This document shows positions 1 through 29,693 of a stretch of DNA of 29,693 bases, piece after piece. This DNA comes from a virus (lineage: Duplodnaviria > Heunggongvirae > Uroviricota > Caudoviricetes): the IMG/VR virus record IMGVR_UViG_2778261251_000001; one strand, given 5' to 3'. The position numbers were made by a program, and so were the translations under genes. The notes beneath the pieces are model-generated. The model was not told the DNA's origin. It saw nothing but the letters and a program-made list of their open reading frames with translations, and made no database searches. How positions within the stretch are numbered: position 1 is the stretch's first letter; the number at the start of each line of letters is the position of its first letter.

Positions 1-46
1 CCCAGCTCTGAGCCTCAAGACGATCCTGAATGTAATAAGCGTTCAT
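1..46 (-). CDS. gam: Gam host-nuclease (RecBCD) inhibitor, 5' end only; gene runs off the window start
   Basis: Minus-strand ATG at 46-44 followed by [15 protein letters not shown], which I recognise as the N-terminus of short-form lambda Gam; lies directly downstream of kil as in the lambda pL operon. Confidence 0.75.
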
Positions 47-121
47 GGCTGAACTCCTGAAAATGGCTGTGAAAATAGCGCCCGCGAAATGCCAGGCTGA
101 TTAGGAAAACAGGAAAGGGGG

Positions 122-265
122 TTAGTGAATGCTTTTGCTTGATCTCAGTTTCAGCATTAATATCCATTTTTTATAAGCGTCGACGGCTTCACGAAACATC
201 TTTTCATCGCCAATAAAAGTGGCGATAGTGAATTTAGTCTGGATAGCCATAAGTGTTTGATCCAT
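122..265 (-). CDS. kil: Kil (FtsZ-targeting host killing protein), 47 aa
   Basis: C-terminal 47 aa of the 122..391 track ORF ([47 protein letters not shown]) match my recollection of lambda Kil; the upstream extension in the track lies in the cIII overlap and is probably not translated. Confidence 0.8.
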
Positions 266-398
266 TTTTTGGGACTCCTGGCTGATTAAGTATGTCGATA
301 AGGCGTTTCCATCCGTCACGTAATTTACGGGTGATTCGTTCAAGTAAAGATTCGGAAGGGCAGCCAGCAACAGGCCACCCTGCAATGGCATATTGCAT
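234..398 (-). CDS. cIII: CIII (FtsH/HflB inhibitor, lysogeny establishment), 54 aa
   Basis: Hand translation of minus strand from ATG at 398-396 gives [54 protein letters not shown], matching recalled lambda CIII; overlaps kil start in another frame as in lambda. Not in the ORF track because under 60 aa. Confidence 0.85.
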   Translation of the reverse strand: MQYAIAGWPVAGCPSESLLERITRKLRDGWKRLIDILNQPGVPKNGSNTYGYPD

Positions 399-470
399 GG
401 TGTGCTCCTTATTTATACATAACGAAAAACGCCTCGAGTGAAGCGTTATTGGTATGCGGTAAAGCCGCGC

Positions 471-782
471 TTAGGCGGCTGATGTTTCTTCTTTCAGGCT
501 TTCGAGATATTTACGTGGGTCGTCGTAACATTGGCATTCGCTGTACCAATCCACCCAGCGATCAGTAAGCCCCATCTCTGATAAATCTTCATCGGTAAGG
601 CTCTCATCCCACATCTCAAGGCCGTTAGCATTGCAGTAATCAGGCTTGATGTTGTTGTCATACTGAAAGGCGTCATAATCAGCCAGTGCGTCCATCAGGC
701 GAACACCCTCTTCAACACTTGCCACTTCTACAATGAACGGCTTCATAGGTACTTGCGGGATATGCCAGACACGTAATTTCAT
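471..782 (-). CDS. hypothetical acidic protein in the ea10 position of the pL operon
   Basis: 103-aa minus-strand ORF between cIII and ral, co-oriented with the pL operon; no family recognised with confidence. Confidence 0.55.
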   Translation of the reverse strand: MKLRVWHIPQVPMKPFIVEVASVEEGVRLMDALADYDAFQYDNNIKPDYCNANGLEMWDESLTDEDLSEMGLTDRWVDWYSECQCYDDPRKYLESLKEETSAA

Positions 783-956
783 ATTTCCTCCGTCAAAAAA
801 ATGCCCTCACACTGGAGGGCAAAGAAGATTTCCAATAATCAGAACAAGTCGGCTCCTGTTTAGTTACGAGCGACATTGCTCCGTGTATTCACTCGTTGGA
901 ATGAATACACAGTGCAGTGTTTATTCTGTTATTTATGCCAAAAATAAAGGCCACTA

Positions 957-1157
957 TCAGGCAGCTTTGTTGTTCTGTTTACCAAGTTCTCTGGCAATCA
1001 TTGCCGTCGTTCGTATTGCCCATTTATCGACATATTTCCCATCTTCCATTACAGGAAACATTTCTTCAGGCTTAACCATGCATTCCGATTGCAGCTTGCA
1101 TCCATTGCATCGCTTGAATTGTCCACACCATTGATTTTTATCAATAGTCGTAGTCAT
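957..1157 (-). CDS. ral: restriction alleviation protein Ral-like, 66 aa
   Basis: MTTTIDKNQWCGQFKRCNGCKLQSECMV... matches my recollection of lambda Ral; correct position between cIII/ea10 and N. Confidence 0.75.
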   Translation of the reverse strand: MTTTIDKNQWCGQFKRCNGCKLQSECMVKPEEMFPVMEDGKYVDKWAIRTTAMIARELGKQNNKAA

Positions 1158-1227
1158 ACGGATAGTCCTGGTATTGTTCCATCACATCCTGAGGATGCTC
1201 TTCGAACTCTTCAAATTCTTCTTCCAT
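1141..1227 (-). CDS. small acidic 28-aa ORF (lambda orf28-like) overlapping ral start
   Basis: Hand translation gives MEEEFEEFEEHPQDVMEQYQDYPYDYDY*; AAGGTGA Shine-Dalgarno 5-6 nt upstream; stop overlaps the ral ATG, suggesting translational coupling; lambda has a 28-codon ORF at this position. Confidence 0.45.
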   Translation of the reverse strand: MEEEFEEFEEHPQDVMEQYQDYPYDYDY

Positions 1228-1370
1228 ATATCACCTTAAATAGTGGATTGCGGTAGTAAAGATTGTGCCTGTCTTTTAACCACATCAGGCTCGGTGGTTC
1301 TCGTGTACCCCTACAGCGAGAAATCGGATAAACTCTATTCACCCCTACAGAGAGCAAAAGAGAAACGCCG

Positions 1371-1952
1371 ATGAACAACTCATGGTGGCAGGAACTAATG
1401 CATTTTTTCCTGCAAGGAATGACACTTAAACAGTTGATTCATATGCTAATCATCCTGATCATATTGATTATTGTTATGCCGGTAAGCGTAAAAGAATGGA
1501 TAAACCTGCATAATCCAGAAATCCTTCCTCATTACTGGATGTATTACATCCTGTTGTTTTGCGTTAGCTATGTGCTTAACGGCGTTGTTAATTCCGCTTA
1601 TCACGCTGTGACTGAAAGAATTGAGGTATTCGCTGCTCAGAAGCGCAAATCTAAAGAAGAGAAATACGTGCAAGATTTGTTTGATTCGTTAACTCTTGGA
1701 GAAAGAGCGTATTTGGCACTCGCTGTAGTCGCTAATAACCAGCTACAAACGGAAAAGGGAAGCCCTGAAGCAATCTCATTGCTCGAAAAAGGGCTTCTTA
1801 TTCGGATACCTTCTGCTACTGGATATCCTGAAATCGACCGTTTTGTTATCCCAGAACGCTATAGAAATGAGTGCTACATTAGGTTTGCTGGGAAGAAAGA
1901 CAGTCTTATGGATGAACTTATCGCTCAGGATAAGCACGGCAAAAACAAGTAA
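1371..1952 (+). CDS. sieB: superinfection exclusion protein SieB-like, membrane protein, 193 aa
   Basis: 193-aa ORF with N-terminal hydrophobic segment (LIHMLIILIILIIVMPV); recalled similarity to lambda/P22 SieB; sits between ral and N, convergent with N. Confidence 0.7.
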   Translation: MNNSWWQELMHFFLQGMTLKQLIHMLIILIILIIVMPVSVKEWINLHNPEILPHYWMYYILLFCVSYVLNGVVNSAYHAVTERIEVFAAQKRKSKEEKYVQDLFDSLTLGERAYLALAVVANNQLQTEKGSPEAISLLEKGLLIRIPSATGYPEIDRFVIPERYRNECYIRFAGKKDSLMDELIAQDKHGKNK

Positions 1953-1968
1953 TTAGCAAATTAATTTA

Positions 1969-2241
1969 TCATCTCGCCGTCAGTTGTTTTGATTTCCGGT
2001 AGCCTGCCGCGTAAATAGCTACGTTTGGCAGGCAAATACTTCCACTGCATTCATCTGCCTTCTTGCAGCGAAGGCTTCCGAGTGATGCTGCTTTATCTGC
2101 TCTGACGCAACCAGAGAGCTTTAGCGCAATTTTTCGCGCCAGTCGCTGTTCTTGCATTGCCTGTTCACGTTGAGCCTGTCTGCGTGCTCTGCGGCGATTT
2201 CTGGCGTTATCGTCAGCCAGATATGTAATGACTACTGTCAT
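1969..2241 (-). CDS. N: antitermination protein N-like
   Basis: 90-aa ORF with arginine-rich motif (NARNRRRARRQAQREQ) near the N-terminus and a C-terminal VAIYAAGYRKSKQLTAR resembling P22 gp24; directly downstream of a boxA/boxB nut site on the same strand. Confidence 0.8.
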   Translation of the reverse strand: MTVVITYLADDNARNRRRARRQAQREQAMQEQRLARKIALKLSGCVRADKAASLGSLRCKKADECSGSICLPNVAIYAAGYRKSKQLTAR

Positions 2242-2348
2242 GTTGACCTCCGATGATTGACTTTGGCGGTGACGCGCCGGGTGCTTATCTTCCGGTTGCC
2301 GTCGTGCAGCTGCACTTCACATCACCCCAAAGCCAACTACTCTTTGGT

Positions 2349-2389
2349 TCCCGCATTTCGGCGGGACAATCCCATCAATGTTAAAGAGC
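2349..2389 (-). promoter_or_regulatory. nutL (boxA GCTCTTTAACA plus boxB hairpin CCCGC-CGAAAT-GCGGG)
   Basis: Read on minus strand: boxA-like GCTCTTTAACA (plus 2379-2389) followed by an inverted repeat (plus 2349-2366); the same boxB sequence recurs downstream of cro on the plus strand. Confidence 0.6.
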
Positions 2390-2436
2390 CTGCCAATCTG
2401 TTCCGTTTGGCTACCAGCGTCCTGCTGATGGCTAAA

Positions 2437-2522
2437 GAATACTGTAGGTATTTTATTGTGTAAATACCCAGGGTATTTATTTTTGATGAAATAATGATAA
2501 ACAGATGAATACAAAGGATATT
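2437..2522. promoter_or_regulatory. OL operator cluster / pL region: three AATAC-N5-GTATT-type sites
   Basis: Sites at 2438-2452 (AATACTGTAGGTATT), 2462-2478 (perfect 17-bp palindrome AAATACCCAGGGTATTT) and 2508-2522 (AATACAAAGGATATT, degenerate); located between the cI operon and N as expected for OL/pL. The pL -35/-10 hexamers were not assigned. Confidence 0.55.
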
Positions 2523-2608
2523 TATTTTTTCGGTATCTGCTTGTTCAGTGCTTTTTATGCGGGATATGTGAAGTGGATCCCGATAGCTATTGCTGCCGGG
2601 ATTATGGG

Positions 2609-2977
2609 TTAGTCAGCGAAGGTTAAGACGAGAATTACCTTAATGATGTCTGCTACAACAGACACGGCCACAGATAAACCAAAGACGATCCAAGCCATAG
2701 AGATGTCTTCACTACCATCGTATAGAGTTCCGTAATCACTGGTGTAAGGCGTAAATGTCGCGCCTTGATACAACAGGTATAAGCTTGATCCATAGAGGAT
2801 AAATGCAGATATCCCTTGTATTGCTATGACCACTAGAATCATGAAACGAGCTGATCTATGCGCCCAAGCCTGGCTTATTTTTTCTGATAGAGATTTCGCA
2901 ATAAAAGCATGCGCTAAGCCGTAAATTGTTGAGATTGCCAACATCCCAAAAAAGCTTGCTATAGCGGTTCCAACCAT
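2609..2977 (-). CDS. small integral membrane protein (3 predicted TM segments) co-transcribed downstream of cI; function unknown
   Basis: 122-aa ORF starting 19 nt after the cI stop with an AGGGGGA Shine-Dalgarno; three long hydrophobic stretches; occupies the rexA/rexB position of lambda. Confidence 0.6.
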   Translation of the reverse strand: MVGTAIASFFGMLAISTIYGLAHAFIAKSLSEKISQAWAHRSARFMILVVIAIQGISAFILYGSSLYLLYQGATFTPYTSDYGTLYDGSEDISMAWIVFGLSVAVSVVADIIKVILVLTFAD

Positions 2978-2996
2978 AAGCGTCCCCCTTGCGTGA

Positions 2997-3713
2997 TCAA
3001 ACCAGCCTTAGTTTTGTCTCAATTGCAACGCCTATAATCTTGCAGTTTCCATTGATTGGCACGAGAGGCCATGCAGGGTTAAGTCCCTTGAGGTATTTAT
3101 TTCCGCCGTCGATTATCAGCTTCTTGAATGTTGCTTCGTTAGAGTCAGAAAGTTTTGCTATGACCAAGCTGCCGTTGATCGCCTCCCTTCCGGTATCGAA
3201 AAGAACGAATGTTCCCTCTGGAATGCTTAACCCAACCGGTGCCGTCATTGAATCACCTTCCACTTTAAGCCAGAACGCATTACCTTGAATATGCGCGTCA
3301 GACTCAAGCCAAACATCTATGTCTTTAATGGTGTATGGTTCGCATGCTTCACACCACGAGCCAGCCTGGATACTGCTTAACACCGGATACCTCTTTCCTG
3401 CTCTGTATTCCCCTGCATACCTTACGTTGGCATCGCTCTTAAGGCTTTCTGCCTGTTCTGCAACCTTGGCAGCAATTGACTGGCTAAAATCAGCAATTGA
3501 GACTTGCAACAAACGTGCAAAACCAGATGCGACCTCAACGTTTAGCGCGTTTCTGCCATTAAGATAATGCCCTACCGCTCCTTGGGTGATACCCAGTTCA
3601 TCAGCGATTGAGTATTGGGTTATTCCCAATTCTTTCTTTTTTGACTCATACAAAGCCTTAAGCCGCTTAGCGTCTTCGAGCTGTTCTGTCGTCAGTGATT
3701 TTTTATTTTCCAT
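2997..3713 (-). CDS. cI: CI-type prophage repressor (HTH N-domain plus LexA/S24-like autocleavage C-domain)
   Basis: 238 aa; N-terminus KKSLTTEQLEDAKRLKALYESKKKELGITQ resembles lambda CI; an Ala-Gly in SIQAGSW, a GDSM serine motif and FKKL lysine motif fit the S24 self-cleaving fold; no Shine-Dalgarno upstream, so a leaderless pRM-type transcript is plausible. Confidence 0.9.
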   Translation of the reverse strand: MENKKSLTTEQLEDAKRLKALYESKKKELGITQYSIADELGITQGAVGHYLNGRNALNVEVASGFARLLQVSIADFSQSIAAKVAEQAESLKSDANVRYAGEYRAGKRYPVLSSIQAGSWCEACEPYTIKDIDVWLESDAHIQGNAFWLKVEGDSMTAPVGLSIPEGTFVLFDTGREAINGSLVIAKLSDSNEATFKKLIIDGGNKYLKGLNPAWPLVPINGNCKIIGVAIETKLRLV

Positions 3714-3747
3714 AGCTTAATTCTAATAGCTAAGGTACTTAAACTAA

Positions 3748-3790
3748 AAATACCCTGAGTATTGATTGCTTTGAATACCTGTAGTATTCT
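3748..3790. promoter_or_regulatory. OR operators with pR/pRM: two AATAC-N5-GTATT sites and a candidate pR (-35 TTGATT, -10 TATTCT)
   Basis: AATACCCTGAGTATT at 3749-3763 and AATACCTGTAGTATT at 3774-3788 in the divergent cI/cro intergenic region; candidate -35 at 3762-3767 and -10 at 3785-3790 with a 17-nt spacer. Confidence 0.55.
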
Positions 3791-3819
3791 TTGTTCATGG
3801 TTAATAACGGAGAGTGCAT

Positions 3820-4014
3820 ATGATTCGAATGACACTTGCCGATTACGCCAAAATCCATGGACAGGCTAAAGCAGCCAGTGACTTTGGTGTAATCCAGTGC
3901 GCTATCAGCAAGGCCATTCTGGCAGGCCGTAACATTATGGTTACGGTAAAGCCTGATGGCAGTGTGATTGGAGAGGAAGTTCGTCCTTTCCCAAGCAACA
4001 AGAAAAACAAATAG
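3820..4014 (+). CDS. cro: Cro repressor
   Basis: [39 protein letters not shown]...FPSNKK aligns by eye along its whole length with lambda Cro; GGAG 7 nt upstream of ATG 3820 (the track's 3814 start is a GTG). Confidence 0.85.
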
Positions 4015-4020
4015 TAACAC

Positions 4021-4065
4021 CGCTCTTTAACAGTCATGGTCCTCATTCCCGCCGAAATGCGGGAA
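4021..4065 (+). promoter_or_regulatory. nutR (boxA CGCTCTTTAACA plus boxB hairpin TTCCCGC-CGAAAT-GCGGGAA)
   Basis: boxA at 4021-4032 immediately after the cro stop; 7-bp-stem hairpin at 4046-4065 identical in core to the nutL boxB. Confidence 0.65.
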
Positions 4066-4122
4066 TACAACGCGCATAAGTTGATGCGCATAACTTCTTA
4101 TTAGTTAAGGAAATACTTACAT

Positions 4123-4401
4123 ATGCAACTTACAAGTACTCGCAAGAAAGCGAATGCAATTACAAGCAACATCCTGAATCGAATTGCTGTACGTGGTCAG
4201 CGAAAGGTTGCCGACGCGTTAGGGATTAATGAATCGCAAATTTCGCGATGGAAAGACAGCTTCATCCCCAAAATGGGAATGCTTCTTGCTGTTCTTGAAT
4301 GGGGTGTTGAAGACGAGGAGTTGGCGGAACTGGCTAAGAAAGTAGCCAGAATGCTGACAAAAGAAAAAGCCCCGAAGAACGGCGAATTCTTCGAGGCCTG
4401 A
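4123..4401 (+). CDS. cII: CII transcriptional activator
   Basis: ...ESQISRWKDSFIPKMGMLLAVLEWGV... matches the lambda CII helix-turn-helix and tetramerisation region; AAGGA Shine-Dalgarno upstream. Confidence 0.85.
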   Translation: MQLTSTRKKANAITSNILNRIAVRGQRKVADALGINESQISRWKDSFIPKMGMLLAVLEWGVEDEELAELAKKVARMLTKEKAPKNGEFFEA

Positions 4402-4435
4402 TGTAGAAAGACTGGATCAATCCACAGGAGTAATT

Positions 4436-4597
4436 ATGACAAAACGTCGTAAGAAATACCAGGAAAAAGAAGAGATTCGACACCCTGATTCACCTGAGGG
4501 ATTAGTGGTAGCCGCAGCAAATAACAGGGCGTTCGCAGAGCGCCTTGTTGGTGTTTACAGACTAGCCAAAGCAGGAGTGAAGCATGGGCGTCGTTAA
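4436..4597 (+). CDS. small basic ORF (53 aa) between cII and the replication initiator
   Basis: Hand-translated MTKRRKKYQEKEEIRHPDSPEGLVVAAANNRAFAERLVGVYRLAKAGVKHGRR*; AGGAG 5 nt upstream; end overlaps the start of the O-like gene. Confidence 0.4.
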   Translation: MTKRRKKYQEKEEIRHPDSPEGLVVAAANNRAFAERLVGVYRLAKAGVKHGRR

Positions 4598-5474
4598 GTT
4601 AGCTGATTACAGGCATAACCCTGTACAACATCAGGAGGCATCCAGTATGGGGTATGTCTCTATACACCGCCAGTTTATGGACAGCAGGCTCTATAAGGAC
4701 TCTCAGGCAGTACATCTTTGGCTTCACTTAATCCTCAAGGCTAATCACGAATCTACTGTCGTCAATACGGATATCGGGCCGATAACTGTTGATCGCGGTC
4801 AGATGATAACTGGACGCCCGTCGCTGGTCAGAGAAACATTCATCCCCGACAACAAAGTTCGGAGCTTATTACGGACTTTTGAGTCGAAAGGGATGCTTAA
4901 TATTTGCTCGATGGGGAAGAAATTTAGCCTGTTTACAATCGTTAAATATGACGATTTTCAGGCAAAAAATTGTCCAACGGTTGTCCAACGGTTGTCCAAC
5001 GCAAACACCAGTAATGGCGCGGCTCTCAGCGGAGATTGTCCAACGGTTGTCCAACGGTTGTCCATAAACAATAATATAAATAATATCTCTAATACTGACG
5101 TATTAGAGAGTGCCACAGCAGACAAAAAGTCTGACAAGAAAAAACCTTCCGTCAGCTGTCAGGATGTTGTCGATGCTTACCACGAAATCCTTCCTGAAGC
5201 GCCAAGAATCCGCGCACTGAATGACAAGCGTAAAAACCAGATCCGAACGTTCTGGCGCAAAGCCGGAGTAATAACACGCCAACTTGACGGGCATGGGTTC
5301 ACGATGCAGGACTGGAGAAATTATTTGAGCTACGTTGGCGAAAATTGCCGATGGATGTTCGAAGAGCGCCCAAACCATCAACGCGGAACCGTCTGGCACA
5401 AAAAGGGATTTGATTTCCTGCTTAACGATAATACCTACCTGAAAGTTCGTGAGGGTGAACACGATGACCGATAA
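4584..5474 (+). CDS. O: replication initiator protein O-like (origin-binding)
   Basis: 296-aa ORF with AGGAG upstream; the ori iterons lie inside its linker region, as in the lambda O gene; followed by a helicase gene. Confidence 0.75.
   Translation: MGVVKLADYRHNPVQHQEASSMGYVSIHRQFMDSRLYKDSQAVHLWLHLILKANHESTVVNTDIGPITVDRGQMITGRPSLVRETFIPDNKVRSLLRTFESKGMLNICSMGKKFSLFTIVKYDDFQAKNCPTVVQRLSNANTSNGAALSGDCPTVVQRLSINNNINNISNTDVLESATADKKSDKKKPSVSCQDVVDAYHEILPEAPRIRALNDKRKNQIRTFWRKAGVITRQLDGHGFTMQDWRNYLSYVGENCRWMFEERPNHQRGTVWHKKGFDFLLNDNTYLKVREGEHDDR
4970..5105. repeat. origin of replication: six direct iterons of TTGTCCAACGG followed by an AT-rich tract
   Basis: Copies at 4970-4980, 4981-4991, 4992-5002 (last base C), 5036-5046, 5047-5057 and a partial copy at 5058-5066, then an AT-rich tract to about 5105; encodes the repeated CPTVVQRLS peptide in O. 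Confidence 0.75.
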
Positions 5475-6900
5475 TTTTTATGCGCCGCCCCATAGCATCG
5501 AGGCAGAGCAGGCGGTGATTGGTGGATTGCTTCTGGATGATGACAGCAGTGAGCGCGTCCAGAAAGTTCTGGCGATGCTGAAGCCTGATTCATTTTACAG
5601 CCGACCACACAAAATCCTTTTCGAAGAAATAACCAGAATGCACCGGGAGCAAAAGCCAGTAGATGGCCTGACGCTTTTCGATGAACTGGAGCGTAAATCG
5701 TTAACGGCGTCTGTTGGCGGTTTTGCTTATATCGCTGAGATCGCAAAGAACACGCCAAGCGCAGCAAACATCGTTGCCTATGCAATGCAGGTTCGTGAAA
5801 CCGCAATGGAACGCTACGCCATCAACCGCATGACTGAAGCGACGGAATTGCTCTATTCCCGCAACGGAATGACTGCGACGCAGAAGTACGAAGCTATTCA
5901 GGCGATTTTTACGCAACTGACAGACCATGCAAAAACCGGATCGCGTCGCGGCCTTCGCTCATTTGGTGAGGTCATGGAAGACTGGGTTAGCGACCTTGAG
6001 AAGCGATTTGACCCGTCAGGCGAACAACGAGGAATGAGCACAGGGATCCCATCGCTGGACAGGATGCTGTCACCGAAAGGTCTGGTGAAAGGCTCTCTGT
6101 TTGTCATTGGCGCTCGCCCTAAGATGGGGAAAACGACGCTATACAGCCAGATGGCAATCAACTGCGCAGTGCATGAGAAAAAGCCCGCTCTGATGTTCAG
6201 CCTTGAAATGCCCGGTGACCAGATACTGGAAAAACTGGTAGGACAGAAGTCAGGTGTTAACCCGAATATTTTTTACCTTCCGGCGACAAATGACGCTGAT
6301 GACGGCTATCAGGGTGATTACGATGGTGACTTCAACAGGGCGATCGAAACAGCCAATCGCTTGAGTGAAATCGACCTGCTTTACATCGACGACACGCCGG
6401 GATTATCTCTGGCTCAAATCGTCAGCGAAAGTCGTCGAATCAAGCGAGAAAAAGGATGTGTTGGCATGATTCTGGTCGATTACCTGACACTAATGACTGC
6501 TGAGAAGGCCGATCGCAACGACCTTGCTTACGGCATGATCACCAAAGGACTGAAGAACCTTGCCAAAGAGCTTGATTGCGTTGTTGTGCTTCTGACGCAG
6601 CTTAACCGCGCACTGGAAAGCAGAACCAATAAACGCCCATTACCAAGTGACTCACGAGATACAGGGCAGATTGAACAGGATTGCGATTATTGGGTGGGGA
6701 TCCATCGTGAAGGTGCTTTTGATGACAGTGTTCCACCTGGTGAAACCGAACTAATCCTTCGTCTCAATCGTCATGGCAATACCGGCACGGTGTATTGCAT
6801 TCAGGCAAATGGCGCTATTTATGACACAGACCAACAGTCCGCTGAAATGCGCCGCCGTGAACGCGAGGAACCGCAATCCAAGAAGAAAGGAGGATTCTGA
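5464..6900 (+). CDS. DnaB-family replicative helicase (P22 gp12-type)
   Basis: Walker A GARPKMGKTT, Walker B-like ILVDYL and the overall RecA-like layout of DnaB helicases; ATG 5464 chosen over the in-frame GTG at 5449. Confidence 0.85.
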   Translation: MTDNFYAPPHSIEAEQAVIGGLLLDDDSSERVQKVLAMLKPDSFYSRPHKILFEEITRMHREQKPVDGLTLFDELERKSLTASVGGFAYIAEIAKNTPSAANIVAYAMQVRETAMERYAINRMTEATELLYSRNGMTATQKYEAIQAIFTQLTDHAKTGSRRGLRSFGEVMEDWVSDLEKRFDPSGEQRGMSTGIPSLDRMLSPKGLVKGSLFVIGARPKMGKTTLYSQMAINCAVHEKKPALMFSLEMPGDQILEKLVGQKSGVNPNIFYLPATNDADDGYQGDYDGDFNRAIETANRLSEIDLLYIDDTPGLSLAQIVSESRRIKREKGCVGMILVDYLTLMTAEKADRNDLAYGMITKGLKNLAKELDCVVVLLTQLNRALESRTNKRPLPSDSRDTGQIEQDCDYWVGIHREGAFDDSVPPGETELILRLNRHGNTGTVYCIQANGAIYDTDQQSAEMRRREREEPQSKKKGGF

Positions 6901-6983
6901 TGACCATCTACATCACTGAGCTTGTAACAGGCCTGCTGGTAATCGCAGGCCTTTTTATTTGGGGGAGAGTAAATCGTGGCTGA
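6900..6983 (+). CDS. 27-aa hydrophobic peptide ORF
   Basis: MTIYITELVTGLLVIAGLFIWGRVNRG*; ATG overlaps the helicase stop (TGATG); one TM-like segment. Could be non-coding. Confidence 0.25.
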   Translation: MTIYITELVTGLLVIAGLFIWGRVNRG

Positions 6984-6987
6984 GTTT

Positions 6988-7182
6988 ATGCTCGTCGCAC
7001 TCAAATGCGTTGGCGTTGGATGGATTCTTCTGACGTTTTTTATTGTTCTGCATAGCTACATTCGTCTTGTGAATGACGGTAAAGACCCATGGTATACGTT
7101 GTTTGGCGCTGCATTTGTCTGGGTGATTATCGGTGTTATGCCTGTCGCTGTAGCAAAAATGGCGTGGCGTTTTGTGAGTTGA
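6988..7182 (+). CDS. small membrane protein (about 64 aa, two hydrophobic segments)
   Basis: ORF track 6976..7182 (GTG start); ATG at 6988 preferred; hydrophobic content suggests two TM helices. Confidence 0.4.
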   Translation: MLVALKCVGVGWILLTFFIVLHSYIRLVNDGKDPWYTLFGAAFVWVIIGVMPVAVAKMAWRFVS

Positions 7183-7199
7183 ACTGAGGGTAAGTATCG

Positions 7200-7514
7200 A
7201 TGGACGAATCAAGAAAGCAGTTTGAGGAATACGTTGCCAAAAAATTGAGATTACCATTCGAGATGATAACCGAGGCAAGAAATGGTGATAGGTACTTTGC
7301 ATTTTCAAGCATGGATATTCGTCACTCCTTAAATGAGTGGTGGGCTTTATGGCATGCATCGCGAGCAGCTATTGAAATAACCGCGCCAAAGTTTATCGAC
7401 AGCAGAGAAGCATTAGCCAAAGGGTTTTCTGTTGATTATTCCAATGGCTTCGGTGATGCAATGGATGCTTATGAGGAAAACATCCGCGCTGCTGGAGTCA
7501 AAGTGAAGGAGTGA
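7200..7514 (+). CDS. hypothetical protein, 104 aa, in the ren position
   Basis: Clean ORF co-oriented with early-right genes; no family recognised. Confidence 0.55.
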   Translation: MDESRKQFEEYVAKKLRLPFEMITEARNGDRYFAFSSMDIRHSLNEWWALWHASRAAIEITAPKFIDSREALAKGFSVDYSNGFGDAMDAYEENIRAAGVKVKE

Positions 7515-7516
7515 GT

Positions 7517-7681
7517 ATGAGCGCATACGAAGAAATCATGTTAGCCCTGCGATTCTTTTTCGGTGTGGAAGAAGATGAAAACGTAAATGAGATTATCGGG
7601 CAAGACCATGACCCGATAGGGACTATTGCAGCTGCACTTGACGATTACAGGAGCGTAAATGGTGAGGAAACTAACGTTTGA
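7517..7681 (+). CDS. small acidic ORF, 54 aa
   Basis: Hand-translated MSAYEEIMLALRFFFGVEEDENVNEIIGQDHDPIGTIAAALDDYRSVNGEETNV*; starts 3 nt after the previous stop with GGAGTGAGT upstream; overlaps the ninB start. Confidence 0.4.
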   Translation: MSAYEEIMLALRFFFGVEEDENVNEIIGQDHDPIGTIAAALDDYRSVNGEETNV

Positions 7682-8102
7682 ACTAAGAAGCCCCATCCAT
7701 CAGCAGAACGCCATTCAAGCTATCCAGCAAATCCTTCCAGACCCAATCAAACCAATCGTAGTAACCATTCAGGAACGCAACCGCAGCTTAGACCAAAACC
7801 GAAAGCTTTGGGCTTGCCTTGGTGACGTCTCTCGTCAGGTTGAATGGCATGGTCGCTGGCTGGATGCAGAAAGCTGGAAGTGTGTGTTTACCGCAGCATT
7901 AAAGCAGCAGGATGTTGTTCCTAACCTTGCCGGGAATGGCTTTGTGGTAATAGGCCAGTCAACCAGCAGGATGCGTGTAAACGAATTTGCGGAGCTATTA
8001 GAGCTTATACAGGCATTCGGTACAGAGCGTGGCGTTAAGTGGTCAGACGAAGCGAGACTGGCTCTGGAGTGGAAAGCGAGATGGGGAGATCGGGCTGCAT
8101 GA
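7659..8102 (+). CDS. ninB: NinB (Orf) recombination mediator
   Basis: Long runs recalled from lambda NinB (PIVVTIQERNRSLDQNRKLWACLGDVSRQVEWHGRWLDAESWKCVFTAALKQQDVVPNLAGNGFVVIGQSTSRMRV). Confidence 0.9.
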   Translation: MVRKLTFELRSPIHQQNAIQAIQQILPDPIKPIVVTIQERNRSLDQNRKLWACLGDVSRQVEWHGRWLDAESWKCVFTAALKQQDVVPNLAGNGFVVIGQSTSRMRVNEFAELLELIQAFGTERGVKWSDEARLALEWKARWGDRAA

Positions 8103-8626
8103 CTATCAAATCAAATACGCCAGCACACGACAAGGACTGCTGGCAAACGCCGCTTTGGCTTTTTGATGCACTGGATATTGAGTTTGGATTCTGGCTGGAT
8201 TCGGCAGCGAGCGACAAAAATGCTCTGTGTGCTCACTGGCTAACTGAGGCCGACGACGCGCTCAATTCTGAGTGGGTAAGCCACGGTGCAATCTGGAATA
8301 ACCCACCGTACAGCAATATCAGGCCGTGGGTGGAAAAAGCCGCTGAGCAGTGCATACAACAGCGACAGACGGTAGTGATGCTTGTGCCAGAGGATATGTC
8401 AGTCGGATGGTTCAGCAAGGCTCTGGAGAGTGTCGACGAAGTTCGCATTATCACTGATGGACGGATTAATTTTATCGAACCATCGACGGGGCTGGAGAAG
8501 AAGGGAAACAGCAAAGGCTCCATGCTGCTGATTTGGCGACCGTTCATCAGTCCTCGACGGATGTTTACTACCGTATCCAAAGCGGCATTGATAGCGATCG
8601 GGCAGGGCGTCAGGAGGGCGGCATGA
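8099..8626 (+). CDS. phage DNA N6-adenine methyltransferase (Dam-like, NPPY motif)
   Basis: [16 protein letters not shown] and NNPPYS motifs typical of the phage Dam MTase family; ATG at 8099 overlaps the ninB stop (ATGA), and its own stop overlaps the ninE start. Confidence 0.75.
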
Positions 8627-8799
8627 GGCGACAGCGACGAAGTTTCACCGACATCATCTGCGAAAACTGCAAATACCTTCCAACGAAACGCTCCAGAAAT
8701 AAACGCAAGCCAATCCCAAAAGAATCTGACGTAAAAACCTTCAACTACACGGCTCACCTGTGGGATATCCGGTGGCTAAGACATCGTGCGAGGAAATGA
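8623..8799 (+). CDS. ninE: NinE
   Basis: [58 protein letters not shown] matches recalled lambda NinE. Confidence 0.8.
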
Positions 8800-9203
8800 C
8801 AATGCTTTTAATTCAACCTGGATTTGGCCTTAGCATCAAAAAAGGACACATGTTTGGCGAGAAAGAGTCACAACGAAAAATGGTGTCTATCCGGTTGCCA
8901 TTTATCAGTATTTATTGGCTAAACAGGGAGGCAACAAATTATTGGTATACATGCGCCAGAGCAGCATTTAACGACCCTGACTGGTTTGTGAAAAACCACC
9001 ATGCGGTTCGTCAGGCAAAGAGAAAGGCCAATACGACATACATGAAGGCGTATCGAAAAGCATGGAAAGAACACCGCGATCGATACCAGCAAGACATGGA
9101 AAAGCTTGAATCAGAAAACATGGAATTAAGACGAAAGCTTGGTGAAGCAAAACGAGACATTGATGCTTACAAGCGACTTTTTAATGGTGAAAGCCATGCT
9201 TAG
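8796..9203 (+). CDS. hypothetical protein with basic, coiled-coil-like C-terminus
   Basis: ATG at 8796 overlaps the ninE stop; C-terminal [27 protein letters not shown] has a leucine-zipper-like heptad character; start codon uncertain (track starts at GTG 8760). Confidence 0.5.
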
Positions 9204-9372
9204 CCCATCCCAAACCCTTCAATACCAGAAAGAAAGCGTCGAGCGAGCTTTAACGTGCGCTAACTGCGGTCAGAAGCTGCATGTGCTTGAAGTTCATGTG
9301 TGTGAGCACTGCTGCGCAGAACTGATGAGCGATCCGAATAGCTCAATGTACGAGGAAGAAGACGATGAATGA
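9196..9372 (+). CDS. ninF: NinF
   Basis: [51 protein letters not shown] matches recalled lambda NinF. Confidence 0.8.
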   Translation: MLSPSQTLQYQKESVERALTCANCGQKLHVLEVHVCEHCCAELMSDPNSSMYEEEDDE

Positions 9373-10087
9373 GTTAATAAATGGCAATGCCATCAAAATG
9401 ACAAGCATTGAAATCGCTGAGTTGGTGGGTAAGCGTCATGACAATGTGAAACGTACCATCGAAACGCTGGCTAAAAATGGTGTTATCCGGCTTCCTCAAA
9501 TTGAGGTTTCCGAAAGAATCAATAACTTAGGGTTCAATGTTCAGTACGAGCATTACGTCTTCGAAGGCGAACAAGGTAAGCGAGATAGTATTGTTGTTGT
9601 TGCCCAGTTGTCGCCAGAGTTCACCGCTCGCCTTGTTGACCGCTGGCGAGAGCTTGAAGAAACTGCGGCTAATATCCCCAAAACGCTACCAGAAGCGTTG
9701 CGCCTTGCTGCTGATCTTGCTGAGCAGAAAATGCAACTGGAAAACCAGCTCGCAATTGCCGCACCTAAAGTTGAGTTTGCCGATCGCGTTGGCGAGGCCA
9801 GCGGAATTTTGATTGGAAACTTTGCAAAGGTTGTTGGAATTGGTCAAAACAAACTGTTTGCGTGGATGCGCGATCACAAAATCCTTATTGCTTCAGGTTC
9901 CCGGCGCAATGTGCCAATGCAGGAATATATGGATCGCGGCTATTTCACAGTGAAAGAAACAGCGGTCAATACAAATCACGGAATACAGATATCGTTCACC
10001 ACAAAAATCACCGGGCGTGGCCAACAGTGGCTGACCAGAAAGCTGCTCGATAACGGAATGCTGAAAGTAACAGGGGAGGCTGCTTAA
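9365..10087 (+). CDS. phage antirepressor (Rha/Ant-type N-domain plus KilA-C-type C-domain)
   Basis: 240 aa; N-terminal IEIAELVGKRHDNVKRTIETL resembles the DNA-binding domain of Rha/antirepressor proteins; inserted between ninF and the ybcO/rusA pair. Confidence 0.65.
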   Translation: MNELINGNAIKMTSIEIAELVGKRHDNVKRTIETLAKNGVIRLPQIEVSERINNLGFNVQYEHYVFEGEQGKRDSIVVVAQLSPEFTARLVDRWRELEETAANIPKTLPEALRLAADLAEQKMQLENQLAIAAPKVEFADRVGEASGILIGNFAKVVGIGQNKLFAWMRDHKILIASGSRRNVPMQEYMDRGYFTVKETAVNTNHGIQISFTTKITGRGQQWLTRKLLDNGMLKVTGEAA

Positions 10088-10377
10088 TGGCCAATCTACG
10101 CAAAGAAGCACGCGGCAGAGAATGTCAGGTACGTATTTACGGCGTATGCAATGGCAATCCTGAAACTACAGTTCTGGCACATTACCGGATGGCTGGAATT
10201 TGCGGAACGGGAATGAAGCCTGACGACCTGATCGGCGCATGGGCTTGTAGCGCGTGTCACGATGAAATCGACCGACGCACCCATAATCTCGACAACAAAG
10301 ACGCCAGACTTTACCACCTCGAAGGCGTGATCAGGACGCAGGCGATACTGCTGAAGGAGGGGAAGATTAAGCCATGA
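10087..10377 (+). CDS. YbcO-like DUF1364 protein (Cys/His-rich, putative nuclease)
   Basis: MANLRKEARGRECQVRIYGVCNGNPETTVLAHYRMAGICGTG...CSACHDEIDRRTH resembles E. coli DLP12 YbcO, which precedes rusA there as well. Confidence 0.7.
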   Translation: MANLRKEARGRECQVRIYGVCNGNPETTVLAHYRMAGICGTGMKPDDLIGAWACSACHDEIDRRTHNLDNKDARLYHLEGVIRTQAILLKEGKIKP

Positions 10378-10736
10378 ACGAATATCAGTTTGTGCTTCCT
10401 TACCCGCCGTCGGTGAATACCTACTGGCGAAGACGGGGAAGCCAATACTACATCAGCGATAAAGGCCAGAAATACCGAAAAGACGTTCAGCAAATCATTC
10501 GCCAACTCAAGTTAGACATTTTCACCAAATCACGACTCCGTATCAAAGTCATCGCAGACGTTCCAGACTCCCGCCGCCGCGACCTCGACAACATCCTGAA
10601 AGGTTTACTCGACTCCCTTATCCACGCCGGATTTGCGGAAGACGACGAGCAATTCGATGACATTCGCGTAATTCGTGGTGTGAAAGTACCAGGCGGAAGG
10701 CTTGGAATAAAAATCACCGAACTGGAGAACGTATGA
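10374..10736 (+). CDS. rusA: RusA Holliday junction resolvase
   Basis: 120 aa; LPYPPSVNTYWRRRG and DLDNILKGLLDSL motifs characteristic of the RusA family; overlapping start and stop with neighbours. Confidence 0.85.
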   Translation: MNEYQFVLPYPPSVNTYWRRRGSQYYISDKGQKYRKDVQQIIRQLKLDIFTKSRLRIKVIADVPDSRRRDLDNILKGLLDSLIHAGFAEDDEQFDDIRVIRGVKVPGGRLGIKITELENV

Positions 10737-10921
10737 ACGCCACAATTCAAACGATACCAGAACTTCTTATCCAGACACGAGGCAATCAGACCGAAGTGGC
10801 GAGGAGGCTTTCCTGTGCAAGAGGAACAGTGCTCAAGTACAACAGAGACAGCAAAGGCGAGCGTCACGCAATAGTTAACGGCGTCCTGATGGTCAAACAG
10901 GGCAAGAGGGGAAGACGATGA
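10733..10921 (+). CDS. ninH: NinH
   Basis: ...GNQTEVARRLSCARGTVLKYNRDSKGERHAIVNGVLMV resembles recalled lambda NinH. Confidence 0.75.
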   Translation: MNATIQTIPELLIQTRGNQTEVARRLSCARGTVLKYNRDSKGERHAIVNGVLMVKQGKRGRR

Positions 10922-11541
10922 GACTCGAAAGCGTAGCTAAATTTCATTCTCCAAAAAGCCCGATGATGAGCGACTCACCACGGGCTACAGCTTCTGACTC
11001 TCTTTCCGGTACTGATGTGATGGCTGCTATGGGGATGGCGCAATCACAAGCCGGATTCGGTATGGCTGCATTCTGCGGTAAGCATGAACTCAGCCAGAAC
11101 GACAAACAAAAGGCTATCAACTATCTGATGCAATTTGCACACAAGGTATCGGGGAAATACCGTGGTGTGGCAAAGCTTGAAGGAAATACTAAGGCAAAGG
11201 TACTGCAAGTGCTCGCAACATTCGCTTATGCGGATTATTGCCGTAGTGCCGCGACGCCGGGCGCAAGATGCAGAGATTGCCACGGTACAGGCCGTGCGGT
11301 TGATATAGCCAAAACAGAGCAGTGGGGGAGAGTTGTTGAGAAAGAGTGCGGAAGATGCAAAGGTGTCGGCTATTCAAGAATGCCAGCAAGCGCCGCATAT
11401 CGCGCTGTAACGATGCTAATCCCAAACCTTACTCAACCCACCTGGTCACGCACTGTTAAGCCGCTGTATGACGCTCTGGTGGTGCAATGCCACAAAGAAG
11501 AGTCAATCGCAGACAACATTTTGAATGCGGTCACACGTTAG
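10918..11541 (+). CDS. Q: late antiterminator Q (lambda type)
   Basis: 207 aa beginning MRLESVAKFHSPKSPMMSDSPRATASDSLSGTDVMAAMGMAQSQAGFG with CRDCHGTGRA...CGRCKG zinc-finger motifs, as recalled for lambda Q. Confidence 0.9.
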   Translation: MRLESVAKFHSPKSPMMSDSPRATASDSLSGTDVMAAMGMAQSQAGFGMAAFCGKHELSQNDKQKAINYLMQFAHKVSGKYRGVAKLEGNTKAKVLQVLATFAYADYCRSAATPGARCRDCHGTGRAVDIAKTEQWGRVVEKECGRCKGVGYSRMPASAAYRAVTMLIPNLTQPTWSRTVKPLYDALVVQCHKEESIADNILNAVTR

Positions 11542-11583
11542 CAGCATGATTGCCACGGATGGCAACATATTAACGGCATGATA

Positions 11584-11640
11584 TTGACTTTTTGAATAAA
11601 GTTGGGTAAATTTGACCCAACGATGGGTTAATTCGCTCGT
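11584..11640 (+). promoter_or_regulatory. late promoter pR-prime (-35 TTGACT 11584-11589, -10 TAAATT 11607-11612) with overlapping qut region
   Basis: Hexamers with a 17-nt spacer directly downstream of Q; sequence context matches recalled lambda pR-prime. Confidence 0.7.
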
Positions 11641-11752
11641 TGTGGTAGTGAGATGAAAAGAGGCGGCGCTTACTACCGATTCCGCCTAGTTGGTCACTTC
11701 GACGTATCGTCTGGAACTCCAACCATAGCAGGCTGAGAGGTCTGCAAAATGC

Positions 11753-11811
11753 AATCCCGAAACAGTTCGCAGGTAATAGTTAGAGCCTGCACAACGGTTT
11801 CGGGATTTTTT
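11753..11811 (+). terminator. tR-prime intrinsic terminator at the end of the short late leader (6S) transcript
   Basis: Long inverted repeat AATCCCGAAAC ... GTTTCGGGATT followed by a T-tract at 11806-11811, about 190 nt downstream of the pR-prime start. Confidence 0.7.
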
Positions 11812-11815
11812 ATTT

Positions 11816-11890
11816 GGGTCAGTCGTATAAAGGTCATTACGGAAGGCTGTTAACCTTCTTATCGTGGTTCGAGTCCACGCTGTCCCGCCA
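11816..11890 (+). tRNA. tRNA-like sequence, anticodon GUU (Asn), possibly slightly degenerate
   Basis: Hand-folded cloverleaf: acceptor GGGUCAG/CUGUCCC (one U-U mismatch), anticodon stem GAAGG/CCUUC with loop CUGUUAA, T-arm CGUGG-UUCGAGU-CCACG, discriminator G then CCA; D-stem has one mismatch. Confidence 0.45.
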
Positions 11891-11895
11891 AATAT

Positions 11896-11971
11896 GCTGG
11901 TTTAGCTCCAATGGTAGAGCGGTCGCCTTGTAAGCGAATGGGTAGCGGTTCAAGTCCGTTAACCAGCACCA
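11896..11971 (+). tRNA. tRNA-like sequence, anticodon UGU (Thr)
   Basis: Hand-folded: acceptor GCUGGUU/AACCAGC (7/7), D-stem GCUC/GAGC, anticodon loop CUUGUAA, T-loop UUCAAGU, discriminator A then CCA, 76 nt; one mismatch at the base of the anticodon stem. Confidence 0.55.
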
Positions 11972-12213
11972 TAACTGAGCCGTAGCCACTGGCTATCCTG
12001 AATTCATGAGTGATAGTTACGCTGCGGCCTTCTACACATGATCTTCGTGAAAGCGGGTGACAGGAGGTCGCGCTAACAACCTCCTGCCGTTTTGCCCGTG
12101 CATATCGGTCACGAACAAATCTGATTACTAAACACAGTAGCCTGGATTTGTTCTATCAGTAATCGACCTTATTCCTAATTAAATAGAGCAAATCCCCTTA
12201 TTGGGGGTAAGAC

Positions 12214-12537
12214 ATGAAGATGCCAGAAAAACATGACCTGTTAGCCGCCATTCTCGCGGCAAAGGAACAAGGCATCGGGGCAATCCTTGCGTTTGCAATG
12301 GCGTACCTTCGCGGCAGATATAATGGCGGTGCGTTTACAAAAACAGTAATCGACGCAACGATGTGCGCCATTATCGCCTGGTTCATTCGTGACCTTCTCG
12401 ACTTCGCCGGACTAAGTAGCAATCTCGCTTATATAACGAGCGTGTTTATCGGCTACATCGGTACTGACTCGATTGGTTCGCTTATCAAACGCTTCGCTGC
12501 TAAAAAAGCCGGAGTAGAAGATGGTGGAAATCAATAA
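12214..12537 (+). CDS. S: holin/antiholin S (dual start, S107/S105)
   Basis: [39 protein letters not shown]... as recalled for lambda S; ATG-AAG-ATG dual-start arrangement present. Confidence 0.9.
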
Positions 12538-12997
12538 TCAACGTAAGGCGTTCCTCGATATGCTGGCGTGGTCAGAGGGAACTGATAACGGACGGCAGAA
12601 AACCAGAAATCATGGTTATGACGTCATTGTAGGCGGAGAGCTATTCACTGATTACTCCGATCATCCTTGCAAACTTGTCACGCTAAACCCCAAACTCAAA
12701 TCAACAGCAGCCGGACGTTACCAGCTTCTTTCCCGTTGGTGGGATGCCTATCGTAAGCAGCTTGGCTTGAAAGATTTCTCTCCGAAAAGCCAGGACGCAG
12801 TTGCACTGCAGCAGATTAAAGAGCGTGGCGCTTTACCTATGATTGATCGCGGTGATATCCGTCAGGCAATCGACCGTTGCAGCAATATCTGGGCTTCACT
12901 GCCGGGCGCTGGTTATGGTCAGTTCGAGCATAAGGCTGACAGCCTGATTGCAAAATTCAAAGAAGCAGGCGGAGCGGTCAGAGAGATTGAGGTATGA
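12521..12997 (+). CDS. R: endolysin R (lytic transglycosylase)
   Basis: [49 protein letters not shown]... as recalled for lambda R; start overlaps the S stop. Confidence 0.9.
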
Positions 12998-13461
12998 GCA
13001 GAGTAACCGCGATTATCTCCGCTCTGGTTATTTGCATCATCGTCTGCCTGTCATGGGCTGTTAATCATTACCGTGATAACGCCATCGCCTACAAAGAACA
13101 GCGAGATAAAAAAGTCAGTGAGCTGAAGCAGGCGACCGCCACCATTACTGACATGCAGCAGCGCCAGCGTTCTGCTGATGCGCTCGATGCTAAATACACG
13201 AAGGAGTTAGCTGATGCGAAAGCTGAAAATGATGCTCTTCGGCGCAAGCTTGATAATGGTGGTCGGGTGTTCGTCAAAGGAAAATGCCCTGTGCCATCCT
13301 CAGCCGAAACCTCCGGCGCCTCCGGCATGGGCAATGATGCCACCGTCGAACTCTCTCCAGTTGCTGGACGAAACGTTCTCGGTGTCCGGGACGGAATTAT
13401 CCGCGACCAAACAGCACTGAGAACGCTTCAGGAATACATCAGGACGCAATGCCTTCGATGA
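12994..13461 (+). CDS. Rz: i-spanin Rz
   Basis: N-terminal TM segment ([20 protein letters not shown]) followed by a coiled-coil-rich periplasmic domain; start overlaps the R stop. Confidence 0.85.
13214..13420 (+). CDS. Rz1: o-spanin Rz1 (lipoprotein) embedded out of frame within Rz
   Basis: Signal peptide plus lipobox (MVVGC) and a proline-rich mature region [11 protein letters not shown]; fully nested in Rz in a different frame. Confidence 0.7.
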
Positions 13462-13634
13462 TAGCGATAATTTTACTCATCATCCTTCACATCTGGCTCT
13501 GTAGACAGGGTGGTGATCACTTCTGGAGTGAATCCAGATTAAACATCTCATTGCTGATGCTTGAAGTTGAGCATCTGGCGCGCGGTAAGGGGCTGCGTTG
13601 AGATAAGAGCCAGTCATTACAAATACCAGGATTT

Positions 13635-13660
13635 AGCCTCGCATTCGCGGGGCTTTTTTA
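13635..13660 (+). terminator. Rho-independent terminator after the lysis cassette
   Basis: AGCCTCGC-ATTC-GCGGGGCT stem-loop (one G-U pair) followed by TTTTTTA. Confidence 0.6.
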
Positions 13661-13806
13661 TATCTGCAACAAACGCGCTTCACACGCGCGACTTATGAAC
13701 ACAGAACCTTTCAGGATGACCCTTGAGGATGCCGGTTTGGTGATCGGTGCCTTTCTGTGGGCCGGAATCCTGTGTGACAAGGTTCATCACTAAAAGGTGA
13801 GCACTG

Positions 13807-14349
13807 ATGAATTATCCAACTATCGTTAACGGCATCGATTTCCGAGAACTGATTTTTGTGGCAAACAACGATCCGGTTACAGATTCTTTTATGGTGGCAA
13901 AAGCATTTGGAAAGCTGCCGAAGAACGTGGTTCGTGACATTGAGCGAACCATAGAAGCTTGCCCTCCTGAGTTTGATACAAAGCTCAACTTTGAGCTTTG
14001 CTATAAAAACAATGAGTTACAGAATGGTAAGCCGCAAAAATTCTACCGTCTACGCAAGGATGGGTTGATGCTTTTGGTTATGTCCTACACCAAAAAAGAA
14101 GCAATGCGTATCAAAATTGCTTACATCAACGCATTTAACTGGATGTACGCCATGCTTCAGGTTGGTCATCGTCAATTTGAAGAAGAGAGAAATGCCGTAA
14201 TGCTGGAGTACATGAAAGAGAAGGATGTTGCCAGCATGTCAGGTCGCCTGCTAAATCGCTGGGGCAAAATTAAGAAGCCACAGTTGCTGGCTAGAATTGA
14301 ACGCCTTGAACAGCACGGGCAAACCGTAATCCCCGGACTCATCAATTAA
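13807..14349 (+). CDS. rha: Rha-family phage regulatory protein
   Basis: 180 aa; N-terminal region FVANNDPVTDSFMVAKAFGKLPKNVVRDIERTIE resembles the Rha family; P22 carries rha at the equivalent position between lysis genes and gene 3. Confidence 0.7.
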   Translation: MNYPTIVNGIDFRELIFVANNDPVTDSFMVAKAFGKLPKNVVRDIERTIEACPPEFDTKLNFELCYKNNELQNGKPQKFYRLRKDGLMLLVMSYTKKEAMRIKIAYINAFNWMYAMLQVGHRQFEEERNAVMLEYMKEKDVASMSGRLLNRWGKIKKPQLLARIERLEQHGQTVIPGLIN

Positions 14350-14556
14350 CGGCAGTACCGCGAAACAACCCAAGCCAGTAAGTGGGGAAATAACTGAAAG
14401 ATGAACCTCCAGCCTTATGGCAAAAAAGATTCTTTGTGGTGGCGGACTGATGGAAAGACATCGGATAGAATAAAACAGTGGCTAGGGTAGCTCCCGAAAA
14501 GCGGAATCGTCACCGCCAGCCACTGAATCTATGACGAACAACTAGACGAGGTTGAT

Positions 14557-14799
14557 ATGAGTGAAATTGATAAAATAATAAATGGTACATGTAACTTTCA
14601 ATCAATGCCGCCAGGTAGTTATGTAAAACAATGTAGTGAAATAGTTAATGGTCAGCTTGTAATGTCAAATGCAGGACGTGGAGTTTCTACGGATGAAAAA
14701 AAATCAATAAATGAAGCCCTATTAAGCATCAATGTTTTTGACTTGTTTCGCCCATCTTGGGTTATTTTGCAAAATAGTAGTCAATTCCCACATTATTGA
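14557..14799 (+). CDS. hypothetical 80-aa protein encoded in an AT-rich segment
   Basis: GAGG Shine-Dalgarno 5 nt upstream; base composition visibly more AT-rich than flanking phage DNA; followed by its own terminator; no family recognised. Confidence 0.45.
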   Translation: MSEIDKIINGTCNFQSMPPGSYVKQCSEIVNGQLVMSNAGRGVSTDEKKSINEALLSINVFDLFRPSWVILQNSSQFPHY

Positions 14800-14817
14800 T
14801 AAATTAATTAATAAATT

Positions 14818-14839
14818 GGTCGCTCAGGCGGCCTTTTTT
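14818..14839 (+). terminator. Rho-independent terminator downstream of the AT-rich ORF
   Basis: GGTCGC-TCAG-GCGGCC stem (one G-U pair) followed by TTTTTT. Confidence 0.55.
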
Positions 14840-14946
14840 ATTGCCATCACAAAAGCCATTCCCTACAGAGTGGCTTTGATAATGGCTTATACCCTACACG
14901 GGATAACTTAACTGATATCCCTTTTAACGGATAAACGGAGCCAACA

Positions 14947-15189
14947 ATGGCAGAGATTATTCCCATGACTGAAGAACAGAAATTCCAGTTAGAGATTTAC
15001 AAGCTGGTCATGAACCAGAACGCAGCCGCAGAAGAAGCATTTCAATTCATTGGCACTGACGAACTGAAGCTTGAGCTATTCAAAATTCACTTCCAGTCAG
15101 GTGGCGCTAATTCAGATATCACGACCCGAACTATCGAAGCGGTGCGTAAATCGAAGGAAGCGTTAGACCTGTTCACTACCGGAGCATAA
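14947..15189 (+). CDS. hypothetical 80-aa protein upstream of small terminase (P22 orf80 position)
   Basis: ACGGAG Shine-Dalgarno; acidic, helix-rich composition; position matches the small ORF preceding gene 3 in P22-like phages. Confidence 0.55.
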   Translation: MAEIIPMTEEQKFQLEIYKLVMNQNAAAEEAFQFIGTDELKLELFKIHFQSGGANSDITTRTIEAVRKSKEALDLFTTGA

Positions 15190-15268
15190 ACATGGCAACT
15201 CAAGGTTTCGACAACCCATCCAAATTCCGCGATGAATGGGATAAGCAAGCAGAAGGGAAATAATCAAT

Positions 15269-15757
15269 ATGGCAGCACCAAAGGGCAACCGATTTTGGGA
15301 GGCCCGCAGTAGTCATGGGCGAAATCCTAAATTCGAATCGCCTGAGGCGCTGTGGGCTGCTTGTTGTGAATACTTCGAGTGGGTAGAAGCTAACCCGCTA
15401 TGGGAGATGAAGGCGTTCTCGTATCAGGGTGAAGTGATACAAGAGCCTATCGCCAAGATGCGAGCGATGACCATTACCGGACTCACTCTGTTCATTGATG
15501 TGACGCTTGAAACATGGCGCACATATCGCCTGCGAGAAGATTTATCTGAAGTCGTTACGCGAGCAGAGCAGGTCATCTACGACCAGAAATTCTCTGGCGC
15601 AGCCGCTGACCTTCTCAACGCTAACATCATCGCCCGTGATTTGGGCCTCAAAGAGCAGTCGCAAGTTGAAGACGTGACACCTGATAAGGGAGATCGCGAT
15701 AAGCGACGCTCTCGTATCAAGGAGCTATTCAACCGTGGAACTGGACGCGATTCTTGA
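15269..15757 (+). CDS. terminase small subunit (P22 gp3-type)
   Basis: 162 aa; immediately upstream of and overlapping the large terminase; contains a pac-like sequence internally, as in P22 gene 3. Confidence 0.85.
15536..15557 (+). other. candidate headful-packaging pac site (GAAGATTTATCTGAAGTCGTTA) inside the small terminase gene
   Basis: 22-bp sequence matches my recollection of the P22 pac site, and in P22 pac lies within gene 3; recalled from memory, not verified. Confidence 0.5.
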
Positions 15758-17234
15758 TAACCTGAGCGACGAAGAGCAAATCGAGTTGCTCGAGCTACTC
15801 GAAGAAGAAGAGAACTACCGGAACACACACCTGCTATATGAATTTACGCCATACAGCAAACAGCGTGAGTTCATCGACGCCGGGCATGACTATCCAGAGC
15901 GCTGTTTTATGGCTGGTAACCAGCTTGGTAAGTCATTTACTGGTGCTGCTGAAGTCGCGTTTCACCTTACCGGGCGTTATCCGGGCACAAAAGGCTATCC
16001 GGCTGATGGTAAATATGGTGGGGAGTGGAAAGGTAAGCGTTTCTATGAGCCTGTTGTCTTCTGGATTGGCGGCGAGACAAACGAGACTGTAACCAAAACG
16101 ACTCAACGCATCCTGTGCGGTCGTATCGAAGAGAATGATGAGCCTGGCTACGGCTCCATACCGAAAGAGGACATCATTAGCTGGAAGAAGTCTCCTTTCT
16201 TTCCGAACCTTGTTGATCACCTTCTGGTTAAGCATCACACGGCTGATGGCGTTGAAGATGGCATTTCAATCTGCTACTTCAAGCCATACTCGCAAGGTCG
16301 TGCTCGCTGGCAGGGTGACACAATCCACGGAGTGTGGTTTGACGAAGAACCACCATACAGCATTTATGGCGAAGGGCTTACCCGTACCAACAAATACGGG
16401 CAATTCTCAATCCTGACGTTTACCCCGCTGATGGGGATGTCTGACGTTGTTACCAAGTTCCTGAAGAATCCCAGCAAGTCGCAGAAAGTGGTCAACATGA
16501 CCATCTATGACGCTGAGCACTATACCGACGAGCAGAAAGAGCAAATCATCGCATCCTATCCAGAGCATGAGAGAGAGGCTCGAGCTCGCGGTATTCCTAC
16601 GATGGGTAGTGGTCGAATCTTCCAGATACCGGAAGAGACGATTAAGTGTCAGCCGTTCGAGTGTCCTGATCACTTCTACGTAATTGGCGGGATGGATTTC
16701 GGATGGGATCACCCTCAGGCGCAGGTTCAGCTTTGGTGGGATAAGGACGCAGACACAATCTACGTTTCGCGCGTGTGGAAGGCGAAAGAAAAGACAGCTG
16801 TTCAGGCGTGGGGAGCCGTTAAACCATGGGCGCATAAAGTGCCAACCGCATGGCCCCATGACGGAAACCAGCACGAGAAGGGCGGCGGTGAGCAGCTTAA
16901 AGGGCAGTACGCGGACGCTGGTTTTATGATGTTGCAGGAGCATGCGACATGGCCTGATGGCGGTAACGCTGTGGAGCCTGGAATCACTGAATTGCGCGAC
17001 ATGATGCTTGATGGTCGCTTCAAAGTATTCAACACCTGTGAGCCATTCTTTGAGGAGTTCCGCCTCTATCACCGTGATGAAAACGGGAAGATCGTCAAGC
17101 TTAACGACGACGTGCTATCCGCCGTTCGCTATGCATACATGATGCGCCGCTTCGCAAAAATGATGCGCGACATCAAAAAACCAAAAGAGAAAAAGATACC
17201 AGCCCCAATCAGGCCCATCGCACGGAGAACTTAA
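15735..17234 (+). CDS. terminase large subunit (P22 gp2-type)
   Basis: 499 aa; apparent GTG start overlapping the gp3 end; ATPase N-domain ([11 protein letters not shown] Walker A-like) and nuclease C-domain layout. Confidence 0.9.
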
Positions 17235-19400
17235 ATGGCCGACGAAAACAGACTCAATTCCATTCTGTGTAAGTTTGACGCAGACTGGATGGCGAGCGAT
17301 GAAGCCAGAACCGAGGCGACAAATGACCTGTATTTTAGCCGAGTGTCGCAATGGGATGACTGGCTATCAAACTACACCACCCTGCAATATCGCGGACAAT
17401 TCGATGTTGTCCGCCCGGTTGTCAGGAAGTTGGTCGCAGAGATGCGCCGGAACCCTATCGACGTTCTCTTCCGACCAAAAGACGGTGCTAATCCTGATGC
17501 TGCCGATGTGCTGATGGGGATGTATCGTACTGATATGCGCCATAACACGGCAAAAATTGCCGTTAATGTTGGCGTTCGTGAGCAGATAGAGTCAGGCGTT
17601 GGTGCATGGCGTCTGGTCACGCAGTACGAAGACAACGACCCAACAAGCAACAATCAGGTAATCCGACGCCTGCCAATCCATGAAGCCTGCTCACACGTCA
17701 TATGGGACGCCAACAGCAAGCAGATGGATAAGAGCGACGCTAAGCACTGCACGGTGATTAACGCCTTGTCACGCAATGGCTGGAAAGAGTTCGCAGAGGA
17801 TTACGGTATTGATCCTGACACCTTGCCATCTTTCCAGAATCCGAACGATACATGGCTGTTTCCGTGGGTATCGAATGATGTCGTCTACGTCGCTGAGTAT
17901 TACGAGGTCGAAGAGAAGAAGGAGAAGGTCTTCATCTACCGCGACCCGCTGACAGGTGAGCCGGTCAGCTATTACCAGCAGGATATCAAAGACGTCATCG
18001 ACGACCTGGCTAATCGTGGATTCATTAAGGTAGCAGAGCGCAAGGTGAAGCGTCGGCGTGTGTATAAGTCGATCATCACCTGCACGCAGATACTGAAAGA
18101 CCGAGAAAAGATAGCCGGAGAGCATATCCCAATCGTTCCAGTGTATGGAGAATGGTCATTCGCTGGTGACAAGGAGTGCTACGAAGGAGTGGTAAGGCTG
18201 ACGAAAGACGGTCAACGCCTTCGTAACATGATCATGTCATTCAACGCCGATATTGTTGCTCGTTCACCGAAGAAGAAACCGACCTTCTTCCCTGAGCAAA
18301 TCGAAGGCTACGAATACATGTACGGTGGAAATGATGACTATCCGTACTATCTGCAGAACAGGACCGATGAAAACGGTAACGACCTGCCGATTGGTCCAAT
18401 CTCCTACATGGAAAACCCTGAAGTGCCGCAAGCCAACGCTTATATGCTTGAGGCTGCCACCAACGCAGTGAAAGAGGTGGCTAGTCTTGGTGTGGATGCG
18501 CAGGCAGCAAACTCTCAGGTCGCTTTCGATACCGTCAATCAACTGAACATGCGGGCAGACCTTGAGACATACGTGTTTCAGGATAACCTGGCTACCGCAA
18601 TGCGACGTGATGGCGAGATTTATGCCTCAATGGTCAACGATATTTATGACGTTCCTCGTCATGTAACGCTGACACTTGAAGATGGAAGCGAGAAAGACGT
18701 TCAACTCTATGCGCAAGTTGTCGATTACCAGTCCGGCAATGTGGTCACACTCAACGACATTCGTGGTCGCTATGAGTGCTATACAGACGTTGGACCATCC
18801 TTCCAGAGTATGAAGGAACAGAACCGCGCAGAGATTCAGGAGTTACTCACCAAGGTTCCGCAAGGTACTCCAGAGTTCCAGATGCTGATGCTGCAATACT
18901 TCACGCTCCTTGACGGTAAAGGCGTCGAGATGATGCGAGAGTACGCGAACAAGCAACTGGTGATGATGGGGCTGAAGAAACCAGAAACACCTGAAGAGAT
19001 GGAGATGGTACAACAGGCACAACAACAGCCGCAGCAGCCATCAGCAGAGCAAATTCAGGCGCAGGGTATCCTTCTGCAAGGTCAGGCTGAATTGCTCAAG
19101 GCAGAGAACCAACAGGCACAGATTCAGGTTGAAGCCGCCAAGGTTGAAGCCCAAAACCAACTCAACGCCGCGAAGATTGCAGAAATCTTCAACAATATGG
19201 ACCTCGACAAGCAGGCAGAACTGCGTGAGTACCTCAAGCTAGTAGGTCAATTCCAGCAACAGCGCAGCAAAGATGCTCGTGCTAACGCTGAGCTGCTTCT
19301 TAAAGATGCAGACCAGAATCATTCACAACGCATGGATTTCGCGAATCTTATGCGTCAAGTTCAAATCCCCTCCGGCGGAGTAGCCGAGACACCTCAATAA
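17235..19400 (+). CDS. portal protein (P22 gp1-type)
   Basis: 721 aa, directly after the large terminase; long C-terminal Gln/Ala-rich helical barrel region typical of P22-like portals. Confidence 0.9.
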
Positions 19401-19413
19401 GAGAGAGTTAATC

Positions 19414-20325
19414 ATGGACCAAACCACCGACATTCAGGCTTCTGAAGAATTAACCCTGCCCGGCAATCATGCAGCGGCATCTGCTGATGGCTTAGTTGTC
19501 GATAATGCCAACGACAACGCAGGTCAGGAAGAAGGCTTTGAGATTGTCCTGAAAGACGATGAGAAACCAAAACAAGACCCGGCAACTAATGCTGAATTTG
19601 CCCGTCGCCGCATCGAACGCAAACGCCAGCGTGAGCTTGAGCAGCAGATGGAAGCGGTTAAGCGTGGAGAGTTGCCGGAGCACCTGCGGGTGAACCCTGA
19701 GTTACCAAAACAACCAGACCCTAACGATTATCTTTCCGAAGATGCACTGGCTAAGTACGACTATGACCAGAGCCGCGCACTGGCTGCCTTCCAGCAGGCA
19801 AACAGTGAATGGCAGATCAAGGCTATGGACGCACGAAGCCAGGCTGTCGCCGAGCAGGGCCGCAAAACTCAGGAGTTCACCCAGCAATCAGCGCAATACG
19901 TCGAGGCCGCCCGTAAGCACTACGATGCAGCGGAAAAGCTTAATATCCCTGACTATCAGGAGAAAGAGGATGCATTCATGCAACTGGTGCCGCCAGCAGT
20001 CGGTGCCGACATCATGCGCCTCTTCCCGGAGAAATCCGCCGCTCTCATGTATCACCTTGGTGCTAATCCTGAGAAAACACGCCAGTTGCTGGCGATGGAC
20101 GGGCAATCCGCGCTGATTGAACTCACTCGACTGTCAGAACGTTTAACTCTCAAGCCTCGAGCAAAGCCTGTTTCAGAAGCCCCGTTACCTGATGAACCCA
20201 TTCAGGGACACGCTGTTGCTGCAAATATCTCTGCGATTGAAAAGCAGATGGAAGCGGCAGCAAACAAAGGGGATGTAGAGACGTACCGCAAGCTCAAGGC
20301 GCAACTGAATAAAGGAATTCGATAA
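19414..20325 (+). CDS. scaffolding protein (P22 gp8-type)
   Basis: 303 aa, acidic and helix-rich, between the portal and coat genes. Confidence 0.85.
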
Positions 20326-21620
20326 TGGCATTAAATGAAGGTCAACTGGTCACGTATGCTCTGGATGAAATCATCGAAACCGTCCAGAACCTGACGCCAA
20401 TGGCGTCCAAAGTGACAAAATACACCCCTCCGGCAGAATCCATGCAGCGTTCAAGCAACACCGTGTGGATGCCTGTTGAGCAGGAAGCGCCAACCCAGAC
20501 TGGCTGGGATTTAACTGGCAACGCAACCGGGATTCTGGAACTCTCCGTGAAATGCAACATGGGCGATCCGGATAACGATTTCTTCGAGCTTCGTGCAGAT
20601 GACCTGCGTGATGAGCGTTCTTACCGTCGCCGCATCCAGGCATCCGCCAAAAAACTGGCGAATAACATTGAGTCAGCGATTGCCAAACAGGCAACTGAAA
20701 TGGGCTCGCTTGTTGTTCACGATACCCGCGCAATTGGTCCATCTACTGGCCTTTCTGGCTGGGATTTTGTGTCTGATGCAGAGCGCCTGATGTTCTCCCG
20801 TGAGCTAAACCGCGATATGGGCATCAGTTACTTCCTGAACCCTGACGATTACCGCAAAGCAGGCCGCAACCTGGTAGATGGTGACATCTTCGGGCGCGTT
20901 ACTGAAGACGCGTATCACAACGGTACTATTCAGCGTCAGATTGCTGGCTTTGATGAAATTCTTCGCTCACCGAAACTTCCCGCAGTTACCAAGTCAACCG
21001 CTACTGGTGTAACTGTTTCTGGTGCGCAGAAGTTTAAGCCGCAGGCATACACCCTTGATACCGATGGTAACAAAGAGAACGTCGATAACCGTGTTGCAAC
21101 GGTGACCGTATCCTCCACCACCGGATTTAAGCGCGGCGACAAAATCAGCTTCACTGGTGTGAAATTCCTGTCTCAGATGGCGAAGAACGTGCTGACTGAT
21201 GATGCGACTTTCTCAATCACCCGTGTGATCGATGGTACTCACATCGAAATCACGCCGAAGCCGATTGCGCTGGATGACGCGTCACTGACAAAAGAAGAGA
21301 AGGCTTACGCTAACGTAAACACCTCTCTTGCTGATACCACTCCGGTAAACGTTCTGAACGTGGCAACAACCACCGCTAACGTGTTCTGGGCTGATGACTC
21401 AATCCGTCTGCTGTCTCAGCCGATCCCGGTAACCCATGAACTGTTTGCTGGCATGAAAACGTCTTCCTTCAGCATTCCTGGTATTGGTGTTAACGGCATC
21501 TTCGCAACGCAGGGGGATATCAACACTCTGTCTGGCAAGTGCCGTATTGCTGTGTGGTATTCAGCATGTGCTGTACGACCAGAGGCAATTGGTGTTGGTC
21601 TGCCTAACCAGACCGCGTGA
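20325..21620 (+). CDS. major capsid (coat) protein (P22 gp5-type)
   Basis: 431 aa; start overlaps the scaffold stop (TAATG); followed by a strong intrinsic terminator. Confidence 0.9.
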
Positions 21621-21628
21621 TAACCAGA

Positions 21629-21650
21629 GGGAGCTTCGGCTCCCTTTTTT
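21629..21650 (+). terminator. Rho-independent terminator after the coat gene
   Basis: GGGAGC-TTCG-GCTCCC perfect hairpin followed by TTTTTT. Confidence 0.8.
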
Positions 21651-21664
21651 ATCTGGAGACAAGC

Positions 21665-21919
21665 ATGACACACATGATCTTTCGTCATGGAGACATGAAG
21701 AAGTGGAAAGGCGTTGGATACGACTTTGAAATCGTGAAAGCCGAAGAGCTTCAGGAATATCTGGATGCTGGCTGGTTTGCACATCCCGATGACCTTCTGA
21801 AGGATGTTGCAGAGTCAGAGCCAGAGCTAGAACCAGAGTCAGAGCCAGAAGAAAAACAGCGTAAAAAGCCTGGTCGAAAACCTAAGGCGGTAGCAGATGA
21901 ACCTGACAACGAAGGGTGA
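21665..21919 (+). CDS. hypothetical 84-aa protein with acidic SEPE/LEPE repeat tail
   Basis: ATG 21665 with GGAGA Shine-Dalgarno (the track's 21617 start is a GTG overlapping the coat stop); C-terminus [25 protein letters not shown]. Confidence 0.5.
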
Positions 21920-22397
21920 TTTAGTTCTTGCGGCATTACGTAAGCTCGGTGTGGCATCAAATGCCACGTTAACCGATGTCGAACCGCAGTCTATGGAAGA
22001 TGGCGTCAACGACCTTGAAATGATGATGGCTGAATGGCTTGGCGGTGATGCGTCACCTGGGATCAACGTTGGCTACATTTTCGCTGATGCAGATGTCGCT
22101 CCAGATCCGGGCGATGAGCACGGCTTATCAAATAACGCTATAAATGCCGTCATTTTCAACCTTGCCTGCCGCATTGCTCCAGATTATGCGCTGGAAGCGC
22201 CAGCAAAACTTATAACCACTGCCAGATACGGGAAAGAGCGACTCGTCAAACCGTCTGCAATGGACAGAGCAAAAGCCGCTAAATGTAAGTCCGGTTATCC
22301 AAACCGTATGCCTGTTGGTAGCGGTAACCAGTTGGCGAAGTGGAATGGTTGGAATTACTTCCACCGAAAGGAACCTTGCGATAACGGGAGCGAATAA
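21897..22397 (+). CDS. head completion / tail adaptor protein (P22 gp4-type)
   Basis: 166 aa; [27 protein letters not shown]...[13 protein letters not shown] resembles P22 gp4; position before gp10. Confidence 0.8.
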
Positions 22398-23816
22398 ATG
22401 CCGATTCAGCAACTTCCGCTTATGAAAGGTGTCGGCAAAGACTTTCGAAACGCCGACTATATCGACTATCTGCCAGTGAATATGCTGGCTACACCCAAAG
22501 AAATCCTGAACAGCAGCGGATATCTTCGCTCATTCCCTGGCATTGCCAAACGCTCTGATGTGAACGGTGTATCTCGCGGCGTCGAGTACAACATGGCGCA
22601 GAATGCTGTTTATCGTGTGTGTGGTGGCAAGCTGTACAAAGGAGAAAGTGAAGTCGGTGACGTCGCCGGAAGTGGTCGCGTATCAATGGCGCATGGTCGT
22701 ACATCTCAGGCGATAGGTGTTAATGGTCAACTGGTCGAGTATCGCTATGATGGCACGATTAAAACCGTCTCAAACTGGCCTACAGATAGTGGATTCACTC
22801 AGTATGAGCTAGGTTCGGTTCGTGACATTACGCGCTTACGTGGGCGTTATGCGTGGTCAAAAGACGGCACTGATTCATGGTTTATCACTGATCTTGAAGA
22901 CGAATCGCATCCTGACCGCTACAGCGCACAATATCGTGCCGAGTCTCAGCCGGACGGCATCATCGGCATCGGCACATGGAGAGACTTCATCGTCTGCTTT
23001 GGTTCATCGACGATTGAATATTTCTCCCTGACTGGTGCAACCACCGTTGGTGCTGCTTTGTATGTCGCACAGCCATCACTGATGGTGCAGAAAGGCATTG
23101 CCGGGACTTACTGCAAAACGCCGTTTGCTGACTCGTATGCGTTCATCAGCAATCCGGCAACAGGTGCGCCGTCTGTATACATCATCGGCTCCGGTCAGGT
23201 ATCACCAATCGCCAGCGCGAGCATTGAGAAAATACTACGCTCCTACACTGCTGATGAACTGGCTGAAGGCGTGATGGAATCGCTGCGGTTTGATGCGCAT
23301 GAGTTGCTGATTATCCATCTTCCGCGCCATGTTCTCGTATACGACGCATCTTCAAGCGCCAATGGTCCGCAATGGTGTGTATTGAAAACAGGCCTGTATG
23401 ACGATGTGTACCGCGCTATCGACTTCATTTACGAAGGCAATCAGATAACGTGCGGCGATAAGCTGGAATCGGTGATCGGGAAATTGCAGTTCGATATCAG
23501 CAGCCAGTACGACAAGCAACAGGAACACCTGCTGTTTACTCCGTTGTTCAAAGCGGATAACGCCAGATGCTTTGATCTGGAGGTGGAATCATCGACTGGT
23601 GTTGCGCAGTATGCTGACCGCCTGTTCCTCTCTGCAACCACTGACGGCATCAATTACGGTCGTGAGCAGATGATTGAGCAGAATGAACCGTTCGTTTACG
23701 ACAAACGCGTTTTGTGGAAGCGAGTTGGGCGCATCAGGAAAAATGTCGGCTTCAAATTGCGCGTTATCACTAAGTCACCTGTCACTCTGTCAGGCTGCCA
23801 GATAAGGATTGAGTAA
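22398..23816 (+). CDS. tail hub protein (P22 gp10-type)
   Basis: 472 aa, the same length as P22 gp10 as I recall it; position between gp4 and the tail needle. Confidence 0.85.
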
Positions 23817-24664
23817 TGGCTGATTCGAATCTCAATGTGCCGGTAATCATTCAGGCTACACGGCTCGACACATCAGTCCTTCCACGCAATATCTTCTCGC
23901 AGTCGTATCTGCTTTACGTTATCGCACAGGGTACTGATGTTGGTAACGTGGCGAACAAAGCCAACGAGGCCGGACAGGGTGCTTATGACGCACAAGTCAG
24001 GAACGATGAGCAGGATGTGATTCTCGCTGACCATGAGCAGCGAATTTCTGCTGCGGAAGCAACGCTTGTTAATCATGAGGAGCGAATCAGCCAGGCAGAA
24101 TCAACTCTTCAGGAACATGAAACGCGAATCGCTCAGAATGAAAGCGATATTGCGTCGCTTGATACCAGAGTTCAGTCGCTGGAGTCGCAGGTTTCAGACC
24201 ATGAATCGCGCATCGATTCTCTGGAGTATGCCACTACTCGCAAAAAGTCAGAGGTTGTTTACTCTGGCGTATCTGTAACCATTCCGACAGCGCCGACCAA
24301 CCTTGTTAGCCTGCTGAAAACGCTCACGCCGTCATCAGGCTCGTTGGCACCATTCTTCGACACCGTTAACAACAAGATGATTGTGTTCAACGAGAACAAA
24401 ACCTTGTTCTTCAAGCTGTCGATCGTCGGGACGTGGCCCAGCGGAACAGCCAACAGGTCAATGCAGCTAACCTTTTCCGGCTCTGTTCCTGACACACTGG
24501 TAAGCAGTCGCAACTCGGCTACAACAACCGATAACATCCTGTTAGCTACGTTCTTCAGCGTGGATAAAGACGGCTTTCTTGCCACAAATGGCAGCACGTT
24601 AACCATCCAGTCAAATGGTGCGGCGTTTACTGCCACAACTATCAAAATCATTGCGGAGCAGTGA
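23816..24664 (+). CDS. tail needle protein (gp26-type) with extended C-terminal domain
   Basis: 282 aa; N-terminal gp10-docking region and a central heptad-repeat coiled coil ([65 protein letters not shown]); about 110 aa of beta-rich C-terminal sequence, longer than the 233-aa P22 needle. Confidence 0.8.
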
Positions 24665-25131
24665 TGGAAATAAAGCTCATCGATAATCCGGTGAAGCTTG
24701 CAGAATTCCTCAACAACCCGGCAAACACGGGAAATATCGTAGATAGTGGAGATAAATACTACATCAAGCCTGATGCGGTATACCTCGGCATCTACGAAGG
24801 ATTAGTGCTGGCTGGCGTTCATGAAGTGCGTAACTTCTGGCATAGCGTTGTTGAATGCCATGCGGTGTACGACCCCGGATTCCGTGGTGAATATGCACTG
24901 CAAGGGCATCGATTATTCTGCAAGTGGCTTCTCGAAAACTCACCATTCCTTAACAGCATTACCATGGTTCCTGACACCACGAAATACGGACGGGCAATTA
25001 TCCGTTTGCTTGGCGCTACCCGTGTTGGTCACCTTGATGATGCGTACATGAGTAACGGAAAACCGGTTGGAATCACCCTCTATCAATTACCTCGTTCAAA
25101 ATATGAGGAGCTATTAAATGTTAGTACTTAG
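24664..25131 (+). CDS. gp14-type protein (injection apparatus assembly)
   Basis: 155 aa; position between tail needle and ejection proteins as in P22 (26-14-7-20-16); ATG 24664 overlaps the needle stop. Confidence 0.65.
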   Translation: MEIKLIDNPVKLAEFLNNPANTGNIVDSGDKYYIKPDAVYLGIYEGLVLAGVHEVRNFWHSVVECHAVYDPGFRGEYALQGHRLFCKWLLENSPFLNSITMVPDTTKYGRAIIRLLGATRVGHLDDAYMSNGKPVGITLYQLPRSKYEELLNVST

Positions 25132-25798
25132 CGAAAGCTTCAAGAATAAATTGCTTCCCATGAATGGGTATATGAAAGGCGGCAGCGACTCCGGATCTAA
25201 AGCCCAGGCACGCGCAACTGAAAAGGGCATCGAACTGCAGCGTGAAATGTGGCAAACGAACATGCAGAACCTTGCACCGTTCACGCCACTCGCTAAGCAG
25301 TACGTATCACAGTTGCAGAATCTTTCCTCTCTTCAGGGGCAAGGTCAGGCGCTTAACCAGTATTACAACTCTCAGCAGTATAAAGACCTTGCAGGGCAGG
25401 CACGCTATCAGAGTCTGGCAGCAGCAGAGGCAACGGGTGGATTAGGCTCTACAGCAACAGGAAACCAGTTAGCAGCAATCGCACCTACACTCGGTCAAAA
25501 CTGGCTGTCAGGTCAGATGAACAACTACAACAATCTGGCAAACATTGGCCTTGGTGCTCTTACAGGTCAGGCAAACGCTGGGCAGAACTACGCTAACAAC
25601 GTCAGCCAATTGTATCAACAGCAGGCGGCAGCATCTGCGGCGAATGCTAACCGACCATCAGGACTGCAATCAGCCTTGGGAGGTGCCATGAGCGGTGCGG
25701 CATCAGGGGCGATGATTGGCTCTGTGGTGCCAGGAATAGGTACAGCTGTTGGCGCTATTGGTGGCGGTATTATCGGTGGTCTTGGATCATTGTTTTAA
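25118..25798 (+). CDS. ejection protein gp7-type (internal virion protein)
   Basis: 226 aa; GAGGAG Shine-Dalgarno 7 nt upstream; Gln/Asn/Gly/Ala-rich low-complexity composition with a glycine-rich hydrophobic C-terminus. Confidence 0.7.
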   Translation: MLVLSESFKNKLLPMNGYMKGGSDSGSKAQARATEKGIELQREMWQTNMQNLAPFTPLAKQYVSQLQNLSSLQGQGQALNQYYNSQQYKDLAGQARYQSLAAAEATGGLGSTATGNQLAAIAPTLGQNWLSGQMNNYNNLANIGLGALTGQANAGQNYANNVSQLYQQQAAASAANANRPSGLQSALGGAMSGAASGAMIGSVVPGIGTAVGAIGGGIIGGLGSLF

Positions 25799-25807
25799 GG
25801 TGGGAAT

Positions 25808-27079
25808 ATGGCTAGTTGGCAACAAGGAATCAACTCAGGCGGCTTTCTTGCTGGTATCGGTGGGCAAAACTCAAATGCGCCAAAGGCAAGTGATGTAAGT
25901 GAGGCGTTGGCCTATATTCGCCAGAACAACGAAATGGAGCGCTCAGGTCGCAATAACATCGGCCTTCAGGCGTTGCAGGGGCCTGGTAGTGTCGCTCAAA
26001 CATATCAAGCCGCAAAGCAACAGGAAGCGGGTGCTGCATTCCAAAAAGAATATGCGGCAGCCATCCAGTCAGGTGATCGGCAGCAGGTGCGAGATCTGAT
26101 GACCAAATATCCTGGTCAATTAGAGAAGATTCAGTCTGGTATGAAGTGGGCAGACGAAGACCAGCGCAATTCTATCGGCACCTTAGCGGCTGGCGCACGC
26201 CTTGCGTCATCGTCTCCAGAAGCAATGCAATCATGGCTGCAAAACAACGCCAAGGAACTGGCGCGCGTCGGTGTTGACCCTAACAGCGTTGCTCAGATGT
26301 ATCAGCAAAACCCTTCAGGATTTGGTGAGTTTGTTGATCACCTTGGAATGGCTGCTCTTGGTCCGATTGATTACTTCAATGTTCAGGACAAGATGGTTGG
26401 TCGCCAGCAGGATCAACAAAGAATTAACGAAACAATCCGTAATAATGACATGACAAATGCCAGAGGGTGGGCAAGCAACAATATTGCGCAACAAAATGTC
26501 AATCTTCGTCGGATGGAATTAGAGGACAAGAAATACGACAGACTCATCGCAAATGAAACTAATGCCTTAAAACTTGCTGAATTGCAGGACAAGAGATTGC
26601 AGAATCAGCAAGCTATGGAGCAGGCAAAGCGAGATAAGGCCGATGCGTACAACTCTGGAATGGATAATCTCTCCAGAACGATAGAGACGGCTACAAAAGT
26701 TCTTAATAGCCCAGGATTCACGGGATATTTCGGAACAAACCTAAACCCACTATCGAGTAGATTCATTCCAGGAACAGAGGCTGCTGATACAGAAACTCTG
26801 GTTGACACACTGAAATCTCAGGGATTCTTATCTGGCATTCAGCAGATGAAAGGGATGGGGGCTTTAAGTAATGCCGAGGGGCAAAAGGTAATGGATGCTA
26901 TTGGTAGTTTGTCCCCAAATCAGTCTGAAAAATCAGCCAGAGCAGCTATCAAAACAATCATAAAAACCACTGAGATGGCTCAGAAACGTATGCAACAGAA
27001 ATACGGGAAGGACATACAACCGTCTCAACAGCAGCTTTCTGATGATGACCTGATTAATAAATATCTCGGAGGGCAGTAA
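25808..27079 (+). CDS. ejection protein gp20-type
   Basis: 423 aa; order and size match P22 gene 20. Confidence 0.75.
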
Positions 27080-29193
27080 TGACCTATAGTCGCGAACAGT
27101 TGATGACGGCGTTAAGGAATGCTGATGCTGCCGGCGATACTGAGGGAGCACGTCGCATTGCTCAGATGCTGTCTTCTGGTGATCAATCCACTCAAAACCA
27201 ATCGCAGCCAGAAGAACAATCTCTGGTAGGAAAAGCCACTGACTGGCTCACTGGTGGTCAAAGCGCAGGGCAAATTGCAGAACAGGCTGGCCGTGGTCTG
27301 GTAAACATACCATTTGACGTATTGCAGGGTGGCGCAAGTCTGATTAATGCAATCAGCCAGGGGCTTGGTGGCCCCAAGGTTTTGGATGATGTCTATCGTC
27401 CAGTCGATCGACCGACAGACTCTTACGCACAAGCCGGTGAAACAATTGGTGGGTATCTCCTGCCAATTGGCACAGCGGCAAAAGCTGCTGGAGCGCCAGC
27501 AAAGCTCGCAGGAGACATCGGTTCCGCAGGAAACATGATTGCCGGTTCTCTTGCTGATGCTGCAAATCAGGAGGGTGATTTTGCACAAAATGCTGCCATT
27601 AACGGTGGTATCAATATTGGTGCTCAAGGCGTTCTTTCAGGTGTCGGGCGCGTTATTGCGCCAAGGGTTTCACAGGCTCTTGGTGGTGCAGCACTGAATT
27701 CTGCTAATGATGTTTCCAGGATGGCAAAGTCAGGTGCTGGGCGTCAGTCAATTGCCAGTCAGGCCGCTAATGTGTCCGAAGATGTAGCAAAAGCGGCTGA
27801 GTCTGCTGGAATTGATATAAACGCATTAACACCAGGAATGCGATCTGGAAGTCGTGGAATTGCACAAGCCGAAGGCGCATTGGCATCAACACCAGGGATT
27901 GTTCAGGATGCCCATCAGGCAGCATTTAACGAAATATCATCAAAGTTAAGTCGAAACCTTGATGAATTTGGGGCCGCATCTGGAACGGCATCAGAAAAAA
28001 GTGCGGCTATAAAACAAAGGATTCTTCAAAATCTTGATCAGATGAAGGATGCTGAGCGCGCGGCATGGGATGACGTGCGGTCAACAATGCCAAATCAAAA
28101 AGCAAGAATGCTAAATGGTAATGCCGTTATTCAGGCAGAGCGATCTGCTGGCATACCGCTTACTCCTGAAATGAAACAGTTTGTTCAGGCAAACAATCAA
28201 GGTGGAGTAACATTTGATGGCATGAAAGCATGGAGAGCGAAATTTGCTGATGCGGAGCAAAAATATAAGCGTAGCGGAGAGGCAAATGCGGCAAGGAGAG
28301 CAGGGGAAATACGTCGGGCAATTACTGATGATATGCGCACAATGGCGGAAAACGGCGGATTTTTTGATGACTGGCAAAAAGCTAATGATCTGTCTAAAGC
28401 GAGGCTATCCGCACAAGAGAGTGCAGAGTCTGTTTTTGGGCGTGATTTGGCAACAGATGCACTGATTACGAATGGAGTAAAATCTCTTCAATCATCGTCA
28501 GCTAAAGGTCTTAATGGTCCTGCTGGATTCCATTCTATGATCCGCGCGCTGCCAGAATCAGAGCGTGTTCCTGCTATATCATCAATGTTGCAGGATGCTA
28601 TCTCGCATGGTGTACGTGGTGGCAAATCTGATGCAGCAGGAATTAACCATATCGCAGAGATACTCACTCCACAAAATGTAAAAGCCATTAGCATATATTC
28701 CTCAGAACTCGGAAGAATTGCTGATGCATATGGCACTCTTGCAAGAGCAGCAGTGAAACCTCAGCAGTATATTGAAAGAACAGGGAGAACTGCCAATGTA
28801 CTACGCGATCTGGATGCCGGTTTATCCAACGTCACATCAACAGTGTTAAATGCAATTGCCAACTCAACATCAGGTGCCATTGTTGGTGGAGCAGGAGGGG
28901 GCATTGCAGGCGCTGCCGCAGGTGCTTTAGTTGGCGCCGGGTTAAAAGGTGCTGTATCTAAAATTGCCACCACGCGTAGCGGTCGATATGCGATAGAGAA
29001 AGCAGTTCAGGAAGCCACGAAAGCAGTAAGAGCTGGCGGAAGTAAAGAAGCATTAGCGGCGGCTGAACGCAGATTTATGGCAAATAAAGCCGCCGTAAAA
29101 GCAATACGCGATGCTATTGGTAGCGATGAATTCAATCGCTTGTCGAGAGCTGGTATTGTCGCCTCGTTAAGCGGTATGAATGAATATGAATAG
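27079..29193 (+). CDS. ejection protein gp16-type
   Basis: 704 aa; large Ala/Gly-rich internal protein; last gene of the P22-type 26-14-7-20-16 block. Confidence 0.75.
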
Positions 29194-29195
29194 CT

Positions 29196-29693
29196 TTATC
29201 TAATGTTGCTGCTACTGTTGCATGTGACGGTATTCCCAAATCCTGAATTGCAGTTTGTATATGTGTCAACGCGTGTTGGGTAAGGTTGAGTTATAACAGG
29301 CTGGCGCGCTTTTTGCTCGATCGCTTGCATTGTGTTTACAGCCTGATAATTCAATAAAGCCTGCTGGAATGCTTGGCTTTGTGCTATTTGTTGGGCTTGT
29401 TCTTGGCTTTGTAATTGAACATAAAGATTCTGAAGCTCAAGTCTTGCCTGTGCGTCACTTATCTTGCCTTGATCGACACCTTGCCCGAGCATCTTCGCAG
29501 CAAGGACATACAGCTTAGGTGTTGGTGCTGATGCCATGCGTGAGTCGTTCTTCACGCTGGCATCAAGGCAATTAGCCATATCACTAAGCTTTGGATAGCG
29601 TTGCTCGCAACTTGCTTGGTAGTCACTTACTTTTGCGCATCCAGCCAGCAGAAGCGGGATAATTAATAGTGATTTTTTTATAAAGTTATTTAT
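29196..29693 (-). CDS. lipoprotein, N-terminus truncated by the window end; function unknown
   Basis: Minus-strand reading frame stays open to the window edge (...INNFIKKSLLIIPLLLAGCAKVSDYQ... upstream of the track ORF 29196..29579); lipobox LLAGC; Gln-rich helical mature region; stop at 29196-29198. Confidence 0.6.
   Translation of the reverse strand: MNNFIKKSLLIIPLLLAGCAKVSDYQASCEQRYPKLSDMANCLDASVKNDSRMASAPTPKLYVLAAKMLGQGVDQGKISDAQARLELQNLYVQLQSQEQAQQIAQSQAFQQALLNYQAVNTMQAIEQKARQPVITQPYPTRVDTYTNCNSGFGNTVTCNSSSNIR

Follow-up and report, generated by a model that had tools for sequence, protein, structure and literature searches.

The early region of the phage DNA studied here very probably carries the N-dependent antitermination module of an HK620-type lambdoid phage or prophage, in which the arginine-rich motif of N and the boxB hairpin would constitute one exchangeable specificity cassette. 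The region lies in a stretch of 29,693 nucleotides from a virus of the Caudoviricetes (IMG/VR record IMGVR_UViG_2778261251_000001), hereafter the window. Judged by sequence comparison, a motif-boxB specificity class separate from those of lambda, P22/933W, and phage 21 appears well supported. In the mechanism we propose, the pL and pR transcripts would bear nutL and nutR, the consensus boxA GCUCUUUAACA in each nut site would recruit host NusB-S10, and N would bind the boxB hairpin, with its G+C stem and CGAAAU loop, through an N-terminal arginine-rich helix (core DNARNRRRARR). NusA would be contacted by the phage 21-type middle of N and RNA polymerase by its P22/933W-type C-terminus. The modified polymerase would then read through terminators past both nut sites, rightward into cII-O-P and leftward into cIII, the recombination genes, and the genes distal to sieB. 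RNA polymerase binding has a precedent in H-19B N, whose C-terminal domain binds the enzyme (PMC3526286) and shows 95% identity to amino acids 69-90 of the window N.

By its sequence the region is best described as the HK620 immunity region, and the module appears to be already known, common, and ordinary. The window shows approximately 98% DNA identity with HK620 (GenBank AF335538 / NC_002730) over positions 1973-4445 (98.1% over 97% of window 1900-4450), N is 97.8% identical to the N proteins of HK620 and HK140, and window 4021-4066 matches the HK620 nutR feature at 100% identity. Both have pL, operators, cI, cro, nutR, pRE, and cII in the same order, and the few point differences fall outside boxA and boxB. 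To the left of N, the window carries sieB, as do HK140 and P22, whereas HK620 carries hkaQ and hkaP. The GenBank record of HK620 already has features for N and for 'putative' nutL and nutR sites at the corresponding positions, and the same module is also found in HK140, HK630, mEpX2, CUS-3, IME10, and others. The N/nutL block forms a single conserved stretch of DNA with 95-100% identity across most relatives and occurs in 412-526 of 5,426 complete E. coli genomes (~8-10%). Thus, the idea that this boxB is unusual or new is not supported. In hundreds of E. coli genomes RefSeq labels this N a 'hypothetical protein', so a combined motif and boxB signature could improve annotation.

The region has a canonical layout, in the order sieB, N, nutL, pL, hkaS-like, cI, cro, nutR, and cII. 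N (1969..2241, minus strand) encodes 90 amino acids, matches Pfam N_peptide PF25694 over amino acids 11-90 (E = 1.1e-15; 58.4 bits against a cut-off of 27.9), and matches PHROG 271, 'anti-termination protein N-like' (E = 4e-34). It is the first gene of the pL operon, which runs from pL (2464-2436, minus strand) through nutL (2391-2349) to the N start at 2241. The pL promoter (2436..2464, minus strand; TTTACA-17-TATTCT), the source of the nutL/N transcript, was called by a promoter scan and matches the HK620 pL feature after coordinate transfer. On the other side, cro (3820..4014, plus strand; Pfam Cro, E = 4e-26) is the first gene of the nutR-bearing pR transcript, and cII (4123..4401, plus strand; Pfam Phage_CII, E = 2e-42) comes first after nutR and the presumed tR1 zone. 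The cII ribosome-binding site, TAAGGAAATACTTACATATG, is the same as in lambda, and expression of the gene should be N-dependent.

The N protein itself is a mosaic of a distinct motif, a phage 21 middle, and a P22/933W C-terminus. The arginine-rich motif occupies amino acids ~9-28 (ADDNARNRRRARRQAQREQA) and contains the distinct sequence DDNARNRRRARR with the core DNARNRRRARR. Alignment of NARNRRRARR with AQTRRRERR of lambda, NAKTRRHERR of P22, and TAKSRYKARR of phage 21 bears out the expectation that this N has an arginine-rich motif of its own. The middle (amino acids 33-63) is of the phage 21 type, with 98% DNA identity to phage 21 N and, by tblastn, 96% amino acid identity over residues 37-64. 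Residues ~66-90 (CLPNVAIYAAGYRKSKQLTAR) are of the P22/933W type. The P22-like C-terminus that had been proposed is therefore correct insofar as residues 47-90 show 57% identity to P22 gp24 by tblastn, although this description is incomplete, as the middle belongs with phage 21 and the C-terminus is nearly that of the 933W/H-19B N (95% identity to 933W N at residues 69-90, tblastn). A PDB sequence search with N returned chance matches to RNF168 only, and the known N peptides themselves did not come up.

Both nut sites combine an exact boxA with the same hairpin. The 16-mer CCCGCCGAAATGCGGG occurs exactly twice in a search of the whole window, at 2350-2365 (minus strand) and 4048-4063 (plus strand), one copy lying upstream of N (nutL) and the other after cro (nutR). 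Shuffling gives an expectation of 0.01 matches even when two mismatches are tolerated, and none of 100 shuffled sequences held two copies, so the identical core claimed for the two sites is confirmed. The boxA sequence GCTCTTTAAC lies at 2380-2389 (minus strand) and 4022-4031 (plus strand) and agrees exactly with the consensus GCUCUUUAAC at both sites, where a near-consensus element had been predicted. As annotated, the nutL boxA (2380..2391, minus strand) reads GGCUCUUUAACA on the pL transcript and falls inside the counterpart of the HK620 'nutL' feature, and the nutR boxA (4021..4032, plus strand; CGCUCUUUAACA) begins 7 nt past the cro stop codon. In full, nutL reads GGCTCTTTAACA and nutR reads CGCTCTTTAACA, with spacers from the end of boxA to the boxB stem of 18 nt in nutL and 16 nt in nutR.

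At nutL (2349..2366, minus strand) the boxB RNA is predicted to fold as UCCCGC-CGAAAU-GCGGGA, with six pairs (-10.5 kcal/mol; z = -3.1), and at nutR (4045..4066, plus strand) as AUUCCCGC-CGAAAU-GCGGGAAU, with eight pairs (-12.5 kcal/mol; z = -3.9). Thus, the predicted 6-nt loop is found in both folds and each stem is G+C, while the proposed stem of 6 to 7 bp fits nutL and falls short of the eight pairs at nutR. These observations support reading the two hairpins as the putative boxB elements of nutL and nutR. Beyond boxB on the leftward transcript lies a further hairpin (2311..2346, minus strand), CCAAAG-AGUAGUUGG-CUUUGG followed by GGGUGAUGUGA, identified by comparison and folding. This stretch, which we take to be the boxC region, is common to the nutL regions of lambda, 933W, P22, phage 21, and a Yersinia phage.

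Comparison with the characterized systems, whose reference loops were taken from public sequence records for lambda, P22, and phage 21, indicates that the window has neither the loop nor the motif of the lambda (GAAAA/GAAGA), P22/933W (GACAA), or phage 21 (CUAACC) class. The stated difference from the lambda and P22 loops is thereby upheld. Similarities to lambda include the arginine pattern, in which TRRRERR aligns with NRRRARR, a purine-rich loop with a GAAA core, the order of boxA, spacer, and boxB, the nutL-distal CAAAG..CUUUGGGGUGUGUGA stretch, and the cII ribosome-binding site. However, the lambda loop has 5 nt with one extruded base and a U-A closing pair, the lambda boxA is shorter (CGCUCUUA), Trp18 of lambda N corresponds to Ala28/Met29 here, and sequence homology to lambda N is not detectable beyond the motif. 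P22 gp24 and the H-19B/933W proteins have in common with the window N the N-terminus MTV(V)ITY and the C-terminus LPxVAxYAAGxRKSKQxTAR, but their boxB is GCGCU-GACAA-AGCGC and their motifs (GNAKTRRHERRRKLAIER in P22 and GNSRSRRRERLKAK in 933W) both differ.

Phage 21 is the closest of the three in the design of its loop. Its boxB hexaloop CUAACC adopts a GNRA-like UMAC fold with a flanking C-C pair by NMR (PDB 1NYB, as described in PMC12550061), so a 6-nt boxB loop is not unprecedented. Both systems have a 6-nt loop that begins with C, ends with a pyrimidine, and encloses a GNRA-type tetranucleotide, and in both the arginine-rich motif lacks tryptophan. The consensus boxA stands in the same flank, its context at nutL being identical in phage 21 and the window, and the nutL leader is homologous. 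They differ in loop sequence (CUAACC vs CGAAAU), in stem (UCUCAAC/GUUGAGA or CACCU/GGGUG vs CCCGC/GCGGG), in motif (GTAKSRYKARRAEL vs DNARNRRRARRQAQ), and in the C-terminus of N, which is lambda/phage 21-type (..GSKPLI) in phage 21 and P22/933W-type here. By analogy with the C-[UAAC]-C architecture of phage 21 boxB, the GAAA of the CGAAAU loop most likely forms a true GNRA tetraloop that rests on a pyrimidine-pyrimidine layer made by C.U. We give roughly even chances to the broader proposal that this is a fourth, structurally distinct and orthogonal mode of N-peptide/boxB recognition, with GNRA on a C.U platform read by an arginine-rich helix without an aromatic stacking residue, and, separately, that the hairpin after nutR is a functional RNA element, with no described role, that is conserved in the early-right leaders of lambdoid phages.

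The association of motif and boxB was followed among relatives in both directions. IMG/VR loci were chosen by the boxB 16-mer alone, and copies with boxA and at least 700 nt of downstream sequence were sorted: 90 have an ORF with the HK620-type motif within 1.6 kb, 87 have a cII-like ORF and represent nutR, and 5 were left unclassified. By downstream sequence two of these five are nutL-type, one of them carrying the motif variant DDNTRNRRRARR, and three are nutR. Conversely, loci with the HK620-type motif and enough sequence also have a CGAAAU-loop boxB at nutR, with four exceptions. We do not accept these as counter-examples: one is an interrupted site, in two nutR lies beyond the available sequence, and the last is mEp213, which has lambda nut sites and a second N. 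The same motif stands at the head of 83 distinct N proteins with C-termini of either the P22/933W or the lambda/phage 21 type, and occurs in Escherichia, Pantoea, Erwinia, Tatumella, and Cedecea. The pairing is seen with both C-terminal types and across at least 14 different immunity cassettes.

A set of natural swaps points in the same direction. Among 80 loci selected solely by the C-terminal 58 amino acids of N, all 74 with the HK620 motif have HK620-type boxB only, at whichever nut sites their sequence included, and all 6 with the phage 21 motif are paired only with phage 21 boxB. In these six, nutL carries UCUCAAC-CUAACC-GUUGAGA, and CACCU-CUAACC-GGGUG is present in both loci whose sequence reached nutR. 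The phage 21 boxB sits between the same flanks, and the C-terminal half of N is that of the HK620-motif loci. Window and phage 21 DNA are 91% identical in the boxA flank, 38% in boxB, 72% in the leader, 44% in the motif codons, and 98% in the N middle. In phage 21 the recombination joints precisely bracket boxB and the motif codons, and the DNA that separates these two is homologous. Since the relatives are closely related, these large counts represent fewer independent events. The distinct N-boxB specificity pair of the original prediction therefore stands as far as co-inheritance and comparison with lambda, P22, and phage 21 are concerned, but not as an experimental result; a literature search found no binding or antitermination experiment on HK620-type N or boxB.

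It is conceivable, though we consider it quite improbable, that motif and boxB merely hitch-hike together, nutL being ~110 nt from N and co-inherited without a functional match, and that N is loose in its choice of boxB or active on other types. Consistent with this, nutL adjoins the motif codons (both lie within window 2144-2366) in a block that is mostly 95-100% identical, and mEp213 has an HK620-type N without an intact cognate nutL, beside lambda N and lambda nutL. However, the same boxB recurs at nutR in 14 unrelated clusters of immunity regions, where nutR lies 1.15-3.0 kb from N, a distance at which simple linkage fails to explain the match. Moreover, N genes with the phage 21 motif and the same C-terminal half have the phage 21 boxB at nutL in all six loci and at nutR in the two whose sequence reached it, and the position of the joints fits selection for matched pairs. 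Even less credible, to the point of being nearly negligible, is the idea that the hairpins follow boxA by chance and serve not as N targets but as terminators, RNase sites, or DNA palindromes bound by a protein. Both are indeed stable and G+C, and an Rfam search in E-value mode over window 1800-4700 gave zero family matches, which leaves them without an independent RNA-family assignment. Yet neither hairpin is followed by a U-run or called by the terminator scan, both lie 16-18 nt after boxA with the position and spacing of the lambda, P22, and phage 21 nut sites, and they swap in step with the arginine-rich motif of N.

Compensatory changes in the stem, which are expected for an RNA, also argue for the boxB reading. 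The hairpin, whose absence from relatives the original prediction had named as counting against it, is conserved: across 20 distinct relatives, 5 of 8 pairs have changed on both sides, in 19 cells of the comparison, with a covariation score that was reached by 0 of 500 shuffles and that is far higher than in slid registers. At the third stem pair, some nutR variants of Erwinia, Pantoea, Tatumella, and Cedecea show a C.C or C.A mismatch, so the stem is not strictly Watson-Crick there. Genome contigs were scanned with the pattern GCTCTTTAAMA-N(8-20)-CCGAAATG, in which the loop and the closing C-G pair are fixed by design, and their invariance is thus no evidence. Because of the information content of the pattern, the scan gave mostly chance matches in unrelated phyla; those used were from Enterobacterales only (Escherichia, Pantoea, Tatumella, Serratia, Rosenbergiella, and Cedecea), together with one prophage-like contig from a MAG labelled Bacillales.

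Characterized N/boxB systems have found wide use in RNA tethering and as models for recognition by arginine-rich motifs. The present module may add to the three such systems a well-defined peptide-RNA pair supported by natural variants, and a fourth recognition mode, if true, would offer a further orthogonal tethering tag beside the lambda, P22, and phage 21 set. The natural cassette swap with phage 21 keeps the flanks and exchanges only boxB and the motif codons; it illustrates cleanly how a protein motif and its RNA target can co-evolve as modules. In practical terms the value is modest, and the concepts of antitermination are unchanged.

Finally, the hairpin GCGCAU-AAGUUG-AUGCGC lies at 4072..4089 (plus strand), between nutR and the cII ribosome-binding site, exactly where it had been placed, and is predicted to fold with -9.0 kcal/mol (z = -2.55). 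We rejected it as an intrinsic terminator, as it lacks a T-run (its tail is AUAACUUCUUAUUAG) and is not called by the terminator scan. Its position makes a role in tR1 plausible, and we rate at somewhat below even the chance that it supplies the structure in a Rho-dependent tR1 region, where transcription would pause or the RNA be released ahead of cII, as in lambda. In lambda, the hairpins ACACC-TAT-GGTGT and ATGCA-TTTATT-TGCAT occupy the same interval, and 'tR1' in the HK620 record corresponds to the 7 nt directly before the hairpin (TACAACG). Against this role, beyond the missing T-run, the flanking RNA is not markedly C-rich and G-poor: the sequence upstream of boxB is mildly C-over-G (10 C, 4 G), and 4064-4122 has 10 C and 9 G. 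In the antisense pRE transcript the palindrome forms as well, and there it could instead stabilize the cI-establishment RNA, take part in its processing, or influence translation of cII. The tR1 reading does gain from conservation, as P22 has the same stem in the same place (GCGCAT-CAACGA-ATGCGC) and other relatives keep non-homologous hairpins there, 4-10 nt past boxB. Many of these replacement hairpins have a CCCCACGG loop and a 3' CACG(C/T)AA motif.

The immunity and early-control region at window 1371-4597 has a textbook lambdoid layout. It comprises sieB (1371-1952, + strand), N (1969-2241, -; 90 aa, Pfam N_peptide E = 1e-15), nutL (2349-2391, -), pL (about 2436-2464, -), a gene resembling hkaS of HK620 (2609-2977, -), cI (2997-3713, -; HTH and S24 peptidase), cro (3820-4014, +), nutR (4021-4066, +), a second hairpin (4072-4089), and cII (4123-4401, +). 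In megablast, coliphage HK620 matches window 1973-4445 at 98.1% identity, and HK140, HK630, and mEpX2 match it at 97-99%. The HK620 GenBank record (AF335538) already marks N, 'nutL; putative', and 'nutR; putative' at homologous positions, along with pL, pR, operators, pRE, and a 7-nt 'tR1' (TACAACG, window 4066-4072), and its nutR feature matches window 4021-4066 at 100% identity. The feature is real and already annotated in the public record, and the original prediction interpreted its kind correctly. The N/nut module is present in 412-526 of 5,426 complete E. coli genomes, and at least 19 phage records contain it over most of its length. In the E. coli RefSeq genomes listed, PGAP labels N of HK620 type a 'hypothetical protein' despite the Pfam N_peptide match. 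A literature search, in which subscription journals were thinly covered, found no characterisation of HK620-type N or boxB. HK620-type N/boxB is a putative specificity class of a well-known system.

The 16-mer CCCGCCGAAATGCGGG occurs exactly twice in the window, at 2350-2365 (-) and 4048-4063 (+), each copy lying 16-18 nt downstream of GCTCTTTAACA, while shuffles gave 0.01 expected matches even allowing two mismatches. The identical boxB core proposed for nutL and nutR is thus confirmed, each copy following boxA. The consensus-type boxA GCUCUUUAACA is the rrn-like form and is shared with P22 and phage 21. RNA folding around the loop CGAAAU gave 6 pairs at nutL (z = -3.1) and 8 pairs at nutR (z = -3.9), so that the proposed stem of 6 to 7 bp suits nutL but not nutR.

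Three comparisons across relatives indicate that N residues about 9-28 and boxB form a co-selected cassette. Scanning IMG/VR for the 16-mer gave at least 120 stretches and, among the matches listed, most hold a divergent 16-mer pair 1.15-3.0 kb apart. When copies with boxA and a downstream stretch of at least 700 nt were counted, 90 boxB copies among the matches listed had an ORF with the HK620 motif (the arginine-rich motif of the window and HK620 type) within 1.6 kb downstream, 87 preceded a cII-like ORF (nutR), and 5 fell in neither class. By downstream sequence, two of these five count as nutL-type, one of them shown with the motif variant DDNTRNRRRARR; the other three are nutR. In the reverse direction, a CGAAAU-loop boxB stands at nutR in loci that have the HK620 motif and extend at least 2.5 kb to the pR side, with four exceptions, namely one site split by foreign DNA, mEp213, and two loci without nutR in the sequence examined. 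The match at nutR is not linkage, because the DNA separating the two boxB copies sorts into 14 clusters unrelated to one another.

A natural swap was found among 80 loci picked solely by the C-terminal 58 aa of N, which carry the HK620 motif in 74 cases and the phage 21 motif in 6. At the nut sites found in the sequence examined, the 74 have HK620-type boxB only. The 6 have phage 21 boxB only, with UCUCAAC-CUAACC-GUUGAGA at nutL in 6/6 and CACCU-CUAACC-GGGUG at nutR in both loci whose sequence included it; boxA context is alike in the two groups. In a Yersinia phage the motif is of a third kind, ENSKTRKFKRTGEFF, and so is the boxB, which sits within the same nutL flanks (nutL CUCCCGG-AUAGU-CUGGGAG; nutR CCCCGG-AAAGU-CUGGGG). 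Of 83 distinct N proteins with the HK620-type motif at their head, at least 34 have C-termini of P22/933W type and at least 29 of lambda/phage 21 type; the motif extends beyond Escherichia to Pantoea, Erwinia, Tatumella, and Cedecea. The distinct specificity pair originally predicted therefore has strong comparative support, from pairing in both directions and from the swap, although comparison does not demonstrate binding itself.

Two of the exceptional loci deserve description. In mEp213 (IMGVR_UViG_2595698474_000001, about 1600-3700), two tandem N genes are present: a lambda-type nutL (GCCCTGAAGAAGGGC) with the lambda N coding sequence is followed by a 5'-truncated HK620-type boxB remnant without boxA and then an intact HK620-type N gene, and this second N is without a cognate nutL. 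In locus L111, the nutR boxB is broken after CCCGCCG by foreign DNA beginning TGAACCGCCCCGGG, which resembles an IS3-family end; this locus is probably a defective prophage.

The arginine-rich motif of the window N, NARNRRRARRQAQ, was aligned with those of lambda (DAQTRRRERRAEK), P22 (NAKTRRHERRRKL), phage 21 (TAKSRYKARRAEL), and 933W (NSRSRRRERLKAK). The family pattern is present and the sequence differs, as had been anticipated; no tryptophan occupies the position of lambda Trp18. By tblastn against phage records and protein alignment, N is a mosaic of three parts. Residues 1-36 are common only to HK620-type N proteins (HK620, HK140, HK630, JEP4, CUS-3, IME10, and others), residues 37-64 share 96% identity with phage 21 N (DE3 / lambda imm21 record), and residues 69-90 share 95% with 933W N. 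The C-terminus was described as P22-like, and residues 47-90 are indeed 57% identical to P22 gp24, but the description is incomplete because of the phage 21 and 933W segments. The joints are sharp in a DNA alignment with phage 21, with identities of 91% in the boxA flank, 38% in boxB, 72% in the leader from boxB to the N start, 44% in N codons 1-32, 98% in codons 33-63, and 31% in the N C-terminus.

The boxB stem was examined in 20 distinct, mutually related sequences with the CGAAAU loop; in the genome scan, the loop and closing C-G pair were set in advance. Changes on both sides occurred at 5/8 stem pairs (19 cells), and the covariation score was reached by 0/500 shuffles, with every slid register scoring far lower. 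Stems include CCCUAC/GUAGGG in Serratia, CCCCUGC/GUGGGG in Rosenbergiella, and UCUCCGC/GCGGGGA in Pantoea. The nutR stem of Erwinia, Tatumella, and Cedecea (GCUCCCAC/GUCGGAGC) changes pair 2 to A-U and has a C.C mismatch at position 3, where Pantoea shows C.A. A 6-nt loop, considered unusual at the outset, has a precedent in phage 21, whose boxB carries the hexaloop CUAACC; there UAAC takes up a GNRA-like (UMAC) fold, and a non-canonical C-C pair flanks it (PDB 1NYB, via PMC12550061). By analogy, the C-GAAA-U loop would most simply be a genuine GNRA tetraloop upon a C.U layer.

In lambda N antitermination, NusB-S10 binds boxA and the arginine-rich motif binds boxB (PMC2724277), while N binds NusA through its central region and RNA polymerase through its C-terminal region (PMC2724277; PMC3526286 for the C-terminal domain of H-19B N, to which the window N C-terminus is nearly identical). 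In the window phage, NusB-S10 would bind boxA of nutL and nutR, the arginine-rich motif would bind boxB, the centre and C-terminus of N would contact NusA and RNA polymerase, respectively, and N-modified transcription would read through terminators.

The hairpin GCGCAT-AAGTTG-ATGCGC lies at 4072-4089 as predicted (-9.0 kcal/mol, z = -2.55). P22 has GCGCAT-CAACGA-ATGCGC after nutR, with the same stem, and lambda has two small hairpins in the matching interval. Close relatives show wobble-compatible changes (e.g., GCGCAT-CAGTTG-GTGCGT), and the hairpins at this distance in more remote nutR regions are unrelated, such as GCAGACC-CCAC-GGTCTGC, GCATACC-CCAC-GGTATGC, TTAGCC-ATAA-GGCTAA, and TCAGCT-ATT-AGCTGA. 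Structure rather than sequence is thus conserved in this element, suggesting that it has a function. An intrinsic terminator was rejected because a T-run is missing. That the hairpin is part of tR1 is possible but somewhat doubtful: its position and the HK620 'tR1' annotation agree with this reading, but the palindrome would form in the leftward pRE transcript too. Unrelated nutR-distal hairpins (L005, L041, L236, L290, L291, and other relatives) repeatedly have a CCCCACGG or CCCACGG loop region, with the 3' motif CACG(C/T)AA in common.

After the nutL boxB come CCAAAG-AGTAGTTGG-CTTTGG and GGGTGATGTGA; this stretch, the boxC region of nutL, is common to lambda (CAAAGCAGAAGGCTTTGGGGTGTGTGA), 933W, P22, phage 21, and the Yersinia phage. 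Some relatives (L028, L132, L144, L288, and others) have ACTGAGTTTAACCAAACAGGAGGTGCCGTAATGGTGCAC after the nutL boxB, and their nutL-to-N start distance is about 300-450 nt, compared with about 110 nt in the window, so that they hold extra sequence inserted before N. This insert may include a short ORF from the ATG in ACTGAGTTTAACCAAACAGGAGGTGCCGTAATGGTGCAC; HK140 has a different small ORF between nutL and N.

Several further elements were observed. The hkaS-like gene, between cI and pL, encodes a 122-aa predicted membrane protein (PHROG 6534, function unassigned in PHROG). The exclusion gene rexB stands at the matching place in lambda, and the hkaS-like gene may be an exclusion or defence gene expressed from the prophage. 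Lambda and the window have the same cII ribosome-binding site, TAAGGAAATACTTACATATG. At 4094-4110 (+), a weak 6-pair hairpin can form between UUCUUA and the cII Shine-Dalgarno UAAGGA, and it recurs in folds of relatives. A strong terminator-like hairpin at 4367-4399 (-), with 14 pairs and a T-run, is antisense to the cII 3' end and matches the oop RNA terminator of lambda and P22 in position and form. Finally, the peptide CPTVVQRLS.. / DNRWT.. is repeated across ORFs in several frames at 4870-5070, pointing to direct DNA repeats within the O replication gene; such repeats fit ori iterons, and the HK620 record has a rep_origin at the homologous place.

Follow-up and report, generated by a model that had tools for sequence, protein, structure and literature searches.

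We find that, on sequence evidence, the palindromic sites flanking cI in the window, by which we mean the whole stretch of 29,693 nucleotides analysed here, very probably serve as operators in a bistable switch that is built like that of lambda and has the immunity type of HK620. The carrier is a P22-like phage or prophage of E. coli. Correct as it is, the finding is an ordinary one, since the HK620 immunity type was annotated in GenBank in 2001, and it changes little, because a lambdoid switch of the textbook kind, already predicted, is identified once more. The finding would also correct the 25-year-old HK620 reference annotation with respect to OL3 and tIMM.

The sites are 17-bp pseudo-palindromes built around a central base pair, with the consensus (A/G)AATACY-N3-RGTATT(T/C). 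Exact matches to the core AATAC-N5-GTATT are found at 2438-2452 and 2463-2477 (at pL) and at 3749-3763 and 3774-3788 (between cI and cro), and nowhere else in the whole 29.7-kb window, where 0.01 would be expected. They are confined to the two control regions that flank cI, and the motif does not occur at similar density in coding DNA, which would have spoken against the sequence-only reading. Allowing one mismatch gives six matches (0.66 expected); the two extra ones are 2508-2522, the distal site on the pL side, and 1531-1545 inside sieB, the latter probably a chance match because 0.66 are expected at this threshold. A symmetric weight matrix derived from the four exact sites and scored over the 29,677 17-mers of the window ranks OL2 first, OR2 second, OL1 third, OR1 fourth, 2507-2523 fifth and OR3 (3724-3740) 11th. 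The proposal of five sites with the same half-site architecture is borne out in the form of the four exact sites and 2507-2523, which has one mismatch and matrix rank 5.

Clustering of the motif as a chance feature of A/T-rich intergenic DNA has, in our view, next to no prospect of being the explanation. The intergenic regions are indeed A/T-rich and the excess at up to two mismatches is only 21 matches against 10.2 expected in the window, but 0 of 100 dinucleotide-preserving shuffles reach four exact matches and more than 100 independent contigs have the arrangement next to homologues of cI/cro, which already refutes this idea.

The operator reading is further supported by the neighbouring genes. 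The cI gene (2997-3713, minus strand) encodes a repressor of 238 aa with an HTH_3 N-terminal domain and a Peptidase_S24 C-terminal domain (Pfam), with the recognition helix TQGAVGHYLNG and with the lambda repressor (3bdn, E = 2.9e-52) as its best solved relative. In the alignment with lambda repressor, the Ala-Gly cleavage site (A111-G112), the catalytic Ser (S149) and the catalytic Lys (K192) of the latter are matched by IQAGSW, EGDSMTAP and FKKLI, respectively. The divergent cro gene (3820-4014, plus strand), separated from cI by an intergenic region of 106 bp, encodes a lambda-family Cro of 64 aa (PF09048, E = 3.6e-26) with the recognition helix QCAISKAI, which among solved proteins is closest to lambda Cro (E = 4.7e-19). 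A tripartite switch can accordingly be recognized, at the level of sequence, by divergent cI and cro, three OR sites, predicted promoter overlaps and the self-cleavage motifs.

The predicted rightward operators, pR and pRM

The OL/OR layout that had been proposed from the letters is upheld by the HK620 annotation, by the lambda-type cI and lambda-family Cro, by a half-site distinct from that of lambda and by the promoters, as sites lie over -10 and -35 hexamers of pL, pR and the predicted, lambda-like pRM. On the OR side, OR1 (GAATACCTGTAGTATTC, 3773-3789) and OR2 (AAATACCCTGAGTATTG, 3748-3764), which are OR1 and OR2 of HK620, both have the exact core. OR1 overlaps the -10 of pR, and OR2 overlaps the -35 of pR and abuts the -35 of pRM. 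The pR promoter (3762-3790, plus strand), to which the HK620 pR feature maps, consists of a -35 TTGATT (3762-3767), a 17-bp spacer and a -10 TATTCT (3785-3790); its hexamers match 8 of 12 consensus positions, slightly below the threshold of the promoter scan. On the minus strand, the sequence suggests a pRM (3720-3748) with a -10 TAGAAT (3720-3725), a 17-bp spacer and a weak -35 TTTAGT (3743-3748). The cI ATG begins at the seventh nucleotide past this -10, and a leaderless cI mRNA starting at 3713 is therefore predicted, as in lambda, where the context TAGATT-TAACGT-ATG has identical -10 to ATG geometry.

The third rightward site, OR3 (TAATAGCTAAGGTACTT, 3724-3740), is degenerate, with two core mismatches, and corresponds to OR3 of HK620. 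By score alone some ten chance 17-mers of the window do at least as well, and its assignment therefore rests on position and on relatives, in which near-consensus OR3 sites such as TAATACCAGCACTATTC are its positional homologues. It overlaps the pRM -10 by 2 bp and lies 10 bp from the cI start codon, the same gap as in lambda. A third OR site had been suggested to be either degenerate or replaced by an 11-bp palindrome, TAAGGTACTTA, at 3730-3740; the first suggestion stands and the second does not, because this element is itself the centre and right half of OR3. Its actual coordinates are 3731-3741, and with TAAGTACCTTA as its reverse complement it is an interrupted repeat (TAAG-GTA-CTTA) and not a perfect palindrome. 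The centres of OR3, OR2 and OR1 at 3732, 3756 and 3781 give spacings of 24 and 25 bp, in keeping with the roughly 2.3 helical turns of a tripartite operator and compared with 23 and 24 bp in lambda, and the overlaps of operators with pR, pRM and pL are the same in both. Lambda likewise has 17-bp operators, symmetric about a central base pair, three on each side.

By analogy with lambda we infer CI and Cro binding, cooperativity, looping and pRM activation. With CI dimers on OR1/OR2 and OL1/OL2, pR and pL would be blocked, and CI at OR2, adjoining the weak -35 of the leaderless pRM, would activate that promoter. Through OR3, placed over the pRM -10, CI would repress its own synthesis, and Cro would bind there first. 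For a weaker third OL site at 2507-2523, the most likely role would be OL-OR looping over long range and not promoter occlusion. SOS induction would proceed via RecA-stimulated self-cleavage of CI.

Predicted leftward operators and the probable position of OL3

On the OL side, OL1 (GAATACTGTAGGTATTT, 2437-2453) and OL2 (AAATACCCAGGGTATTT, 2462-2478) both have the exact core, are OL1 and OL2 of HK620 (AF335538), and lie with their centres 25 bp apart. OL2 had been described as a perfect 17-bp palindrome, and it is one: all 8 of its 8 pairs are symmetric around the central base. The pL promoter (2436-2464, minus strand), called by the promoter scan and matching the HK620 pL feature, has a -35 TTTACA (2459-2464), a 17-bp spacer and a -10 TATTCT (2436-2441); OL1 overlaps this -10 hexamer and OL2 overlaps the -35 by 3 bp. 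Transcription is predicted to start at 2429, and over its first 13 nt the resulting RNA would be the same as that from lambda pL.

A probable third OL operator, GAATACAAAGGATATTT, is found at 2507-2523, with its centre 45 bp from OL2 (20 bp in lambda) and at -78 to -94 relative to the pL start. We assign it on the grounds of its conservation in diverged relatives. At the corresponding offset of 70 bp from OL1, two lineages (L010 and L037) have an exact consensus site, and L017, L014, L118, L060, L084, L092 and L100 have a site with one or two mismatches, while the sequence around it has diverged. Other lineages have a consensus third OL site at OL1+46 or OL1+55 and a separate GC-rich terminator farther on.

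In the HK620 record, OL3 is instead placed at 2484-2500 (TGATGAAATAATGATAA), and the 2507-2523 stretch is labelled tIMM, so that the palindrome would be only the hairpin of a terminator ending the cI-hkaS transcript. We consider this layout improbable. It is the published annotation, it gives a spacing of 22 bp from OL2 that is near the 20 bp of lambda, and an extended hairpin can be drawn on the minus strand at 2498-2541 (-6.7 kcal/mol, with a marginal z of -2.2), followed by a U-rich stretch. However, 2484-2500 bears no resemblance to the consensus (matrix score -29.6, rank 12,418 of 29,677) and its columns are unconserved among related lineages, so that it is not supported as an operator. 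We also rejected tIMM as a terminator, since folding of the 31-mer gives a minimum free energy of 0 and the terminator scan calls no terminator there. Relatives moreover keep the operator sequence at OL1+70 beyond what complementarity would demand, and the lineages with the third site at OL1+46 or +55 have their terminator elsewhere. We therefore favor 2507-2523 as the third OL operator; as it overlaps the marginal hairpin, it may have an RNA-level role as well. A further hairpin directly after the hkaS stop codon has no U-tract.

A more general form of the same doubt is that the palindromes might mainly be RNA or DNA hairpins or sites for host factors, and not CI/Cro operators, which we regard as very unlikely. 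Every site is self-complementary and could form a stem of 5-6 bp, and the region of the distal site upstream of pL is A/T-rich and conserved with lambda, but the stems, A/T-rich and 5 bp long, would have negligible stability. The half-site sequence is conserved across lineages beyond pairing, with pairing broken in the weak sites. The sites also sit on promoter hexamers exactly like lambda operators and co-occur with a cI of conserved recognition helix. No convincing IHF consensus was found by eye between OL2 and the distal site.

The slot between cI and OL, which in lambda holds rexAB, is here occupied by a gene for a membrane protein of 122 aa (2609-2977, minus strand; an ORF), 96-99% identical to HK620 hkaS and probably co-transcribed with cI. 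Among relatives the size of this slot varies widely.

HK620 and other immunity types

The window is 98% identical in DNA to HK620 over N-OL-hkaS-cI-OR-cro-cII, and in protein Cro is 100%, the cI N-terminal domain 99% and the cI C-terminal domain 100% identical. The HK620 record (AF335538) has OL1, OL2, OR1, OR2, OR3, pL and pR on the same bases as we do and disagrees with the present analysis in its OL3 and tIMM assignments. OL1, OR1, OR2 and OR3 are the same in sequence, and the OL2 spacer differs by one base, CCCAG in the window and CCCAA in HK620, which makes the 17-mer of the window fully symmetric. With a near-identical cI DNA-binding domain and Cro and operators at the same positions, the window is by its sequence of the HK620 immunity type. 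Outside the cassette it is a different mosaic, 46% covered by HK620 and 66% by HZ41.

For the coliphage HK620 immunity region, the source is Clark, Inwood, Cloutier and Dhillon (2001, J Mol Biol 311:657). Its operator annotation is itself a prediction, and our literature search for binding, footprinting or genetic evidence on HK620-type operators found none. The HK620 record is the only operator-level description we found for a cassette carried by about 146-219 of 5,426 complete E. coli genomes (roughly 3-4%) and also present in HK140, HK630, mEpX2, HZ41, HF4s and several Stx phages; the cI N-terminal domain and Cro of the window are 100% identical to those of mEpX2, HK140, HZ41 and others.

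The operators of 434 and P22 are 14-bp ACAA-N6-TTGT sites, or 18-bp sites symmetric between two base pairs, and go with an all-alpha Cro. The 2001 annotation of HK620 notes a similarity to 434 / P22 c2 type operators (AF335538). We rejected this type for the window, as its sites have a length of 17 bp and a central base pair, its Cro belongs to PF09048 and not to P22_Cro or a 434-like family, and the best solved relatives of cI and Cro are the lambda proteins. Lambda immunity was also rejected. The lambda half-site TATCAC and the AAATAC, or with its variant (A/G)AATAC, of the window differ at positions 1, 3 and 4, so that the earlier remark that the half-site (given there as ATAC) is unlike the lambda operators was right, and (A/G)AATACY stands where lambda has TATCACCGC. 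The recognition helices differ at five of nine positions in cI (TQGAVGHYLNG vs lambda GQSGVGALFNG) and three of nine in Cro (QCAISKAIL vs QSAINKAIH), and by tblastn the cI N-terminal domain is 53% and Cro 63% identical to lambda. A published "evolutionary code" for Cro proteins predicts half-site bases from the helix residues H1, H3 and H6 (PMC6649833). From Gln H1, Ala H3 and Lys H6 of the Cro studied here it predicts A at +2, A at +5 and C at +6, all three of which are present in (A/G)AATAC; lambda has these three residues and bases as well.

The putative operators of the Salmonella phage epsilon34, with the consensus WTACRAWWTGTAT (PMC2629481), have the core ATAC-N5-GTAT and occur in pairs at pL and pR, as in the window, and the recognition helix of its repressor (TKGAVSHWLNGR) is similar. 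The epsilon34 repressor is, however, only 33% identical overall to the cI of the window, its Cro has no similarity to our Cro (the sole match being the HTH region of cI), and only two sites per side are annotated, with the OR sites 59 bp apart. The 933W repressor, also considered, was not informative for the AATAC-N5-GTATT operator type.

A core half-site shared by diverged repressors

Our comparative set comprised 42 distinct related OR regions and 64 OL regions from IMG/VR, together with prophages of at least 12 Enterobacterales genera. In this set, variation is free in the 5-bp spacer and the flanks and spares the half-sites; since the set was retrieved by the motif itself, however, the invariance of half-site positions 2-6 follows in part from the way it was assembled. 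The cI recognition helix QG(A/G)VGHY(L/I/M)NGR is almost invariant, and a TANNNT hexamer occupies the pRM -10 position in all lineages of the compared OR regions. Three AATAC-N5-GTATT-type sites, unannotated, lie in the cI-cro interval with 24-25 bp spacing in Serratia phage vB_SspS_OS31 and Hafnia phage Pocitis76, and three such unannotated sites likewise in prophages of Pectobacterium, Tatumella, Pantoea, Enterobacter and others. These phages and prophages share the cI recognition helix of the window, with 61-84% identity in the N-terminal domain and 45-87% in Cro.

The motif had been thought to define the immunity specificity. This is right in so far as it is distinct from the lambda half-site, and goes too far as a unique definition: in Enterobacterales prophages the same core is flanked by cI 63-88% and Cro 45-87% identical to those of the window, and the core alone is therefore not unique to the HK620 immunity type. 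Look-alikes of AATAC-N5-GTATT are found beside remote cI genes in Pseudomonas and Pasteurellaceae. We tentatively suggest, as a possibility we would not yet bet on, that AATAC-N5-GTATT does not mark a single immunity type and is a recognition code common to a large clade of lambda-related cI/Cro pairs in Enterobacterales prophages (45-88% identical to the proteins of the window). Either these phages would form a broad cross-immunity network, or specificity would reside in operator position 1, in 24- versus 25-bp spacing or in cooperativity surfaces. The third OL site would then float between OL1+46, +55 and +70, lying in HK620-type phages over the lambda-conserved T-tract upstream of pL (2520-2530 in the window), where bound CI could complete the OL-OR loop and at the same time keep pL from being stimulated from upstream. 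Whether phages with the common core half-site and repressors about 65-85% identical are cross-immune is a testable question. They also offer a natural series of lambda-related repressor/Cro/operator sets, only three half-site positions away from lambda, that suits specificity-swap experiments like those behind the Cro recognition code.

One Cro lineage among these phages and prophages has the helix GVHQTAISKA, 24-bp spacing and T/C in place of G/A at operator position 1. We treat this difference between Cro-helix lineages as a lead only to a specificity determinant, because position 1 coincides with the -10 variants TATTCT/TATTAT formed by the outer operator half and because shared phylogeny keeps the sequences from being independent. 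As a same-host example of the motif we considered E. coli phage Fostie, with 68% identity in the cI N-terminal domain, and rejected it as a member of the motif family, as its control region has different, AGTACT-like repeats.

Predicted operators annotated in HK620 and recovered in the window

The window carries the lambdoid immunity gene order at 1969-4401, with sieB upstream: N (1969-2241, minus strand), a gene for a 122-aa membrane protein resembling HkaS of HK620 (2609-2977, minus), cI (2997-3713, minus), cro (3820-4014, plus) and cII (4123-4401, plus). Positions 1973-4445 are 98% identical to coliphage HK620 and 97–99% identical to HK140, HK630, mEpX2, HZ41, HF4s and several Stx-converting phages. 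The remaining DNA has a P22-like (Lederbergvirus) mosaic structure and is covered to 66% by HZ41 and to 46% by HK620. Of 5,426 complete E. coli genomes, 146–219 have the cassette in a prophage, and one copy is 100% identical.

The HK620 record (AF335538) annotates pL, OL1, OL2, OL3, the terminator tIMM, OR3, OR2, pR, OR1, nutL and nutR, and, compared with that record, window coordinates are shifted by +472 left of cI and by +474 from cI on. This places OL1 at 2437-2453, OL2 at 2462-2478, OR3 at 3724-3740 (TAATAGCTAAGGTACTT, with two mismatches in the core AATAC-N5-GTATT), OR2 at 3748-3764 and OR1 at 3773-3789. Thus, four of the five sites that the sequence-only reading had assigned to OL and OR were already annotated as operators, namely OL1, OL2, OR2 and OR1. 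The observation is real and its OL/OR interpretation is essentially right; the predicted operator set has been in the public reference annotation since 2001, and the switch copies the lambda architecture. What is added here to the known picture is small, a correction to the assignment of OL3 and tIMM and an estimate of how widespread the ATAC-operator clade is. We found no experimental binding data for these operators in the literature, and the functional statements made here therefore rest on homology and geometry.

The exact core occurs four times in the 29,693-base window (2438, 2463, 3749 and 3774), whereas 0.01 occurrences are expected from dinucleotide-preserving shuffles; the motif is not spread through coding regions at similar density. 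Allowing up to one mismatch adds two sites, 2508-2522, which is the third pL-side site of the earlier reading, and 1531-1545 inside sieB. As 0.66 cores with at most one mismatch are expected in the window, a single chance match is unsurprising, and the sieB copy (ATTACTGGATGTATT, one mismatch) fits chance. When all 17-mers of the window were ranked with a symmetric weight matrix derived from the four exact sites, these took ranks 1–4, 2507-2523 came 5th and 3724-3740 came 11th. As had been noticed, the sequence of 2462-2478 is a fully symmetric 17-mer.

For the third OR site, two options had been raised, a degenerate operator or replacement by an 11-bp palindrome. The former agrees with the annotated OR3 and its two core mismatches. 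The latter does not hold, as the quasi-palindrome is itself the centre and right half of OR3. Its correct position is 3731-3741, not 3730-3740, and the repeat is interrupted (TAAG-GTA-CTTA). In most relatives OR3 has one mismatch (e.g. TAATACCAGCACTATTC) and occupies the same position, which supports the degenerate OR3.

The probable third OL site and the annotated OL3 and tIMM

The OL3 of the HK620 record maps to 2484-2500 (TGATGAAATAATGATAA) and its tIMM to 2497-2527, a segment that contains the third pL-side site of the earlier reading (2507-2523). The annotated OL3 has a weight-matrix score of −29.6 (rank 12,418 of 29,677), and an alignment of 13 OL regions taken from diverged lineages shows no conservation of its columns. 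For the 31-nt tIMM the minimum free energy is 0, it takes an extended hairpin to reach −6.7 kcal/mol (z = −2.2), and no terminator was called at tIMM in a scan. Among relatives, on the other hand, an ATGAATAY-N5-GTATTTATTTT block is kept 70 bp from OL1, where the site matches the consensus exactly in two related OL loci (L010 and L037) and with 1–2 mismatches in seven other lineages. In still other lineages the third site, at OL1+46 or +55, fits the consensus, and a separate GC-rich terminator lies nearer cI. Rank, conservation and tIMM folding all favor 2507-2523 over the annotated OL3, and we consider it reasonably likely that this predicted site is the third OL operator. The HK620 annotation of OL3 and tIMM looks wrong: in this segment (window 2484-2527; HK620 sequence 2012-2055) OL3 is without operator consensus and tIMM is without a fold.

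The predicted third site occupies −78 to −94 relative to the pL start, and its position floats among lineages, which makes a role in looping and autoregulation likelier than promoter occlusion. Lambda OL3 takes part in OL–OR looping and pRM autoregulation, and by analogy the site at 2507-2523 would most likely be a partner in the same two processes.

A T-tract, ATTTATTTTTT, is found at 2520-2530, which is −91 to −101 relative to the predicted pL start; the identical 11-mer occurs in lambda (274-284 of L003, the lambda sequence), equally far from the pL start of that phage. Nearly all related lineages keep the tract at about OL1+85, whatever the position of their third OL site. The tract may be the counterpart of the distant UP element of lambda pL, which is attributed to Giladi et al. 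(1998) in PMC3708714.

Likeness to lambda and predicted operator recognition

In the HK620 annotation of 2001, cI was described as similar to the 434 and L repressors. Among solved structures, the closest to cI is lambda repressor (3bdn; E = 2.9e-52, full length) and the closest to the window Cro is lambda Cro (E = 4.7e-19), with identities of 53% for the cI N-terminal domain and 63% for Cro. The Ala-Gly cleavage site and the catalytic Ser and Lys of cI align with those of lambda, and cI is therefore expected to be SOS-inducible.

The control regions are isomorphic with those of lambda. In both, the operators are 17 bp long with a central base pair and OR3 ends 10 bp from the cI start codon, and the OR centers are spaced by 24 and 25 bp in the window compared with 23 and 24 in lambda. 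OR3 shares 2 bp with a −10-like hexamer, after which come six bases and the ATG (TAGAAT-TAAGCT-ATG, compared with TAGATT-TAACGT-ATG in lambda), and the pRM transcript is therefore predicted to be leaderless; TTTAGT, a weak −35, adjoins OR2. pR (TTGATT-17-TATTCT) overlaps OR2 and OR1, and pL (TTTACA-17-TATTCT in a promoter scan) overlaps OL2 and OL1. Despite the different operators, the predicted pL transcript, which starts at 2429, and that of lambda have their first 13 nt in common (AUCAGCAGGACGC, 2417-2429, minus strand).

The half-site had been described as unlike that of lambda, and this is borne out at positions 1, 3 and 4, whereas positions 2, 5 and 6 are common to both ((A/G)AATACY compared with TATCACC). 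The cI recognition helix keeps the initial Gln but has Gly in place of lambda Ser45. In lambda repressor Ser45 contacts base pair 4, which is among the differing positions. Cro residues H1–H6 read QCAISK, compared with QSAINK in lambda, and thus differ at H2 and H5. The pattern of shared and differing positions fits the Cro covariation rules, which pair Gln at H1 with A+2, Ala at H3 with A+5 and Lys at H6 with C+6 (PMC6649833).

Breadth of the operator family and variable spots of the cassette

A scan of IMG/VR for two core sites 8–12 bp apart returned at least 120 stretches. Among the matches listed, most pairs flank cI and cro homologues arranged as in the window, and only about one quarter are of HK620 type; the others have cI N-terminal domains 63–88% identical and Cro 46–87% identical, and 42 distinct OR and 64 distinct OL regions were obtained. 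With one genome taken per species, the arrangement was seen in prophages of Lonsdalea, Tatumella, Scandinavium, Pectobacterium, Providencia, Kluyvera, Photorhabdus, Pantoea, Phytobacter, Siccibacter, Lelliottia and Enterobacter, and two phages, Serratia phage OS31 and Hafnia phage Pocitis76, have it too. All these relatives show free variation in the 5-bp spacer and in the DNA between sites, while the cI recognition helix, QG(A/G)VGHY(L/I/M)NGR, hardly changes, as would be expected if the half-sites bind protein. As the loci were retrieved with the motif, the invariance of positions 2–6 is partly built in, and the informative parts of the comparison are the co-occurrence with cI and cro, the recurring three-site layout and the position of OR3.

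The motif had been proposed to define the immunity specificity. These are indeed the predicted sites of repressor immunity, and they are unlike those of lambda, but the core is common to many diverged cI/Cro pairs. Phage epsilon34 has putative ATAC-N5-GTAT operators, a repressor that is 33% identical with a similar recognition helix, and a Cro with no similarity to the window Cro. The HK620 type can therefore not be recognized from the core alone. Two Cro-helix lineages differ at operator position 1 (G/A compared with T/C/A) and in OR1–OR2 spacing (25 compared with 24 bp), differences that may be due to variants of the −10 hexamer and to common descent and not to protein specificity.

Paired cores also adjoin remote cI-like genes in Pseudomonas (L137, L169, L170 and L177) and Pasteurellaceae (L158, L160, L161 and L173), whose N-terminal domains are 35–49% identical; Pseudomonas phage repressors annotated as prtR-like are 42–47% identical to the cI N-terminal domain. 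On a 255-kb IMG/VR contig (L035, 1363-1602), about eight tandem copies of a repeat of about 29 bp (GTGTAAATACCTTCAGTATTCCACCTTCA) each contain the core. In the stretch of contig analysed around it there is no homologue of cI or cro; the array looks iteron-type and probably has nothing to do with the operators.

The hkaS-like gene (2609-2977, minus strand) fills the slot between cI and OL where lambda has rexAB, and probably shares a transcript with the repressor gene. Among relatives, between 117 and 2,654 bp separate OL1 from the cI stop codon, and the slot therefore resembles a site for variable cargo (a moron site). In HK140, the N start codon and OL1 are about 200 bp further apart (HK140 1841-2242 compared with window 2241-2438), and the extra DNA holds a small annotated ORF and a boxA, which makes the nutL leader another indel-prone spot in the cassette.

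What the first reader, a model, noticed from the sequence alone, without database searches (positions are those of the whole stretch)
2609..2977. Small three-helix membrane protein co-transcribed with cI in the rex position
The sequence shows a 122-aa ORF with three hydrophobic stretches, starting 19 nt after the cI stop behind a good Shine-Dalgarno and ending just before the OL/pL operators. It should therefore be expressed from pRM in the lysogen. In lambda this slot holds rexA/rexB (abortive infection), and in other lambdoids it is a known hotspot for exclusion or defence cargo. This protein resembles neither RexA nor RexB in my reading, so it is a candidate undescribed lysogen-expressed exclusion or membrane-depolarising defence protein.
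Basis: partly seen in the sequence, partly recalled or inferred. Interest (0 to 1): 0.72.

Follow-up and report, generated by a model that had tools for sequence, protein, structure and literature searches.

The report
HK620 hkaS: membrane gene behind cI
The ORF is real: it is hkaS, a small three-helix inner-membrane protein gene annotated since 2001 but never characterised, which sits directly behind the prophage repressor gene and so is probably made in lysogens, making it a reasonable but untested candidate for a phage-exclusion protein.

Summary
Window 2609-2977 (-) encodes a 122-aa protein with three hydrophobic helices. It starts 19 nt after the cI stop behind an AAGGGGGA Shine-Dalgarno, and there is no promoter-like site in between. 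It is not undescribed as an ORF: it is hkaS of coliphage HK620 (96% aa identity, product 'unknown') and matches PHROG 6534 (unknown function) full length.

The family is a narrow orphan. It has no Pfam, NCBIfam, PADLOC, PDB-sequence or fold relatives, no similarity to RexA or RexB, and only two representatives among 1.84 billion proteins. Every homologue inspected (52-99% identity, from E. coli, Salmonella, Hafnia-type and metagenomic contigs) lies in the same place, between the same-immunity cI and OL/pL. cI and hkaS occur 1:1 in 146 of 5426 complete E. coli genomes.

hkaS is under purifying selection but evolves about 4-5 times faster than cI in amino acids. The charge distribution predicts an N-out/C-in topology, a conserved basic cytoplasmic loop and an acidic, variable periplasmic loop.

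The function is not shown. My best inference is a lysogen-expressed inner-membrane protein that excludes heteroimmune phages. This follows the precedent of the characterised genes in this slot (RexAB, Stk, Hex, BstA). Confidence is moderate to low. I rate it a new member of a known kind, of moderate interest.

The parts
2609..2977 (-). hkaS coding sequence (122 aa, three transmembrane helices, predicted N-out/C-in)
   Evidence: ORF list. 96% aa identity to HK620 HkaS. PHROG 6534, E 4e-78, residues 1-122 of 122. Hydropathy. AF2 pLDDT 89.8. Charge distribution.
2983..2990 (-). Shine-Dalgarno AAGGGGGA of hkaS, 5 nt before the ATG, inside the 19-nt cI-hkaS spacer (2978-2996)
   Evidence: Read directly from the sequence. 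AAGGA-type SD is also present in the divergent loci L003, L007 and L021.
2997..3713 (-). cI repressor (HK620 immunity type), the upstream gene of the inferred bicistronic pRM transcript
   Evidence: Pfam HTH_3 + Peptidase_S24. 99.6-100% aa identity to mEpX2/HK630 cI and about 99.6% (1 substitution in 238) to HK620 cI.
3720..3748 (-). Putative pRM: -35 TTTAGT (3748-3743), 17-nt spacer, -10 TAGAAT (3725-3720). The A of the cI ATG is 7 nt after the -10, so cI is probably leaderless as in lambda
   Evidence: Read from the sequence and placed relative to OR2/OR3 mapped from the HK620 annotation. This is an inference by analogy with lambda. It was not found by the consensus scan because the -35 is weak.
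3724..3789 (.). OR3 (3724-3740), OR2 (3748-3764) and OR1 (3773-3789) operators
   Evidence: Mapped from the HK620 GenBank features and checked against the sequence.
2577..2602 (-). Hairpin AUCCCGG(C)AGC...GCU(A)UCGGGAU immediately 3' of the hkaS stop. It has no U-tract and may be a transcript 3'-end or stability element
   Evidence: RNA fold. A hairpin at the same place but with different sequence is seen by eye in L003, L007 and L021. Its role is inferred.
2497..2527 (-). tIMM as annotated in HK620 (weak stem followed by UUUAUCAUUAUUU). It overlaps the conserved distal operator-like dyad 2508-2524
   Evidence: HK620 annotation mapped to the window. Fold. Not detected by the terminator scan.
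2436..2524 (-). OL/pL region: OL1 2437-2453, OL2 2462-2478, conserved third dyad 2508-2524, pL TTTACA-17-TATTCT 2464->2436
   Evidence: The three dyads are conserved in L003, L007 and L021.

Best explanation
Window 2609-2977 (-) is hkaS, a real protein-coding accessory gene locked inside the HK620-type immunity cassette (OL - hkaS - cI - OR - cro).

Shown:
- It encodes a 122-aa protein made almost entirely of three long hydrophobic helices.
- It is conserved as a protein.
- It always directly follows this cI type.

Inferred:
- It is transcribed with cI from pRM in the lysogen (and from pRE during establishment) and translated from its own strong SD.
- It inserts in the inner membrane N-out/C-in. 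A conserved basic loop (res 28-44, with a short amphipathic helix) faces the cytoplasm. An acidic, more variable 22-residue loop (res 71-93, with a small beta-hairpin) faces the periplasm.

Most likely function (inference, not shown): it protects the lysogen against heteroimmune superinfecting phages at the level of the cytoplasmic membrane. The more likely route is interference with genome or ejection-protein passage through the inner membrane, in the manner of small inner-membrane exclusion proteins such as P22 SieA. The less likely route is membrane-perturbing abortive infection without a separate cytoplasmic sensor.

The fast amino-acid divergence relative to the adjacent cI fits either an arms race or simply weaker constraint.
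For: - Real gene: 122 codons without indels down to 52% identity, with 44 invariant positions among six divergent members. pN is 0.27-0.33 against a saturated pS of 0.77-0.88. All 12 E. coli-type alleles inspected are intact.
- Identity: it is hkaS / PHROG 6534.
- Co-transcription layout: a 19-nt gap, a strong SD, and no promoter-like or terminator-like site between cI and hkaS on that strand.
- Fixed synteny: cI -> hkaS -> OL -> N in every context examined. cI and hkaS are each found in the same number of complete E. coli genomes, 146 of 5426, at 147 places.
- Membrane protein and topology: hydropathy, AF2 model. Loop 28-44 has net charge +3 to +5 in all members, and loop 71-93 has net -1 to -4.
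- Faster evolution than cI: cI/HkaS identity is 96/82, 86/59, 89/52 and 84/55%. dN is 0.34-0.44 against 0.076-0.085. Segregating sites are 10 synonymous and 12 nonsynonymous in hkaS against 20 and 3 in cI, Fisher p=0.0045.
- Precedent: other genes carried on the pRM transcript behind cI have exclusion phenotypes. These are RexAB, 933W Stk and 434 Hex (PMC3564112) and BstA (PMC8585504; RNA-seq in PMC7067206).
- Slot cargo changes with immunity type: Sf6 gene 38, and two other ORFs in BHUENT3.
Against: - No experiment or transcript data were available, so expression and function are inferences.
- There is no similarity to any known defence or exclusion protein: PADLOC gave none, PHROGs gave only its own unknown family, RexB hhalign probability was 0.7%, and there were no informative fold matches.
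- The most conserved segment is the cytoplasmic loop (71% mean pairwise identity against 52-59% elsewhere). That is not what a purely periplasm-facing injection blocker would predict.
- Within-E. coli substitutions are mostly conservative hydrophobic swaps. This fits relaxed constraint as well as an arms race.
- 434 Hex shows that a slot gene can serve lysogen stability (PMC3564112).
- The linkage to cI is physically forced, because the gene lies between the repressor gene and its OL operators. The linkage therefore says nothing about function.
Confidence: 0.4

Rival explanations
1. HkaS is a host-fitness or lysogenic-conversion membrane protein unrelated to phage defence. Examples would be a modulator of a host transporter or sensor kinase, stress tolerance, or immunity to a pore-forming bacteriocin. 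It is carried on the cI transcript simply because that promoter is active in lysogens.
For: - It has no relation to any defence model.
- It is an all-membrane small protein with a conserved cytoplasmic loop and invariant polar residues inside the helices (Q54, D110, K113, R44). That would suit binding to a conserved host membrane partner.
- omega is moderate (roughly 0.4-0.5 among close alleles), not above 1.
- From my own knowledge, not tested here: size and three-helix layout recall E1-type colicin immunity proteins and small regulatory membrane proteins.
Against: - No Pfam or NCBIfam hit to colicin-immunity or any host family, even at E<=1.
- No homologue outside this phage immunity module among 1.84 billion representative proteins.
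- All characterised genes in this slot have phage-exclusion phenotypes.
Confidence: 0.25
2. HkaS serves the prophage's own life cycle. It could stabilise lysogeny or tune induction (as 434 Hex does), or control the timing of lysis by interacting with the holin. Its three-helix N-out/C-in layout is that of class I holins, and RexB has been linked to such effects.
For: - Hex, encoded on the pRM transcript behind the 434 repressor, lowers RecA-dependent spontaneous induction (PMC3564112).
- The cI-hkaS pairing is strict and ancient, with saturated synonymous divergence in both genes.
- The predicted topology matches class I holins (plus my own knowledge of the lambda S topology).
Against: - The pairing is explained by position between cI and OL.
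- HkaS has almost no soluble part that could reach RecA or cI.
- It lacks the charged C-terminal tail typical of holins and has no holin family hit.
- The same module sits in phages with quite different lysis and virion modules: P22-like, lambda-like HK630 and Stx-type phi296. It is therefore not co-adapted to one holin.
Confidence: 0.12
3. HkaS is an abortive-infection effector that depolarises or permeabilises the membrane when triggered by a phage component. This would be a RexB-like outcome without RexA.
For: - It occupies the same slot as rexAB.
- BstA, Stk and Rex in this slot are all abortive-type systems.
- It is a small helical membrane protein with an invariant D110/K113 pair and Q54 inside helices, which could line an oligomeric pore.
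Against: - It is not homologous to RexB.
- It has three helices, not four, and no partner sensor gene. cI is 19 nt upstream and OL is downstream.
- It has no cytoplasmic domain to sense infection.
- Constitutive expression of a pore-former must be tightly gated, and nothing in the sequence suggests how.
Confidence: 0.15
4. The ORF is a non-functional or decaying reading frame that persists only because it is trapped between cI and OL.
For: - It evolves about 4-5 times faster than cI.
- Some metagenomic variants have frameshifted N-termini or truncations (P0006, P0007, P0014).
- It is an orphan family.
Against: - The exact 122-codon length is preserved with saturated synonymous sites and pN of about 0.3.
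- 44 positions are invariant, including an unbroken C-terminal ILVLT motif (plus A121).
- The SD is conserved.
- The gene is intact in all 12 alleles inspected.
- The AF2 model is confident from only six sequences.
Confidence: 0.03

Closest known systems
HkaS of coliphage HK620 (GenBank AF335538, AAK28867; PHROG 6534)
   Same: It is the same gene. Amino-acid identity is 96% and nucleotide identity of the coding sequence is 97.8% (98.4% over the surrounding 1.4-kb region). Length is the same, and so is the position between cI and OL. It is also present in HK630, HK140, mEpX2, HF4s, 611R6, two Stx2c phages and phi296/phi367.
   Different: Only a few substitutions, 5 aa against HK620. No function has been assigned in any record, and no paper in the searchable library mentions it.
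Lambda RexB (with RexA)
   Same: Same slot: downstream of cI, upstream of OL/pL, on the cI strand, and expressed from pRM in lambda. Both are small polytopic inner-membrane proteins (PMC8585504).
   Different: There is no sequence relationship (hhalign probability 0.7%). HkaS is 122 aa with three helices, against 144 aa with four (the four-helix count is from my own knowledge). No RexA-like partner is present (and the gene layout).
P22 SieA and other small inner-membrane superinfection-exclusion proteins (T4 Imm, HK97 gp15)
   Same: These are prophage- or phage-encoded small inner-membrane proteins that act alone. SieA blocks DNA delivery by interfering with ejection proteins (PMC10883804). 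This is the working model I favour for HkaS.
   Different: There is no sequence similarity: no PHROG exclusion family was hit. sieA lies elsewhere in the P22 genome (my own knowledge) and is not behind the repressor. The activity of HkaS is untested.
434 Hex, 933W Stk and BTP1 BstA (other genes carried behind the repressor gene)
   Same: They sit on the repressor transcript, are accessory, and have exclusion phenotypes (PMC3564112, PMC8585504, PMC7067206).
   Different: All are unrelated in sequence. Stk and BstA are soluble cytoplasmic proteins. Hex also stabilises lysogeny.

Membership tests
HkaS / PHROG 6534 | Full-length sequence match to the family profile | tested here: met
   phrog_6534, E 4e-78, residues 1-122 on profile positions 1-122 of 122. 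96% aa identity to HK620 HkaS.
HkaS / PHROG 6534 | Position directly downstream of the HK620-immunity cI and upstream of OL/pL | tested here: met
   Window layout. The same layout is seen in all phage, genome and metagenome contexts examined.
Lambda RexB | Sequence or profile homology to RexB | tested here: not met
   hhalign probability 0.7%, E 0.08 over 20 columns.
Lambda RexB | Paired with a RexA sensor gene | tested here: not met
   Only 19 nt separate cI and hkaS, and no other ORF lies in the slot. There is no similarity to RexA.
Lambda RexB | Ion-channel activity or depolarisation on activation | not testable with these tools
   Needs membrane-potential measurements in infected lysogens.
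pRM-cotranscribed accessory genes of lambdoid phages (the cI-to-OL slot) | Lies between the cI stop and OL on the cI strand, with no intervening promoter or terminator | tested here: met
   19-nt spacer. The scan finds only pL on that strand and no terminator between cI and hkaS.
pRM-cotranscribed accessory genes of lambdoid phages (the cI-to-OL slot) | Transcribed in the lysogen | not testable with these tools
   No transcript data were available. Inferred from the layout and from lambda, 434 and BTP1 precedents.
Inner-membrane superinfection-exclusion proteins (SieA/Imm type) | Integral inner-membrane protein | tested here: met
   In silico only. Three hydropathy peaks of 1.67 or higher, AF2 helices and positive-inside charge bias.
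Inner-membrane superinfection-exclusion proteins (SieA/Imm type) | Sequence relationship to a known exclusion family | tested here: not met
   No exclusion family in PHROGs at E<=1 and none in PADLOC.
Inner-membrane superinfection-exclusion proteins (SieA/Imm type) | Blocks DNA entry of superinfecting phage | not testable with these tools
   Requires infection assays.
Class I holins | Three TM helices, N-out/C-in | tested here: met
   Predicted topology. This is a resemblance only.
Class I holins | Charged cytoplasmic C-terminal tail, location in the lysis cassette, holin family match | tested here: not met
   The protein ends ...LVLTFAD right after helix 3. It lies in the immunity region. No holin hit in Pfam or PHROGs.
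Known anti-phage defence systems (PADLOC-DB v2) | Match to any defence protein model | tested here: not met
   0 families at E<=1.

The most novel reading that the evidence does not exclude
HkaS is a lineage-restricted, possibly de novo-born, single-gene membrane defence. Three helices and two short loops would be enough to recognise and stop heteroimmune phages at the inner membrane, by a mechanism unrelated to Rex, SieA or Imm. Its rapid divergence inside an otherwise conserved immunity cassette would then record an arms race with phage membrane-acting proteins.
Probability: 0.15. Interest if true: 0.65.

Novelty: new member of a known kind. Interest (0 to 1): 0.38.

Why it matters
HK620 is a well-used model P22-like phage. 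Its immunity cassette, always with hkaS, is present in about 2.7% of complete E. coli genomes and in podo-, sipho- and Stx-type phages. Four genes in the equivalent slot of other lambdoid phages have turned out to be exclusion systems, yet this one has stayed 'unknown' since 2001.

It is small, acts without a partner gene, and can be deleted in frame without touching cI or OL. That makes it a cheap and well-defined test case for how a minimal membrane protein could protect a lysogen. If it has no anti-phage role, it is a counter-example to the habit of reading slot position as evidence of defence.

Tried and rejected
- Remote homology. Pfam gave only sub-threshold noise (Cation_ATPase_C at 19 bits against a cut-off of 27). 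NCBIfam, PADLOC and a PDB sequence profile search gave nothing. An exhaustive HMM search of 1.84 billion representatives found only the family itself.
- Rex membership is rejected.
- TM1 as a cleavable signal peptide is rejected. There is no basic n-region. The AHA motif at 22-24 is not conserved in homologues (alignment). Positive charges follow the helix.
- A 35-aa hydrophobic ORF on the opposite strand (2505-2612, +) overlaps the hkaS stop. I rejected it as a gene. Its ATG lies inside the conserved operator-like dyad. It is frameshifted by a T6/T7 run in 3 of 12 alleles. It is absent from the divergent loci and has no family hit.
- Rfam found nothing in 2200-3900.
- Literature. No paper mentions hkaS, its accessions or PHROG 6534, and none of its accessions appears in the DefensePredictor supplements. 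Brenes and Laub 2025 (Cell Host Microbe 33:1004), a screen of E. coli prophage defences, could not be read. I could not exclude that it covers this gene.

Full report
**What is there**

The window is an HK620-like, P22-type (Lederbergvirus) prophage. Segment 2480-3000 is 100% identical to E. coli strain GF4. The best whole-window phage matches are HZ41, IME10 and HK620.

On the minus strand the genes run in this order:
- cI, 2997-3713 (HTH_3 + Peptidase_S24);
- the 122-aa ORF, 2609-2977;
- the operators and pL, 2436-2524;
- an N-type antiterminator, 1969-2241 (PF25694).

A SieB homologue lies at 1371-1952 on the plus strand. The cI stop (TGA, 2997-2999) and the ORF's ATG (2977) are separated by 19 nt. 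That spacer contains AAGGGGGA 5 nt before the ATG. One nuance: the ORF ends about 85 nt before the nearest conserved operator-like dyad and about 130 nt before OL2.

**It is a real gene, and a named one**

The ORF is hkaS of coliphage HK620 (AF335538, product 'unknown'), at 96% amino-acid identity. It matches PHROG 6534 (unknown function) end to end, with E 4e-78.

Sixteen phage records carry it, always with a cI that is at least 99% identical. They span three very different phage types:
- P22-like: HK620, 611R6;
- lambda-like: HK630;
- Stx or Traversvirus type: phi296, two Stx2c phages.

In complete E. coli genomes, cI and the hkaS segment are each found in 146 of 5426 genomes, at 147 places. 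One example inspected is an apparently intact P22-like prophage.

More distant homologues have 82, 59, 55 and 52% identity. They come from Hafnia-type, Salmonella and metagenomic contigs. All have exactly 122 residues and lie in the same place: 17-20 nt after a same-immunity cI, before three conserved operator dyads and an N gene. Meanwhile the flanking N, replication and recombination genes are swapped mosaically.

In the deep comparisons synonymous sites are saturated in both genes (pS 0.75-0.88). Nonsynonymous divergence is 0.27-0.33 in hkaS and 0.07-0.08 in cI. The frame is therefore under purifying selection and as old as the cassette. It changes about 4-5 times faster than cI. Among ten close E. 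coli-type alleles, cI has 20 synonymous and 3 nonsynonymous segregating sites. hkaS has 10 and 12 (Fisher p=0.0045).

**The protein**

Hydropathy shows three membrane-spanning stretches. AlphaFold2, using only six sequences, gives a confident model (pLDDT 89.8) with these elements:
- three long helices: 2-29, 41-73 and 89-121;
- a short amphipathic helix, 31-38;
- a small beta-hairpin in the 74-88 loop.

In every family member the 28-44 loop carries a net charge of +3 to +5. The 71-93 loop carries a net -1 to -4. By the positive-inside rule this gives an N-out/C-in topology with an acidic periplasmic loop.

Invariant residues include W38, H40, R44, Q54, the YLLY.(G)ATF..Y junction, D110, K113 and the C-terminal ILVLT motif (the last three residues are FAD in five of the six members). 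The cytoplasmic loop is the best-conserved segment (71% mean pairwise identity). The periplasmic loop is the least conserved (52%), although the helices are not much better (54-59%).

**No relatives**

Nothing was found beyond the family itself:
- Pfam, NCBIfam, PADLOC, the PDB sequence profile search and PHROGs (apart from its own family) gave nothing significant.
- An exhaustive profile search of 1.84 billion cluster representatives returned only the family itself.
- Direct comparison with lambda RexB and RexA was negative.

**Context and precedent**

The slot between cI and OL is documented as a mosaic site for accessory genes carried on the repressor transcript. The characterised examples are:
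- lambda rexAB;
- 933W stk;
- 434 hex (PMC3564112);
- BTP1 bstA, shown by RNA-seq to be transcribed from the cI promoter (PMC7067206; PMC8585504).

I confirmed that the slot's content changes with immunity type. Sf6 (434-type operators) has a 134-aa secreted protein there. Enterobacter phage BHUENT3 has a cI sharing only the C-terminal domain, and carries two unrelated ORFs in the slot.

The strict cI-hkaS linkage is explained by geometry. A gene lying between the repressor gene and its OL operators cannot be separated from the immunity cassette without breaking it. The linkage therefore carries no functional information.

**Expression signals (inferred)**

Upstream of cI I read TTTAGT-17-TAGAAT (3748-3720). 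It sits between and overlapping OR2 and OR3, with the cI ATG 7 nt after the -10. This is a lambda-like, activator-dependent, leaderless pRM. No promoter-like site lies between cI and hkaS.

A hairpin without a U-tract follows the hkaS stop (2577-2602). Hairpins of different sequence occupy the same place in the divergent loci. The terminator tIMM annotated in HK620 maps to 2497-2527 and is weak.

**Function**

Nothing here demonstrates a function. I weighed three things:
- the precedents, where all four characterised slot systems exclude phages;
- the all-membrane nature of the protein, with no partner gene and no soluble domain;
- the accelerated amino-acid evolution.

On that basis, my best explanation is a lysogen-expressed inner-membrane protein that excludes heteroimmune phages at the membrane step. 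It is more likely to block entry than to act as a depolarising abortive system. I give the anti-phage reading as a whole roughly 0.5. The specific statement in the report gets 0.4.

The rivals are:
- a host-fitness membrane factor (0.25);
- a RexB-like abortive effector (0.15, overlapping with the main reading);
- a role in lysogen stability or lysis timing (0.12);
- a decaying ORF (0.03).

One practical warning applies. Hydrophobic helical peptides can by themselves induce Rcs-dependent capsule and hence phage resistance (PMC12704755). Native-level deletion analysis is needed.

**Verdict**

The ORF is already annotated (hkaS, PHROG 6534), but it is functionally uncharacterised in everything I could search. 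It is a new member of a known kind, the accessory genes carried behind the prophage repressor. It belongs to an orphan family. Interest is moderate.

Noticed in passing
window 2484-2527: The HK620 GenBank record places OL3 at the equivalent of 2484-2500 (TGATGAAATAATGATAA). That stretch is not conserved in the divergent same-immunity loci. The dyad that is conserved in all of them is AATACAAAGGATATTTA at 2508-2524, preceded by the same AAAAATAAATA motif as OL2. It lies about 46 bp centre-to-centre from OL2, whereas OL1 and OL2 are 25 bp apart, and it overlaps the annotated tIMM. The real third left operator is probably this site.
   Followed up: partly
window 2505-2612 (+): A 35-aa very hydrophobic ORF (MNTKDIYFFGICLFSAFYAGYVKWIPIAIAAGIMG) runs antisense and overlaps the hkaS stop by 4 nt. 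Its ATG lies within the conserved operator-like dyad. It is frameshifted by a T6/T7 run in 3 of 12 alleles and is absent from the divergent loci, so it is probably not a gene.
   Followed up: yes
window 1371-1952 (+): A SieB-family superinfection-exclusion protein (PF14163, E 3.8e-24; PHROG 1301) lies on the opposite strand between N and the rest of the left operon. Its GC content is low (40%). The prophage therefore already carries one recognised exclusion gene close to hkaS.
   Followed up: partly
L009 2170-2886 (Enterobacter phage BHUENT3) and L008 2108-2512 (Sf6 gene 38): The same slot in other immunity types holds unrelated, uncharacterised cargo. BHUENT3 has a 127-aa protein with two CxxC pairs, followed by a 109-aa Gly-rich coiled-coil protein with a C-terminal membrane anchor. 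Sf6 has a 134-aa protein with an N-terminal signal sequence.
   Followed up: no
window 2577-2602 (-); L021, L007 and L003 just after the hkaS stop: Each divergent locus has a stable hairpin directly after the hkaS stop codon. The sequences differ and none has a clear U-tract. The Hafnia-type copy differs from the window by a G-to-A change that keeps pairing (G-U to A-U). This could be a 3'-end or stability element of the cI-hkaS transcript.
   Followed up: partly
window 29196-29579 (-): A 127-aa Gln-rich ORF lies on the minus strand just after the large gene-16-like ejection protein ORF (27079-29193). It has no transmembrane segment and was not examined further.
   Followed up: no

Follow-up and report, generated by a model that had tools for sequence, protein, structure and literature searches.

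An orphan adenine methyltransferase gene of the PF05869 family in the nin region of a P22-like lambdoid phage

The nin region and its methyltransferase gene

The window, a stretch of 29,693 nucleotides, represents a P22-like lambdoid mosaic, of which the phages HK620, IME10 and HZ41 cover 46-66% at ~97% sequence identity. Among prophages, the one of E. coli ETEC1738 comes closest, with 99.8% identity across 75% of the query. From the left, the window encodes the superinfection-exclusion proteins gp17 and SieB and then N, followed by a cI-like repressor and cII, and then by an O-like and a DnaB-like P protein. The P gene is succeeded by three small genes of unknown function, ninB, the methyltransferase gene, ninE and a hypothetical gene, and further downstream by ninF, a KilAC/Rha antirepressor gene, ybcO, rusA, ninH, Q and the genes for tRNA-Asn and tRNA-Thr. 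The end of the window is occupied by lysis genes and then by P22-type head and tail genes, with the late region matching P22-like structural genes. Every gene between positions 471 and 14349 could be given either a phage function or membership of a phage family without known function. No restriction-type nuclease was found in the window using Pfam, PHROGs and PADLOC, and the methyltransferase is an orphan without a restriction partner in the window, in agreement with a preliminary sequence-only reading, which had seen no cognate restriction endonuclease among the neighbouring genes.

Four conserved ORFs of the nin region (8796-9203, 6976-7182, 7200-7514 and 7511-7681, all on the + strand) belong to the PHROGs 1511, 1165, 343 and 1603, respectively, which have no known function, and none of them reaches the curated cut-off of a Pfam family. 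For ORF 8796-9203, the 135-aa product gave just weak sub-threshold matches to CagS (Pfam) and LmuB (PADLOC). The Rha/KilAC antirepressor-type gene (9365-10087, + strand) lies within the nin region between ninF and ybcO, and a second Rha-like regulator is encoded after the lysis genes (13807-14349, + strand). The genes for tRNA-Asn(GTT) (11816-11890) and tRNA-Thr(TGT) (11896-11971), both on the + strand, are located between Q and the holin gene, a site that in Stx phages harbours tRNAs and stx. Annotations of related E. coli prophages include this tRNA-Asn/tRNA-Thr pair as well.

The methyltransferase gene and its two junctions comprise the following features:

7659-8102, + strand: ninB/orf, encoding a recombination mediator, the upstream gene (PF05772, E = 1.1e-53)
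8083-8088, + strand: GGGGAG, a putative Shine-Dalgarno-like element 10 nt upstream of the methyltransferase ATG, within the 3' end of ninB
8099-8102, + strand: ATGA, the ninB stop codon (TGA, 8100-8102) overlapping the methyltransferase start codon (ATG, 8099-8101), read directly
8099-8626, + strand: methyltransferase gene (PF05869/TIGR01712, 175 aa), identified from profiles and near-identity to VT2-Sakai orf32
8189-8212, + strand: codons for FWLDSAAS, a putative AdoMet-binding motif I-like segment, with D34 invariant in the alignment
8300-8311, + strand: AAC CCA CCG TAC, codons for the catalytic motif IV NPPY (N68-P69-P70-Y71), read directly and invariant in the alignment
8612-8617, + strand: AGGAGG, the Shine-Dalgarno sequence of ninE, 5 nt upstream of its ATG, within the 3' end of the methyltransferase gene, read directly
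8623-8626, + strand: ATGA, the methyltransferase stop codon (8624-8626) overlapping the ninE start codon (ATG, 8623-8625), read directly
8623-8799, + strand: ninE, the downstream gene (PF05322, E = 4.2e-43, profile positions 1-58 of 58)

As read from the sequence, the methyltransferase ORF runs uninterrupted on the + strand from the ATG at 8099 to the TGA at 8624-8626 and contains 175 codons. The program-made list of ORFs holds a longer in-frame version of 195 aa, which starts with a GTG at 8039. The profile matches begin at residues 2-4 of the 175-aa form, which is also the form annotated in RefSeq.

The position of the gene between ninB and ninE, with an ATGA on both sides, stands as the sequence-only reading had described it, and the identity of both neighbours is supported by their Pfam NinB and NinE matches. 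The translational coupling proposed from these junctions fared less well: the overlaps are real, but they have no specific meaning, since 11 of the 12 junctions within the nin operon (7514-10921) overlap, seven of them through a 4-nt ATGA or GTGA. The remaining overlaps in this operon (+ strand) measure 1, 8, 8 and 23 nt. ATGA packing has been described as a general trait of lambdoid nin regions (PMC8022706). The packing of stops and starts is a property of the whole operon, with nothing particular to the methyltransferase gene.

Family assignment and relation to other adenine methyltransferases

The ORF product matches the Pfam family PF05869 ("Dam") with E = 1.6e-64 and 217.1 bits (cut-off 28.1) over profile positions 1-167 of 169, and the NCBIfam equivalog TIGR01712 ("phage N-6-adenine-methyltransferase") with 264.3 bits (cut-off 97.05) over positions 1-165 of 165. 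These full-length matches indicate a real gene rather than a chance ORF. The product also matches PHROG 111 ('DNA methyltransferase'), and its top model in PADLOC is 'orphan methyltransferase' (oMTase). A sequence alignment with 28 homologues (59-98% identity) shows that F31, L33, D34, A36 and N68-P69-P70-Y71 are invariant. Both the NPPY motif, which the sequence-only reading had noted, and the FxLDxAA segment are undisrupted, and the protein has an intact (N/D)PPY motif IV with an acidic AdoMet-binding segment upstream of it. This AdoMet-binding-like segment (residues 31-38) precedes NPPY (residues 68-71), which is not the order of beta-class enzymes.

The protein has the attributes of a class I SAM-methyltransferase fold of the N6-adenine type and is essentially a bare catalytic domain with no separate target-recognition domain. 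The profile-based homologue search listed the best 120 relatives, none of them below ~58% identity, and the resulting alignment was shallow for AlphaFold, giving a model of only moderate confidence. A sequence search of the PDB produced chance matches only (E > 0.2) and found no solved structure of any family member. On the basis of its profiles and motifs, the protein is a predicted AdoMet-dependent N6-adenine DNA methyltransferase of the phage T1Dam/HP1Dam/VT2Dam family (PF05869).

The Dam proteins of phage T1 and of the Haemophilus phages HP1/HP2 are orphan G(m6A)TC enzymes of the same family (PF05869/TIGR01712), and they share the segment order WxTP, xLDxAA, NPPY with the protein described here. 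T1 Dam (M.EcoT1Dam) shows 33% identity over 158 residues (E = 1e-26), but it is longer (237 aa) owing to an N-terminal extension and an insertion ahead of the GR(I/L)xF segment. It originates from a virulent siphovirus and is encoded outside any nin operon, in contrast to the nin-borne gene of the present phage. Work cited in PMC7139368 reports the identification, purification and characterisation of T1 Dam as a DNA methyltransferase.

In contrast, the Pfam scan of the protein gave no match to PF02086, the family of the alpha-class enzymes E. coli Dam, T4 Dam and DpnM. These enzymes have DPPY in place of NPPY and are longer by ~100 residues, and E. coli Dam and T4 Dam contain a target-recognition domain between motifs I and IV, which is absent here. 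By profile, motif and domain composition, the protein lies outside the E. coli Dam/T4 Dam group. The earlier label of a "Dam-family" enzyme is therefore correct for an adenine methyltransferase whose Pfam family carries the name 'Dam' (PF05869), but it does not extend to kinship with E. coli or T4 Dam.

M.EcoGI/GII and M.EcoGV/M.EcoPA8orf6770P are also prophage-encoded orphans, silent or weakly expressed in lysogens, but they belong to other families and differ in motif order and genome position. The non-specific beta-class enzymes M.EcoGI/GII were rejected as relatives on the grounds that the protein has 175 aa and its AdoMet-binding segment stands before NPPY; M.EcoGII has 349 aa, with DPPY first, a target-recognition domain and FxGxG last (PMC5778455). 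The MT-A70 enzyme of Stx phages (M.EcoGV/M.EcoPA8orf6770P) was likewise rejected, given PF05869 as the sole Pfam match, the NPPY motif and the nin position. The MT-A70 enzyme (gp5) has DPPW, requires the second subunit PNB-2 and prefers 16S rRNA (PMC10810198). M.EcoGIX, which is plasmid-borne and single-strand-specific, was also rejected as a relative, and the Hia5 paper, examined for kinship with non-specific methyltransferases, makes no mention of VT2, HP1 or T1 Dam.

At the DNA level, the gene is 100% identical to the gene of WP_000153277.1, annotated in RefSeq as 'phage N-6-adenine-methyltransferase', in no fewer than 11 complete E. coli genomes. Of 5426 complete E. coli genomes, 1566 (~29%) contain copies with at least 95% identity, nearly always flanked by NinB and NinE, and Sf6, Sf101, HK544, IME10 and many lambda-like isolates share the ninB-dam-ninE block at 97-98% identity. 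The protein search revealed relatives in about 1900 phage records, which include Escherichia, Klebsiella, Vibrio, Lactococcus and Gordonia phages. Thus, the gene is already known and routinely annotated, and its product is an ordinary characterised phage enzyme.

In rare database variants (P0121, P0014, P0002 and P0011), NinB and the methyltransferase form a single protein, or the methyltransferase is fused with NinE or RusA. P0014 contains an apparent deletion between 'WLD' micro-homologies (NinB GRWLDAES and methyltransferase GFWLDSAAS), and P0121 and P0002 show apparent frameshifts at the overlapping stop/start. Designed NinB-Dam or Dam-NinE fusions were rejected as an explanation, since the sequences look like frameshift or micro-homology deletion variants.

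Target sequence and the VT2-Sakai counterpart

Orf32 of the phage VT2-Sakai (NP_050531) is identical to the methyltransferase at 174 of 175 residues, and the one difference (I165 here, M in VT2-Sakai) is conservative and located in the C-terminal helix. The two proteins are of equal length, and orf32 too has ninB and ninE as its neighbours and overlaps them in the same way. The phages themselves differ: VT2-Sakai is an Stx2 phage, whereas the gene described here is carried by a P22-like podovirus mosaic (HK620/IME10/Sf6-type) without stx. The Stx phages Phi24B, Min27 and 933V, as well as HK97, are counted with VT2-Sakai orf32 as having the same 'dam'. Orf32 is the sole DNA methyltransferase annotated in VT2-Sakai; orf4, a 299-aa protein of the left arm considered as a second methyltransferase, was rejected as a DUF551 protein. 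Based on this sole annotation, we take orf32 to be M.EcoVT2Dam. In the work of Radlinska and Bujnicki from 2001, the near-identical VT2 copy was reportedly cloned and GATC specificity was assigned to it.

PMC6602927, with reference to Radlinska & Bujnicki 2001, describes M.EcoVT2Dam of prophage VT2-Sa as an orphan methyltransferase with the target 5'-GATC-3', and Dam-like activity of the VT-2 enzyme is cited in PMC7556043 and PMC7139368. For M.Btr190III, a relative of T1 Dam, experiments have demonstrated the formation of G(m6A)TC together with some activity at off-target sites (PMC4996451). The 174/175 identity to orf32, combined with the GATC reports for M.EcoVT2Dam and its relatives, points to GATC as the target of the present enzyme. 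Its product is almost certainly G(m6A)TC, a predicted specificity taken from the literature, and the target that the sequence-only reading had called unknown can be replaced by the one given for M.EcoVT2Dam. The GATC specificity shared with E. coli Dam is convergent (PMC7139368).

How GATC is read by a 175-residue enzyme without a target-recognition domain is a question for the whole family. The enzyme might have a relaxed or different specificity (off-target sites, ssDNA or RNA), or it might need a partner, such as the ssDNA-binding NinB. The off-target activity of M.Btr190III and the MT-A70/PNB-2 rRNA methyltransferase provide analogies for such behaviour, but we consider it improbable, because the near-identical VT2 enzyme is reported to be GATC-specific when cloned alone and T1 Dam to be a purified and characterised DNA methyltransferase. 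A partnership with NinB is also disfavoured by the operon-wide occurrence of gene overlaps and by the ~1900 phage records of the family, which include many architectures without NinB, for instance those of T1 and of phages of Vibrio, Klebsiella and Lactococcus; the database entries that join NinB to Dam resemble artefacts of frameshifts or deletions. The Orf-family paper contains nothing on any NinB-methyltransferase partnership.

The near-identity to the VT2-Sakai protein also bears on whether the gene is functional. The nin genes are non-essential (PMC8022706), and truncated and fused variants of the methyltransferase are present in databases, as would be expected for an inactive remnant carried along in a mosaic nin region. 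However, this copy is full length, covers the entire TIGR01712 profile, retains all family-invariant residues and differs from a VT2-Sakai protein reported to be active by a single conservative exchange (I165 versus M), so that we regard an inactive remnant as extremely improbable.

The window contains 72 GATC sites compared to 126.5 ± 10.5 expected from dinucleotide-preserving shuffles (1-29693). With a trinucleotide Markov model, the observed/expected ratio of GATC is 0.46, the second lowest among the 16 four-base palindromes after CTAG. GGCC is also low (observed/expected 0.48). One GATC (8088-8091) is located within the Shine-Dalgarno-like region of the methyltransferase gene itself. That enterobacterial phages avoid Dam sites is an old observation. 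The roughly two-fold shortage is mildly curious in a phage with a GATC methylase of its own, and it would be odd if the phage enzyme cancelled every cost of GATC sites. In a further reading, the enzyme might be more than a simple duplicate of host Dam: its specificity might be relaxed or context-dependent, it might act on the single-stranded or recombination intermediates of the co-translated NinB/Orf, and its role might be to switch off MutH-dependent mismatch repair or SeqA binding on recombining phage DNA. In that reading, the two-fold depletion would mark a residual cost of GATC sites that persists despite methylation. We see only a slight chance that this is the case.

Expression and possible role of the enzyme

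One further feature is relevant to the expression of the gene:

6929-6952, + strand: intrinsic-terminator-like hairpin with an 8-bp stem, 6 G-C pairs and the tail TTTTATTT (T-run), at the position of lambda tR2

This strong hairpin stands immediately behind the gene for the DnaB-like replication protein, at the entrance of the nin region, and the + strand between 5075 and 11584 yielded no promoter-like site. By analogy with lambda, we infer that the methyltransferase gene belongs to the pR operon as a delayed-early gene dependent on N antitermination, which would be repressed in the lysogen. It would be transcribed from pR with the rest of the early-right operon, past the tR2-like terminator, and the enzyme would be produced mainly after infection or induction. 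Its translation would occur within a tightly packed series, in which nearly every stop overlaps the next start.

The enzyme may raise GATC methylation on fast-replicating phage DNA independently of a limiting host Dam, and progeny DNA would as a result be fully methylated. Such DNA could resist restriction systems that attack GATC and are inhibited by m6A, for example in new hosts, and would be inaccessible to MutH incision and SeqA binding, with the phage being indifferent to the Dam status of its host. The virion DNA of lambda and P22 is under-methylated by host Dam (PMC8022706), which provides a rationale for a phage-encoded methyltransferase. The selective benefit of a second GATC methylase in a host that has Dam is a question for the family as a whole, and the function of phage Dam enzymes has been described as not well understood (PMC7556043). 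The self-protection or epigenetic role suggested in the sequence-only reading is plausible, with a presumed benefit to the phage. As a whole, it is very likely that the locus encodes an orphan, nin-borne Dam, which most likely methylates GATC, is made mainly after infection or induction and has a presumed protective role.

The orthologue of Phi24B, whose Dam protein is 100% identical to NP_050531, is named dam and has a 528-nt CDS, and its transcript level changes significantly at induction (PMC3342100). The same orthologue was recovered by immunoscreening with a lysogen-specific antiserum, which hints at expression in lysogen cultures, and the authors proposed a role in lysogeny for dam (PMC3342100). 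The same paper also cites the requirement of host Dam for stable 933W lysogeny. These observations would suit an enzyme that is mainly an epigenetic regulator of the lysogen, supplementing host Dam at GATC sites for prophage stability or at host and phage promoters. We consider this role unlikely. Lysogen cultures always hold spontaneously induced cells, and the expression of Phi24B dam shifts at induction. In addition, the gene of the present phage lies past a tR2-like terminator in the pR operon without a promoter-like site of its own, so that repression by cI is expected, and host Dam already methylates GATC, so that additional activity at a low level would change little.

A comparison of methylation between a lysogen and a cured strain, as suggested with the sequence-only reading, would be uninformative in a dam+ host, because host Dam already methylates GATC and the gene lies past the tR2-like terminator in the repressed pR operon.

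An additional observation concerns the Stx phages VT2-Sakai and Phi24B. VT2-Sakai orf71 (24066-32486), an 8.4-kb ORF annotated as 'LPD5 domain-containing protein', is probably the same gene as the 8-kb ORF CM7 of Phi24B, described as having unknown function (PMC3342100).

Follow-up and report, generated by a model that had tools for sequence, protein, structure and literature searches.

Two Rha-domain genes of a lambdoid phage correspond to the known accessory genes roi and rha, labelled antirepressors from their domain content

The lambdoid accessory genes roi and rha were first described in the 1980s and 1990s. Roi is said, in work by Clerget and Boccard from 1996, to bind within its own coding sequence, beside a site for IHF. 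[quoted passage not shown] The phi80 record carries a matching note on rha, ‘DNA synthesis inhibition in IHF- hosts’. In the literature since 1996, we found neither a direct genetic test of roi nor a description of roi as an antirepressor. Here we examined two genes with Rha domains in a 29,693-nt stretch of phage DNA (the window; IMG/VR record IMGVR_UViG_2778261251_000001). An initial annotation had read the first of them as an antirepressor inserted in the nin region and had pointed out the second after the lysis cassette. The two open reading frames (ORFs), at 9365–10087 and 13807–14349, are with near certainty roi and rha, each in its canonical position. Neither gene is new, and both are already annotated in many phage records.

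The roi ORF (9365..10087, + strand) encodes a 240-amino-acid protein with Rha and KilAC domains, the orthologue of the Roi proteins of HK022, HK97 and HK620, and it lies exactly where the initial annotation had placed a Rha/Ant-type protein, between ninF and ybcO/rusA. By protein comparison, the product is 100% identical to the “DNA-binding protein Roi” of E212, 99% identical to HK620 Roi and 87% identical to HK022 Roi, the latter two having the same length as the protein of the window. No substantial difference separates it from the Roi proteins of HK022, HK97 and HK620, or from those of H-19B and the Stx phages. The N-terminal Phage_pRha domain (PF09669; amino acids 12–99, 9398..9661, + strand), presumed to be a DNA-binding module, scores 36.7 bits against a Pfam cutoff of 29.9 and shares 40% identity over 43 amino acids with its counterpart in P22 Rha. 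[quoted passage not shown] The Pfam matches in Roi, and those in Rha given below, are strong and above chance. The top PHROG for Roi is phrog_63, ‘anti-repressor Ant’ (E = 1e-99). Sequence searches of the PDB, in which the queries were Roi, Rha and a nine-sequence profile of the Roi family, returned no significant match, and a single-sequence AlphaFold2 model of Roi (mean pLDDT 42, pTM 0.28) was too poor for a fold search. A strand–helix–helix–hairpin succession predicted for amino acids 10–82 of Roi could suit a winged helix, in a model that is too poor to rely on.

In the window, roi is tightly fitted between its neighbours. The upstream gene is ninF (9196..9372, + strand; PF05810 and phrog_672 at amino acids 20–77 of the ORF 9139–9372, with an ATG at 9196), the E212 counterpart of which is annotated as 177 nt, and ninF and the start of roi overlap by 8 nt. 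Downstream, the stop codon of roi has one base in common with the ATG of a ybcO-like gene (DUF1364/HNH-like; 10087..10377, + strand; PF07102, 150 bits), the equivalent of HK620 HkbD and HK97 gp66. This gene is followed on the same strand by rusA, encoding a Holliday-junction resolvase (10374..10736; PF05866), by ninH (10733..10921; PF06322) and by the gene for the late antiterminator Q (10918..11541; PF03589, 192 bits), which ends the delayed-early nin operon. The same ninF–roi–ybcO–rusA–ninH–Q order is found in HK022, HK620, mEpX2 and E212 and, as judged by feature names, in HK97. Among the IMG/VR loci examined, NinF–Roi is present in 80 of 80, followed by YbcO in 78 and by RusA–NinH, with overlapping junctions. 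The Stx2a phages, with the order NinE–ant–Roi–NinG–NinH–Q, differ from the window in having ninG instead of ybcO–rusA downstream of roi and an extra ant gene upstream. The idea that roi is an unusual insertion is therefore contradicted: this is its usual slot in those five phages, in all of the IMG/VR loci examined and in Stx phages. To our knowledge, the established map of lambda shows ninF and ninG with no gene of this kind between them, and in the P22 record ninG comes directly after ninF. The roi junction was matched in 1,860 of 5,426 complete Escherichia coli genomes (about one-third), including 581 in which the match spans at least 80% of the junction, with up to six copies per genome.

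This distribution bears on whether the genes do anything at all. They could be functionless passengers, or selfish mosaic modules carried along by the nin and late operons without regulating anything. In favour of this, both roi and rha are absent from lambda, which marks them as dispensable for a lambdoid life cycle. Truncated roi ORFs of 86 amino acids also occur, and natural IS629 insertions are found within roi of Stx2a phages (PMC4587872). However, intact full-length ORFs are kept across phages as different as HK97-like siphoviruses, P22-like podoviruses and Stx phages, the junctions are tightly overlapped and the KilAC half is near-invariant. Moreover, the Rha + KilAC architecture extends to phages of Vibrio, Psychrobacter, Campylobacter and Gram-positive hosts. 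We consider it very unlikely that the two genes are mere passengers.

The second Rha-domain gene was found after the lysis cassette, as the initial annotation had it. The rha gene (13807..14349, + strand), which has the ribosome-binding site AAGGTGA ahead of its ATG, encodes a 180-amino-acid Rha + ORF11CD3 protein homologous to those of P22 rha (orf201) and phi80 rha. Its Phage_pRha domain spans amino acids 25–113 (13879..14145, + strand; PF09669, 77 bits; TIGR02681, 85 bits against a cutoff of 45.95 bits), and its ORF11CD3 domain spans amino acids 125–176 (14179..14334, + strand; PF10549, 91 bits). The protein shares 99.4% identity with the ‘Rha protein’ of Shigella phage POCJ13 and, across its full 180 amino acids, 55% with P22 Rha (E = 3e-64); its identity with phi80 Rha is 35%. 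With both the P22 and the phi80 protein it shares the Phage_pRha N terminus and the place of its gene, between Rz/Rz1, which it directly follows, and the packaging genes; with P22 Rha it also shares the C-terminal ORF11CD3 domain, although P22 Rha has a 23-residue N-terminal extension that the protein of the window lacks. The lysis genes upstream encode a holin (12214–12537), an endolysin (12521–12997) and Rz (12994–13461). Between Rz and rha lies a strong terminator-like hairpin followed by a T-run (13635..13654, + strand; eight pairs, six of them GC, with the tail TTTTTTAT), and in the phi80 record a terminator is annotated at the corresponding site. Because rha follows Rz/Rz1 as it does in P22 and phi80, we assign it to the Q-dependent late operon.

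Expression of roi from the delayed-early pR transcript, which the initial annotation had supposed, is supported. A promoter scan of the + strand from 8500 to 11584 found no sigma-70-like promoter, and roi overlaps the genes on both sides. For these reasons, the transcript that carries roi is almost certainly the delayed-early one from pR, antiterminated by N. The window also encodes an N-like early antiterminator (1969..2241, − strand; phrog_271, E = 1.7e-33), which is needed for pR transcription into the nin region.

On balance, we lean towards Roi and Rha being DNA-binding regulators rather than antirepressors. Both proteins appear to join a Rha-type N-terminal module, presumed to bind DNA through a winged helix, to an interchangeable C-terminal module, KilAC in Roi and ORF11CD3 in Rha. 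Roi would most likely act as a site-specific DNA-binding regulator, the activity or dosage of which host IHF may buffer; without IHF, Roi would block lytic growth of the phage. The phenotype described for Rha in IHF-deficient hosts is analogous. A perfect IHF consensus, WATCAANNNNTTR, lies within roi at 9517..9529 (+ strand; nt 153–165 of the gene), one of two perfect matches in the window, where 1.6 are expected. It occurs at the same position in HK620, HK022, mEpX2, E212 and both ETEC1738 prophages. HK022 and HK620 Roi share with Roi of the window the Rha + KilAC architecture, the slot in the nin region and the consensus at nt 153. A perfect consensus whose position is conserved in two diverged alleles fits the DNA-binding model. 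The same bases also code for the conserved peptide INNLG, which may partly explain why the consensus persists. A perfect in-gene consensus was not found in the Stx2a roi allele, in rha of the window or in phi80 rha, and a site universal to roi and rha was thus rejected. P22 rha, unlike rha of the window, does contain one.

The alleles of roi point in the same direction. Protein and DNA alignments confine their variation to amino acids ~22–65 of the Rha module (9428..9559, + strand), where three types are recognized: that of HK620 and the window, that of HK022 and mEpX2, and that of Stx2a. The segment in the window is therefore of the HK620 type and unlike that of HK022. Outside it, Roi is nearly invariant across alleles, including the whole of KilAC. 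Such confinement to the Rha module would fit alleles that differ in DNA-site specificity. Within the variable segment, a 27-nt island, GTTTCCGAAAGAATCAATAACTTAGGG (9506..9532, + strand), occurs once in the window and contains the perfect IHF consensus of roi. It is identical to P22 rha at 26 of 27 positions, compared with 47% across the remainder of the 43-codon alignment, and the longest exact word common to roi and P22 rha measures 16 nt, compared with 13 nt at most among 500 codon shuffles. A search within roi for direct or inverted repeats as candidate Roi operators yielded weak and imperfect ones only (for example, 9606–9654). When the identity of the two genes and the DNA-binding mechanism are judged together as one proposition, we regard it as probable.

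The initial annotation was right that antirepressor-type domains are present, as Pfam detects both Rha and KilAC in Roi. The domain call stands, whereas the identity as an antirepressor does not follow from it: RefSeq and PHROGs apply the label ‘anti-repressor’ to such proteins by domain content alone, and the characterized relatives are defined by IHF-dependent growth inhibition. P22 Ant and the Ant proteins of Phi24B and other Stx phages resemble Roi and Rha in being phage-encoded and in often carrying the same annotation, and Phi24B Ant is, like Roi, encoded in the nin region, where its gene adjoins roi. Unlike Roi and Rha, however, they combine P22_AR_C with P22_AR_N or ORF6N, and P22 Ant, which belongs to the immI module, is subject to control by Arc, Mnt and sar. 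P22_AR_N, P22_AR_C or both were found in P22 Ant, in Stx-phage Ant and in the immI Ant of ETEC1738; Pfam finds neither domain in Roi or Rha of the window, and there are no Arc or Mnt neighbours beside roi or rha. A closely related prophage carries its immI module ahead of the tailspike gene, which corresponds to a place past the right end of the window.

It is unlikely that roi or rha serves as an antirepressor in the control of this phage's own immunity. The cI repressor (2997..3713, − strand) combines HTH_3 with Peptidase_S24 (84.6 bits) and is of the self-cleaving type, so this repressor needs no antirepressor. On this point our analysis is consistent with the initial annotation, which had assigned the protein no role in the phage's own immunity. 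LexA boxes (CTGT-N8-ACAG with at most one mismatch) were matched 13 times in the window against 10.7 expected. None lies upstream of roi, and the sole box-like match near rha, at 13493 (CTGG...), is about 300 bp upstream of the gene and within a conserved small ORF (13449–13601). An SOS-controlled antirepressor was rejected, because the matches are at chance level and none is suitably placed.

The initial annotation had instead proposed an action across prophages. Here Roi, and perhaps Rha, would be a true antirepressor, produced from the delayed-early (or late) transcript once this phage is induced. It would bind the repressors of co-resident heteroimmune prophages, inactivate them and thereby couple the induction of these prophages. 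The homologues speak against this in part through their hosts, as the Rha + KilAC architecture also occurs in proteins of Jerseyvirus SE2 and ICP1, which we take to be virulent phages. As a concept, cross-prophage antirepression is already published for the Gifsy and Fels-1 prophages (Lemire et al. 2011; PMC3121763), in which GfoA, GfhA, GftA and FsoA are actual examples. [quoted passage not shown] A self-cleaving cI would likewise leave any antirepressor of this phage to find its target elsewhere, and polylysogeny is common, given the up to six roi junctions per E. coli genome. In Stx phages, a different nin-region antirepressor adjoins roi and promotes induction (PMC3064807). Furthermore, the antirepressors Ant1 and Ant2 of P1 contain KilAC (PMC9043618), so the C-terminal half of Roi may bind protein. 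By contrast, GfoA, GfhA, GftA and FsoA are small proteins unrelated to Roi and Rha, are mostly LexA-controlled and target non-cleavable repressors, whereas the window has a cleavable S24 cI and no LexA box near roi or rha other than the match at 13493. Antirepressors proven in this phage group either use P22_AR_C or are of this small LexA-controlled kind (PMC3121763). Moreover, across heteroimmune phages it is the Rha module that varies and KilAC that is invariant, a pattern unexpected in a domain that has to follow diverse repressors, and the two roi-carrying prophages of ETEC1738 are homoimmune. As judged from the sequence, nothing supports cross-prophage antirepression by Roi or Rha, and we regard it as improbable.

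KilAC barely varies among roi alleles, which would suit a conserved host target, and a candidate is offered by AriS of the Listeria phage phi10403S, the only protein of which the ANT/KilAC domain has been assayed by itself; that domain alone inhibits SOS and lysis (PMC9043618). By analogy, the KilAC half of Roi would dampen the host SOS response, probably via RecA, and the Rha half would regulate the phage's own genes. Any influence on co-resident prophages would in that case be an inhibition, exerted indirectly by way of lower RecA-dependent repressor cleavage. AriS and Roi share a homologous KilAC C terminus and an exchangeable N-terminal regulator module, which is AntA/B in AriS and Rha in Roi; the same KilAC activity is found for homologues with AntA/B or Bro-N N termini, and pRha + KilAC is listed among the AriS-like variants (PMC9043618). 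Over 117 amino acids, the KilAC half of Roi shares 33% identity (E = 5e-17) with a 259-amino-acid AntA + KilAC protein of Listeria phage LP-030-3, which matches AriS in length and architecture. However, 33% identity is no guarantee of a common target, and the host of Roi is Gram-negative, whereas the activity has been demonstrated in Firmicutes alone, for the most part under overexpression. AriS at native levels caused no measurable change in SOS (PMC9043618), and the IHF phenotype would be left unexplained. We therefore consider an AriS-like role unlikely, and favour the DNA-binding regulator.

There is also a slim chance that Roi-type (Rha + KilAC) and Rha-type proteins are trans-acting modulators of polylysogeny, in which, after induction of this phage, the invariant KilAC would act on heterologous repressors or, like AriS, on RecA and SOS, while the allele-variable Rha module and the IHF island would tie dosage to the phage itself and to host IHF. 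If this were true, roi would be a cross-prophage regulator widespread in E. coli, Stx phages included, that has been overlooked. Nothing in the DNA of the window itself points to a surprise, and the finding is an ordinary one. Its reach comes from how very common roi is, with junction matches in about one-third of complete E. coli genomes and with its presence in Stx phages. The chief use of the finding is as a caution in annotation: the label ‘anti-repressor’ on these proteins rests on their domains, whereas the genetics concern IHF-dependent growth inhibition.

Judged from its sequence, the window covers the early-right, late and head region of a P22-like mosaic lambdoid E. coli phage (Lederbergvirus, HK620/IME10/E212-type). 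It encodes an N-like antiterminator (1969–2241, − strand), a self-cleaving cI with helix-turn-helix and Peptidase_S24 domains (2997–3713, − strand), cII, an O-like initiator and a DnaB-type helicase, together with a nin region, Q, two tRNAs, a holin–endolysin–Rz cassette, and packaging and head genes of the P22 type. Accessory genes around the immunity region encode a superinfection-exclusion protein (phrog_1510; 471–782, − strand) and SieB (1371–1952, + strand), and a gene for a 122-aa protein (phrog_6534; 2609–2977, − strand) adjoins cI. At the right end, after the injection-protein genes, a 127-aa protein (phrog_6067; 29196–29579, − strand) is encoded where P22 has sieA/immI. The genes for tRNA-Asn(GTT) (11816–11890) and tRNA-Thr(TGT) (11896–11971) are flanked by Q and the holin gene and are downstream of where pR′ is expected; these two tRNA genes are also annotated in two prophages of E. 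coli ETEC1738.

The initial annotation had placed a 240-aa Rha/Ant-type protein at 9365–10087 and a second Rha-domain protein after the lysis cassette, at 13807–14349. Both ORFs were found at exactly these coordinates, and domain annotation detected Phage_pRha in both products and ANT/KilAC in the first. The 9365–10087 protein contains Phage_pRha at aa 12–99 (36.7 bits) and ANT/KilAC at aa 126–228 (115 bits), and is 100% identical to 'DNA-binding protein Roi' of Escherichia phage E212, 99% identical to HK620 Roi and 87% identical to HK022 Roi. The second protein contains Phage_pRha at aa 25–113 (77 bits) and ORF11CD3 at aa 125–176 (91 bits), and is also matched by NCBIfam TIGR02681. It is 99.4% identical to the 'Rha protein' of Shigella phage POCJ13, 55% identical to P22 Rha (orf201) over its whole length, ORF11CD3 C terminus included, and 35% identical to phi80 Rha. 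These ORFs are almost certainly the already known genes roi and rha.

The neighbours of roi are likewise those described: NinF is encoded upstream, and a YbcO-like protein and RusA downstream, then NinH and Q. We take lambda to have no gene in this slot after ninF, as had been pointed out, and the slot is also empty in the P22 record; the position is nevertheless not unusual. The order ninF–roi–(ybcO/HkbD/gp66)–rusA–ninH–Q is common to the window, HK022, HK620, E212 and mEpX2, and HK97 agrees, to judge from its feature names in the matched region. Roi relatives are encoded in 558 IMG/VR stretches; in the best 80 of these, NinF–Roi is found in all 80 and YbcO comes next in 78, then RusA–NinH, with overlapping stop and start codons at the nin junctions. 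The ninF–roi–ybcO junction matches in 1,860 of 5,426 complete E. coli genomes (581 at ≥80% of its length), at up to six places per genome. In Stx2a phages, for which roi in the nin region has been described previously (PMC3430580), the order is NinE–ant–Roi–NinG–NinH–Q. This is thus the standard place for roi in much of the lambdoid family, rather than an insertion specific to this phage. The ORF at 8760–9203 (phrog_1511), which separates ninF from the Dam methylase gene, has a counterpart in just 19 of the 80 near-identical loci with roi and is therefore a variable nin-region moron.

As in P22 and phi80, rha lies directly after Rz/Rz1 and ahead of the packaging genes, and thus belongs to the late operon, which Q-modified polymerase transcribes. 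A conserved 50-aa ORF (phrog_11822, E = 9e-38; 13449–13601) overlaps the end of Rz, and next comes a strong terminator-like hairpin (13635–13654), just upstream of rha, where phi80 has an annotated terminator.

Both genes were defined genetically by a single phenotype, the inhibition of lytic growth in hosts lacking integration host factor (IHF). This was reported for roi by Clerget & Boccard 1996 (cited in PMC3430580 and PMC4587872), and for rha of phi80 and P22 by Mozola & Friedman 1985 and Henthorn & Friedman 1995 (via PMC4936722). The phi80 record describes rha with 'DNA synthesis inhibition in IHF- hosts'. In 1996 Clerget and Boccard reportedly described Roi as a helix-turn-helix DNA-binding protein with a site within its own gene, beside an IHF site. 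The window agrees with this description: a putative IHF site, one of only two perfect consensus matches in the 29.7 kb, lies within roi at 9517–9529. Its codon position is identical in HK620, HK022, mEpX2, E212 and the two ETEC1738 prophages, and is kept despite strong divergence between HK022 and the window in the segment around it; the chance of the motif arising from codon usage alone, given the encoded peptide, is about 4.5%. Single-sequence AlphaFold modelling of Roi gave a pLDDT of 42, and PDB sequence searches with Roi and Rha returned no relatives.

The roi consensus sits within a 27-nt island (9506–9532, GTTTCCGAAAGAATCAATAACTTAGGG) that is identical at 26 of 27 positions to P22 rha (39824–39850 of the P22 record), whereas the rest of the 43-codon alignment is 47% identical. 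Identical residues use identical codons in 8/8 cases inside the island versus 5/9 outside, and its 16-nt exact word was not reached in 500 codon shuffles (maximum 13). At least 118 IMG/VR loci carry the exact element, within genes of three kinds that differ in their C-terminal domain: roi-type, P22-rha-type, and the same N-terminal module joined to a third domain. This distribution suggests that the two IHF-phenotype genes have in common a cis element, or a patch that was exchanged recently. The IHF consensus is not universal, being absent from the roi allele of Stx2a phages and from rha of both the window and phi80.

The third architecture, in which the Roi-like Rha module and the 27-nt element are fused to an unrelated C-terminal domain (204–243 aa), was seen in IMG/VR loci L107, L120, L155, L156, L169, L172, L178 and L195. 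Truncated 86-aa roi ORFs with the N-terminal Rha module only occur in loci L111, L142, L148 and L183. Stx2a phage Stx2_14040 encodes a similar 235-aa Rha-only protein (L089, 3001–3708) directly after cro, in the immunity region and not the nin region; it is 66% identical to Roi aa 1–99 and lacks KilAC. For roi itself there are at least three alleles (HK620/window, HK022/mEpX2 and Stx2a), which differ almost only in aa 22–65 of the Rha module (9428–9559), and the KilAC half hardly varies between heteroimmune phages, a pattern that suggests that each allele recognises its own target.

An antirepressor made from the delayed-early pR transcript had initially been proposed as able to inactivate the repressors of co-resident prophages during induction. 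The reasoning about expression was sound, and no promoter of its own was detected for roi; the antirepressor label itself comes from domain content only. KilAC is also present in P1 Ant1 and Ant2 (PMC9043618), so the C-terminal half of Roi may bind protein. However, P22_AR_C is present in all proven antirepressors of this phage group, namely P22 Ant, the Phi24B/Stx nin-region Ant (PMC3064807) and the immI Ant of the closely related P22-like ETEC1738 prophage, and the domain search found it in neither Roi nor Rha. Nor was a LexA box or an own promoter found in the window for roi or rha, and the phage's own cI is self-cleaving. The variation in aa 22–65 beside a near-invariant KilAC is easier to reconcile with variable DNA-site specificity than with a domain that tracks diverse repressors. 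Moreover, Rha+KilAC homologues occur in Jerseyvirus SE2 and in ICP1, both of them virulent and not known to have a repressor of their own, and in the large Bacillus/Lactobacillus phages Stahl and Satyr, which argues against 'antirepressor' as a general description of the family.

E. coli ETEC1738 carries its two prophages at 1.63 Mb and 3.80 Mb. Their cI, cro, cII and O proteins are identical, making them homoimmune co-residents, and they also have the nin block from Dam to NinH in common, with roi in it, but their late regions are wholly different (P22-like versus lambda-like head). The P22-like prophage has an immI module (Arc, Mnt and P22-type Ant) before its tailspike gene, in a region that would correspond to DNA beyond the window's right end.

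Cross-prophage antirepression is plausible in principle and has already been described elsewhere: Gifsy antirepressors target non-cognate repressors, and Gifsy-2 is induced by FsoA of Fels-1, a protein that the Fels-1 repressor controls and that plays no part in the induction of Fels-1 itself (PMC3121763). No feature of the window supports such a role for Roi or Rha specifically, and we regard it as very unlikely. An AriS-like, indirect effect of Roi on co-resident prophages via SOS is also unlikely, if slightly less so. The only KilAC domain assayed alone, that of Listeria phage phi10403S AriS, inhibits the SOS response and not a repressor, and pRha+KilAC is listed among AriS-like architectures (PMC9043618); the KilAC half of Roi shares 33% identity, over 117 aa, with a Listeria phage protein that has the architecture of AriS. 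The most likely mechanism, which we favour at somewhat better than even chances, is DNA-binding regulation through the Rha module, with IHF buffering the action of the regulator.

Follow-up and report, generated by a model that had tools for sequence, protein, structure and literature searches.

The window analysed here, a stretch of 29,693 nucleotides (IMG/VR record IMGVR_UViG_2778261251_000001), comes from an HK620/IME10-like (P22-like) phage or prophage that carries Q, PR' and tR' of the lambda type. Two tRNA genes, for Asn(GUU) and Thr(UGU), lie in tandem between the terminator tR' and the lysis genes S, R and Rz, which are recognized by Pfam from 12214 onward (Table 1). The start of the tRNA-Asn gene directly adjoins the T-tract of tR'. 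The terminator hairpin itself (11753-11807) has a predicted folding energy of -31.7 kcal/mol (z = -5.0), and none of 200 shuffled sequences folded as stably. Elsewhere in the window, a match to the int-alpA RNA (42 bits versus a gathering score of 35.8) is located between a Rha/ORF11CD3-domain ORF and a small ORF, upstream of the gp3 small terminase. At the left end, a lambda cIII thermoregulator element (88.5 bits) is found alongside a Kil-domain ORF and a homologue of the P22 gp17 superinfection-exclusion protein, which together identify the early-left arm as a lambda/P22 mosaic.

Table 1. Features of the Q-S junction and other elements of the window referred to in the text.
Feature	Position	Strand	Basis
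Late antiterminator Q, lambda-type	10918-11541	+	Pfam PF03589 Antiterm, E 1.3e-57; aligns with lambda Q and downstream region
Late promoter PR' (TTGACT, 17-nt spacer, TAAATT)	11584-11612	+	Promoter scan; near-identical to lambda PR' region
Terminator tR', long hairpin (11753-11807) followed by T-tract TTTTTTATTT (11806-11815)	11753-11815	+	RNA fold
tRNA cassette, 159 bp	11814-11972	+	Boundaries from lambda comparison
tRNA-Asn(GUU), 75 nt	11816-11890	+	ARAGORN, Rfam RF00005
Anticodon of tRNA-Asn	11849-11851	+	
Spacer AATAT, 5 nt, between both tRNAs	11891-11895	+	Sequence
tRNA-Thr(UGU), 76 nt	11896-11971	+	ARAGORN, Rfam RF00005
Anticodon of tRNA-Thr	11929-11931	+	
Lambda-like untranslated leader up to the holin gene	11973-12213	+	First 240 nt (11973-12212) 97.1% identical to lambda
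Holin S, first protein-coding gene of the late operon	12214-12537	+	Pfam PF05106 Phage_holin_3_1, E 2.4e-30
Rha/ORF11CD3-domain ORF	13807-14349		
int-alpA RNA	14475-14537	+	Rfam RF02996
Small ORF	14557-14799		
Kil-domain ORF	122-391	-	
Lambda cIII thermoregulator element	353-411	-	Rfam
P22 gp17 superinfection-exclusion homologue	471-782	-	

Across the whole 29.7-kb window ARAGORN called exactly two tRNA genes, Asn(gtt) and Thr(tgt), both on the plus strand and together covering the interval 11816-11971 for which the original prediction had proposed tRNAs with these anticodons. Matches to Rfam RF00005 extend over the full model (positions 1-71 of 71) and reach 55.3 bits (E 1.6e-9) for tRNA-Asn and 61.2 bits (E 3.8e-11) for tRNA-Thr, the gathering score being 29 bits. 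Host tRNAs score 72.6 (asnT), 73.8 (thrU), 53.4 (tyrU) and 64.9 bits (glyT); the phage tRNAs fall 12-17 bits under asnT and thrU, yet they lie inside the range of genuine host tRNAs. Together with annotated homologues in other phages and the covariation described below, these calls uphold the assignment of both genes.

Both genes encode the 3' CCA that had been read from the sequence (11888-11890 and 11969-11971). tRNA-Asn has the discriminator G73, the anticodon arm GAAGG-CUGUUAA-CCUUC and a complete set of the core nucleotides U8, A14, G18 G19, U33, purine 37, T-loop UUC and 3' CCA. tRNA-Thr, with G1-C72, C2-G71, A73 and the anticodon arm GUCGC-CUUGUAA-GCGAA, has all of these core nucleotides except at position 14 (window 11909), where the nearly universal A14, the partner of U8, is replaced by C; the allele family conserves C14, apart from a few members that have T or G instead. 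Position 16 of tRNA-Thr is A, and that of host thrU is U. The one or two stem mismatches expected in each tRNA are U4·U69 in the acceptor stem and U13·U22 in the D stem of tRNA-Asn, and G27·A43 in the anticodon stem of tRNA-Thr. The established identity elements of E. coli AsnRS, G34, U35, U36 and G73, are all present in the window tRNA-Asn. Those of ThrRS, G1-C72, C2-G71, G35 and U36, are all present in the window tRNA-Thr and do not vary among its 15 alleles. Folded to minimum energy, tRNA-Asn forms a cloverleaf (z = -1.7) and tRNA-Thr a different structure (z = -1.5); single-sequence folding is uninformative as a test, and covariance models and covariation were used instead.

The flanks of the cassette are 97-98% identical to lambda (97.8% over the 270 nt ending at 11813). 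Identity ends at 11813/11814 and returns at 11973, which agrees with the original prediction that divergence from lambda begins after the tR' T-tract and that lambda-like sequence resumes up to S. In lambda, the place of the cassette is occupied by a 163-bp segment, and an alignment of the two gives a local score of 10, compared with 9.3 ± 1.5 for shuffled sequences, 185 of 500 of which reach 10. Since the lambda segment in the same place is unrelated, the cassette represents a replacement and not a simple insertion; the tRNAs do follow the tR' T-tract as originally proposed, but 159 bp have been exchanged for 163 bp. No tRNA was called by ARAGORN in the 163-bp lambda counterpart, and this blank result and the shuffle-level alignment rule out that the lambda segment is a decayed tRNA pair.

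The cassette and its identification have been known since the genome papers of phage 21, Sf6 and SfI. The 156-bp pair is identical to that of SfI (156/156) and nearly so to those of HK446 (NC_019714; 155/156, 99.4%) and phage 21 (AJ237660; 154/156, 98.7%), the GenBank sequences used for the allele comparison. The difference from HK446 is at window position 11921, position 26 of tRNA-Thr, which is G in the window and A in HK446 and phage 21; phage 21 differs in one spacer base as well, and spacer position 11893 is T/C polymorphic among relatives. In the IMG/VR sample the exact window tRNA-Thr sequence with G26 occurs at 15 loci, against 57 for the commonest A26 sequence. tRNA-Asn is 100% identical in Sf6, phage 21, mEp506, ST160 and JLK-2012. 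Both tRNAs are annotated in Sf6, where a note calls them 'similar to phage 21', and in SfI, mEp506, Kapi1, BTP1 and others, but the GenBank record of HK446 annotates neither. The SfI paper reports that Asn(GUU) and Thr(UGU) genes follow Q in tandem, likewise for Sf6, ST64T, PS3 and phage 21, and the tandem tRNA genes are also discussed in the phage L paper. Of 5426 complete E. coli genomes, 369 contain the cassette, with RefSeq annotations for both genes, and 80 genomes have the whole lambda-type Q-to-S interval with the cassette (11540-12220, matched over at least 80% of its length). Three different antiterminators are known to precede the cassette: the lambda-type Q, the 21-type Q and a Q of 489 nt that occurs in SfI and JLK-2012. 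Asn(GUU) genes are also located next to or near Thr(UGU) genes in P1 and N4-like phages, which were matched via the Thr half alone, in the SSU5-like phage Cyrano, where the match spans both tRNAs, and in JLK-2012 and Klebsiella phages.

Several relatives depart from the common arrangement. The annotated 'tRNA-Thr' of JLK-2012 (L008:681-756) has a 5' half of the phage type (GCTGGTTTAGCTCCAATGGTAGAGCA), a thrU-like 3' half and a broken anticodon stem; it receives no ARAGORN call and 49 bits with Rfam, and looks like a recombinant of phage and host Thr(UGU) genes. In ST160 (L007:681-749; also in L and ST64T according to the literature), a divergent tRNA-like sequence takes the place of the second tRNA (Rfam 42.1 bits, no ARAGORN call), and is read in the phage L paper as Leu(UAA); the first gene is a tRNA-Asn 100% identical to that of the window. 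In a prophage of E. coli JNE131328 (NZ_AP027212.1, 869866-871227), the Q-tRNA-S interval aligns in two pieces, and the gene inserted between them carries the annotation HNH endonuclease; it may encode a homing endonuclease beside the tRNAs. A tciA gene is located downstream of the Asn-Thr tRNA genes in both P1 (L011) and JLK-2012 (L008), the P1 tRNAs being alleles different from the lambdoid ones, and this hints at a shared tRNA-tciA module in these two phages.

A function has been assigned to near-identical tRNA-Thr alleles. In P2-lambda interference, cell death results from P2 Old cutting off the anticodon arm of the host tRNA-Thr(UGU), which is encoded in E. coli by the single-copy gene thrU; the cleavage sites follow the C in paired CNG motifs (positions 28-30 and 40-42) (Govande et al., PMC12445682). 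The tRNA-Thr(UGU) of phage 21 protects against P2-OLD and resists cleavage in vitro, which has been ascribed to C28U/G42A and a shorter anticodon stem (PMC12445682). The tRNA-Thr(UGU) of HK446 brings plaque formation of OLD-sensitive phages back to near wild-type levels, whereas extra host thrU, unlike the phage alleles, gives no protection against Old (10.64898/2026.07.10.737580). Because rescue depends on the UGU anticodon, a mature, charged tRNA-Thr is strongly implied. A library screen in the same study traced HK446's own OLD escape to the protein Oad2 and not to the tRNA, and the authors consider that the tRNA may serve another purpose (10.64898/2026.07.10.737580). The anti-Old role of the cassette's tRNA-Thr is already published, in 2025-26, for the phage 21 and HK446 alleles.

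The anticodon arm of the window tRNA-Thr, GUCGC/GCGAA, reads UCG at positions 28-30 and CGA at 40-42, where thrU has CUG and CAG, and its pair 27·43 is G·A. It combines the features of the Old-resistant type: the anticodon is UGU, the CNG motif is changed and the anticodon stem is shorter. The mismatch G27·A43 is a published determinant of Old resistance and not a sign of decay. The explanation that we favour, with a probability of roughly three in four, is that the late operon of the phage opens with two tRNA genes that are functional, of which tRNA-Thr would be a cleavage-resistant spare and tRNA-Asn probably likewise, with codon capacity as an additional benefit. The host thrU tRNA is the sole E. 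coli tRNA with a UGU anticodon reading ACA; it is the primary target of Old, and PARIS AriB and HepS cut it as well. In the proposed mechanism, the phage tRNA-Thr(UGU), judged by the function of near-identical alleles, would act as its cleavage-resistant spare. Resistance would stem from the loss of the paired CNG motif (U28/A42 for C28/G42) and the shortening of the stem by G27·A43.

The case of tRNA-Asn is less direct and leads to other tRNA-cleaving defences. The tRNAs cut by PARIS AriB include Lys(UUU), Thr(UGU), which is a prime target, and Asn(GUU), a secondary one; HepS targets thrU. AriB cuts at U36AAUC|A41; in the PARIS paper a change of U39 abolishes cleavage of tRNA-Lys, and U16 contributes to recognition, since U16C in tRNA-Lys impaired cleavage. 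Full rescue from PARIS needs the T5 Asn variant, and tRNA-Lys(UUU) is required against B185 PARIS. In the kinetics reported for Old, the host Asn(GUU), Lys(UUU) and Val(UAC) tRNAs are all cleaved more slowly than thrU (PMC12445682). Asn is not among the preferred OLD targets in 10.64898/2026.07.10.737580, which speaks of a single HK446 tRNA and leaves tRNA-Asn unmentioned.

The host tRNA-Asn arm, GCGGA/UCCGU, contains both a paired CNG (CGG/CCG) and U36AAUC, and the phage arm, GAAGG/CCUUC, has AAG/CUU and U36AACCU and lacks both the CNG and the AriB motif. Around the AriB site the window tRNA-Thr reads U36AAGCG with G39 and G41, and neither window tRNA has the U39 of the AriB context (G39 in Thr, C39 in Asn). 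Avoidance of CNG was rejected as a general trait of the window's Asn family, as 4 of its 16 alleles have CAG/CUG, a paired CNG. tRNA-Asn(GUU) would probably do for host tRNA-Asn, the secondary Old and AriB target, what tRNA-Thr is proposed to do for thrU. A fuller reading, to which we would give slightly less than even odds, is that tRNA-Asn is also cleavage-resistant, that its determinants are U4·U69, U13·U22 and the absence of CNG and UAAU from the arm, and that this resistance may explain why Asn came to be paired with Thr in separate events in the lambdoid, P1, N4-like and SSU5-like phages.

Codon use suggests a further contribution. The comparison between phage and host that had been put forward as a check, made over the whole window against a 50-kb K-12 sample, shows that ACA and Asn codons are enriched in the window: ACA amounts to 15.1 versus 5.2 per 1000 codons (about 2.9-fold) and to 29% versus 10% of Thr codons, and Asn codons to 50.7 versus 35.3 per 1000 (about 1.4-fold). 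Both tRNAs may also add decoding capacity for these phage-enriched codons, and a codon-supply role is compatible with the data. We regard it as unlikely, although worth serious consideration, that supply is the only role of the cassette, that is, that it merely provides more decoders for ACA and AAC/AAU in late synthesis and has no part in escape from defence. E. coli K-12 already has four asn tRNA genes, and the most abundant late protein avoids ACA: only 3 of the 43 Thr codons of the coat gene are ACA, which makes ACA supply for the coat protein a weak proposal that we set aside. The same gene has 22 AAC versus 2 AAT, a preference that echoes the phage L paper and speaks for supplementation. 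The single copy of thrU and the ACA frequency in SfI (17.3 versus 7.1) also favour it, but the SfI authors found no codon bias explaining tRNA-Asn. Supplementation alone also leaves the conserved G27·A43 and the altered 28-42 pair unexplained, both of which are explained by the Old-resistance data, and extra host thrU fails against Old where phage alleles succeed.

The expression of the two genes can be outlined from their position. A promoter scan of 11400-12400 picked out PR' as the single promoter-like sequence preceding the tRNAs; no dedicated tRNA promoter was found between PR' and the cassette, for which this crude scan is weak evidence, and the minus strand of the same interval gave no promoter-like hit. 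Transcription from PR' would reach the tRNAs when Q lets RNA polymerase pass tR', and in lysogens there may be low-level tRNA transcription by terminator read-through. Host enzymes would excise both tRNAs, RNase P at the 5' ends and endo- and exonucleases at the 3' ends, and no CCA addition is needed because CCA is encoded. In the BTP1 lysogen transcriptome paper, the two tRNA genes are set aside in listing five genes with TPM >100, by our reading implying that the tRNA genes are also highly expressed. Published lysogen transcriptomes of phages with the same cassette contain antisense signals: the one in Kapi1 faces the tRNAs together with a neighbouring gene for a hypothetical protein, and the one in BTP1 falls between the tRNAs and the holin gene. 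By analogy, the counterpart in the window would be about 11816-12213 on the minus strand. Timing is a difficulty, as the tRNAs are transcribed late and Old and PARIS are triggered by early proteins. ACA is frequent in early genes, among them Q, where it makes up 5 of the 12 Thr codons, and these genes need ACA to be decoded ahead of late transcription. A supply confined to the late phase would therefore seem to come too late, unless a contribution is made by read-through or basal expression.

The position behind tR' also invites a very improbable alternative, in which the cassette is an RNA-processing or recombination element, either providing RNase P/RNase E cut sites that free the late mRNA from its leader or serving as a linker for mosaic exchange of Q and lysis modules. 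An RNase P cut at tRNA-Asn, directly after the tR' T-tract, would indeed free the leader hairpin, and the cassette boundaries are sharp, with different Q types joined to different lysis modules. However, lambda manages without the cassette, the conserved anticodons and identity elements would be unexplained, and Asn plus Thr recur in unrelated phages outside the late leader. Slightly less probable still is that the cassette makes up for a host tRNA gene which the integrating prophage has disrupted, a possibility raised for HK446 by the authors of 10.64898/2026.07.10.737580. Many relatives do integrate into tRNA genes such as thrW. However, the P22-like attP rebuilds an intact thrW upon integration, thrW encodes the CGU and not the UGU isoacceptor, tRNA-Asn would be unaccounted for, and the cassette occurs in phages with different integration modules and is located in the late operon and not beside int.

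Whether the genes are maintained was addressed with their alleles. When IMG/VR was scanned for Asn and Thr anticodon loops in tandem, 120 loci were obtained. They contain 33 different sequences for Asn and 34 for Thr, of which the window's own allele families (16 Asn, 15 Thr) formed the covariation set. Invariance of the anticodon loop in the IMG/VR set was discarded as evidence, since positions 30-40 were preset by the scan pattern. With the caveat that these positions were fixed in both tRNAs, compensatory changes are observed in tRNA-Asn at three pairs (6-67, 7-66 and 28-42), with 89.6% of cells paired compared with 34-55% in slid controls, and in tRNA-Thr both-side changes are observed at 10 of 21 pairs, with 94.9% of cells paired compared with 25-47%. 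For Asn and Thr alike, the covariation score was reached by none of 500 shuffles and was above every slid control. The mismatches recur across alleles: of the 16 Asn alleles, 15 lack a pair at 4·69 and all lack one at 13·22, and none of the 15 Thr alleles is paired at 27·43, where one divergent allele has A·A instead of G·A. Compensatory stem changes combined with conserved mismatches point to selection and not to decay.

A second tRNA-Asn family (15 IMG/VR loci; GGGTCAGAAGCACAGCGG...) shares the window's acceptor stem including U4·U69 and has entirely different D, anticodon and T arms, which suggests that the mismatched acceptor stem may itself be under selection.

That the two genes are decaying or non-functional relics, or chance cloverleaves riding in a mosaic junction, is scarcely credible: Rfam scores under the host counterparts, one or two stem mismatches per tRNA, C14 in the Thr D loop and a second gene broken down in some relatives (the JLK-2012 chimera and ST160, where ARAGORN is silent) would fit it, but E-values of 1e-9 to 1e-11, scores within the host tRNA range, compensatory double changes, conservation of the mismatches themselves and the biological activity of alleles one base apart, outside the anticodon arm, all stand against it. 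Of the options left open by the original prediction, 'decaying' is contradicted by the covariation and the mismatches conserved across alleles, and 'not tRNAs at all' by the ARAGORN and Rfam calls. For annotation, conserved stem mismatches in prophage tRNAs are no ground for a pseudogene flag.

Stx-converting lambdoid phages such as 933W carry the ileZ-argN-argO tRNA genes between Q and stx. These resemble the window in having tRNA genes in the late-operon leader downstream of Q, and differ in their Ile/Arg rare-codon specificities and in sharing no sequence relationship. The original prediction was right that tRNA genes at the Q-S junction are known from Stx phages and that the anticodons differ here, but the Asn/Thr pair is itself usual at this position, in phage 21, Sf6, SfI and hundreds of E. 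coli prophages. The cassettes of phage 21, Sf6, SfI, HK446, mEp506, Kapi1 and BTP1 likewise lie directly after tR', with the same order, 5-nt spacer and anticodons, and the synteny of Sf6, mEp506 and SfI, a tandem Asn(GUU)-Thr(UGU) pair upstream of the holin gene, is that of the window. In contrast to the window with its lambda-type Q/PR'/tR', Sf6 and phage 21 have a 21-type Q region, and the window tRNA-Thr allele differs from those of phage 21 and HK446 in carrying the minority form G26.

Among known defence-related tRNAs, the closest are tRNA-Thr21 and the HK446 allele, whose anticodon arms are identical to that of the window, with U28-A42 for C28-G42 and G27·A43, and which differ by one base (A26G) outside the anticodon arm. 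They belong to a group of nuclease-resistant tRNA-Thr(UGU) molecules countering P2 Old that comprises tRNA-Thr21, tRNA-Thr6 and the HK446, T4 and Bas32/33 alleles. The point of wider use is tRNA-Asn, which pairs with tRNA-Thr in several unrelated enterobacterial phages and matches the secondary Old and PARIS target; its role bears on whether temperate phages carry minimal, tailored sets of anti-tRNase tRNAs. Compared with the T5 tRNA-Lys/Thr/Asn set directed against PARIS AriB, the window has no tRNA-Lys(UUU), as ARAGORN called only Asn and Thr in its whole length, and the sequences are unrelated beyond general tRNA features, but Thr(UGU) and Asn(GUU) are two of the three rescue specificities of T5.

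What the first reader, a model, noticed from the sequence alone, without database searches (positions are those of the whole stretch)
14557..14839. AT-rich ORF with its own terminator between rha and the terminase genes
The 80-aa ORF lies in a segment visibly more AT-rich than the surrounding phage DNA, has a Shine-Dalgarno and is followed directly by a hairpin plus T-tract. Compositional deviation together with an autonomous transcription unit suggests horizontally acquired cargo. No family was recognised, so the function is open: toxin, anti-defence factor or host-interaction protein.
Basis: partly seen in the sequence, partly recalled or inferred. Interest (0 to 1): 0.5.

Follow-up and report, generated by a model that had tools for sequence, protein, structure and literature searches.

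The report
Swappable orphan-gene cassette in P22-like prophage
The AT-rich 80-codon ORF is a real but function-unknown accessory gene of a P22-like E. coli prophage, carried in a small exchangeable cassette made of a structured RNA leader (Rfam int-alpA), the gene and a terminator, and that leader looks built to control the gene's translation.

Summary
An 80-aa ORF (14557-14799) with a GAGG Shine-Dalgarno lies in the most AT-rich stretch of the window (GC 0.30-0.33 against 0.48). A hairpin plus T6 follows at 14818-14839. The ORF codes for protein: dN/dS is 0.17-0.22 against 73-75%-identical homologues. The family is tiny (E. coli/Shigella P22-like prophages; 15 of 5,426 complete E. coli genomes) and matches no known family or fold.

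Directly 5' of the ORF lies an Rfam int-alpA RNA motif (14475-14537, 42 bits, gathering 35.8), then a hairpin that holds the SD. Leader and terminator are shared adaptors: in other prophages they flank unrelated small ORFs such as DUF551. The whole unit, about 14476-14844, also occurs in a second slot between the antiterminator Q and the holin.

Across 34 leader classes, the P3 loop is complementary to two downstream sites, one of them the SD-bearing loop. A -10-like box also sits just upstream of P1.

Most likely this is a moron-type cassette with a weak promoter of its own and translation gated by its leader. The protein's function stays open. The closest studied analogue is P22 pid, in the same slot.

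The parts
14443..14448 (+). Weak -35-like hexamer, CGGACT (3 of 6 matches), 17 nt upstream of the -10-like box
   Evidence: Read from the sequence; listed as the best -35 for this -10 (see L090, the same sequence). It fell below the scan threshold. Inferred, not shown.
14466..14471 (+). -10-like box, TAGAAT, ending 3 nt before P1 of the leader. The predicted transcription start is about 14477-14478.
   Evidence: Comparative. A -10-like hexamer ends 0-5 nt before P1 in 39 of 66 unique int-alpA upstream regions. By class it is 29 of 58, against 3-13 of 58 in other 6-nt bins. Some examples are full consensus or extended -10 promoters (L043, L118, L004). No transcript data.
14475..14537 (+). int-alpA RNA motif (Rfam RF02996), a three-stem junction. 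P1 14476-14482 pairs with 14519-14525. P2 14485-14487 pairs with 14493-14495. P3 14501-14504 pairs with 14513-14516, with loop AAUCGUCA at 14505-14512. Site 1, UGACGA at 14532-14537, is complementary to the P3 loop.
   Evidence: cmscan gives 42 bits against a gathering score of 35.8, E 9e-8 to 1e-5. The MFE fold reproduces the junction. All three stems keep pairing through compensatory changes in the 79%-identical L005 copy (by eye). The P3 loop-site 1 duplex is -7.8 kcal/mol.
14539..14554 (+). Fourth hairpin (P4), CAACU-AGACGA-GGUUG. Its loop and 3' arm hold site 2 (GACGA, 14545-14549) and the Shine-Dalgarno (GAGG, 14548-14551). Site 2 is also complementary to the P3 loop.
   Evidence: MFE fold. 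The P3 loop-site 2 duplex is -7.1 kcal/mol. Across families, site 2 is closed by a stem of at least 4 bp in 18 of 19 loop classes, against 3 of 19 for site 1 and 32% of shuffles.
14557..14799 (+). ORFan gene of 80 aa (8.9 kDa, pI 5.6). Predicted to be three helices, with no signal peptide or membrane helix seen by inspection of the sequence (GRAVY -0.19).
   Evidence: ORF. dN/dS is 0.17-0.22 with dS 0.64-0.96; 29 of 49 differences fall at third codon positions. Fisher p = 2.6e-7. Annotated WP_133158974.1, hypothetical protein. AF2 model has pLDDT 65.
14696..14703 (+). A8 homopolymer inside the ORF. This is where frameshifted 52-aa variants arise.
   Evidence: Sequence. P0005 ends ...DEKKINK, as an A9 run would give. 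L002 carries indels here and just upstream.
14818..14839 (+). Intrinsic-terminator-like hairpin GGTCGC-TCAG-GCGGCC plus T6. It is shared by different cargo ORFs.
   Evidence: The same 20-nt pattern follows DUF551 (L006, L014), a 57-aa ORF (L007), the BIS08P22 ORF (L012) and the copies in the Q-holin slot.
14476..14844 (+). Extent of the mobile unit (leader + ORF + terminator) shared with the copies that sit between Q and holin
   Evidence: blastn gives 14495-14844 at 79.5% identity to L005-L010. The alignment carries the homology back to P1 and ends it at ...TTTTTTATTGC.
14555..14817 (+). Cargo-specific DNA, the only part not shared with prophages that carry another ORF in this slot. GC 0.304.
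   Evidence: Homology with the DUF551-bearing loci stops at 14554 and resumes at 14818. In 33 further E. coli genomes the leader match ends at 14553/14554. GC.

Best explanation
Window ~14466-14840 is a self-contained, horizontally exchanged accessory-gene cassette (a 'moron') in the late operon of a P22-like E. coli prophage.

Shown:
1. The 80-codon ORF is a genuine protein-coding gene under purifying selection. Its family is tiny and limited to E. coli/Shigella P22-like prophages.
2. Only the ORF body is AT-rich foreign DNA.
3. It sits between two shared adaptor modules. One is an ~80-nt structured 5' leader, a member of Rfam int-alpA, followed by a hairpin that presents the Shine-Dalgarno. 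The other is an intrinsic terminator. In other prophages the same adaptors flank unrelated small ORFs.
4. The whole unit, leader through terminator, also occurs in a second late-operon slot between Q and holin.
5. Across many int-alpA leaders, the P3 loop co-varies with two downstream complementary sites, the second of which is the SD-bearing loop.

Inferred:
6. In the lysogen the unit is transcribed from a weak sigma-70 promoter (-10 TAGAAT at 14466-14471). This would give an mRNA of about 365 nt that starts at P1 and stops at the terminator. During lytic growth, Q-antiterminated late transcription reads through it as well.
7. Translation is gated by alternative pairing of the P3 loop. Pairing with site 1 leaves the SD free; pairing with the SD loop closes it.
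8. The product is a small acidic helical protein, probably cytoplasmic. It most likely acts by binding a host or phage protein, as Pid from the same slot of P22 does to the host dgo regulon, and not as an enzyme.

The gene is dispensable for the phage.
For: Coding and family:
- dN/dS is 0.17-0.22, with a third-codon-position excess of differences. Fisher p = 2.6e-7.
- There are 6 clusters among 5.8 billion proteins. Only the family itself was found among 1.84 billion representatives. Members are from E. coli and Shigella.

Cargo status:
- The gene is in 15 of 5,426 complete genomes. This leader variant is in 48.
- Upstream neighbours and terminase types differ between carriers.
- Homology to DUF551-bearing loci stops at 14554 and resumes at 14818.
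- Copies in the Q-holin slot share only about 14476-14844.
- GC is 0.304 for the cargo-specific DNA, against 0.52-0.56 for the adaptors.

Leader:
- Rfam int-alpA scores 42 bits against a gathering score of 35.8.
- The same hit precedes DUF551 and a BIS08P22 ORF.
- The MFE fold reproduces the junction plus P4.

Loop-site complementarity:
- At least one site is present in 86% of 65 unique leaders, against 10% in controls. Two sites are present in 58%, against 0.9%.
- Site 2 is closed by a stem in 18 of 19 loop classes.
- 12 of 14 loci tested are confirmed as int-alpA by Rfam.

Promoter: a -10-like box is enriched at a fixed distance before P1.

Terminator.

Analogue: P22 pid lies between orf25 and orf80 (which holds the DUF2560 position before gene 3 in P22). 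It has a weak promoter, a long 5'UTR and a terminator needed for mRNA stability (PMC8835761).
Against: - There are no transcript, protein or phenotype data for this gene.
- The -35 is poor (3 of 6 matches), and the consensus scan lists no promoter upstream of the ORF.
- The Q-holin copies lack the -10 box and lie directly behind a tR'-like terminator. There the gene can only be expressed by late read-through or from an unseen promoter.
- The diverged leaders of L004 and L005 do not score against the Rfam model, and P1 looks degenerate in L004.
- The leader fold is only mildly better than shuffles (z = -1.9).
- Frameshifted copies exist, so selection is not universal.
- The protein-level mechanism rests on size, composition and a low-confidence model (pLDDT 65), plus analogy.
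Confidence: 0.55

Rival explanations
1. The gene is a passenger of the late operon with no promoter of its own. It is made only during lytic growth, when Q-modified RNA polymerase from PLate reads through every terminator. The leader and the 3' hairpin serve as processing or stability elements for the cargo mRNA. The protein then acts in the lytic cycle, for example against a host defence or a competing phage.
For: - The gene has the same orientation as the late genes.
- No consensus promoter lies upstream.
- In L005-L010 the cassette starts about 10 nt after a strong tR'-like terminator, downstream of a PLate-like promoter, and lacks the -10 box.
- Other cargos behind int-alpA leaders include HNH, GIY-YIG and Endo VII nucleases, Dam and a tail assembly chaperone, which are typical lytic-phase genes.
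- In P22 pid, the terminator hairpin acts as an mRNA stabiliser (PMC8835761).
Against: - A -10-like box lies at a fixed distance before P1 in half of 58 independent leader classes, some with perfect or extended -10 promoters. This is hard to explain if the leaders are never 5' ends.
- A terminator directly after a late gene and ahead of the terminase genes makes most sense if non-antiterminated transcription has to be stopped.
Confidence: 0.27
2. The ORF is a decaying or functionless hitch-hiker. The conserved, selected elements are the int-alpA RNA and the terminator, with the RNA itself acting as an sRNA. Whatever ORF lies between them is incidental.
For: - Rfam classes int-alpA as an sRNA gene.
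- The same adaptors carry about ten unrelated ORFs.
- The ORF is rare, in 15 of 5,426 genomes.
- Truncated 52-aa variants form two clusters with 17 member sequences. L002 is frameshifted.
Against: - dN/dS is about 0.2 over 25-27% protein divergence, and the frame is intact in three lineages and two genomic slots.
- In 82 leaders, an ORF with an SD starts a regular 27-51 nt after P1 in most cases, and the SD itself is part of the co-varying structure. That marks a cis-acting 5' UTR, not a free-standing sRNA.
Confidence: 0.07
3. The product is a toxin or abortive-infection effector, held in check by its leader.
For: - Tight translational control and AT-rich DNA, which may be H-NS-silenced, are common for toxic cargo. 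This rests on general knowledge, not on a test here.
- Nuclease genes share the same type of leader.
Against: - The unit holds no partner (antitoxin) ORF.
- There is no hit in PADLOC, Pfam or NCBIfam.
- No membrane segment or nuclease motif is apparent.
- Only a minority of copies are inactivated.
Confidence: 0.06

Closest known systems
P22/BTP1 pid moron locus (Cenens et al. 2013; Wolput et al. 2022, PMC8835761)
   Same: - Same genomic slot in a P22-like phage: between the lysis/rha genes and orf80 (the gene at the DUF2560 position in P22), ahead of gene 3.
- A small ORFan protein (86 aa against 80 aa).
- A weak promoter, a long 5' UTR and a Rho-independent terminator that shapes the transcript.
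- pid is highly transcribed in BTP1 lysogens (PMC7067206).
   Different: - No sequence similarity (blastp).
- pid is on the opposite strand to the late operon; this gene runs in the same direction.
- P22 has no int-alpA leader: its homology with the window ends at 14467.
- Pid has a known target, the host dgo operon. This protein has none.
Rfam RF02996 int-alpA RNA motif (from the candidate structured RNA survey of Weinberg et al. 2017)
   Same: The leader at 14475-14537 scores above the gathering threshold over the full model length. It forms the three-stem junction with the conserved CUAG...CGAAAAG core.
   Different: - The family is named for neighbouring integrase and alpA genes and is typed as an sRNA. 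Here it lies in a late operon, 20 nt before a cargo ORF.
- It is extended by an SD-presenting hairpin whose loop matches the P3 loop.
- I could not check whether the published motif already includes the loop-tail pseudoknot. The supplement is not held, and only one other paper in the library names the motif.
Classical lambdoid morons, such as lambda bor and lom and the HK97/HK022 morons (Juhala et al. 2000, as cited in PMC7067206)
   Same: A gene with deviant base composition, inserted between conserved genes of an operon, absent from relatives and followed by a terminator.
   Different: - The promoter is not demonstrated.
- The flanks are reusable adaptors shared by many cargos, not private signals.
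- The same unit occupies two different slots.
RBS-sequestering leaders of T4 free-standing and intron-encoded homing endonuclease genes (from memory: Gott et al. 1988; Edgell, Gibb and Belfort 2010; not checked here)
   Same: RNA structure at the ribosome binding site limits translation of mobile accessory genes. About a quarter of the ORFs behind int-alpA leaders are HNH, GIY-YIG or Endo VII nucleases.
   Different: - A different structure: a three-way junction plus loop-loop complementarity, not a simple hairpin.
- Different phages.
- ORF80 itself has no nuclease motif.
Integron gene cassettes
   Same: Promoter-less or weakly promoted single ORFs, bounded by conserved structured elements and exchanged as units.
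   Different: - No attC-like site and no integron integrase.
- Exchange here is most simply explained by homologous recombination within the shared leader and terminator (junctions at 14554 and 14818).
- The structured element is on the 5' side and overlaps the translation signals.

Membership tests
Moron (Hendrix/Juhala sense) | Present in some related phages and absent from others at the same position | tested here: met
   ORF80 is in 15 of 5,426 complete E. coli genomes. The same leader with other cargo is in 33 more. P22, Sf6 and Huey carry other genes in the slot.
Moron (Hendrix/Juhala sense) | Base composition differs from the flanking phage genes | tested here: met
   GC 0.304-0.329 against 0.48 for the window. 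GC3 is 0.20 against 0.49-0.57 in the neighbours. It is the lowest 283-bp window in 29.7 kb.
Moron (Hendrix/Juhala sense) | Own promoter | tested here: inconclusive
   The consensus scan finds none upstream. A -10-like TAGAAT sits at the position where int-alpA leaders are enriched for -10 boxes. The Q-holin copies lack it.
Moron (Hendrix/Juhala sense) | Own transcription terminator | tested here: met
   A 6-bp GC-rich hairpin plus T6 at 14818-14839. It is conserved with every copy and with other cargos. This is sequence-level evidence only.
Moron (Hendrix/Juhala sense) | Expressed from the repressed prophage | not testable with these tools
   No transcriptome is available for a lysogen that carries this cassette.
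Rfam RF02996 int-alpA | Covariance-model score at or above the curated gathering score | tested here: met
   42.0 bits against 35.8, matching model positions 1-71 of 71.
Rfam RF02996 int-alpA | Three-stem junction kept by compensatory changes | tested here: met
   Between the window and L005: P1 CAGUGGC/GCCACUG becomes UCAUGGC/GCCAUGG; P2 GGG/CCC becomes GAU/AUC; P3 GCGG/CCGC becomes GAGUU/AACUC (alignment, read by eye). MFE fold.
Rfam RF02996 int-alpA | Neighbourhood of integrase or alpA genes (the origin of the name) | tested here: not met
   Here the motif lies between rha and DUF2560/terminase in the late operon. Of 52 distinct downstream ORFs in viral contigs, none matched an integrase or AlpA Pfam family at E <= 0.001.
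Pid protein family (P22) | Sequence similarity to Pid | tested here: not met
   blastp of ORF80 against Pid and all small int-alpA cargos finds only its own orthologues.
Known anti-phage defence proteins (PADLOC-DB) | Match to a defence-system model | tested here: not met
   No family at E <= 1.
Type II toxin-antitoxin module | Two adjacent co-transcribed small genes | tested here: not met
   The conserved unit 14476-14844 holds a single conserved ORF. The overlapping 59-aa frame at 14732-14911 crosses the unit's border, so the other slot does not keep it.
Homing endonuclease cassette | HNH, GIY-YIG or LAGLIDADG nuclease domain | tested here: not met
   No Pfam, NCBIfam or PHROG hit for ORF80, although such nucleases are common behind the same type of leader.
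Anti-CRISPR / anti-defence proteins | Homology to a characterised inhibitor | tested here: inconclusive
   No dedicated anti-defence library was available. Pfam, PHROGs, PDB sequence search and BFVD fold search gave nothing. In phage Huey, genes in and just upstream of this slot (the Gp49/66-family gene in the slot itself) are labelled anti-CRISPR by an automated annotation, but they are unrelated to ORF80.

The most novel reading that the evidence does not exclude
int-alpA is not a free-standing sRNA. It is a portable promoter-proximal riboregulator that defines an unrecognised class of exchangeable phage gene cassettes: a -10 box, a three-way junction whose P3 loop toggles between a decoy site and the SD-bearing loop, one cargo ORF, and a terminator. 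Lambdoid and other phages use this adaptor to plug in, swap and safely express foreign accessory genes. The cargos include ORFans such as this one, DUF551, Dam and homing nucleases. ORF80 would then be a recently captured AT-rich cargo with a new host- or phage-directed activity.
Probability: 0.35. Interest if true: 0.7.

Novelty: new member of a known kind. Interest (0 to 1): 0.55.

Why it matters
The gene by itself is one more ORFan moron in a slot already known to hold the pid moron in P22. The packaging is what makes it useful.

- The case links an orphan Rfam motif (int-alpA, function unknown) to a concrete and testable role: a cis-acting translational control leader for mobile phage cargo genes.
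- It shows that leader and terminator act as recombination adaptors, which lets unrelated ORFs be exchanged at base-pair-precise junctions.
- That gives a simple sequence handle (leader + terminator) for harvesting accessory genes from lambdoid prophages.
- It also gives a small system of about 370 bp in which loop-SD pairing can be tested by compensatory mutagenesis.

Tried and rejected
Searches on the protein that found nothing:
- Pfam, PHROGs, PADLOC and NCBIfam.
- tblastn against 50,697 phage records.
- PDB sequence profile search.
- The exhaustive HMMER profile search returned only the family itself, plus six long multi-stretch proteins that I take to be compositional matches.
- The AF2 model is low-confidence (pLDDT 65). 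Foldseek against BFVD gave no match below E = 1. I ran no further search on such a model.

Sequence readings I rejected:
- The overlapping 59-aa frame at 14732-14911 runs across the terminator and the unit's border, so it cannot be conserved in the other slot.
- The promoter-like hits TTGATA-16-AATAAT (14552-14579, + strand) and TTGAAA-18-TATTTT (- strand) lie inside AT-rich coding DNA, and the scan finds no more sites than in shuffles.
- The first 27 nt of the ORF are perfectly conserved, but this is not significant (P about 0.07).

Literature leads that went nowhere:
- The BTP1 st313-td/bstA lead was the wrong slot: that gene lies downstream of cI.
- The epsilon34 genome paper discusses only the 'ant moron'.
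- The Weinberg 2017 main text does not mention int-alpA, and its supplement is not held.

Limits of the methods:
- The MAFFT alignment of diverse leaders (A3) misaligns the 3' strand of P1 and the tails. I therefore did not run formal pair counts on it. I used own-tail against foreign-tail controls instead.
- Rfam does not detect the diverged leaders of L004, L005 and L007.

Full report
**What the window is.** The window matches a prophage in the E. coli ETEC1738 chromosome at 100% identity. The gene order is that of a P22-like lambdoid phage. The early and regulatory region runs from exo/bet/gam/kil/cIII through the repressor and cro/cII to replication, the nin genes and Q. The late region then runs tRNA-Asn and tRNA-Thr, holin, endolysin, Rz, rha, the ORF in question, DUF2560, gp3, the large terminase, the P22-type portal, scaffold and coat (Pfam).

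**Checking the observation.**
- The ORF is 14557-14799 (+), 80 aa. GAGG lies 5 nt before the ATG.
- The finding's segment has GC 0.329. The mean of 283-bp windows is 0.483 (sd 0.039), and the lowest such window in all 29.7 kb starts at 14534.
- GC3 is 0.198, against 0.49-0.57 in the neighbouring genes.
- The hairpin GGTCGC-TCAG-GCGGCC plus T6 at 14818-14839 is picked up by the terminator scan. It folds at -12 kcal/mol with its flanks.
- One correction: a DUF2560 gene (14947-15189) separates the ORF from the terminase genes.

**Is it a gene?** Yes.
- A search of 5.8 billion proteins gives six clusters. One holds near-identical proteins, two hold 79-aa homologues at 73-75% identity, one is a 71-aa variant with an altered N-terminus (P0003), and two are truncated 52-aa forms.
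- Against the diverged homologues, dS is 0.64-0.96 and dN is 0.14-0.16, so dN/dS is 0.17-0.22. Of 49 differences, 29 fall at third codon positions. Fisher p = 2.6e-7.
- An exhaustive profile search of 1.84 billion cluster representatives finds only the family itself, plus a few long repetitive proteins.
- Named members are all 'hypothetical protein' from E. coli or Shigella.
- Pfam, PHROGs, PADLOC, NCBIfam, PDB sequences and 50,697 phage genomes give nothing.
- AlphaFold2 on the four-sequence alignment predicts three helices at low confidence (pLDDT 65). Foldseek against viral models finds no match.
- The protein is 8.9 kDa with pI 5.6 and is not hydrophobic.
- Some copies are broken. An A8 run at 14696-14703 is A9 in the 52-aa cluster P0005, and strain SMN013SH2 carries indels there. 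The gene is therefore dispensable.

**It is cargo, and the unit is sharply bounded.**
- The ORF is in 15 of 5,426 complete E. coli genomes. Its carriers differ in the upstream neighbour (rha, DUF2829 or another ORF) and in terminase type.
- The key result came from the 73%-identical homologue P0004. In six metagenomic or assembled contigs it lies not here but between the antiterminator Q and the holin.
- DNA homology between the two locations covers only window ~14476-14844, at 79.5% identity. That span starts at the first stem of a leader structure and ends just past the T-tract of the terminator.
- Conversely, prophages with a different gene in the present slot (DUF551 in L006 and L014) match the window up to 14554 and again from 14818.
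- In 33 further E. coli genomes, the leader match ends at 14553/14554.
- So the cargo-specific DNA is 14555-14817, and it alone is AT-rich: GC 0.304, against 0.524 for the leader and 0.556 for the terminator.
- The same 20-nt terminator follows at least four other cargos.

**The leader.** Rfam finds an int-alpA RNA (RF02996) at 14475-14537: 42 bits against a gathering score of 35.8.
- It is a three-stem junction. The MFE fold reproduces it and adds a fourth hairpin, CAACU-AGACGA-GGUUG (14539-14554), which holds the Shine-Dalgarno.
- In the diverged Q-holin copy, all three stems are kept by compensatory changes, although that copy no longer scores against the Rfam model.
- The identical hit precedes DUF551 in L006 and L014, and a different ORF in Salmonella phage BIS08P22.

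**The wider survey of int-alpA leaders.** To see what the leader does, I scanned IMG/VR for its core, CTAG-N9-12-CGAAAAGCGG.
- Of the 120 loci returned, 81 have the P3 hairpin and P1 closure. Of 14 loci sampled, 12 are confirmed by Rfam above the gathering score.
- First regularity: an ORF with an SD starts 27-51 nt after P1 in most leaders. The 52 distinct ORFs are mostly unknowns. They include about a dozen HNH-type nucleases, Endo VII, GIY-YIG, T5orf172, Dam, ParB_N, Rha, DUF551 and tail assembly chaperones, and no integrase or AlpA.
- Second regularity: the P3 loop is complementary to the leader's own tail.
 - At least one perfect match of 5 nt or more occurs in 86% of 65 unique leaders. 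The figure is 10% when loops are paired with the tails of leaders that have unrelated loops.
 - Two such sites occur in 58%, against 0.9% in the control, across 34 different loop sequences.
 - Site 1 lies a few nt after P1. Site 2 overlaps the SD and is closed by a stem of at least 4 bp in 18 of 19 loop classes, against 3 of 19 for site 1 and 32% of shuffles.
 - In the window, the loop AAUCGUCA (14505-14512) faces UGACGA (14532-14537) and GACGA (14545-14549, within GACGAGG whose last four bases are the SD). The duplex energies are -7.8 and -7.1 kcal/mol.
 - Loop and sites change together between families, and A-to-G changes opposite U are tolerated. I therefore read this as RNA pairing.
 - The simplest model is a switch in which the P3 loop binds either the decoy site 1 or the SD loop. 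That is inference.
- Third regularity: a -10-like hexamer ends 0-5 nt before P1 in 39 of 66 unique upstream regions. By class it is 29 of 58, against 3-13 of 58 in other 6-nt bins.
 - Some are perfect or extended -10 promoters (L043, L118; L004 has TGATATAAT).
 - In the window the box is TAGAAT (14466-14471), with a poor -35. The consensus scan did not list it.

**How it most likely works.** Taken together, the unit has the anatomy of a moron: a weak promoter, a leader, one foreign ORF and a terminator, set co-directionally in the late operon.
- In a lysogen it would give a short mRNA, about 14477-14840. The terminator would protect the terminase genes from that transcription.
- After induction, Q-modified polymerase would read through it.
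- The counter-evidence is real. The Q-holin copies have no -10 box and start about 10 nt behind a strong tR'-like terminator, downstream of a PLate-like promoter. There the gene must depend on late read-through.
- I therefore give the 'passenger of the late operon' reading about a quarter of the weight.

**What the protein does cannot be read from sequence.** The best guide is position.
- P22 and BTP1 carry the pid moron in this same slot, between orf25 and orf80, on the other strand.
- pid has a weak promoter, a 174-nt 5' UTR that yields a second mRNA species, and a terminator needed for mRNA stability. Its small ORFan product derepresses the host dgo operon. It is among the most highly transcribed BTP1 genes in lysogens.
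- ORF80 is unrelated in sequence.
- I commit to the same logic, at modest confidence: a small binding protein that modulates a host or competing-phage target, and not an enzyme or a membrane protein.

**Comparison with what is known, and novelty.**
- As a gene, this is a new member of a known kind: an ORFan moron in a known moron slot of P22-like phages.
- It meets the int-alpA model score, but not the genomic neighbourhood that gave that family its name.
- It fails every test for Pid, defence systems, toxin-antitoxin pairs and homing nucleases.
- Less ordinary is the packaging. An orphan RNA motif typed as an sRNA behaves here, and in dozens of viral contigs, as a promoter-proximal 5' UTR whose loop matches the ribosome binding site. 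Together with a shared terminator, it serves as an adaptor between which unrelated ORFs are exchanged.
- About ten unrelated small ORFs share the TCGTCA-type leader. That leader often starts about 22 nt after Rz in other lambdoid contigs.
- I could not check whether the original description already drew the loop-tail pseudoknot. The library holds no functional study of the motif.

Noticed in passing
window 14852-14884: A strong hairpin, AAGCCAUUC...GAGUGGCUU (-13.3 kcal/mol), is followed at once by GATAAT. It lies between the cassette terminator and DUF2560. The stem co-varies in P22 (GAGGCCA...TGGCCTC) and in L020, L082 and L099 (CAGGCA...TGCCTG). In L020, L028, L082 and L099 the same hairpin plus GATAAT directly precedes an int-alpA leader. 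Its function is unknown; it may be part of another promoter or leader.
   Followed up: partly
window 14401-14490: A 29-codon mini-ORF (MNLQPYGKKDSLWWRTDGKTSDRIKQWLG) runs through the conserved non-coding stretch after rha. It crosses the -10-like box and stops inside P2 of the int-alpA leader. P22 has a 27-codon version with the same first 21 residues. Whether it is translated, or matters for the leader, was not examined.
   Followed up: no
L005 7760-7821 and L007 1207-1267 (Q-holin region of related P22-like contigs): A sub-threshold match to the type III hammerhead ribozyme (30 bits against a gathering score of 48.5, E 0.01-0.02). The CUGAUGA and GAAAC cores are present (sequence of the equivalent region of L006). 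The site lies between the PLate-like promoter and the tR'-like terminator.
   Followed up: no
L023 4576-4645 (-) and L023 8870-8937 / 9211-9278 (+): An unrelated viral contig has a type II hammerhead hit above gathering (49 bits). It also has two int-alpA leaders about 340 nt apart, next to a tRNA cluster. This suggests that int-alpA cassettes can occur in tandem.
   Followed up: no
L013 2836-3021 (E. coli EC01307): In this prophage an extra 61-aa ORF sits between ORF80 and the shared terminator, so the slot can hold two cargos in a row.
   Followed up: no
window 353-411 (-): Lambda cIII thermoregulator element (Rfam RF01804, 88.5 bits), at the start of the cIII homologue.
   Followed up: no
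window 11816-11968 (+): Two phage-borne tRNA genes, annotated tRNA-Asn and tRNA-Thr in the matching RefSeq record. They occupy the Q-holin slot, the same slot that holds the ORF79 cassette in L005-L010.
   Followed up: partly
L011 1924-3039 (Escherichia phage Huey): Two genes in or next to this slot are labelled 'anti-CRISPR protein' by the depositor's automated annotation. One is the Gp49/66-family gene in the slot (2659-3039). The other lies just upstream (1924-2424), where rha sits in the window. The label was not verified.
   Followed up: no

What the first reader, a model, noticed from the sequence alone, without database searches (positions are those of the whole stretch)
29196..29693. 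Truncated minus-strand lipoprotein gene after the ejection-protein block
Opposite in orientation to the whole virion module, the frame reads ...KKSLLIIPLLLAGC (lipobox) followed by a Gln-rich helical region, and stays open to the window edge. In P22-like phages the segment between gene 16 and the tailspike carries immunity and exclusion cargo, and phage lipoproteins such as Cor and Llp block receptors against superinfection. This is a plausible lysogenic-conversion or superinfection-exclusion lipoprotein, but its start and upstream context are not visible.
Basis: partly seen in the sequence, partly recalled or inferred. Interest (0 to 1): 0.6.

Follow-up and report, generated by a model that had tools for sequence, protein, structure and literature searches.

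The report
Prophage lipoprotein gene, start codon lost
This is a complete copy of a conserved but uncharacterised lipoprotein gene that P22-like prophages carry where phage P22 has its exclusion gene sieA, but in this copy the ATG start codon has mutated to ATA, so it is probably silent.

Summary
The minus-strand frame, the lipobox (LLAGC) and the Gln-rich helix are real. The gene is not cut by the window edge. Homologues in E. coli prophages and in phages Gally, 720R6, VSe13 and Brookers are 158-161 codons long. They start at an ATG that corresponds to window 29681-29679. Here that codon is ATA.

Three public assemblies identical to the window tail extend it rightward. They carry the same ATA, an in-frame TAA 13 codons upstream, and no ATG/GTG/TTG in between. 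The allele is rare: 0 of 20 complete E. coli genomes and 1 of 11 IMG/VR contigs with the same flanks.

The family (PHROG 6067, function unknown) is under strong purifying selection (dN/dS 0.03-0.07). In every locus with readable flanks it lies between the gene-16 homologue and the tailspike of P22-like (pro)phages. That is the sieA slot, usually downstream of mnt. It shows no homology to SieA, Cor, Llp or Bor, and no structural match.

Superinfection exclusion is plausible from position only. Intact copies are good candidates for testing; this copy is most likely a fresh pseudogene.

The parts
29196..29681 (-). Complete coding region (161 codons plus TAA stop) of a PHROG 6067 lipoprotein-family gene. 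The homologous start codon is at 29681-29679.
   Evidence: Translation. Alignment to annotated 161-aa CDSs in L001-L006. phrog_6067 match 1-161/161, E 9.8e-110. dN/dS 0.03-0.07.
29679..29681 (-). ATA where all compared homologues have the ATG start codon. Plus-strand base 29679 is T instead of C.
   Evidence: Alignment A1. The same ATA is present in L007, L008 and L009, which are 100% identical to the window tail. It is absent from 20 complete E. coli genomes with the same flanks and from 10 of 11 IMG/VR contigs.
29682..29693 (-). Last 12 nt of the 25-nt leader between the upstream orf104 and the lipoprotein gene. It is open in frame but holds no start codon.
   Evidence: In the extension the frame closes at a TAA 13 codons upstream of the ATA, with no ATG/GTG/TTG between.
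29637..29681 (-). Signal peptide with lipobox (residues 1-15: (M)KKSLLIIPLLLAGC). Cys15 is the lipidated residue. The +2 residue is Ala, so there is no Asp inner-membrane retention signal.
   Evidence: PROSITE-type lipobox pattern met in 40/40 close and 92/103 distant relatives, never with Asp at +2. It is the only hydrophobic segment of the protein.
29382..29636 (-). Conserved membrane-proximal helical domain (residues 16-100) with invariant Cys25 and Cys38.
   Evidence: AlphaFold model mfbb86c44b295: 10-residue block means of 85-98 across precursor residues 15-104. Invariant columns in A2. Lowest column entropy in the protein.
29307..29456 (-). Long Gln-rich helix (residues 76-125). There is no clear heptad register.
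   Evidence: helix. (33% Gln in residues 83-128; heptad scan flat).
29208..29261 (-). C-terminal beta-hairpin (residues 141-158; predicted strands 140-146 and 152-158), bracketed by the nearly invariant Cys144 and invariant Cys154 with a conserved G-N turn. The tail module (residues 129-161) is exchanged independently of the N domain.
   Evidence: low-confidence strands, pLDDT about 55. P0025 is 90-91% identical in residues 16-128 but 18% in 129-161, and the reverse pattern is seen in P0018, P0020 and P0023.
29196..29579 (-). Residual 127-codon ORF from the first canonical in-frame ATG (Met35). It lacks the signal peptide and lipobox. Gene callers call this ORF in the ATA-allele assemblies.
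   Evidence: ORF list. (this exact 127-aa product is on record on two Logan contigs).
27079..29193 (+). Convergent neighbour: the gp16-type DNA ejection protein gene, last gene of the gp7/gp20/gp16 block. Its stop lies 2 nt from the lipoprotein stop.
   Evidence: 98-99% identical to RefSeq 'DNA transfer protein / P22-gp16 family'. gp7 (PF25688) and gp20 (PF16928) lie upstream.

Best explanation
The feature is a full-length copy of a conserved 161-codon lipoprotein gene (PHROG 6067) that P22-like (Lederbergvirus) prophages of Enterobacterales carry as cargo in the 'ant moron'. It sits directly after, and convergent with, gene 16. This is the slot that holds sieA in P22.

For intact copies, the following is inferred, not shown. 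The gene is transcribed in the lysogen from the mnt promoter (operon mnt-orf104-lipoprotein). [quoted passage not shown] A compact helical domain sits against the membrane. A roughly 50-residue helix and a Pro/Gln/Thr linker hold out a small disulfide-stapled hairpin in the periplasm. The most likely role is an envelope-level lysogenic-conversion or superinfection-exclusion function. The conserved head would bind a host envelope component and the exchangeable hairpin would set specificity.

For this window, the following is shown. The start codon is ATA instead of ATG and there is no alternative canonical start upstream. The signal-peptide-bearing protein can therefore be made at about 1% of normal at best. 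This copy is most likely a recently inactivated gene whose coding sequence is otherwise still intact.
For: Identity and completeness.

Start-codon defect:
- Alignment A1 shows ATA against ATG in five homologues.
- Three independent assemblies, 100% identical to the window over 1.8-3.8 kb, carry the same ATA.
- In them, and in L004, the frame closes at a TAA 13 codons upstream with no ATG/GTG/TTG between.
- Gene callers fall back on Met35.
- AUA initiates at 1-2% of AUG (0.02-3% in other constructs) in E. coli (bioRxiv 10.1101/063800).
- The allele is rare: none of 20 complete E. coli genomes and 1 of 11 IMG/VR contigs with identical flanks.
- Other decayed alleles exist.

The family is real and functional: dN/dS 0.03-0.07; 97 clusters across Enterobacterales; invariant Cys15/25/38/154 and nearly invariant Cys144.

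Topology: lipobox in 40/40, no Asp at +2; no other hydrophobic segment.

Structure: (pLDDT 80.7; N domain mostly above 90).

Position:
- The gene lies between the gp16 homologue and the tailspike in E. coli, Salmonella, Tatumella, Providencia, Proteus and a MAG.
- This is the same slot, strand and size as P22 sieA.
- No sieA is present in any of these loci.

Operon: the mnt stop overlaps the orf104 start; a 25-nt gap precedes the lipoprotein gene; the only promoter-like sites are the divergent pair upstream of mnt; no terminator-like site lies between mnt and the lipoprotein gene. In phage Brookers the gene follows mnt directly.

Modular tail.
Against: - No experiment or homology ties the family to exclusion. 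There is no Pfam, NCBIfam or PADLOC model and no PDB or BFVD structural relative.
- Distant relatives (23-32% identity) are chromosomal lipoproteins in non-phage contexts, next to glmU/dapD or uvrC/EarP. The fold may therefore have a housekeeping envelope role.
- Nearly identical copies sit beside gp16 types that are 22-99% identical to each other, so there is no sign of co-variation with the ejection proteins.
- Prophage expression is inferred from gene order. The promoter scan is not above chance (3 sites found, 3.5 expected).
- The coding sequence carries no second lesion, so residual AUA-initiated expression cannot be excluded.
- The rightward context comes from identical public contigs, not from the window itself.
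Confidence: 0.6

Rival explanations
1. The ATA allele is still functional. Low-level AUA-initiated translation, possibly helped by coupling to orf104, which ends 25 nt upstream, gives enough lipoprotein. The mutation would then be a down-tuning and not a knockout.
For: AUA does initiate at about 1-2% of AUG. The coding sequence has no other lesion and differs from intact alleles by a single amino-acid residue apart from the start codon. The allele persists in at least three assemblies.
Against: The Shine-Dalgarno-like AAGGA lies 16 nt from the start, which is too far. This leaves little to compensate for a weak codon. The allele is rare. The three assemblies may come from one lineage. Lack of a second lesion is expected for a recent mutation.
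Confidence: 0.15
2. The family is not an anti-phage factor. It would instead be a host-fitness or virulence moron of the Bor/Iss type, or an envelope-homeostasis lipoprotein that the phage borrowed from the chromosome.
For: Distant relatives are chromosomal and sit next to cell-envelope precursor genes: glmU, dapD, dapE or uvrC/pgsA. There is no co-variation with the neighbouring gp16 type. Prophage-expressed outer-membrane lipoproteins with non-phage roles are known (lambda Bor; established knowledge).
Against: There is no homology to Bor/Iss (no Pfam hit). Confinement to the sieA slot across genera and the independently exchanged C-terminal tail fit an arms-race partner better than a housekeeping one.
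Confidence: 0.25
3. The ATA is a sequencing or assembly error next to the A-run (ATG AAAAAA to ATA AAAAAA), and the gene is in fact intact.
For: The changed base adjoins a homopolymer, lengthening the A run from 6 to 7.
Against: It is a substitution, not a length change. It recurs in an IMG isolate-derived viral contig and in two separately assembled SRA runs, all otherwise 100% identical to the window.
Confidence: 0.04
4. One reading: the gene continues beyond the window edge and starts further upstream.
For: The frame is open to the last base of the window.
Against: Contigs identical to the window show an in-frame TAA 13 codons upstream and no start codon between. All homologues start at the position of 29681. 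The upstream gene, orf104, is in another frame.
Confidence: 0.02

Closest known systems
P22 SieA (superinfection exclusion protein A; Leavitt et al. 2024, PMC10883804)
   Same: Same genomic slot, strand and size: directly after and convergent with gene 16, 164 versus 161 codons. Both are envelope proteins encoded in the ant moron. SieA is expressed from the prophage. No locus with the lipoprotein also has sieA.
   Different: No sequence relationship (hhalign probability 0.12%). SieA is a polytopic inner-membrane protein that blocks DNA passage across the inner membrane. This protein has only a cleavable lipoprotein signal peptide and a hydrophilic body, so it would act from the outer membrane or periplasm.
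T5 Llp and phi80/N15 Cor (outer-membrane lipoproteins that inactivate FhuA)
   Same: Phage-encoded lipoproteins predicted to sit in the inner leaflet of the outer membrane. Llp is described this way in bioRxiv 10.64898/2026.03.26.714494 (listed).
   Different: No homology. Matches to phrog_1119 (Cor, E 0.078) and to PDB 8a60_B (Llp, E 0.52) cover only the signal peptide. This protein is about twice as long, with a helical head, a long helix and a terminal hairpin. No receptor is known.
Lambda Bor / Iss
   Same: Small outer-membrane lipoprotein encoded by a prophage moron and expressed in the lysogen (established knowledge; cited in PMC7067206).
   Different: No Pfam Lambda_Bor hit. Different size and predicted fold. 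No serum-resistance data exist for this family.
PHROG 6067 members (Escherichia phage Gally GALLYPH_13, vB_EcoP-720R6 URC09766, Salmonella phage VSe13 vse13_014, Proteus phage Brookers gp14 'putative lipoprotein'; RefSeq WP_001580104.1 and WP_000749286.1)
   Same: True homologues: 55-99% identity over the full length in the same position.
   Different: They have an ATG start; this copy has ATA. All are annotated only as hypothetical protein or lipoprotein, and none has been characterised. A literature search by accession found nothing.
TP-J34 Ltp (Streptococcus phage exclusion lipoprotein)
   Same: Prophage lipoprotein that blocks DNA injection by binding an ejected phage protein (cited in PMC10883804). 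It is a mechanistic precedent for a lipoprotein aimed at the injection apparatus.
   Different: Gram-positive host, surface-exposed, unrelated sequence. No test was run here beyond the absence of any PDB sequence match.

Membership tests
Bacterial lipoprotein (Lgt/LspA/Lnt substrate) | N-terminal signal peptide with a positive n-region, a hydrophobic h-region and a lipobox [LVI][ASTVI][GAS]C, with the Cys within about the first 35 residues | tested here: met
   KK at residues 2-3, SLLIIPLLL, then L-A-G-C15. The PROSITE-type pattern matches here and in 40/40 close homologues. This is the only hydrophobic stretch. SignalP and LipoP were not available.
Bacterial lipoprotein (Lgt/LspA/Lnt substrate) | A usable start codon in front of the signal peptide, so that the precursor is made | tested here: not met
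   ATA replaces ATG at 29681-29679. No ATG/GTG/TTG lies between it and the upstream in-frame TAA.
Outer-membrane (Lol-sorted) lipoprotein | No Asp at position +2 after the lipidated Cys (the E. coli inner-membrane retention rule) | tested here: met
   The +2 residue is Ala here. It is A, V or T in 40/40 close relatives and is never Asp in 92 distant relatives that have a lipobox. Localisation itself was not tested.
PHROG 6067 (phage protein family, function unknown) | Full-length, significant match to the family profile | tested here: met
   E 9.8e-110, residues 1-161 on profile positions 1-161/161.
SieA family (types A-C) | Sequence homology to P22 SieA and a polytopic inner-membrane topology | tested here: not met
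   hhalign probability 0.12%, E 0.49. No transmembrane segment beyond the signal peptide.
SieA family (types A-C) | Location between the gene 16 and gene 9 homologues of a P22-like prophage | tested here: met
   The feature is positional only and does not by itself confer membership.
Cor / Llp receptor-blocking lipoproteins | Homology of the mature domain to Cor (phrog_1119) or Llp (PDB 8A60 chain B) | tested here: not met
   The only alignments are residues 1-29 (Cor, E 0.078) and 1-30 (Llp, E 0.52), which is the signal peptide.
Cor / Llp receptor-blocking lipoproteins | Blocks adsorption or DNA entry of phages that use a defined outer-membrane receptor | not testable with these tools
   This needs plating and adsorption assays with an intact allele.
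Spanin outer-membrane subunit (Rz1-like) | Small Pro-rich lipoprotein encoded in or next to the i-spanin gene of the lysis cassette, on the late strand | tested here: not met
   The gene is antisense to the late operon and far from the candidate lysis-cassette ORFs at about 12.2-13.5 kb (function assigned from position and size only). The phrog_11621 match (E 0.058) covers residues 5-36 only.
Known anti-phage defence systems (PADLOC-DB) | Match to any defence-system protein model | tested here: not met
   0 families at E up to 1.

The most novel reading that the evidence does not exclude
Intact members of this family would be a new, non-homologous replacement for SieA. On this reading, it is an outer-membrane-anchored periplasmic lipoprotein, made from the prophage mnt operon, that stops superinfecting P22-like phages. 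It would do so by interfering with the trans-envelope conduit built by gp7/gp20/gp16 (or with an outer-membrane co-receptor) from the outer-membrane side. The independently exchanged C-terminal disulfide hairpin would be the specificity determinant. The secreted orf104 protein might act as a partner.
Probability: 0.25. Interest if true: 0.6.

Novelty: new member of a known kind. Interest (0 to 1): 0.3.

Why it matters
The segment between gene 16 and the tailspike of P22-like phages is a recognised hot spot of prophage cargo. Only the P22 version (sieA, mnt/arc/ant) has been studied there. This lipoprotein family fills the sieA slot in about 3.5% of complete E. coli genomes (190 of 5426), including the O104:H4 outbreak lineage, and in several other enterobacterial genera. 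It is under strong purifying selection and has no known fold relative.

If it turns out to be an exclusion factor, it would show a second, outer-membrane-side way to block podovirus genome delivery. It would also be relevant to phage-therapy host range. For this particular window the practical point is narrower. The copy has lost its start codon, so it should be annotated as a probable pseudogene. It should not be annotated as a truncated gene, nor as the 127-aa cytoplasmic ORF that gene callers report.

Tried and rejected
- Pfam, NCBIfam and PADLOC scans of the protein and of 51 family members found nothing meaningful. The NCBIfam GspK match (19 bits against a cut-off of 130) comes from the Gln-rich helix and was rejected. 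This is presumably why one Cronobacter entry is misnamed 'GspK'.
- PDB sequence search with the family profile gave only E 0.19 and 0.52.
- A heptad scan of the long helix found no convincing coiled-coil register, so an Lpp-like trimer was not pursued.
- The search for related loci with the broad alignment failed for lack of conserved stretches. With the close alignment it returned only 5 loci.
- Literature searches by accession number, and for lipoproteins in the ant moron, found no study of this family.
- An Rfam scan of the extended region found nothing.
- A terminator scan found no convincing terminator for the lipoprotein transcript inside gene 16.
- The ideas that this is a spanin, a virion protein or a SieA homologue were rejected (see the membership tests).

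Full report
**1. The observation**

The minus strand from 29693 down to 29196 translates without a stop as INNFIKKSLLIIPLLLAGCAKVSDYQASCEQ…TVTCNSSSNIR*. The other two minus-strand frames are full of stops. The stop codon (29198-29196) lies two nucleotides from the stop of the 704-codon plus-strand gene 27079-29193.

That gene is the gp16-type member of a P22-style ejection block. Upstream of it are gp7 (PF25688), gp20 (PF16928), DUF2824 and a needle with an Sf6-type knob.

**2. The gene is not truncated, and its start codon is mutated**

Megablast finds the same gene in three Lederbergvirus phages: Gally, vB_EcoP-720R6 and VSe13. It also finds it in 190 of 5426 complete E. coli genomes. In all annotated copies the CDS is 486 bp (161 codons). 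Gally's CDS is annotated 30 bp longer, but the reading frame in that extension is closed. The CDS begins at an ATG that aligns with window 29681-29679. In the window this codon is ATA (alignment A1).

The 127-aa product of the first canonical in-frame ATG (Met35, 29579) is on record on two Logan contigs, from SRR10970594 and SRR10990793. An exact-pattern scan of IMG/VR found one further contig with the ATA, UViG_2778261223_000025. All three are 100% identical to the window, over 2303, 1771 and 3799 bases respectively, and run beyond its right end.

In these contigs the lipoprotein frame closes at a TAA 13 codons upstream of the ATA. The intervening codons (CTT CTG ATA AAT AAT AGA AAG GAT TTT ATA AAT AAC TTT) contain no ATG, GTG or TTG. 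The Shine-Dalgarno-like AAGGA is 16 nt from the start. AUA initiates at about 1-2% of AUG in E. coli, and at 0.02-3% in other constructs (Hecht et al., bioRxiv 10.1101/063800).

The ATA allele is rare. Among complete E. coli genomes with the same 60-nt flank, all 20 differ from the window by at least one base. The 15 rows listed show exactly one mismatch, and the three of these that were aligned base by base (EC17GD31, PK8217, C227-11) carry ATG at the start position. In IMG/VR, 10 contigs have ATG and 1 has ATA.

Other decayed alleles of the gene are also in the databases. These are frameshifts, fusions, and a 98-aa call from Met64. The coding sequence here has no other defect and differs from intact alleles by a single residue apart from the start codon. 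The simplest reading is a recent start-codon loss.

**3. The family**

The protein matches PHROG 6067 (unknown function) end to end, with E 1e-109. It has no Pfam, NCBIfam or PADLOC family.

A search of 5.8 billion proteins returned 97 clusters. Every source-named entry comes from Enterobacterales, and nearly all are named 'hypothetical protein'. The genera are Escherichia, Citrobacter, Serratia, Cronobacter, Klebsiella, Pectobacterium, Yersinia, Tatumella, Morganella, Providencia and Xenorhabdus.

dN/dS between the window and relatives is 0.03-0.07, at dS up to 0.57. The frame therefore encodes a protein under strong constraint. Cys15 (the lipobox Cys), Cys25, Cys38 and Cys154 are invariant in the close family, and Cys144 is nearly invariant across the wider family. 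This suggests two periplasmic disulfides. All 40 close homologues have a lipobox, and none has Asp at +2. The signal peptide is the only hydrophobic segment. By the standard E. coli sorting rule this predicts an outer-membrane, inner-leaflet lipoprotein. That localisation is an inference.

**4. Structure**

With a 104-sequence alignment, AlphaFold gives a mean pLDDT of 80.7, with most of the first 100 mature residues above 90. In precursor numbering the model shows:
- a compact bundle of helices at 18-28, 32-45 and 53-70;
- a helix at 76-125;
- a low-confidence Pro/Gln/Thr-rich linker;
- a hairpin at 140-146 and 152-158 that carries Cys144 and Cys154.

The C-terminal tail (residues 129-161) comes in at least two types and is exchanged independently of the rest. 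Serratia fonticola P0025 is 90-91% identical in residues 16-128 but 18% identical in the tail. P0018, P0020 and P0023 are 70-75% identical in the head but 91-94% identical in the tail.

**5. Context**

In every locus with enough flank, the gene lies between the gp16 homologue (convergent) and the tailspike. This holds for E. coli prophages, IMG/VR contigs, phages Gally, 720R6, VSe13 and Brookers, Tatumella, Providencia and an Enterobacteriaceae MAG.

This segment is the 'ant moron' of Villafane et al. 2008. They describe it as being in rapid flux, with only the P22 version studied (PMC2629481). In P22 the same slot, strand and size are taken by sieA, at 164 codons and 22 bp from gene 16. SieA is an inner-membrane protein that blocks DNA transfer across the inner membrane. 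Escape mutations map to gp16 and gp20, and only 22 of 66 sequenced P22-like phages carry it (PMC10883804).

The lipoprotein family is not homologous to SieA (hhalign probability 0.12%). None of the lipoprotein loci contains sieA.

In the window's lineage the gene order is mnt-like Arc repressor, then orf104, then the lipoprotein gene, all on the minus strand. orf104 is a 104-aa protein with a Sec-type signal peptide (phrog_19844). The mnt stop overlaps the orf104 start, and 25 nt separate orf104 from the lipoprotein gene. The only promoter-like hexamers in the region are the divergent pair upstream of mnt, where P22 has Pmnt and Pant. No terminator-like site lies between mnt and the lipoprotein gene.

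In Proteus phage Brookers the gene follows mnt directly. In Gally, 720R6 and VSe13 it stands alone, with a better ribosome-binding site. Expression from the prophage is thus likely but inferred.

Nearly identical lipoprotein genes sit next to gp16 proteins that range from 22% to 99% identity to the window's gp16. The module therefore moves independently of the ejection genes.

**6. Wider relatives**

A profile search of 1.84 billion cluster representatives found 248 clusters. Most are 125-140-aa lipoproteins that share the N domain and the C…G…C tail. Where context could be read, these are chromosomal and not phage-borne. Two sit next to DUF3108-glmU and dapD/dapE. One lies between a Zn-peptidase and EarP, near uvrC and pgsA. 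The phage family therefore looks like a captured branch of a broader proteobacterial envelope lipoprotein family, which is itself uncharacterised.

**7. Interpretation**

Shown:
- a complete, conserved, lipobox-bearing gene of PHROG 6067 in the sieA slot of a P22-like prophage;
- a start codon that is ATA, with no alternative start;
- a family under purifying selection with a modular tail.

Inferred:
- lysogen expression from Pmnt;
- outer-membrane, inner-leaflet location;
- two disulfides.

Hypothesis (about 0.25-0.35): an exclusion or conversion function acting on incoming phages in the periplasm, with the tail setting specificity.

Rivals are a Bor-like fitness role, residual function of the ATA allele, and sequencing error; these are weighed above. 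For the copy in this window the best-supported statement is that it is a probable fresh pseudogene of an uncharacterised prophage lipoprotein. The finding is real and correctly placed.

Noticed in passing
L009 3813-4127 (minus strand), just beyond the window's right edge; identical in L007 and L008: orf104 is a 104-aa protein with a Sec-type signal peptide (MKRIAILLILFFSTIVFA|KP) and Cys residues at positions 43 and 87. It matches phrog_19844 (unknown function) and has no Pfam family. Its ATG overlaps the mnt stop, and it ends 25 nt before the lipoprotein start. It is a possible periplasmic partner of the lipoprotein. It co-occurs with it in the E. coli prophages examined but is absent in Gally, 720R6, VSe13 and Brookers.
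   Followed up: partly
L009 7853-10219 (continuation of the window's prophage): After the tailspike (5723-7852) there is only a 98-aa GtrA fragment (7920-8216, minus strand, PF04138). A host D-Ala-D-Ala carboxypeptidase gene follows from 9047 (Peptidase_S11 plus PBP5_C). No gtrB or gtrC is visible, so the O-antigen conversion operon at the prophage end looks deleted.
   Followed up: partly
window 29208-29294 (residues 129-161) compared with P0018-P0064: The C-terminal tail of the lipoprotein family comes in at least two types: …YTNCNSGFGNTVTCNSSSNIR and …TTNCTTYGNQTRCQSY. These types recombine independently of the conserved N domain.
   Followed up: yes
Proteins P0070, P0075, P0083, P0087, P0021, P0096: Several other damaged alleles of the same gene exist in public data. 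They include frameshifts, fusions to unrelated sequence (one to an Erf-type recombinase) and a 98-aa call from internal Met64 with 12 member sequences. Decay of this cargo gene is recurrent.
   Followed up: partly
L031, L032, L033 (metagenome contigs with distant relatives): Relatives at 23-32% identity are chromosomal lipoproteins. Two independent contigs share the order dapE-dapD-DUF3108-glmU-lipoprotein. This points to an uncharacterised proteobacterial envelope lipoprotein family from which the phage branch derives.
   Followed up: partly
window 27079-29193 compared with L004-L006, L010, L018: The mnt-orf104-lipoprotein block is 97-100% identical between prophages whose adjacent gp16 proteins are only about 35% identical or not detectably related. 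This shows a sharp mosaic boundary at the 2-nt gap between the convergent stop codons.
   Followed up: partly
window 28880-28950 (gp16 residues about 600-625): The gp16 homologue carries a Gly/Ala-rich hydrophobic stretch near its C terminus ([24 protein letters not shown]). The protein as a whole has no Pfam family.
   Followed up: no
L001 6621-7040 (phage Gally, also 720R6): In the Gally-type context the lipoprotein gene diverges from a 139-aa gene (phrog_6823, 'Uncharacterized protein 15'). That gene's N terminus also resembles a lipoprotein signal peptide, and it has a weak sub-threshold PEGA-domain match. It may be a second envelope cargo gene in the same moron.
   Followed up: no
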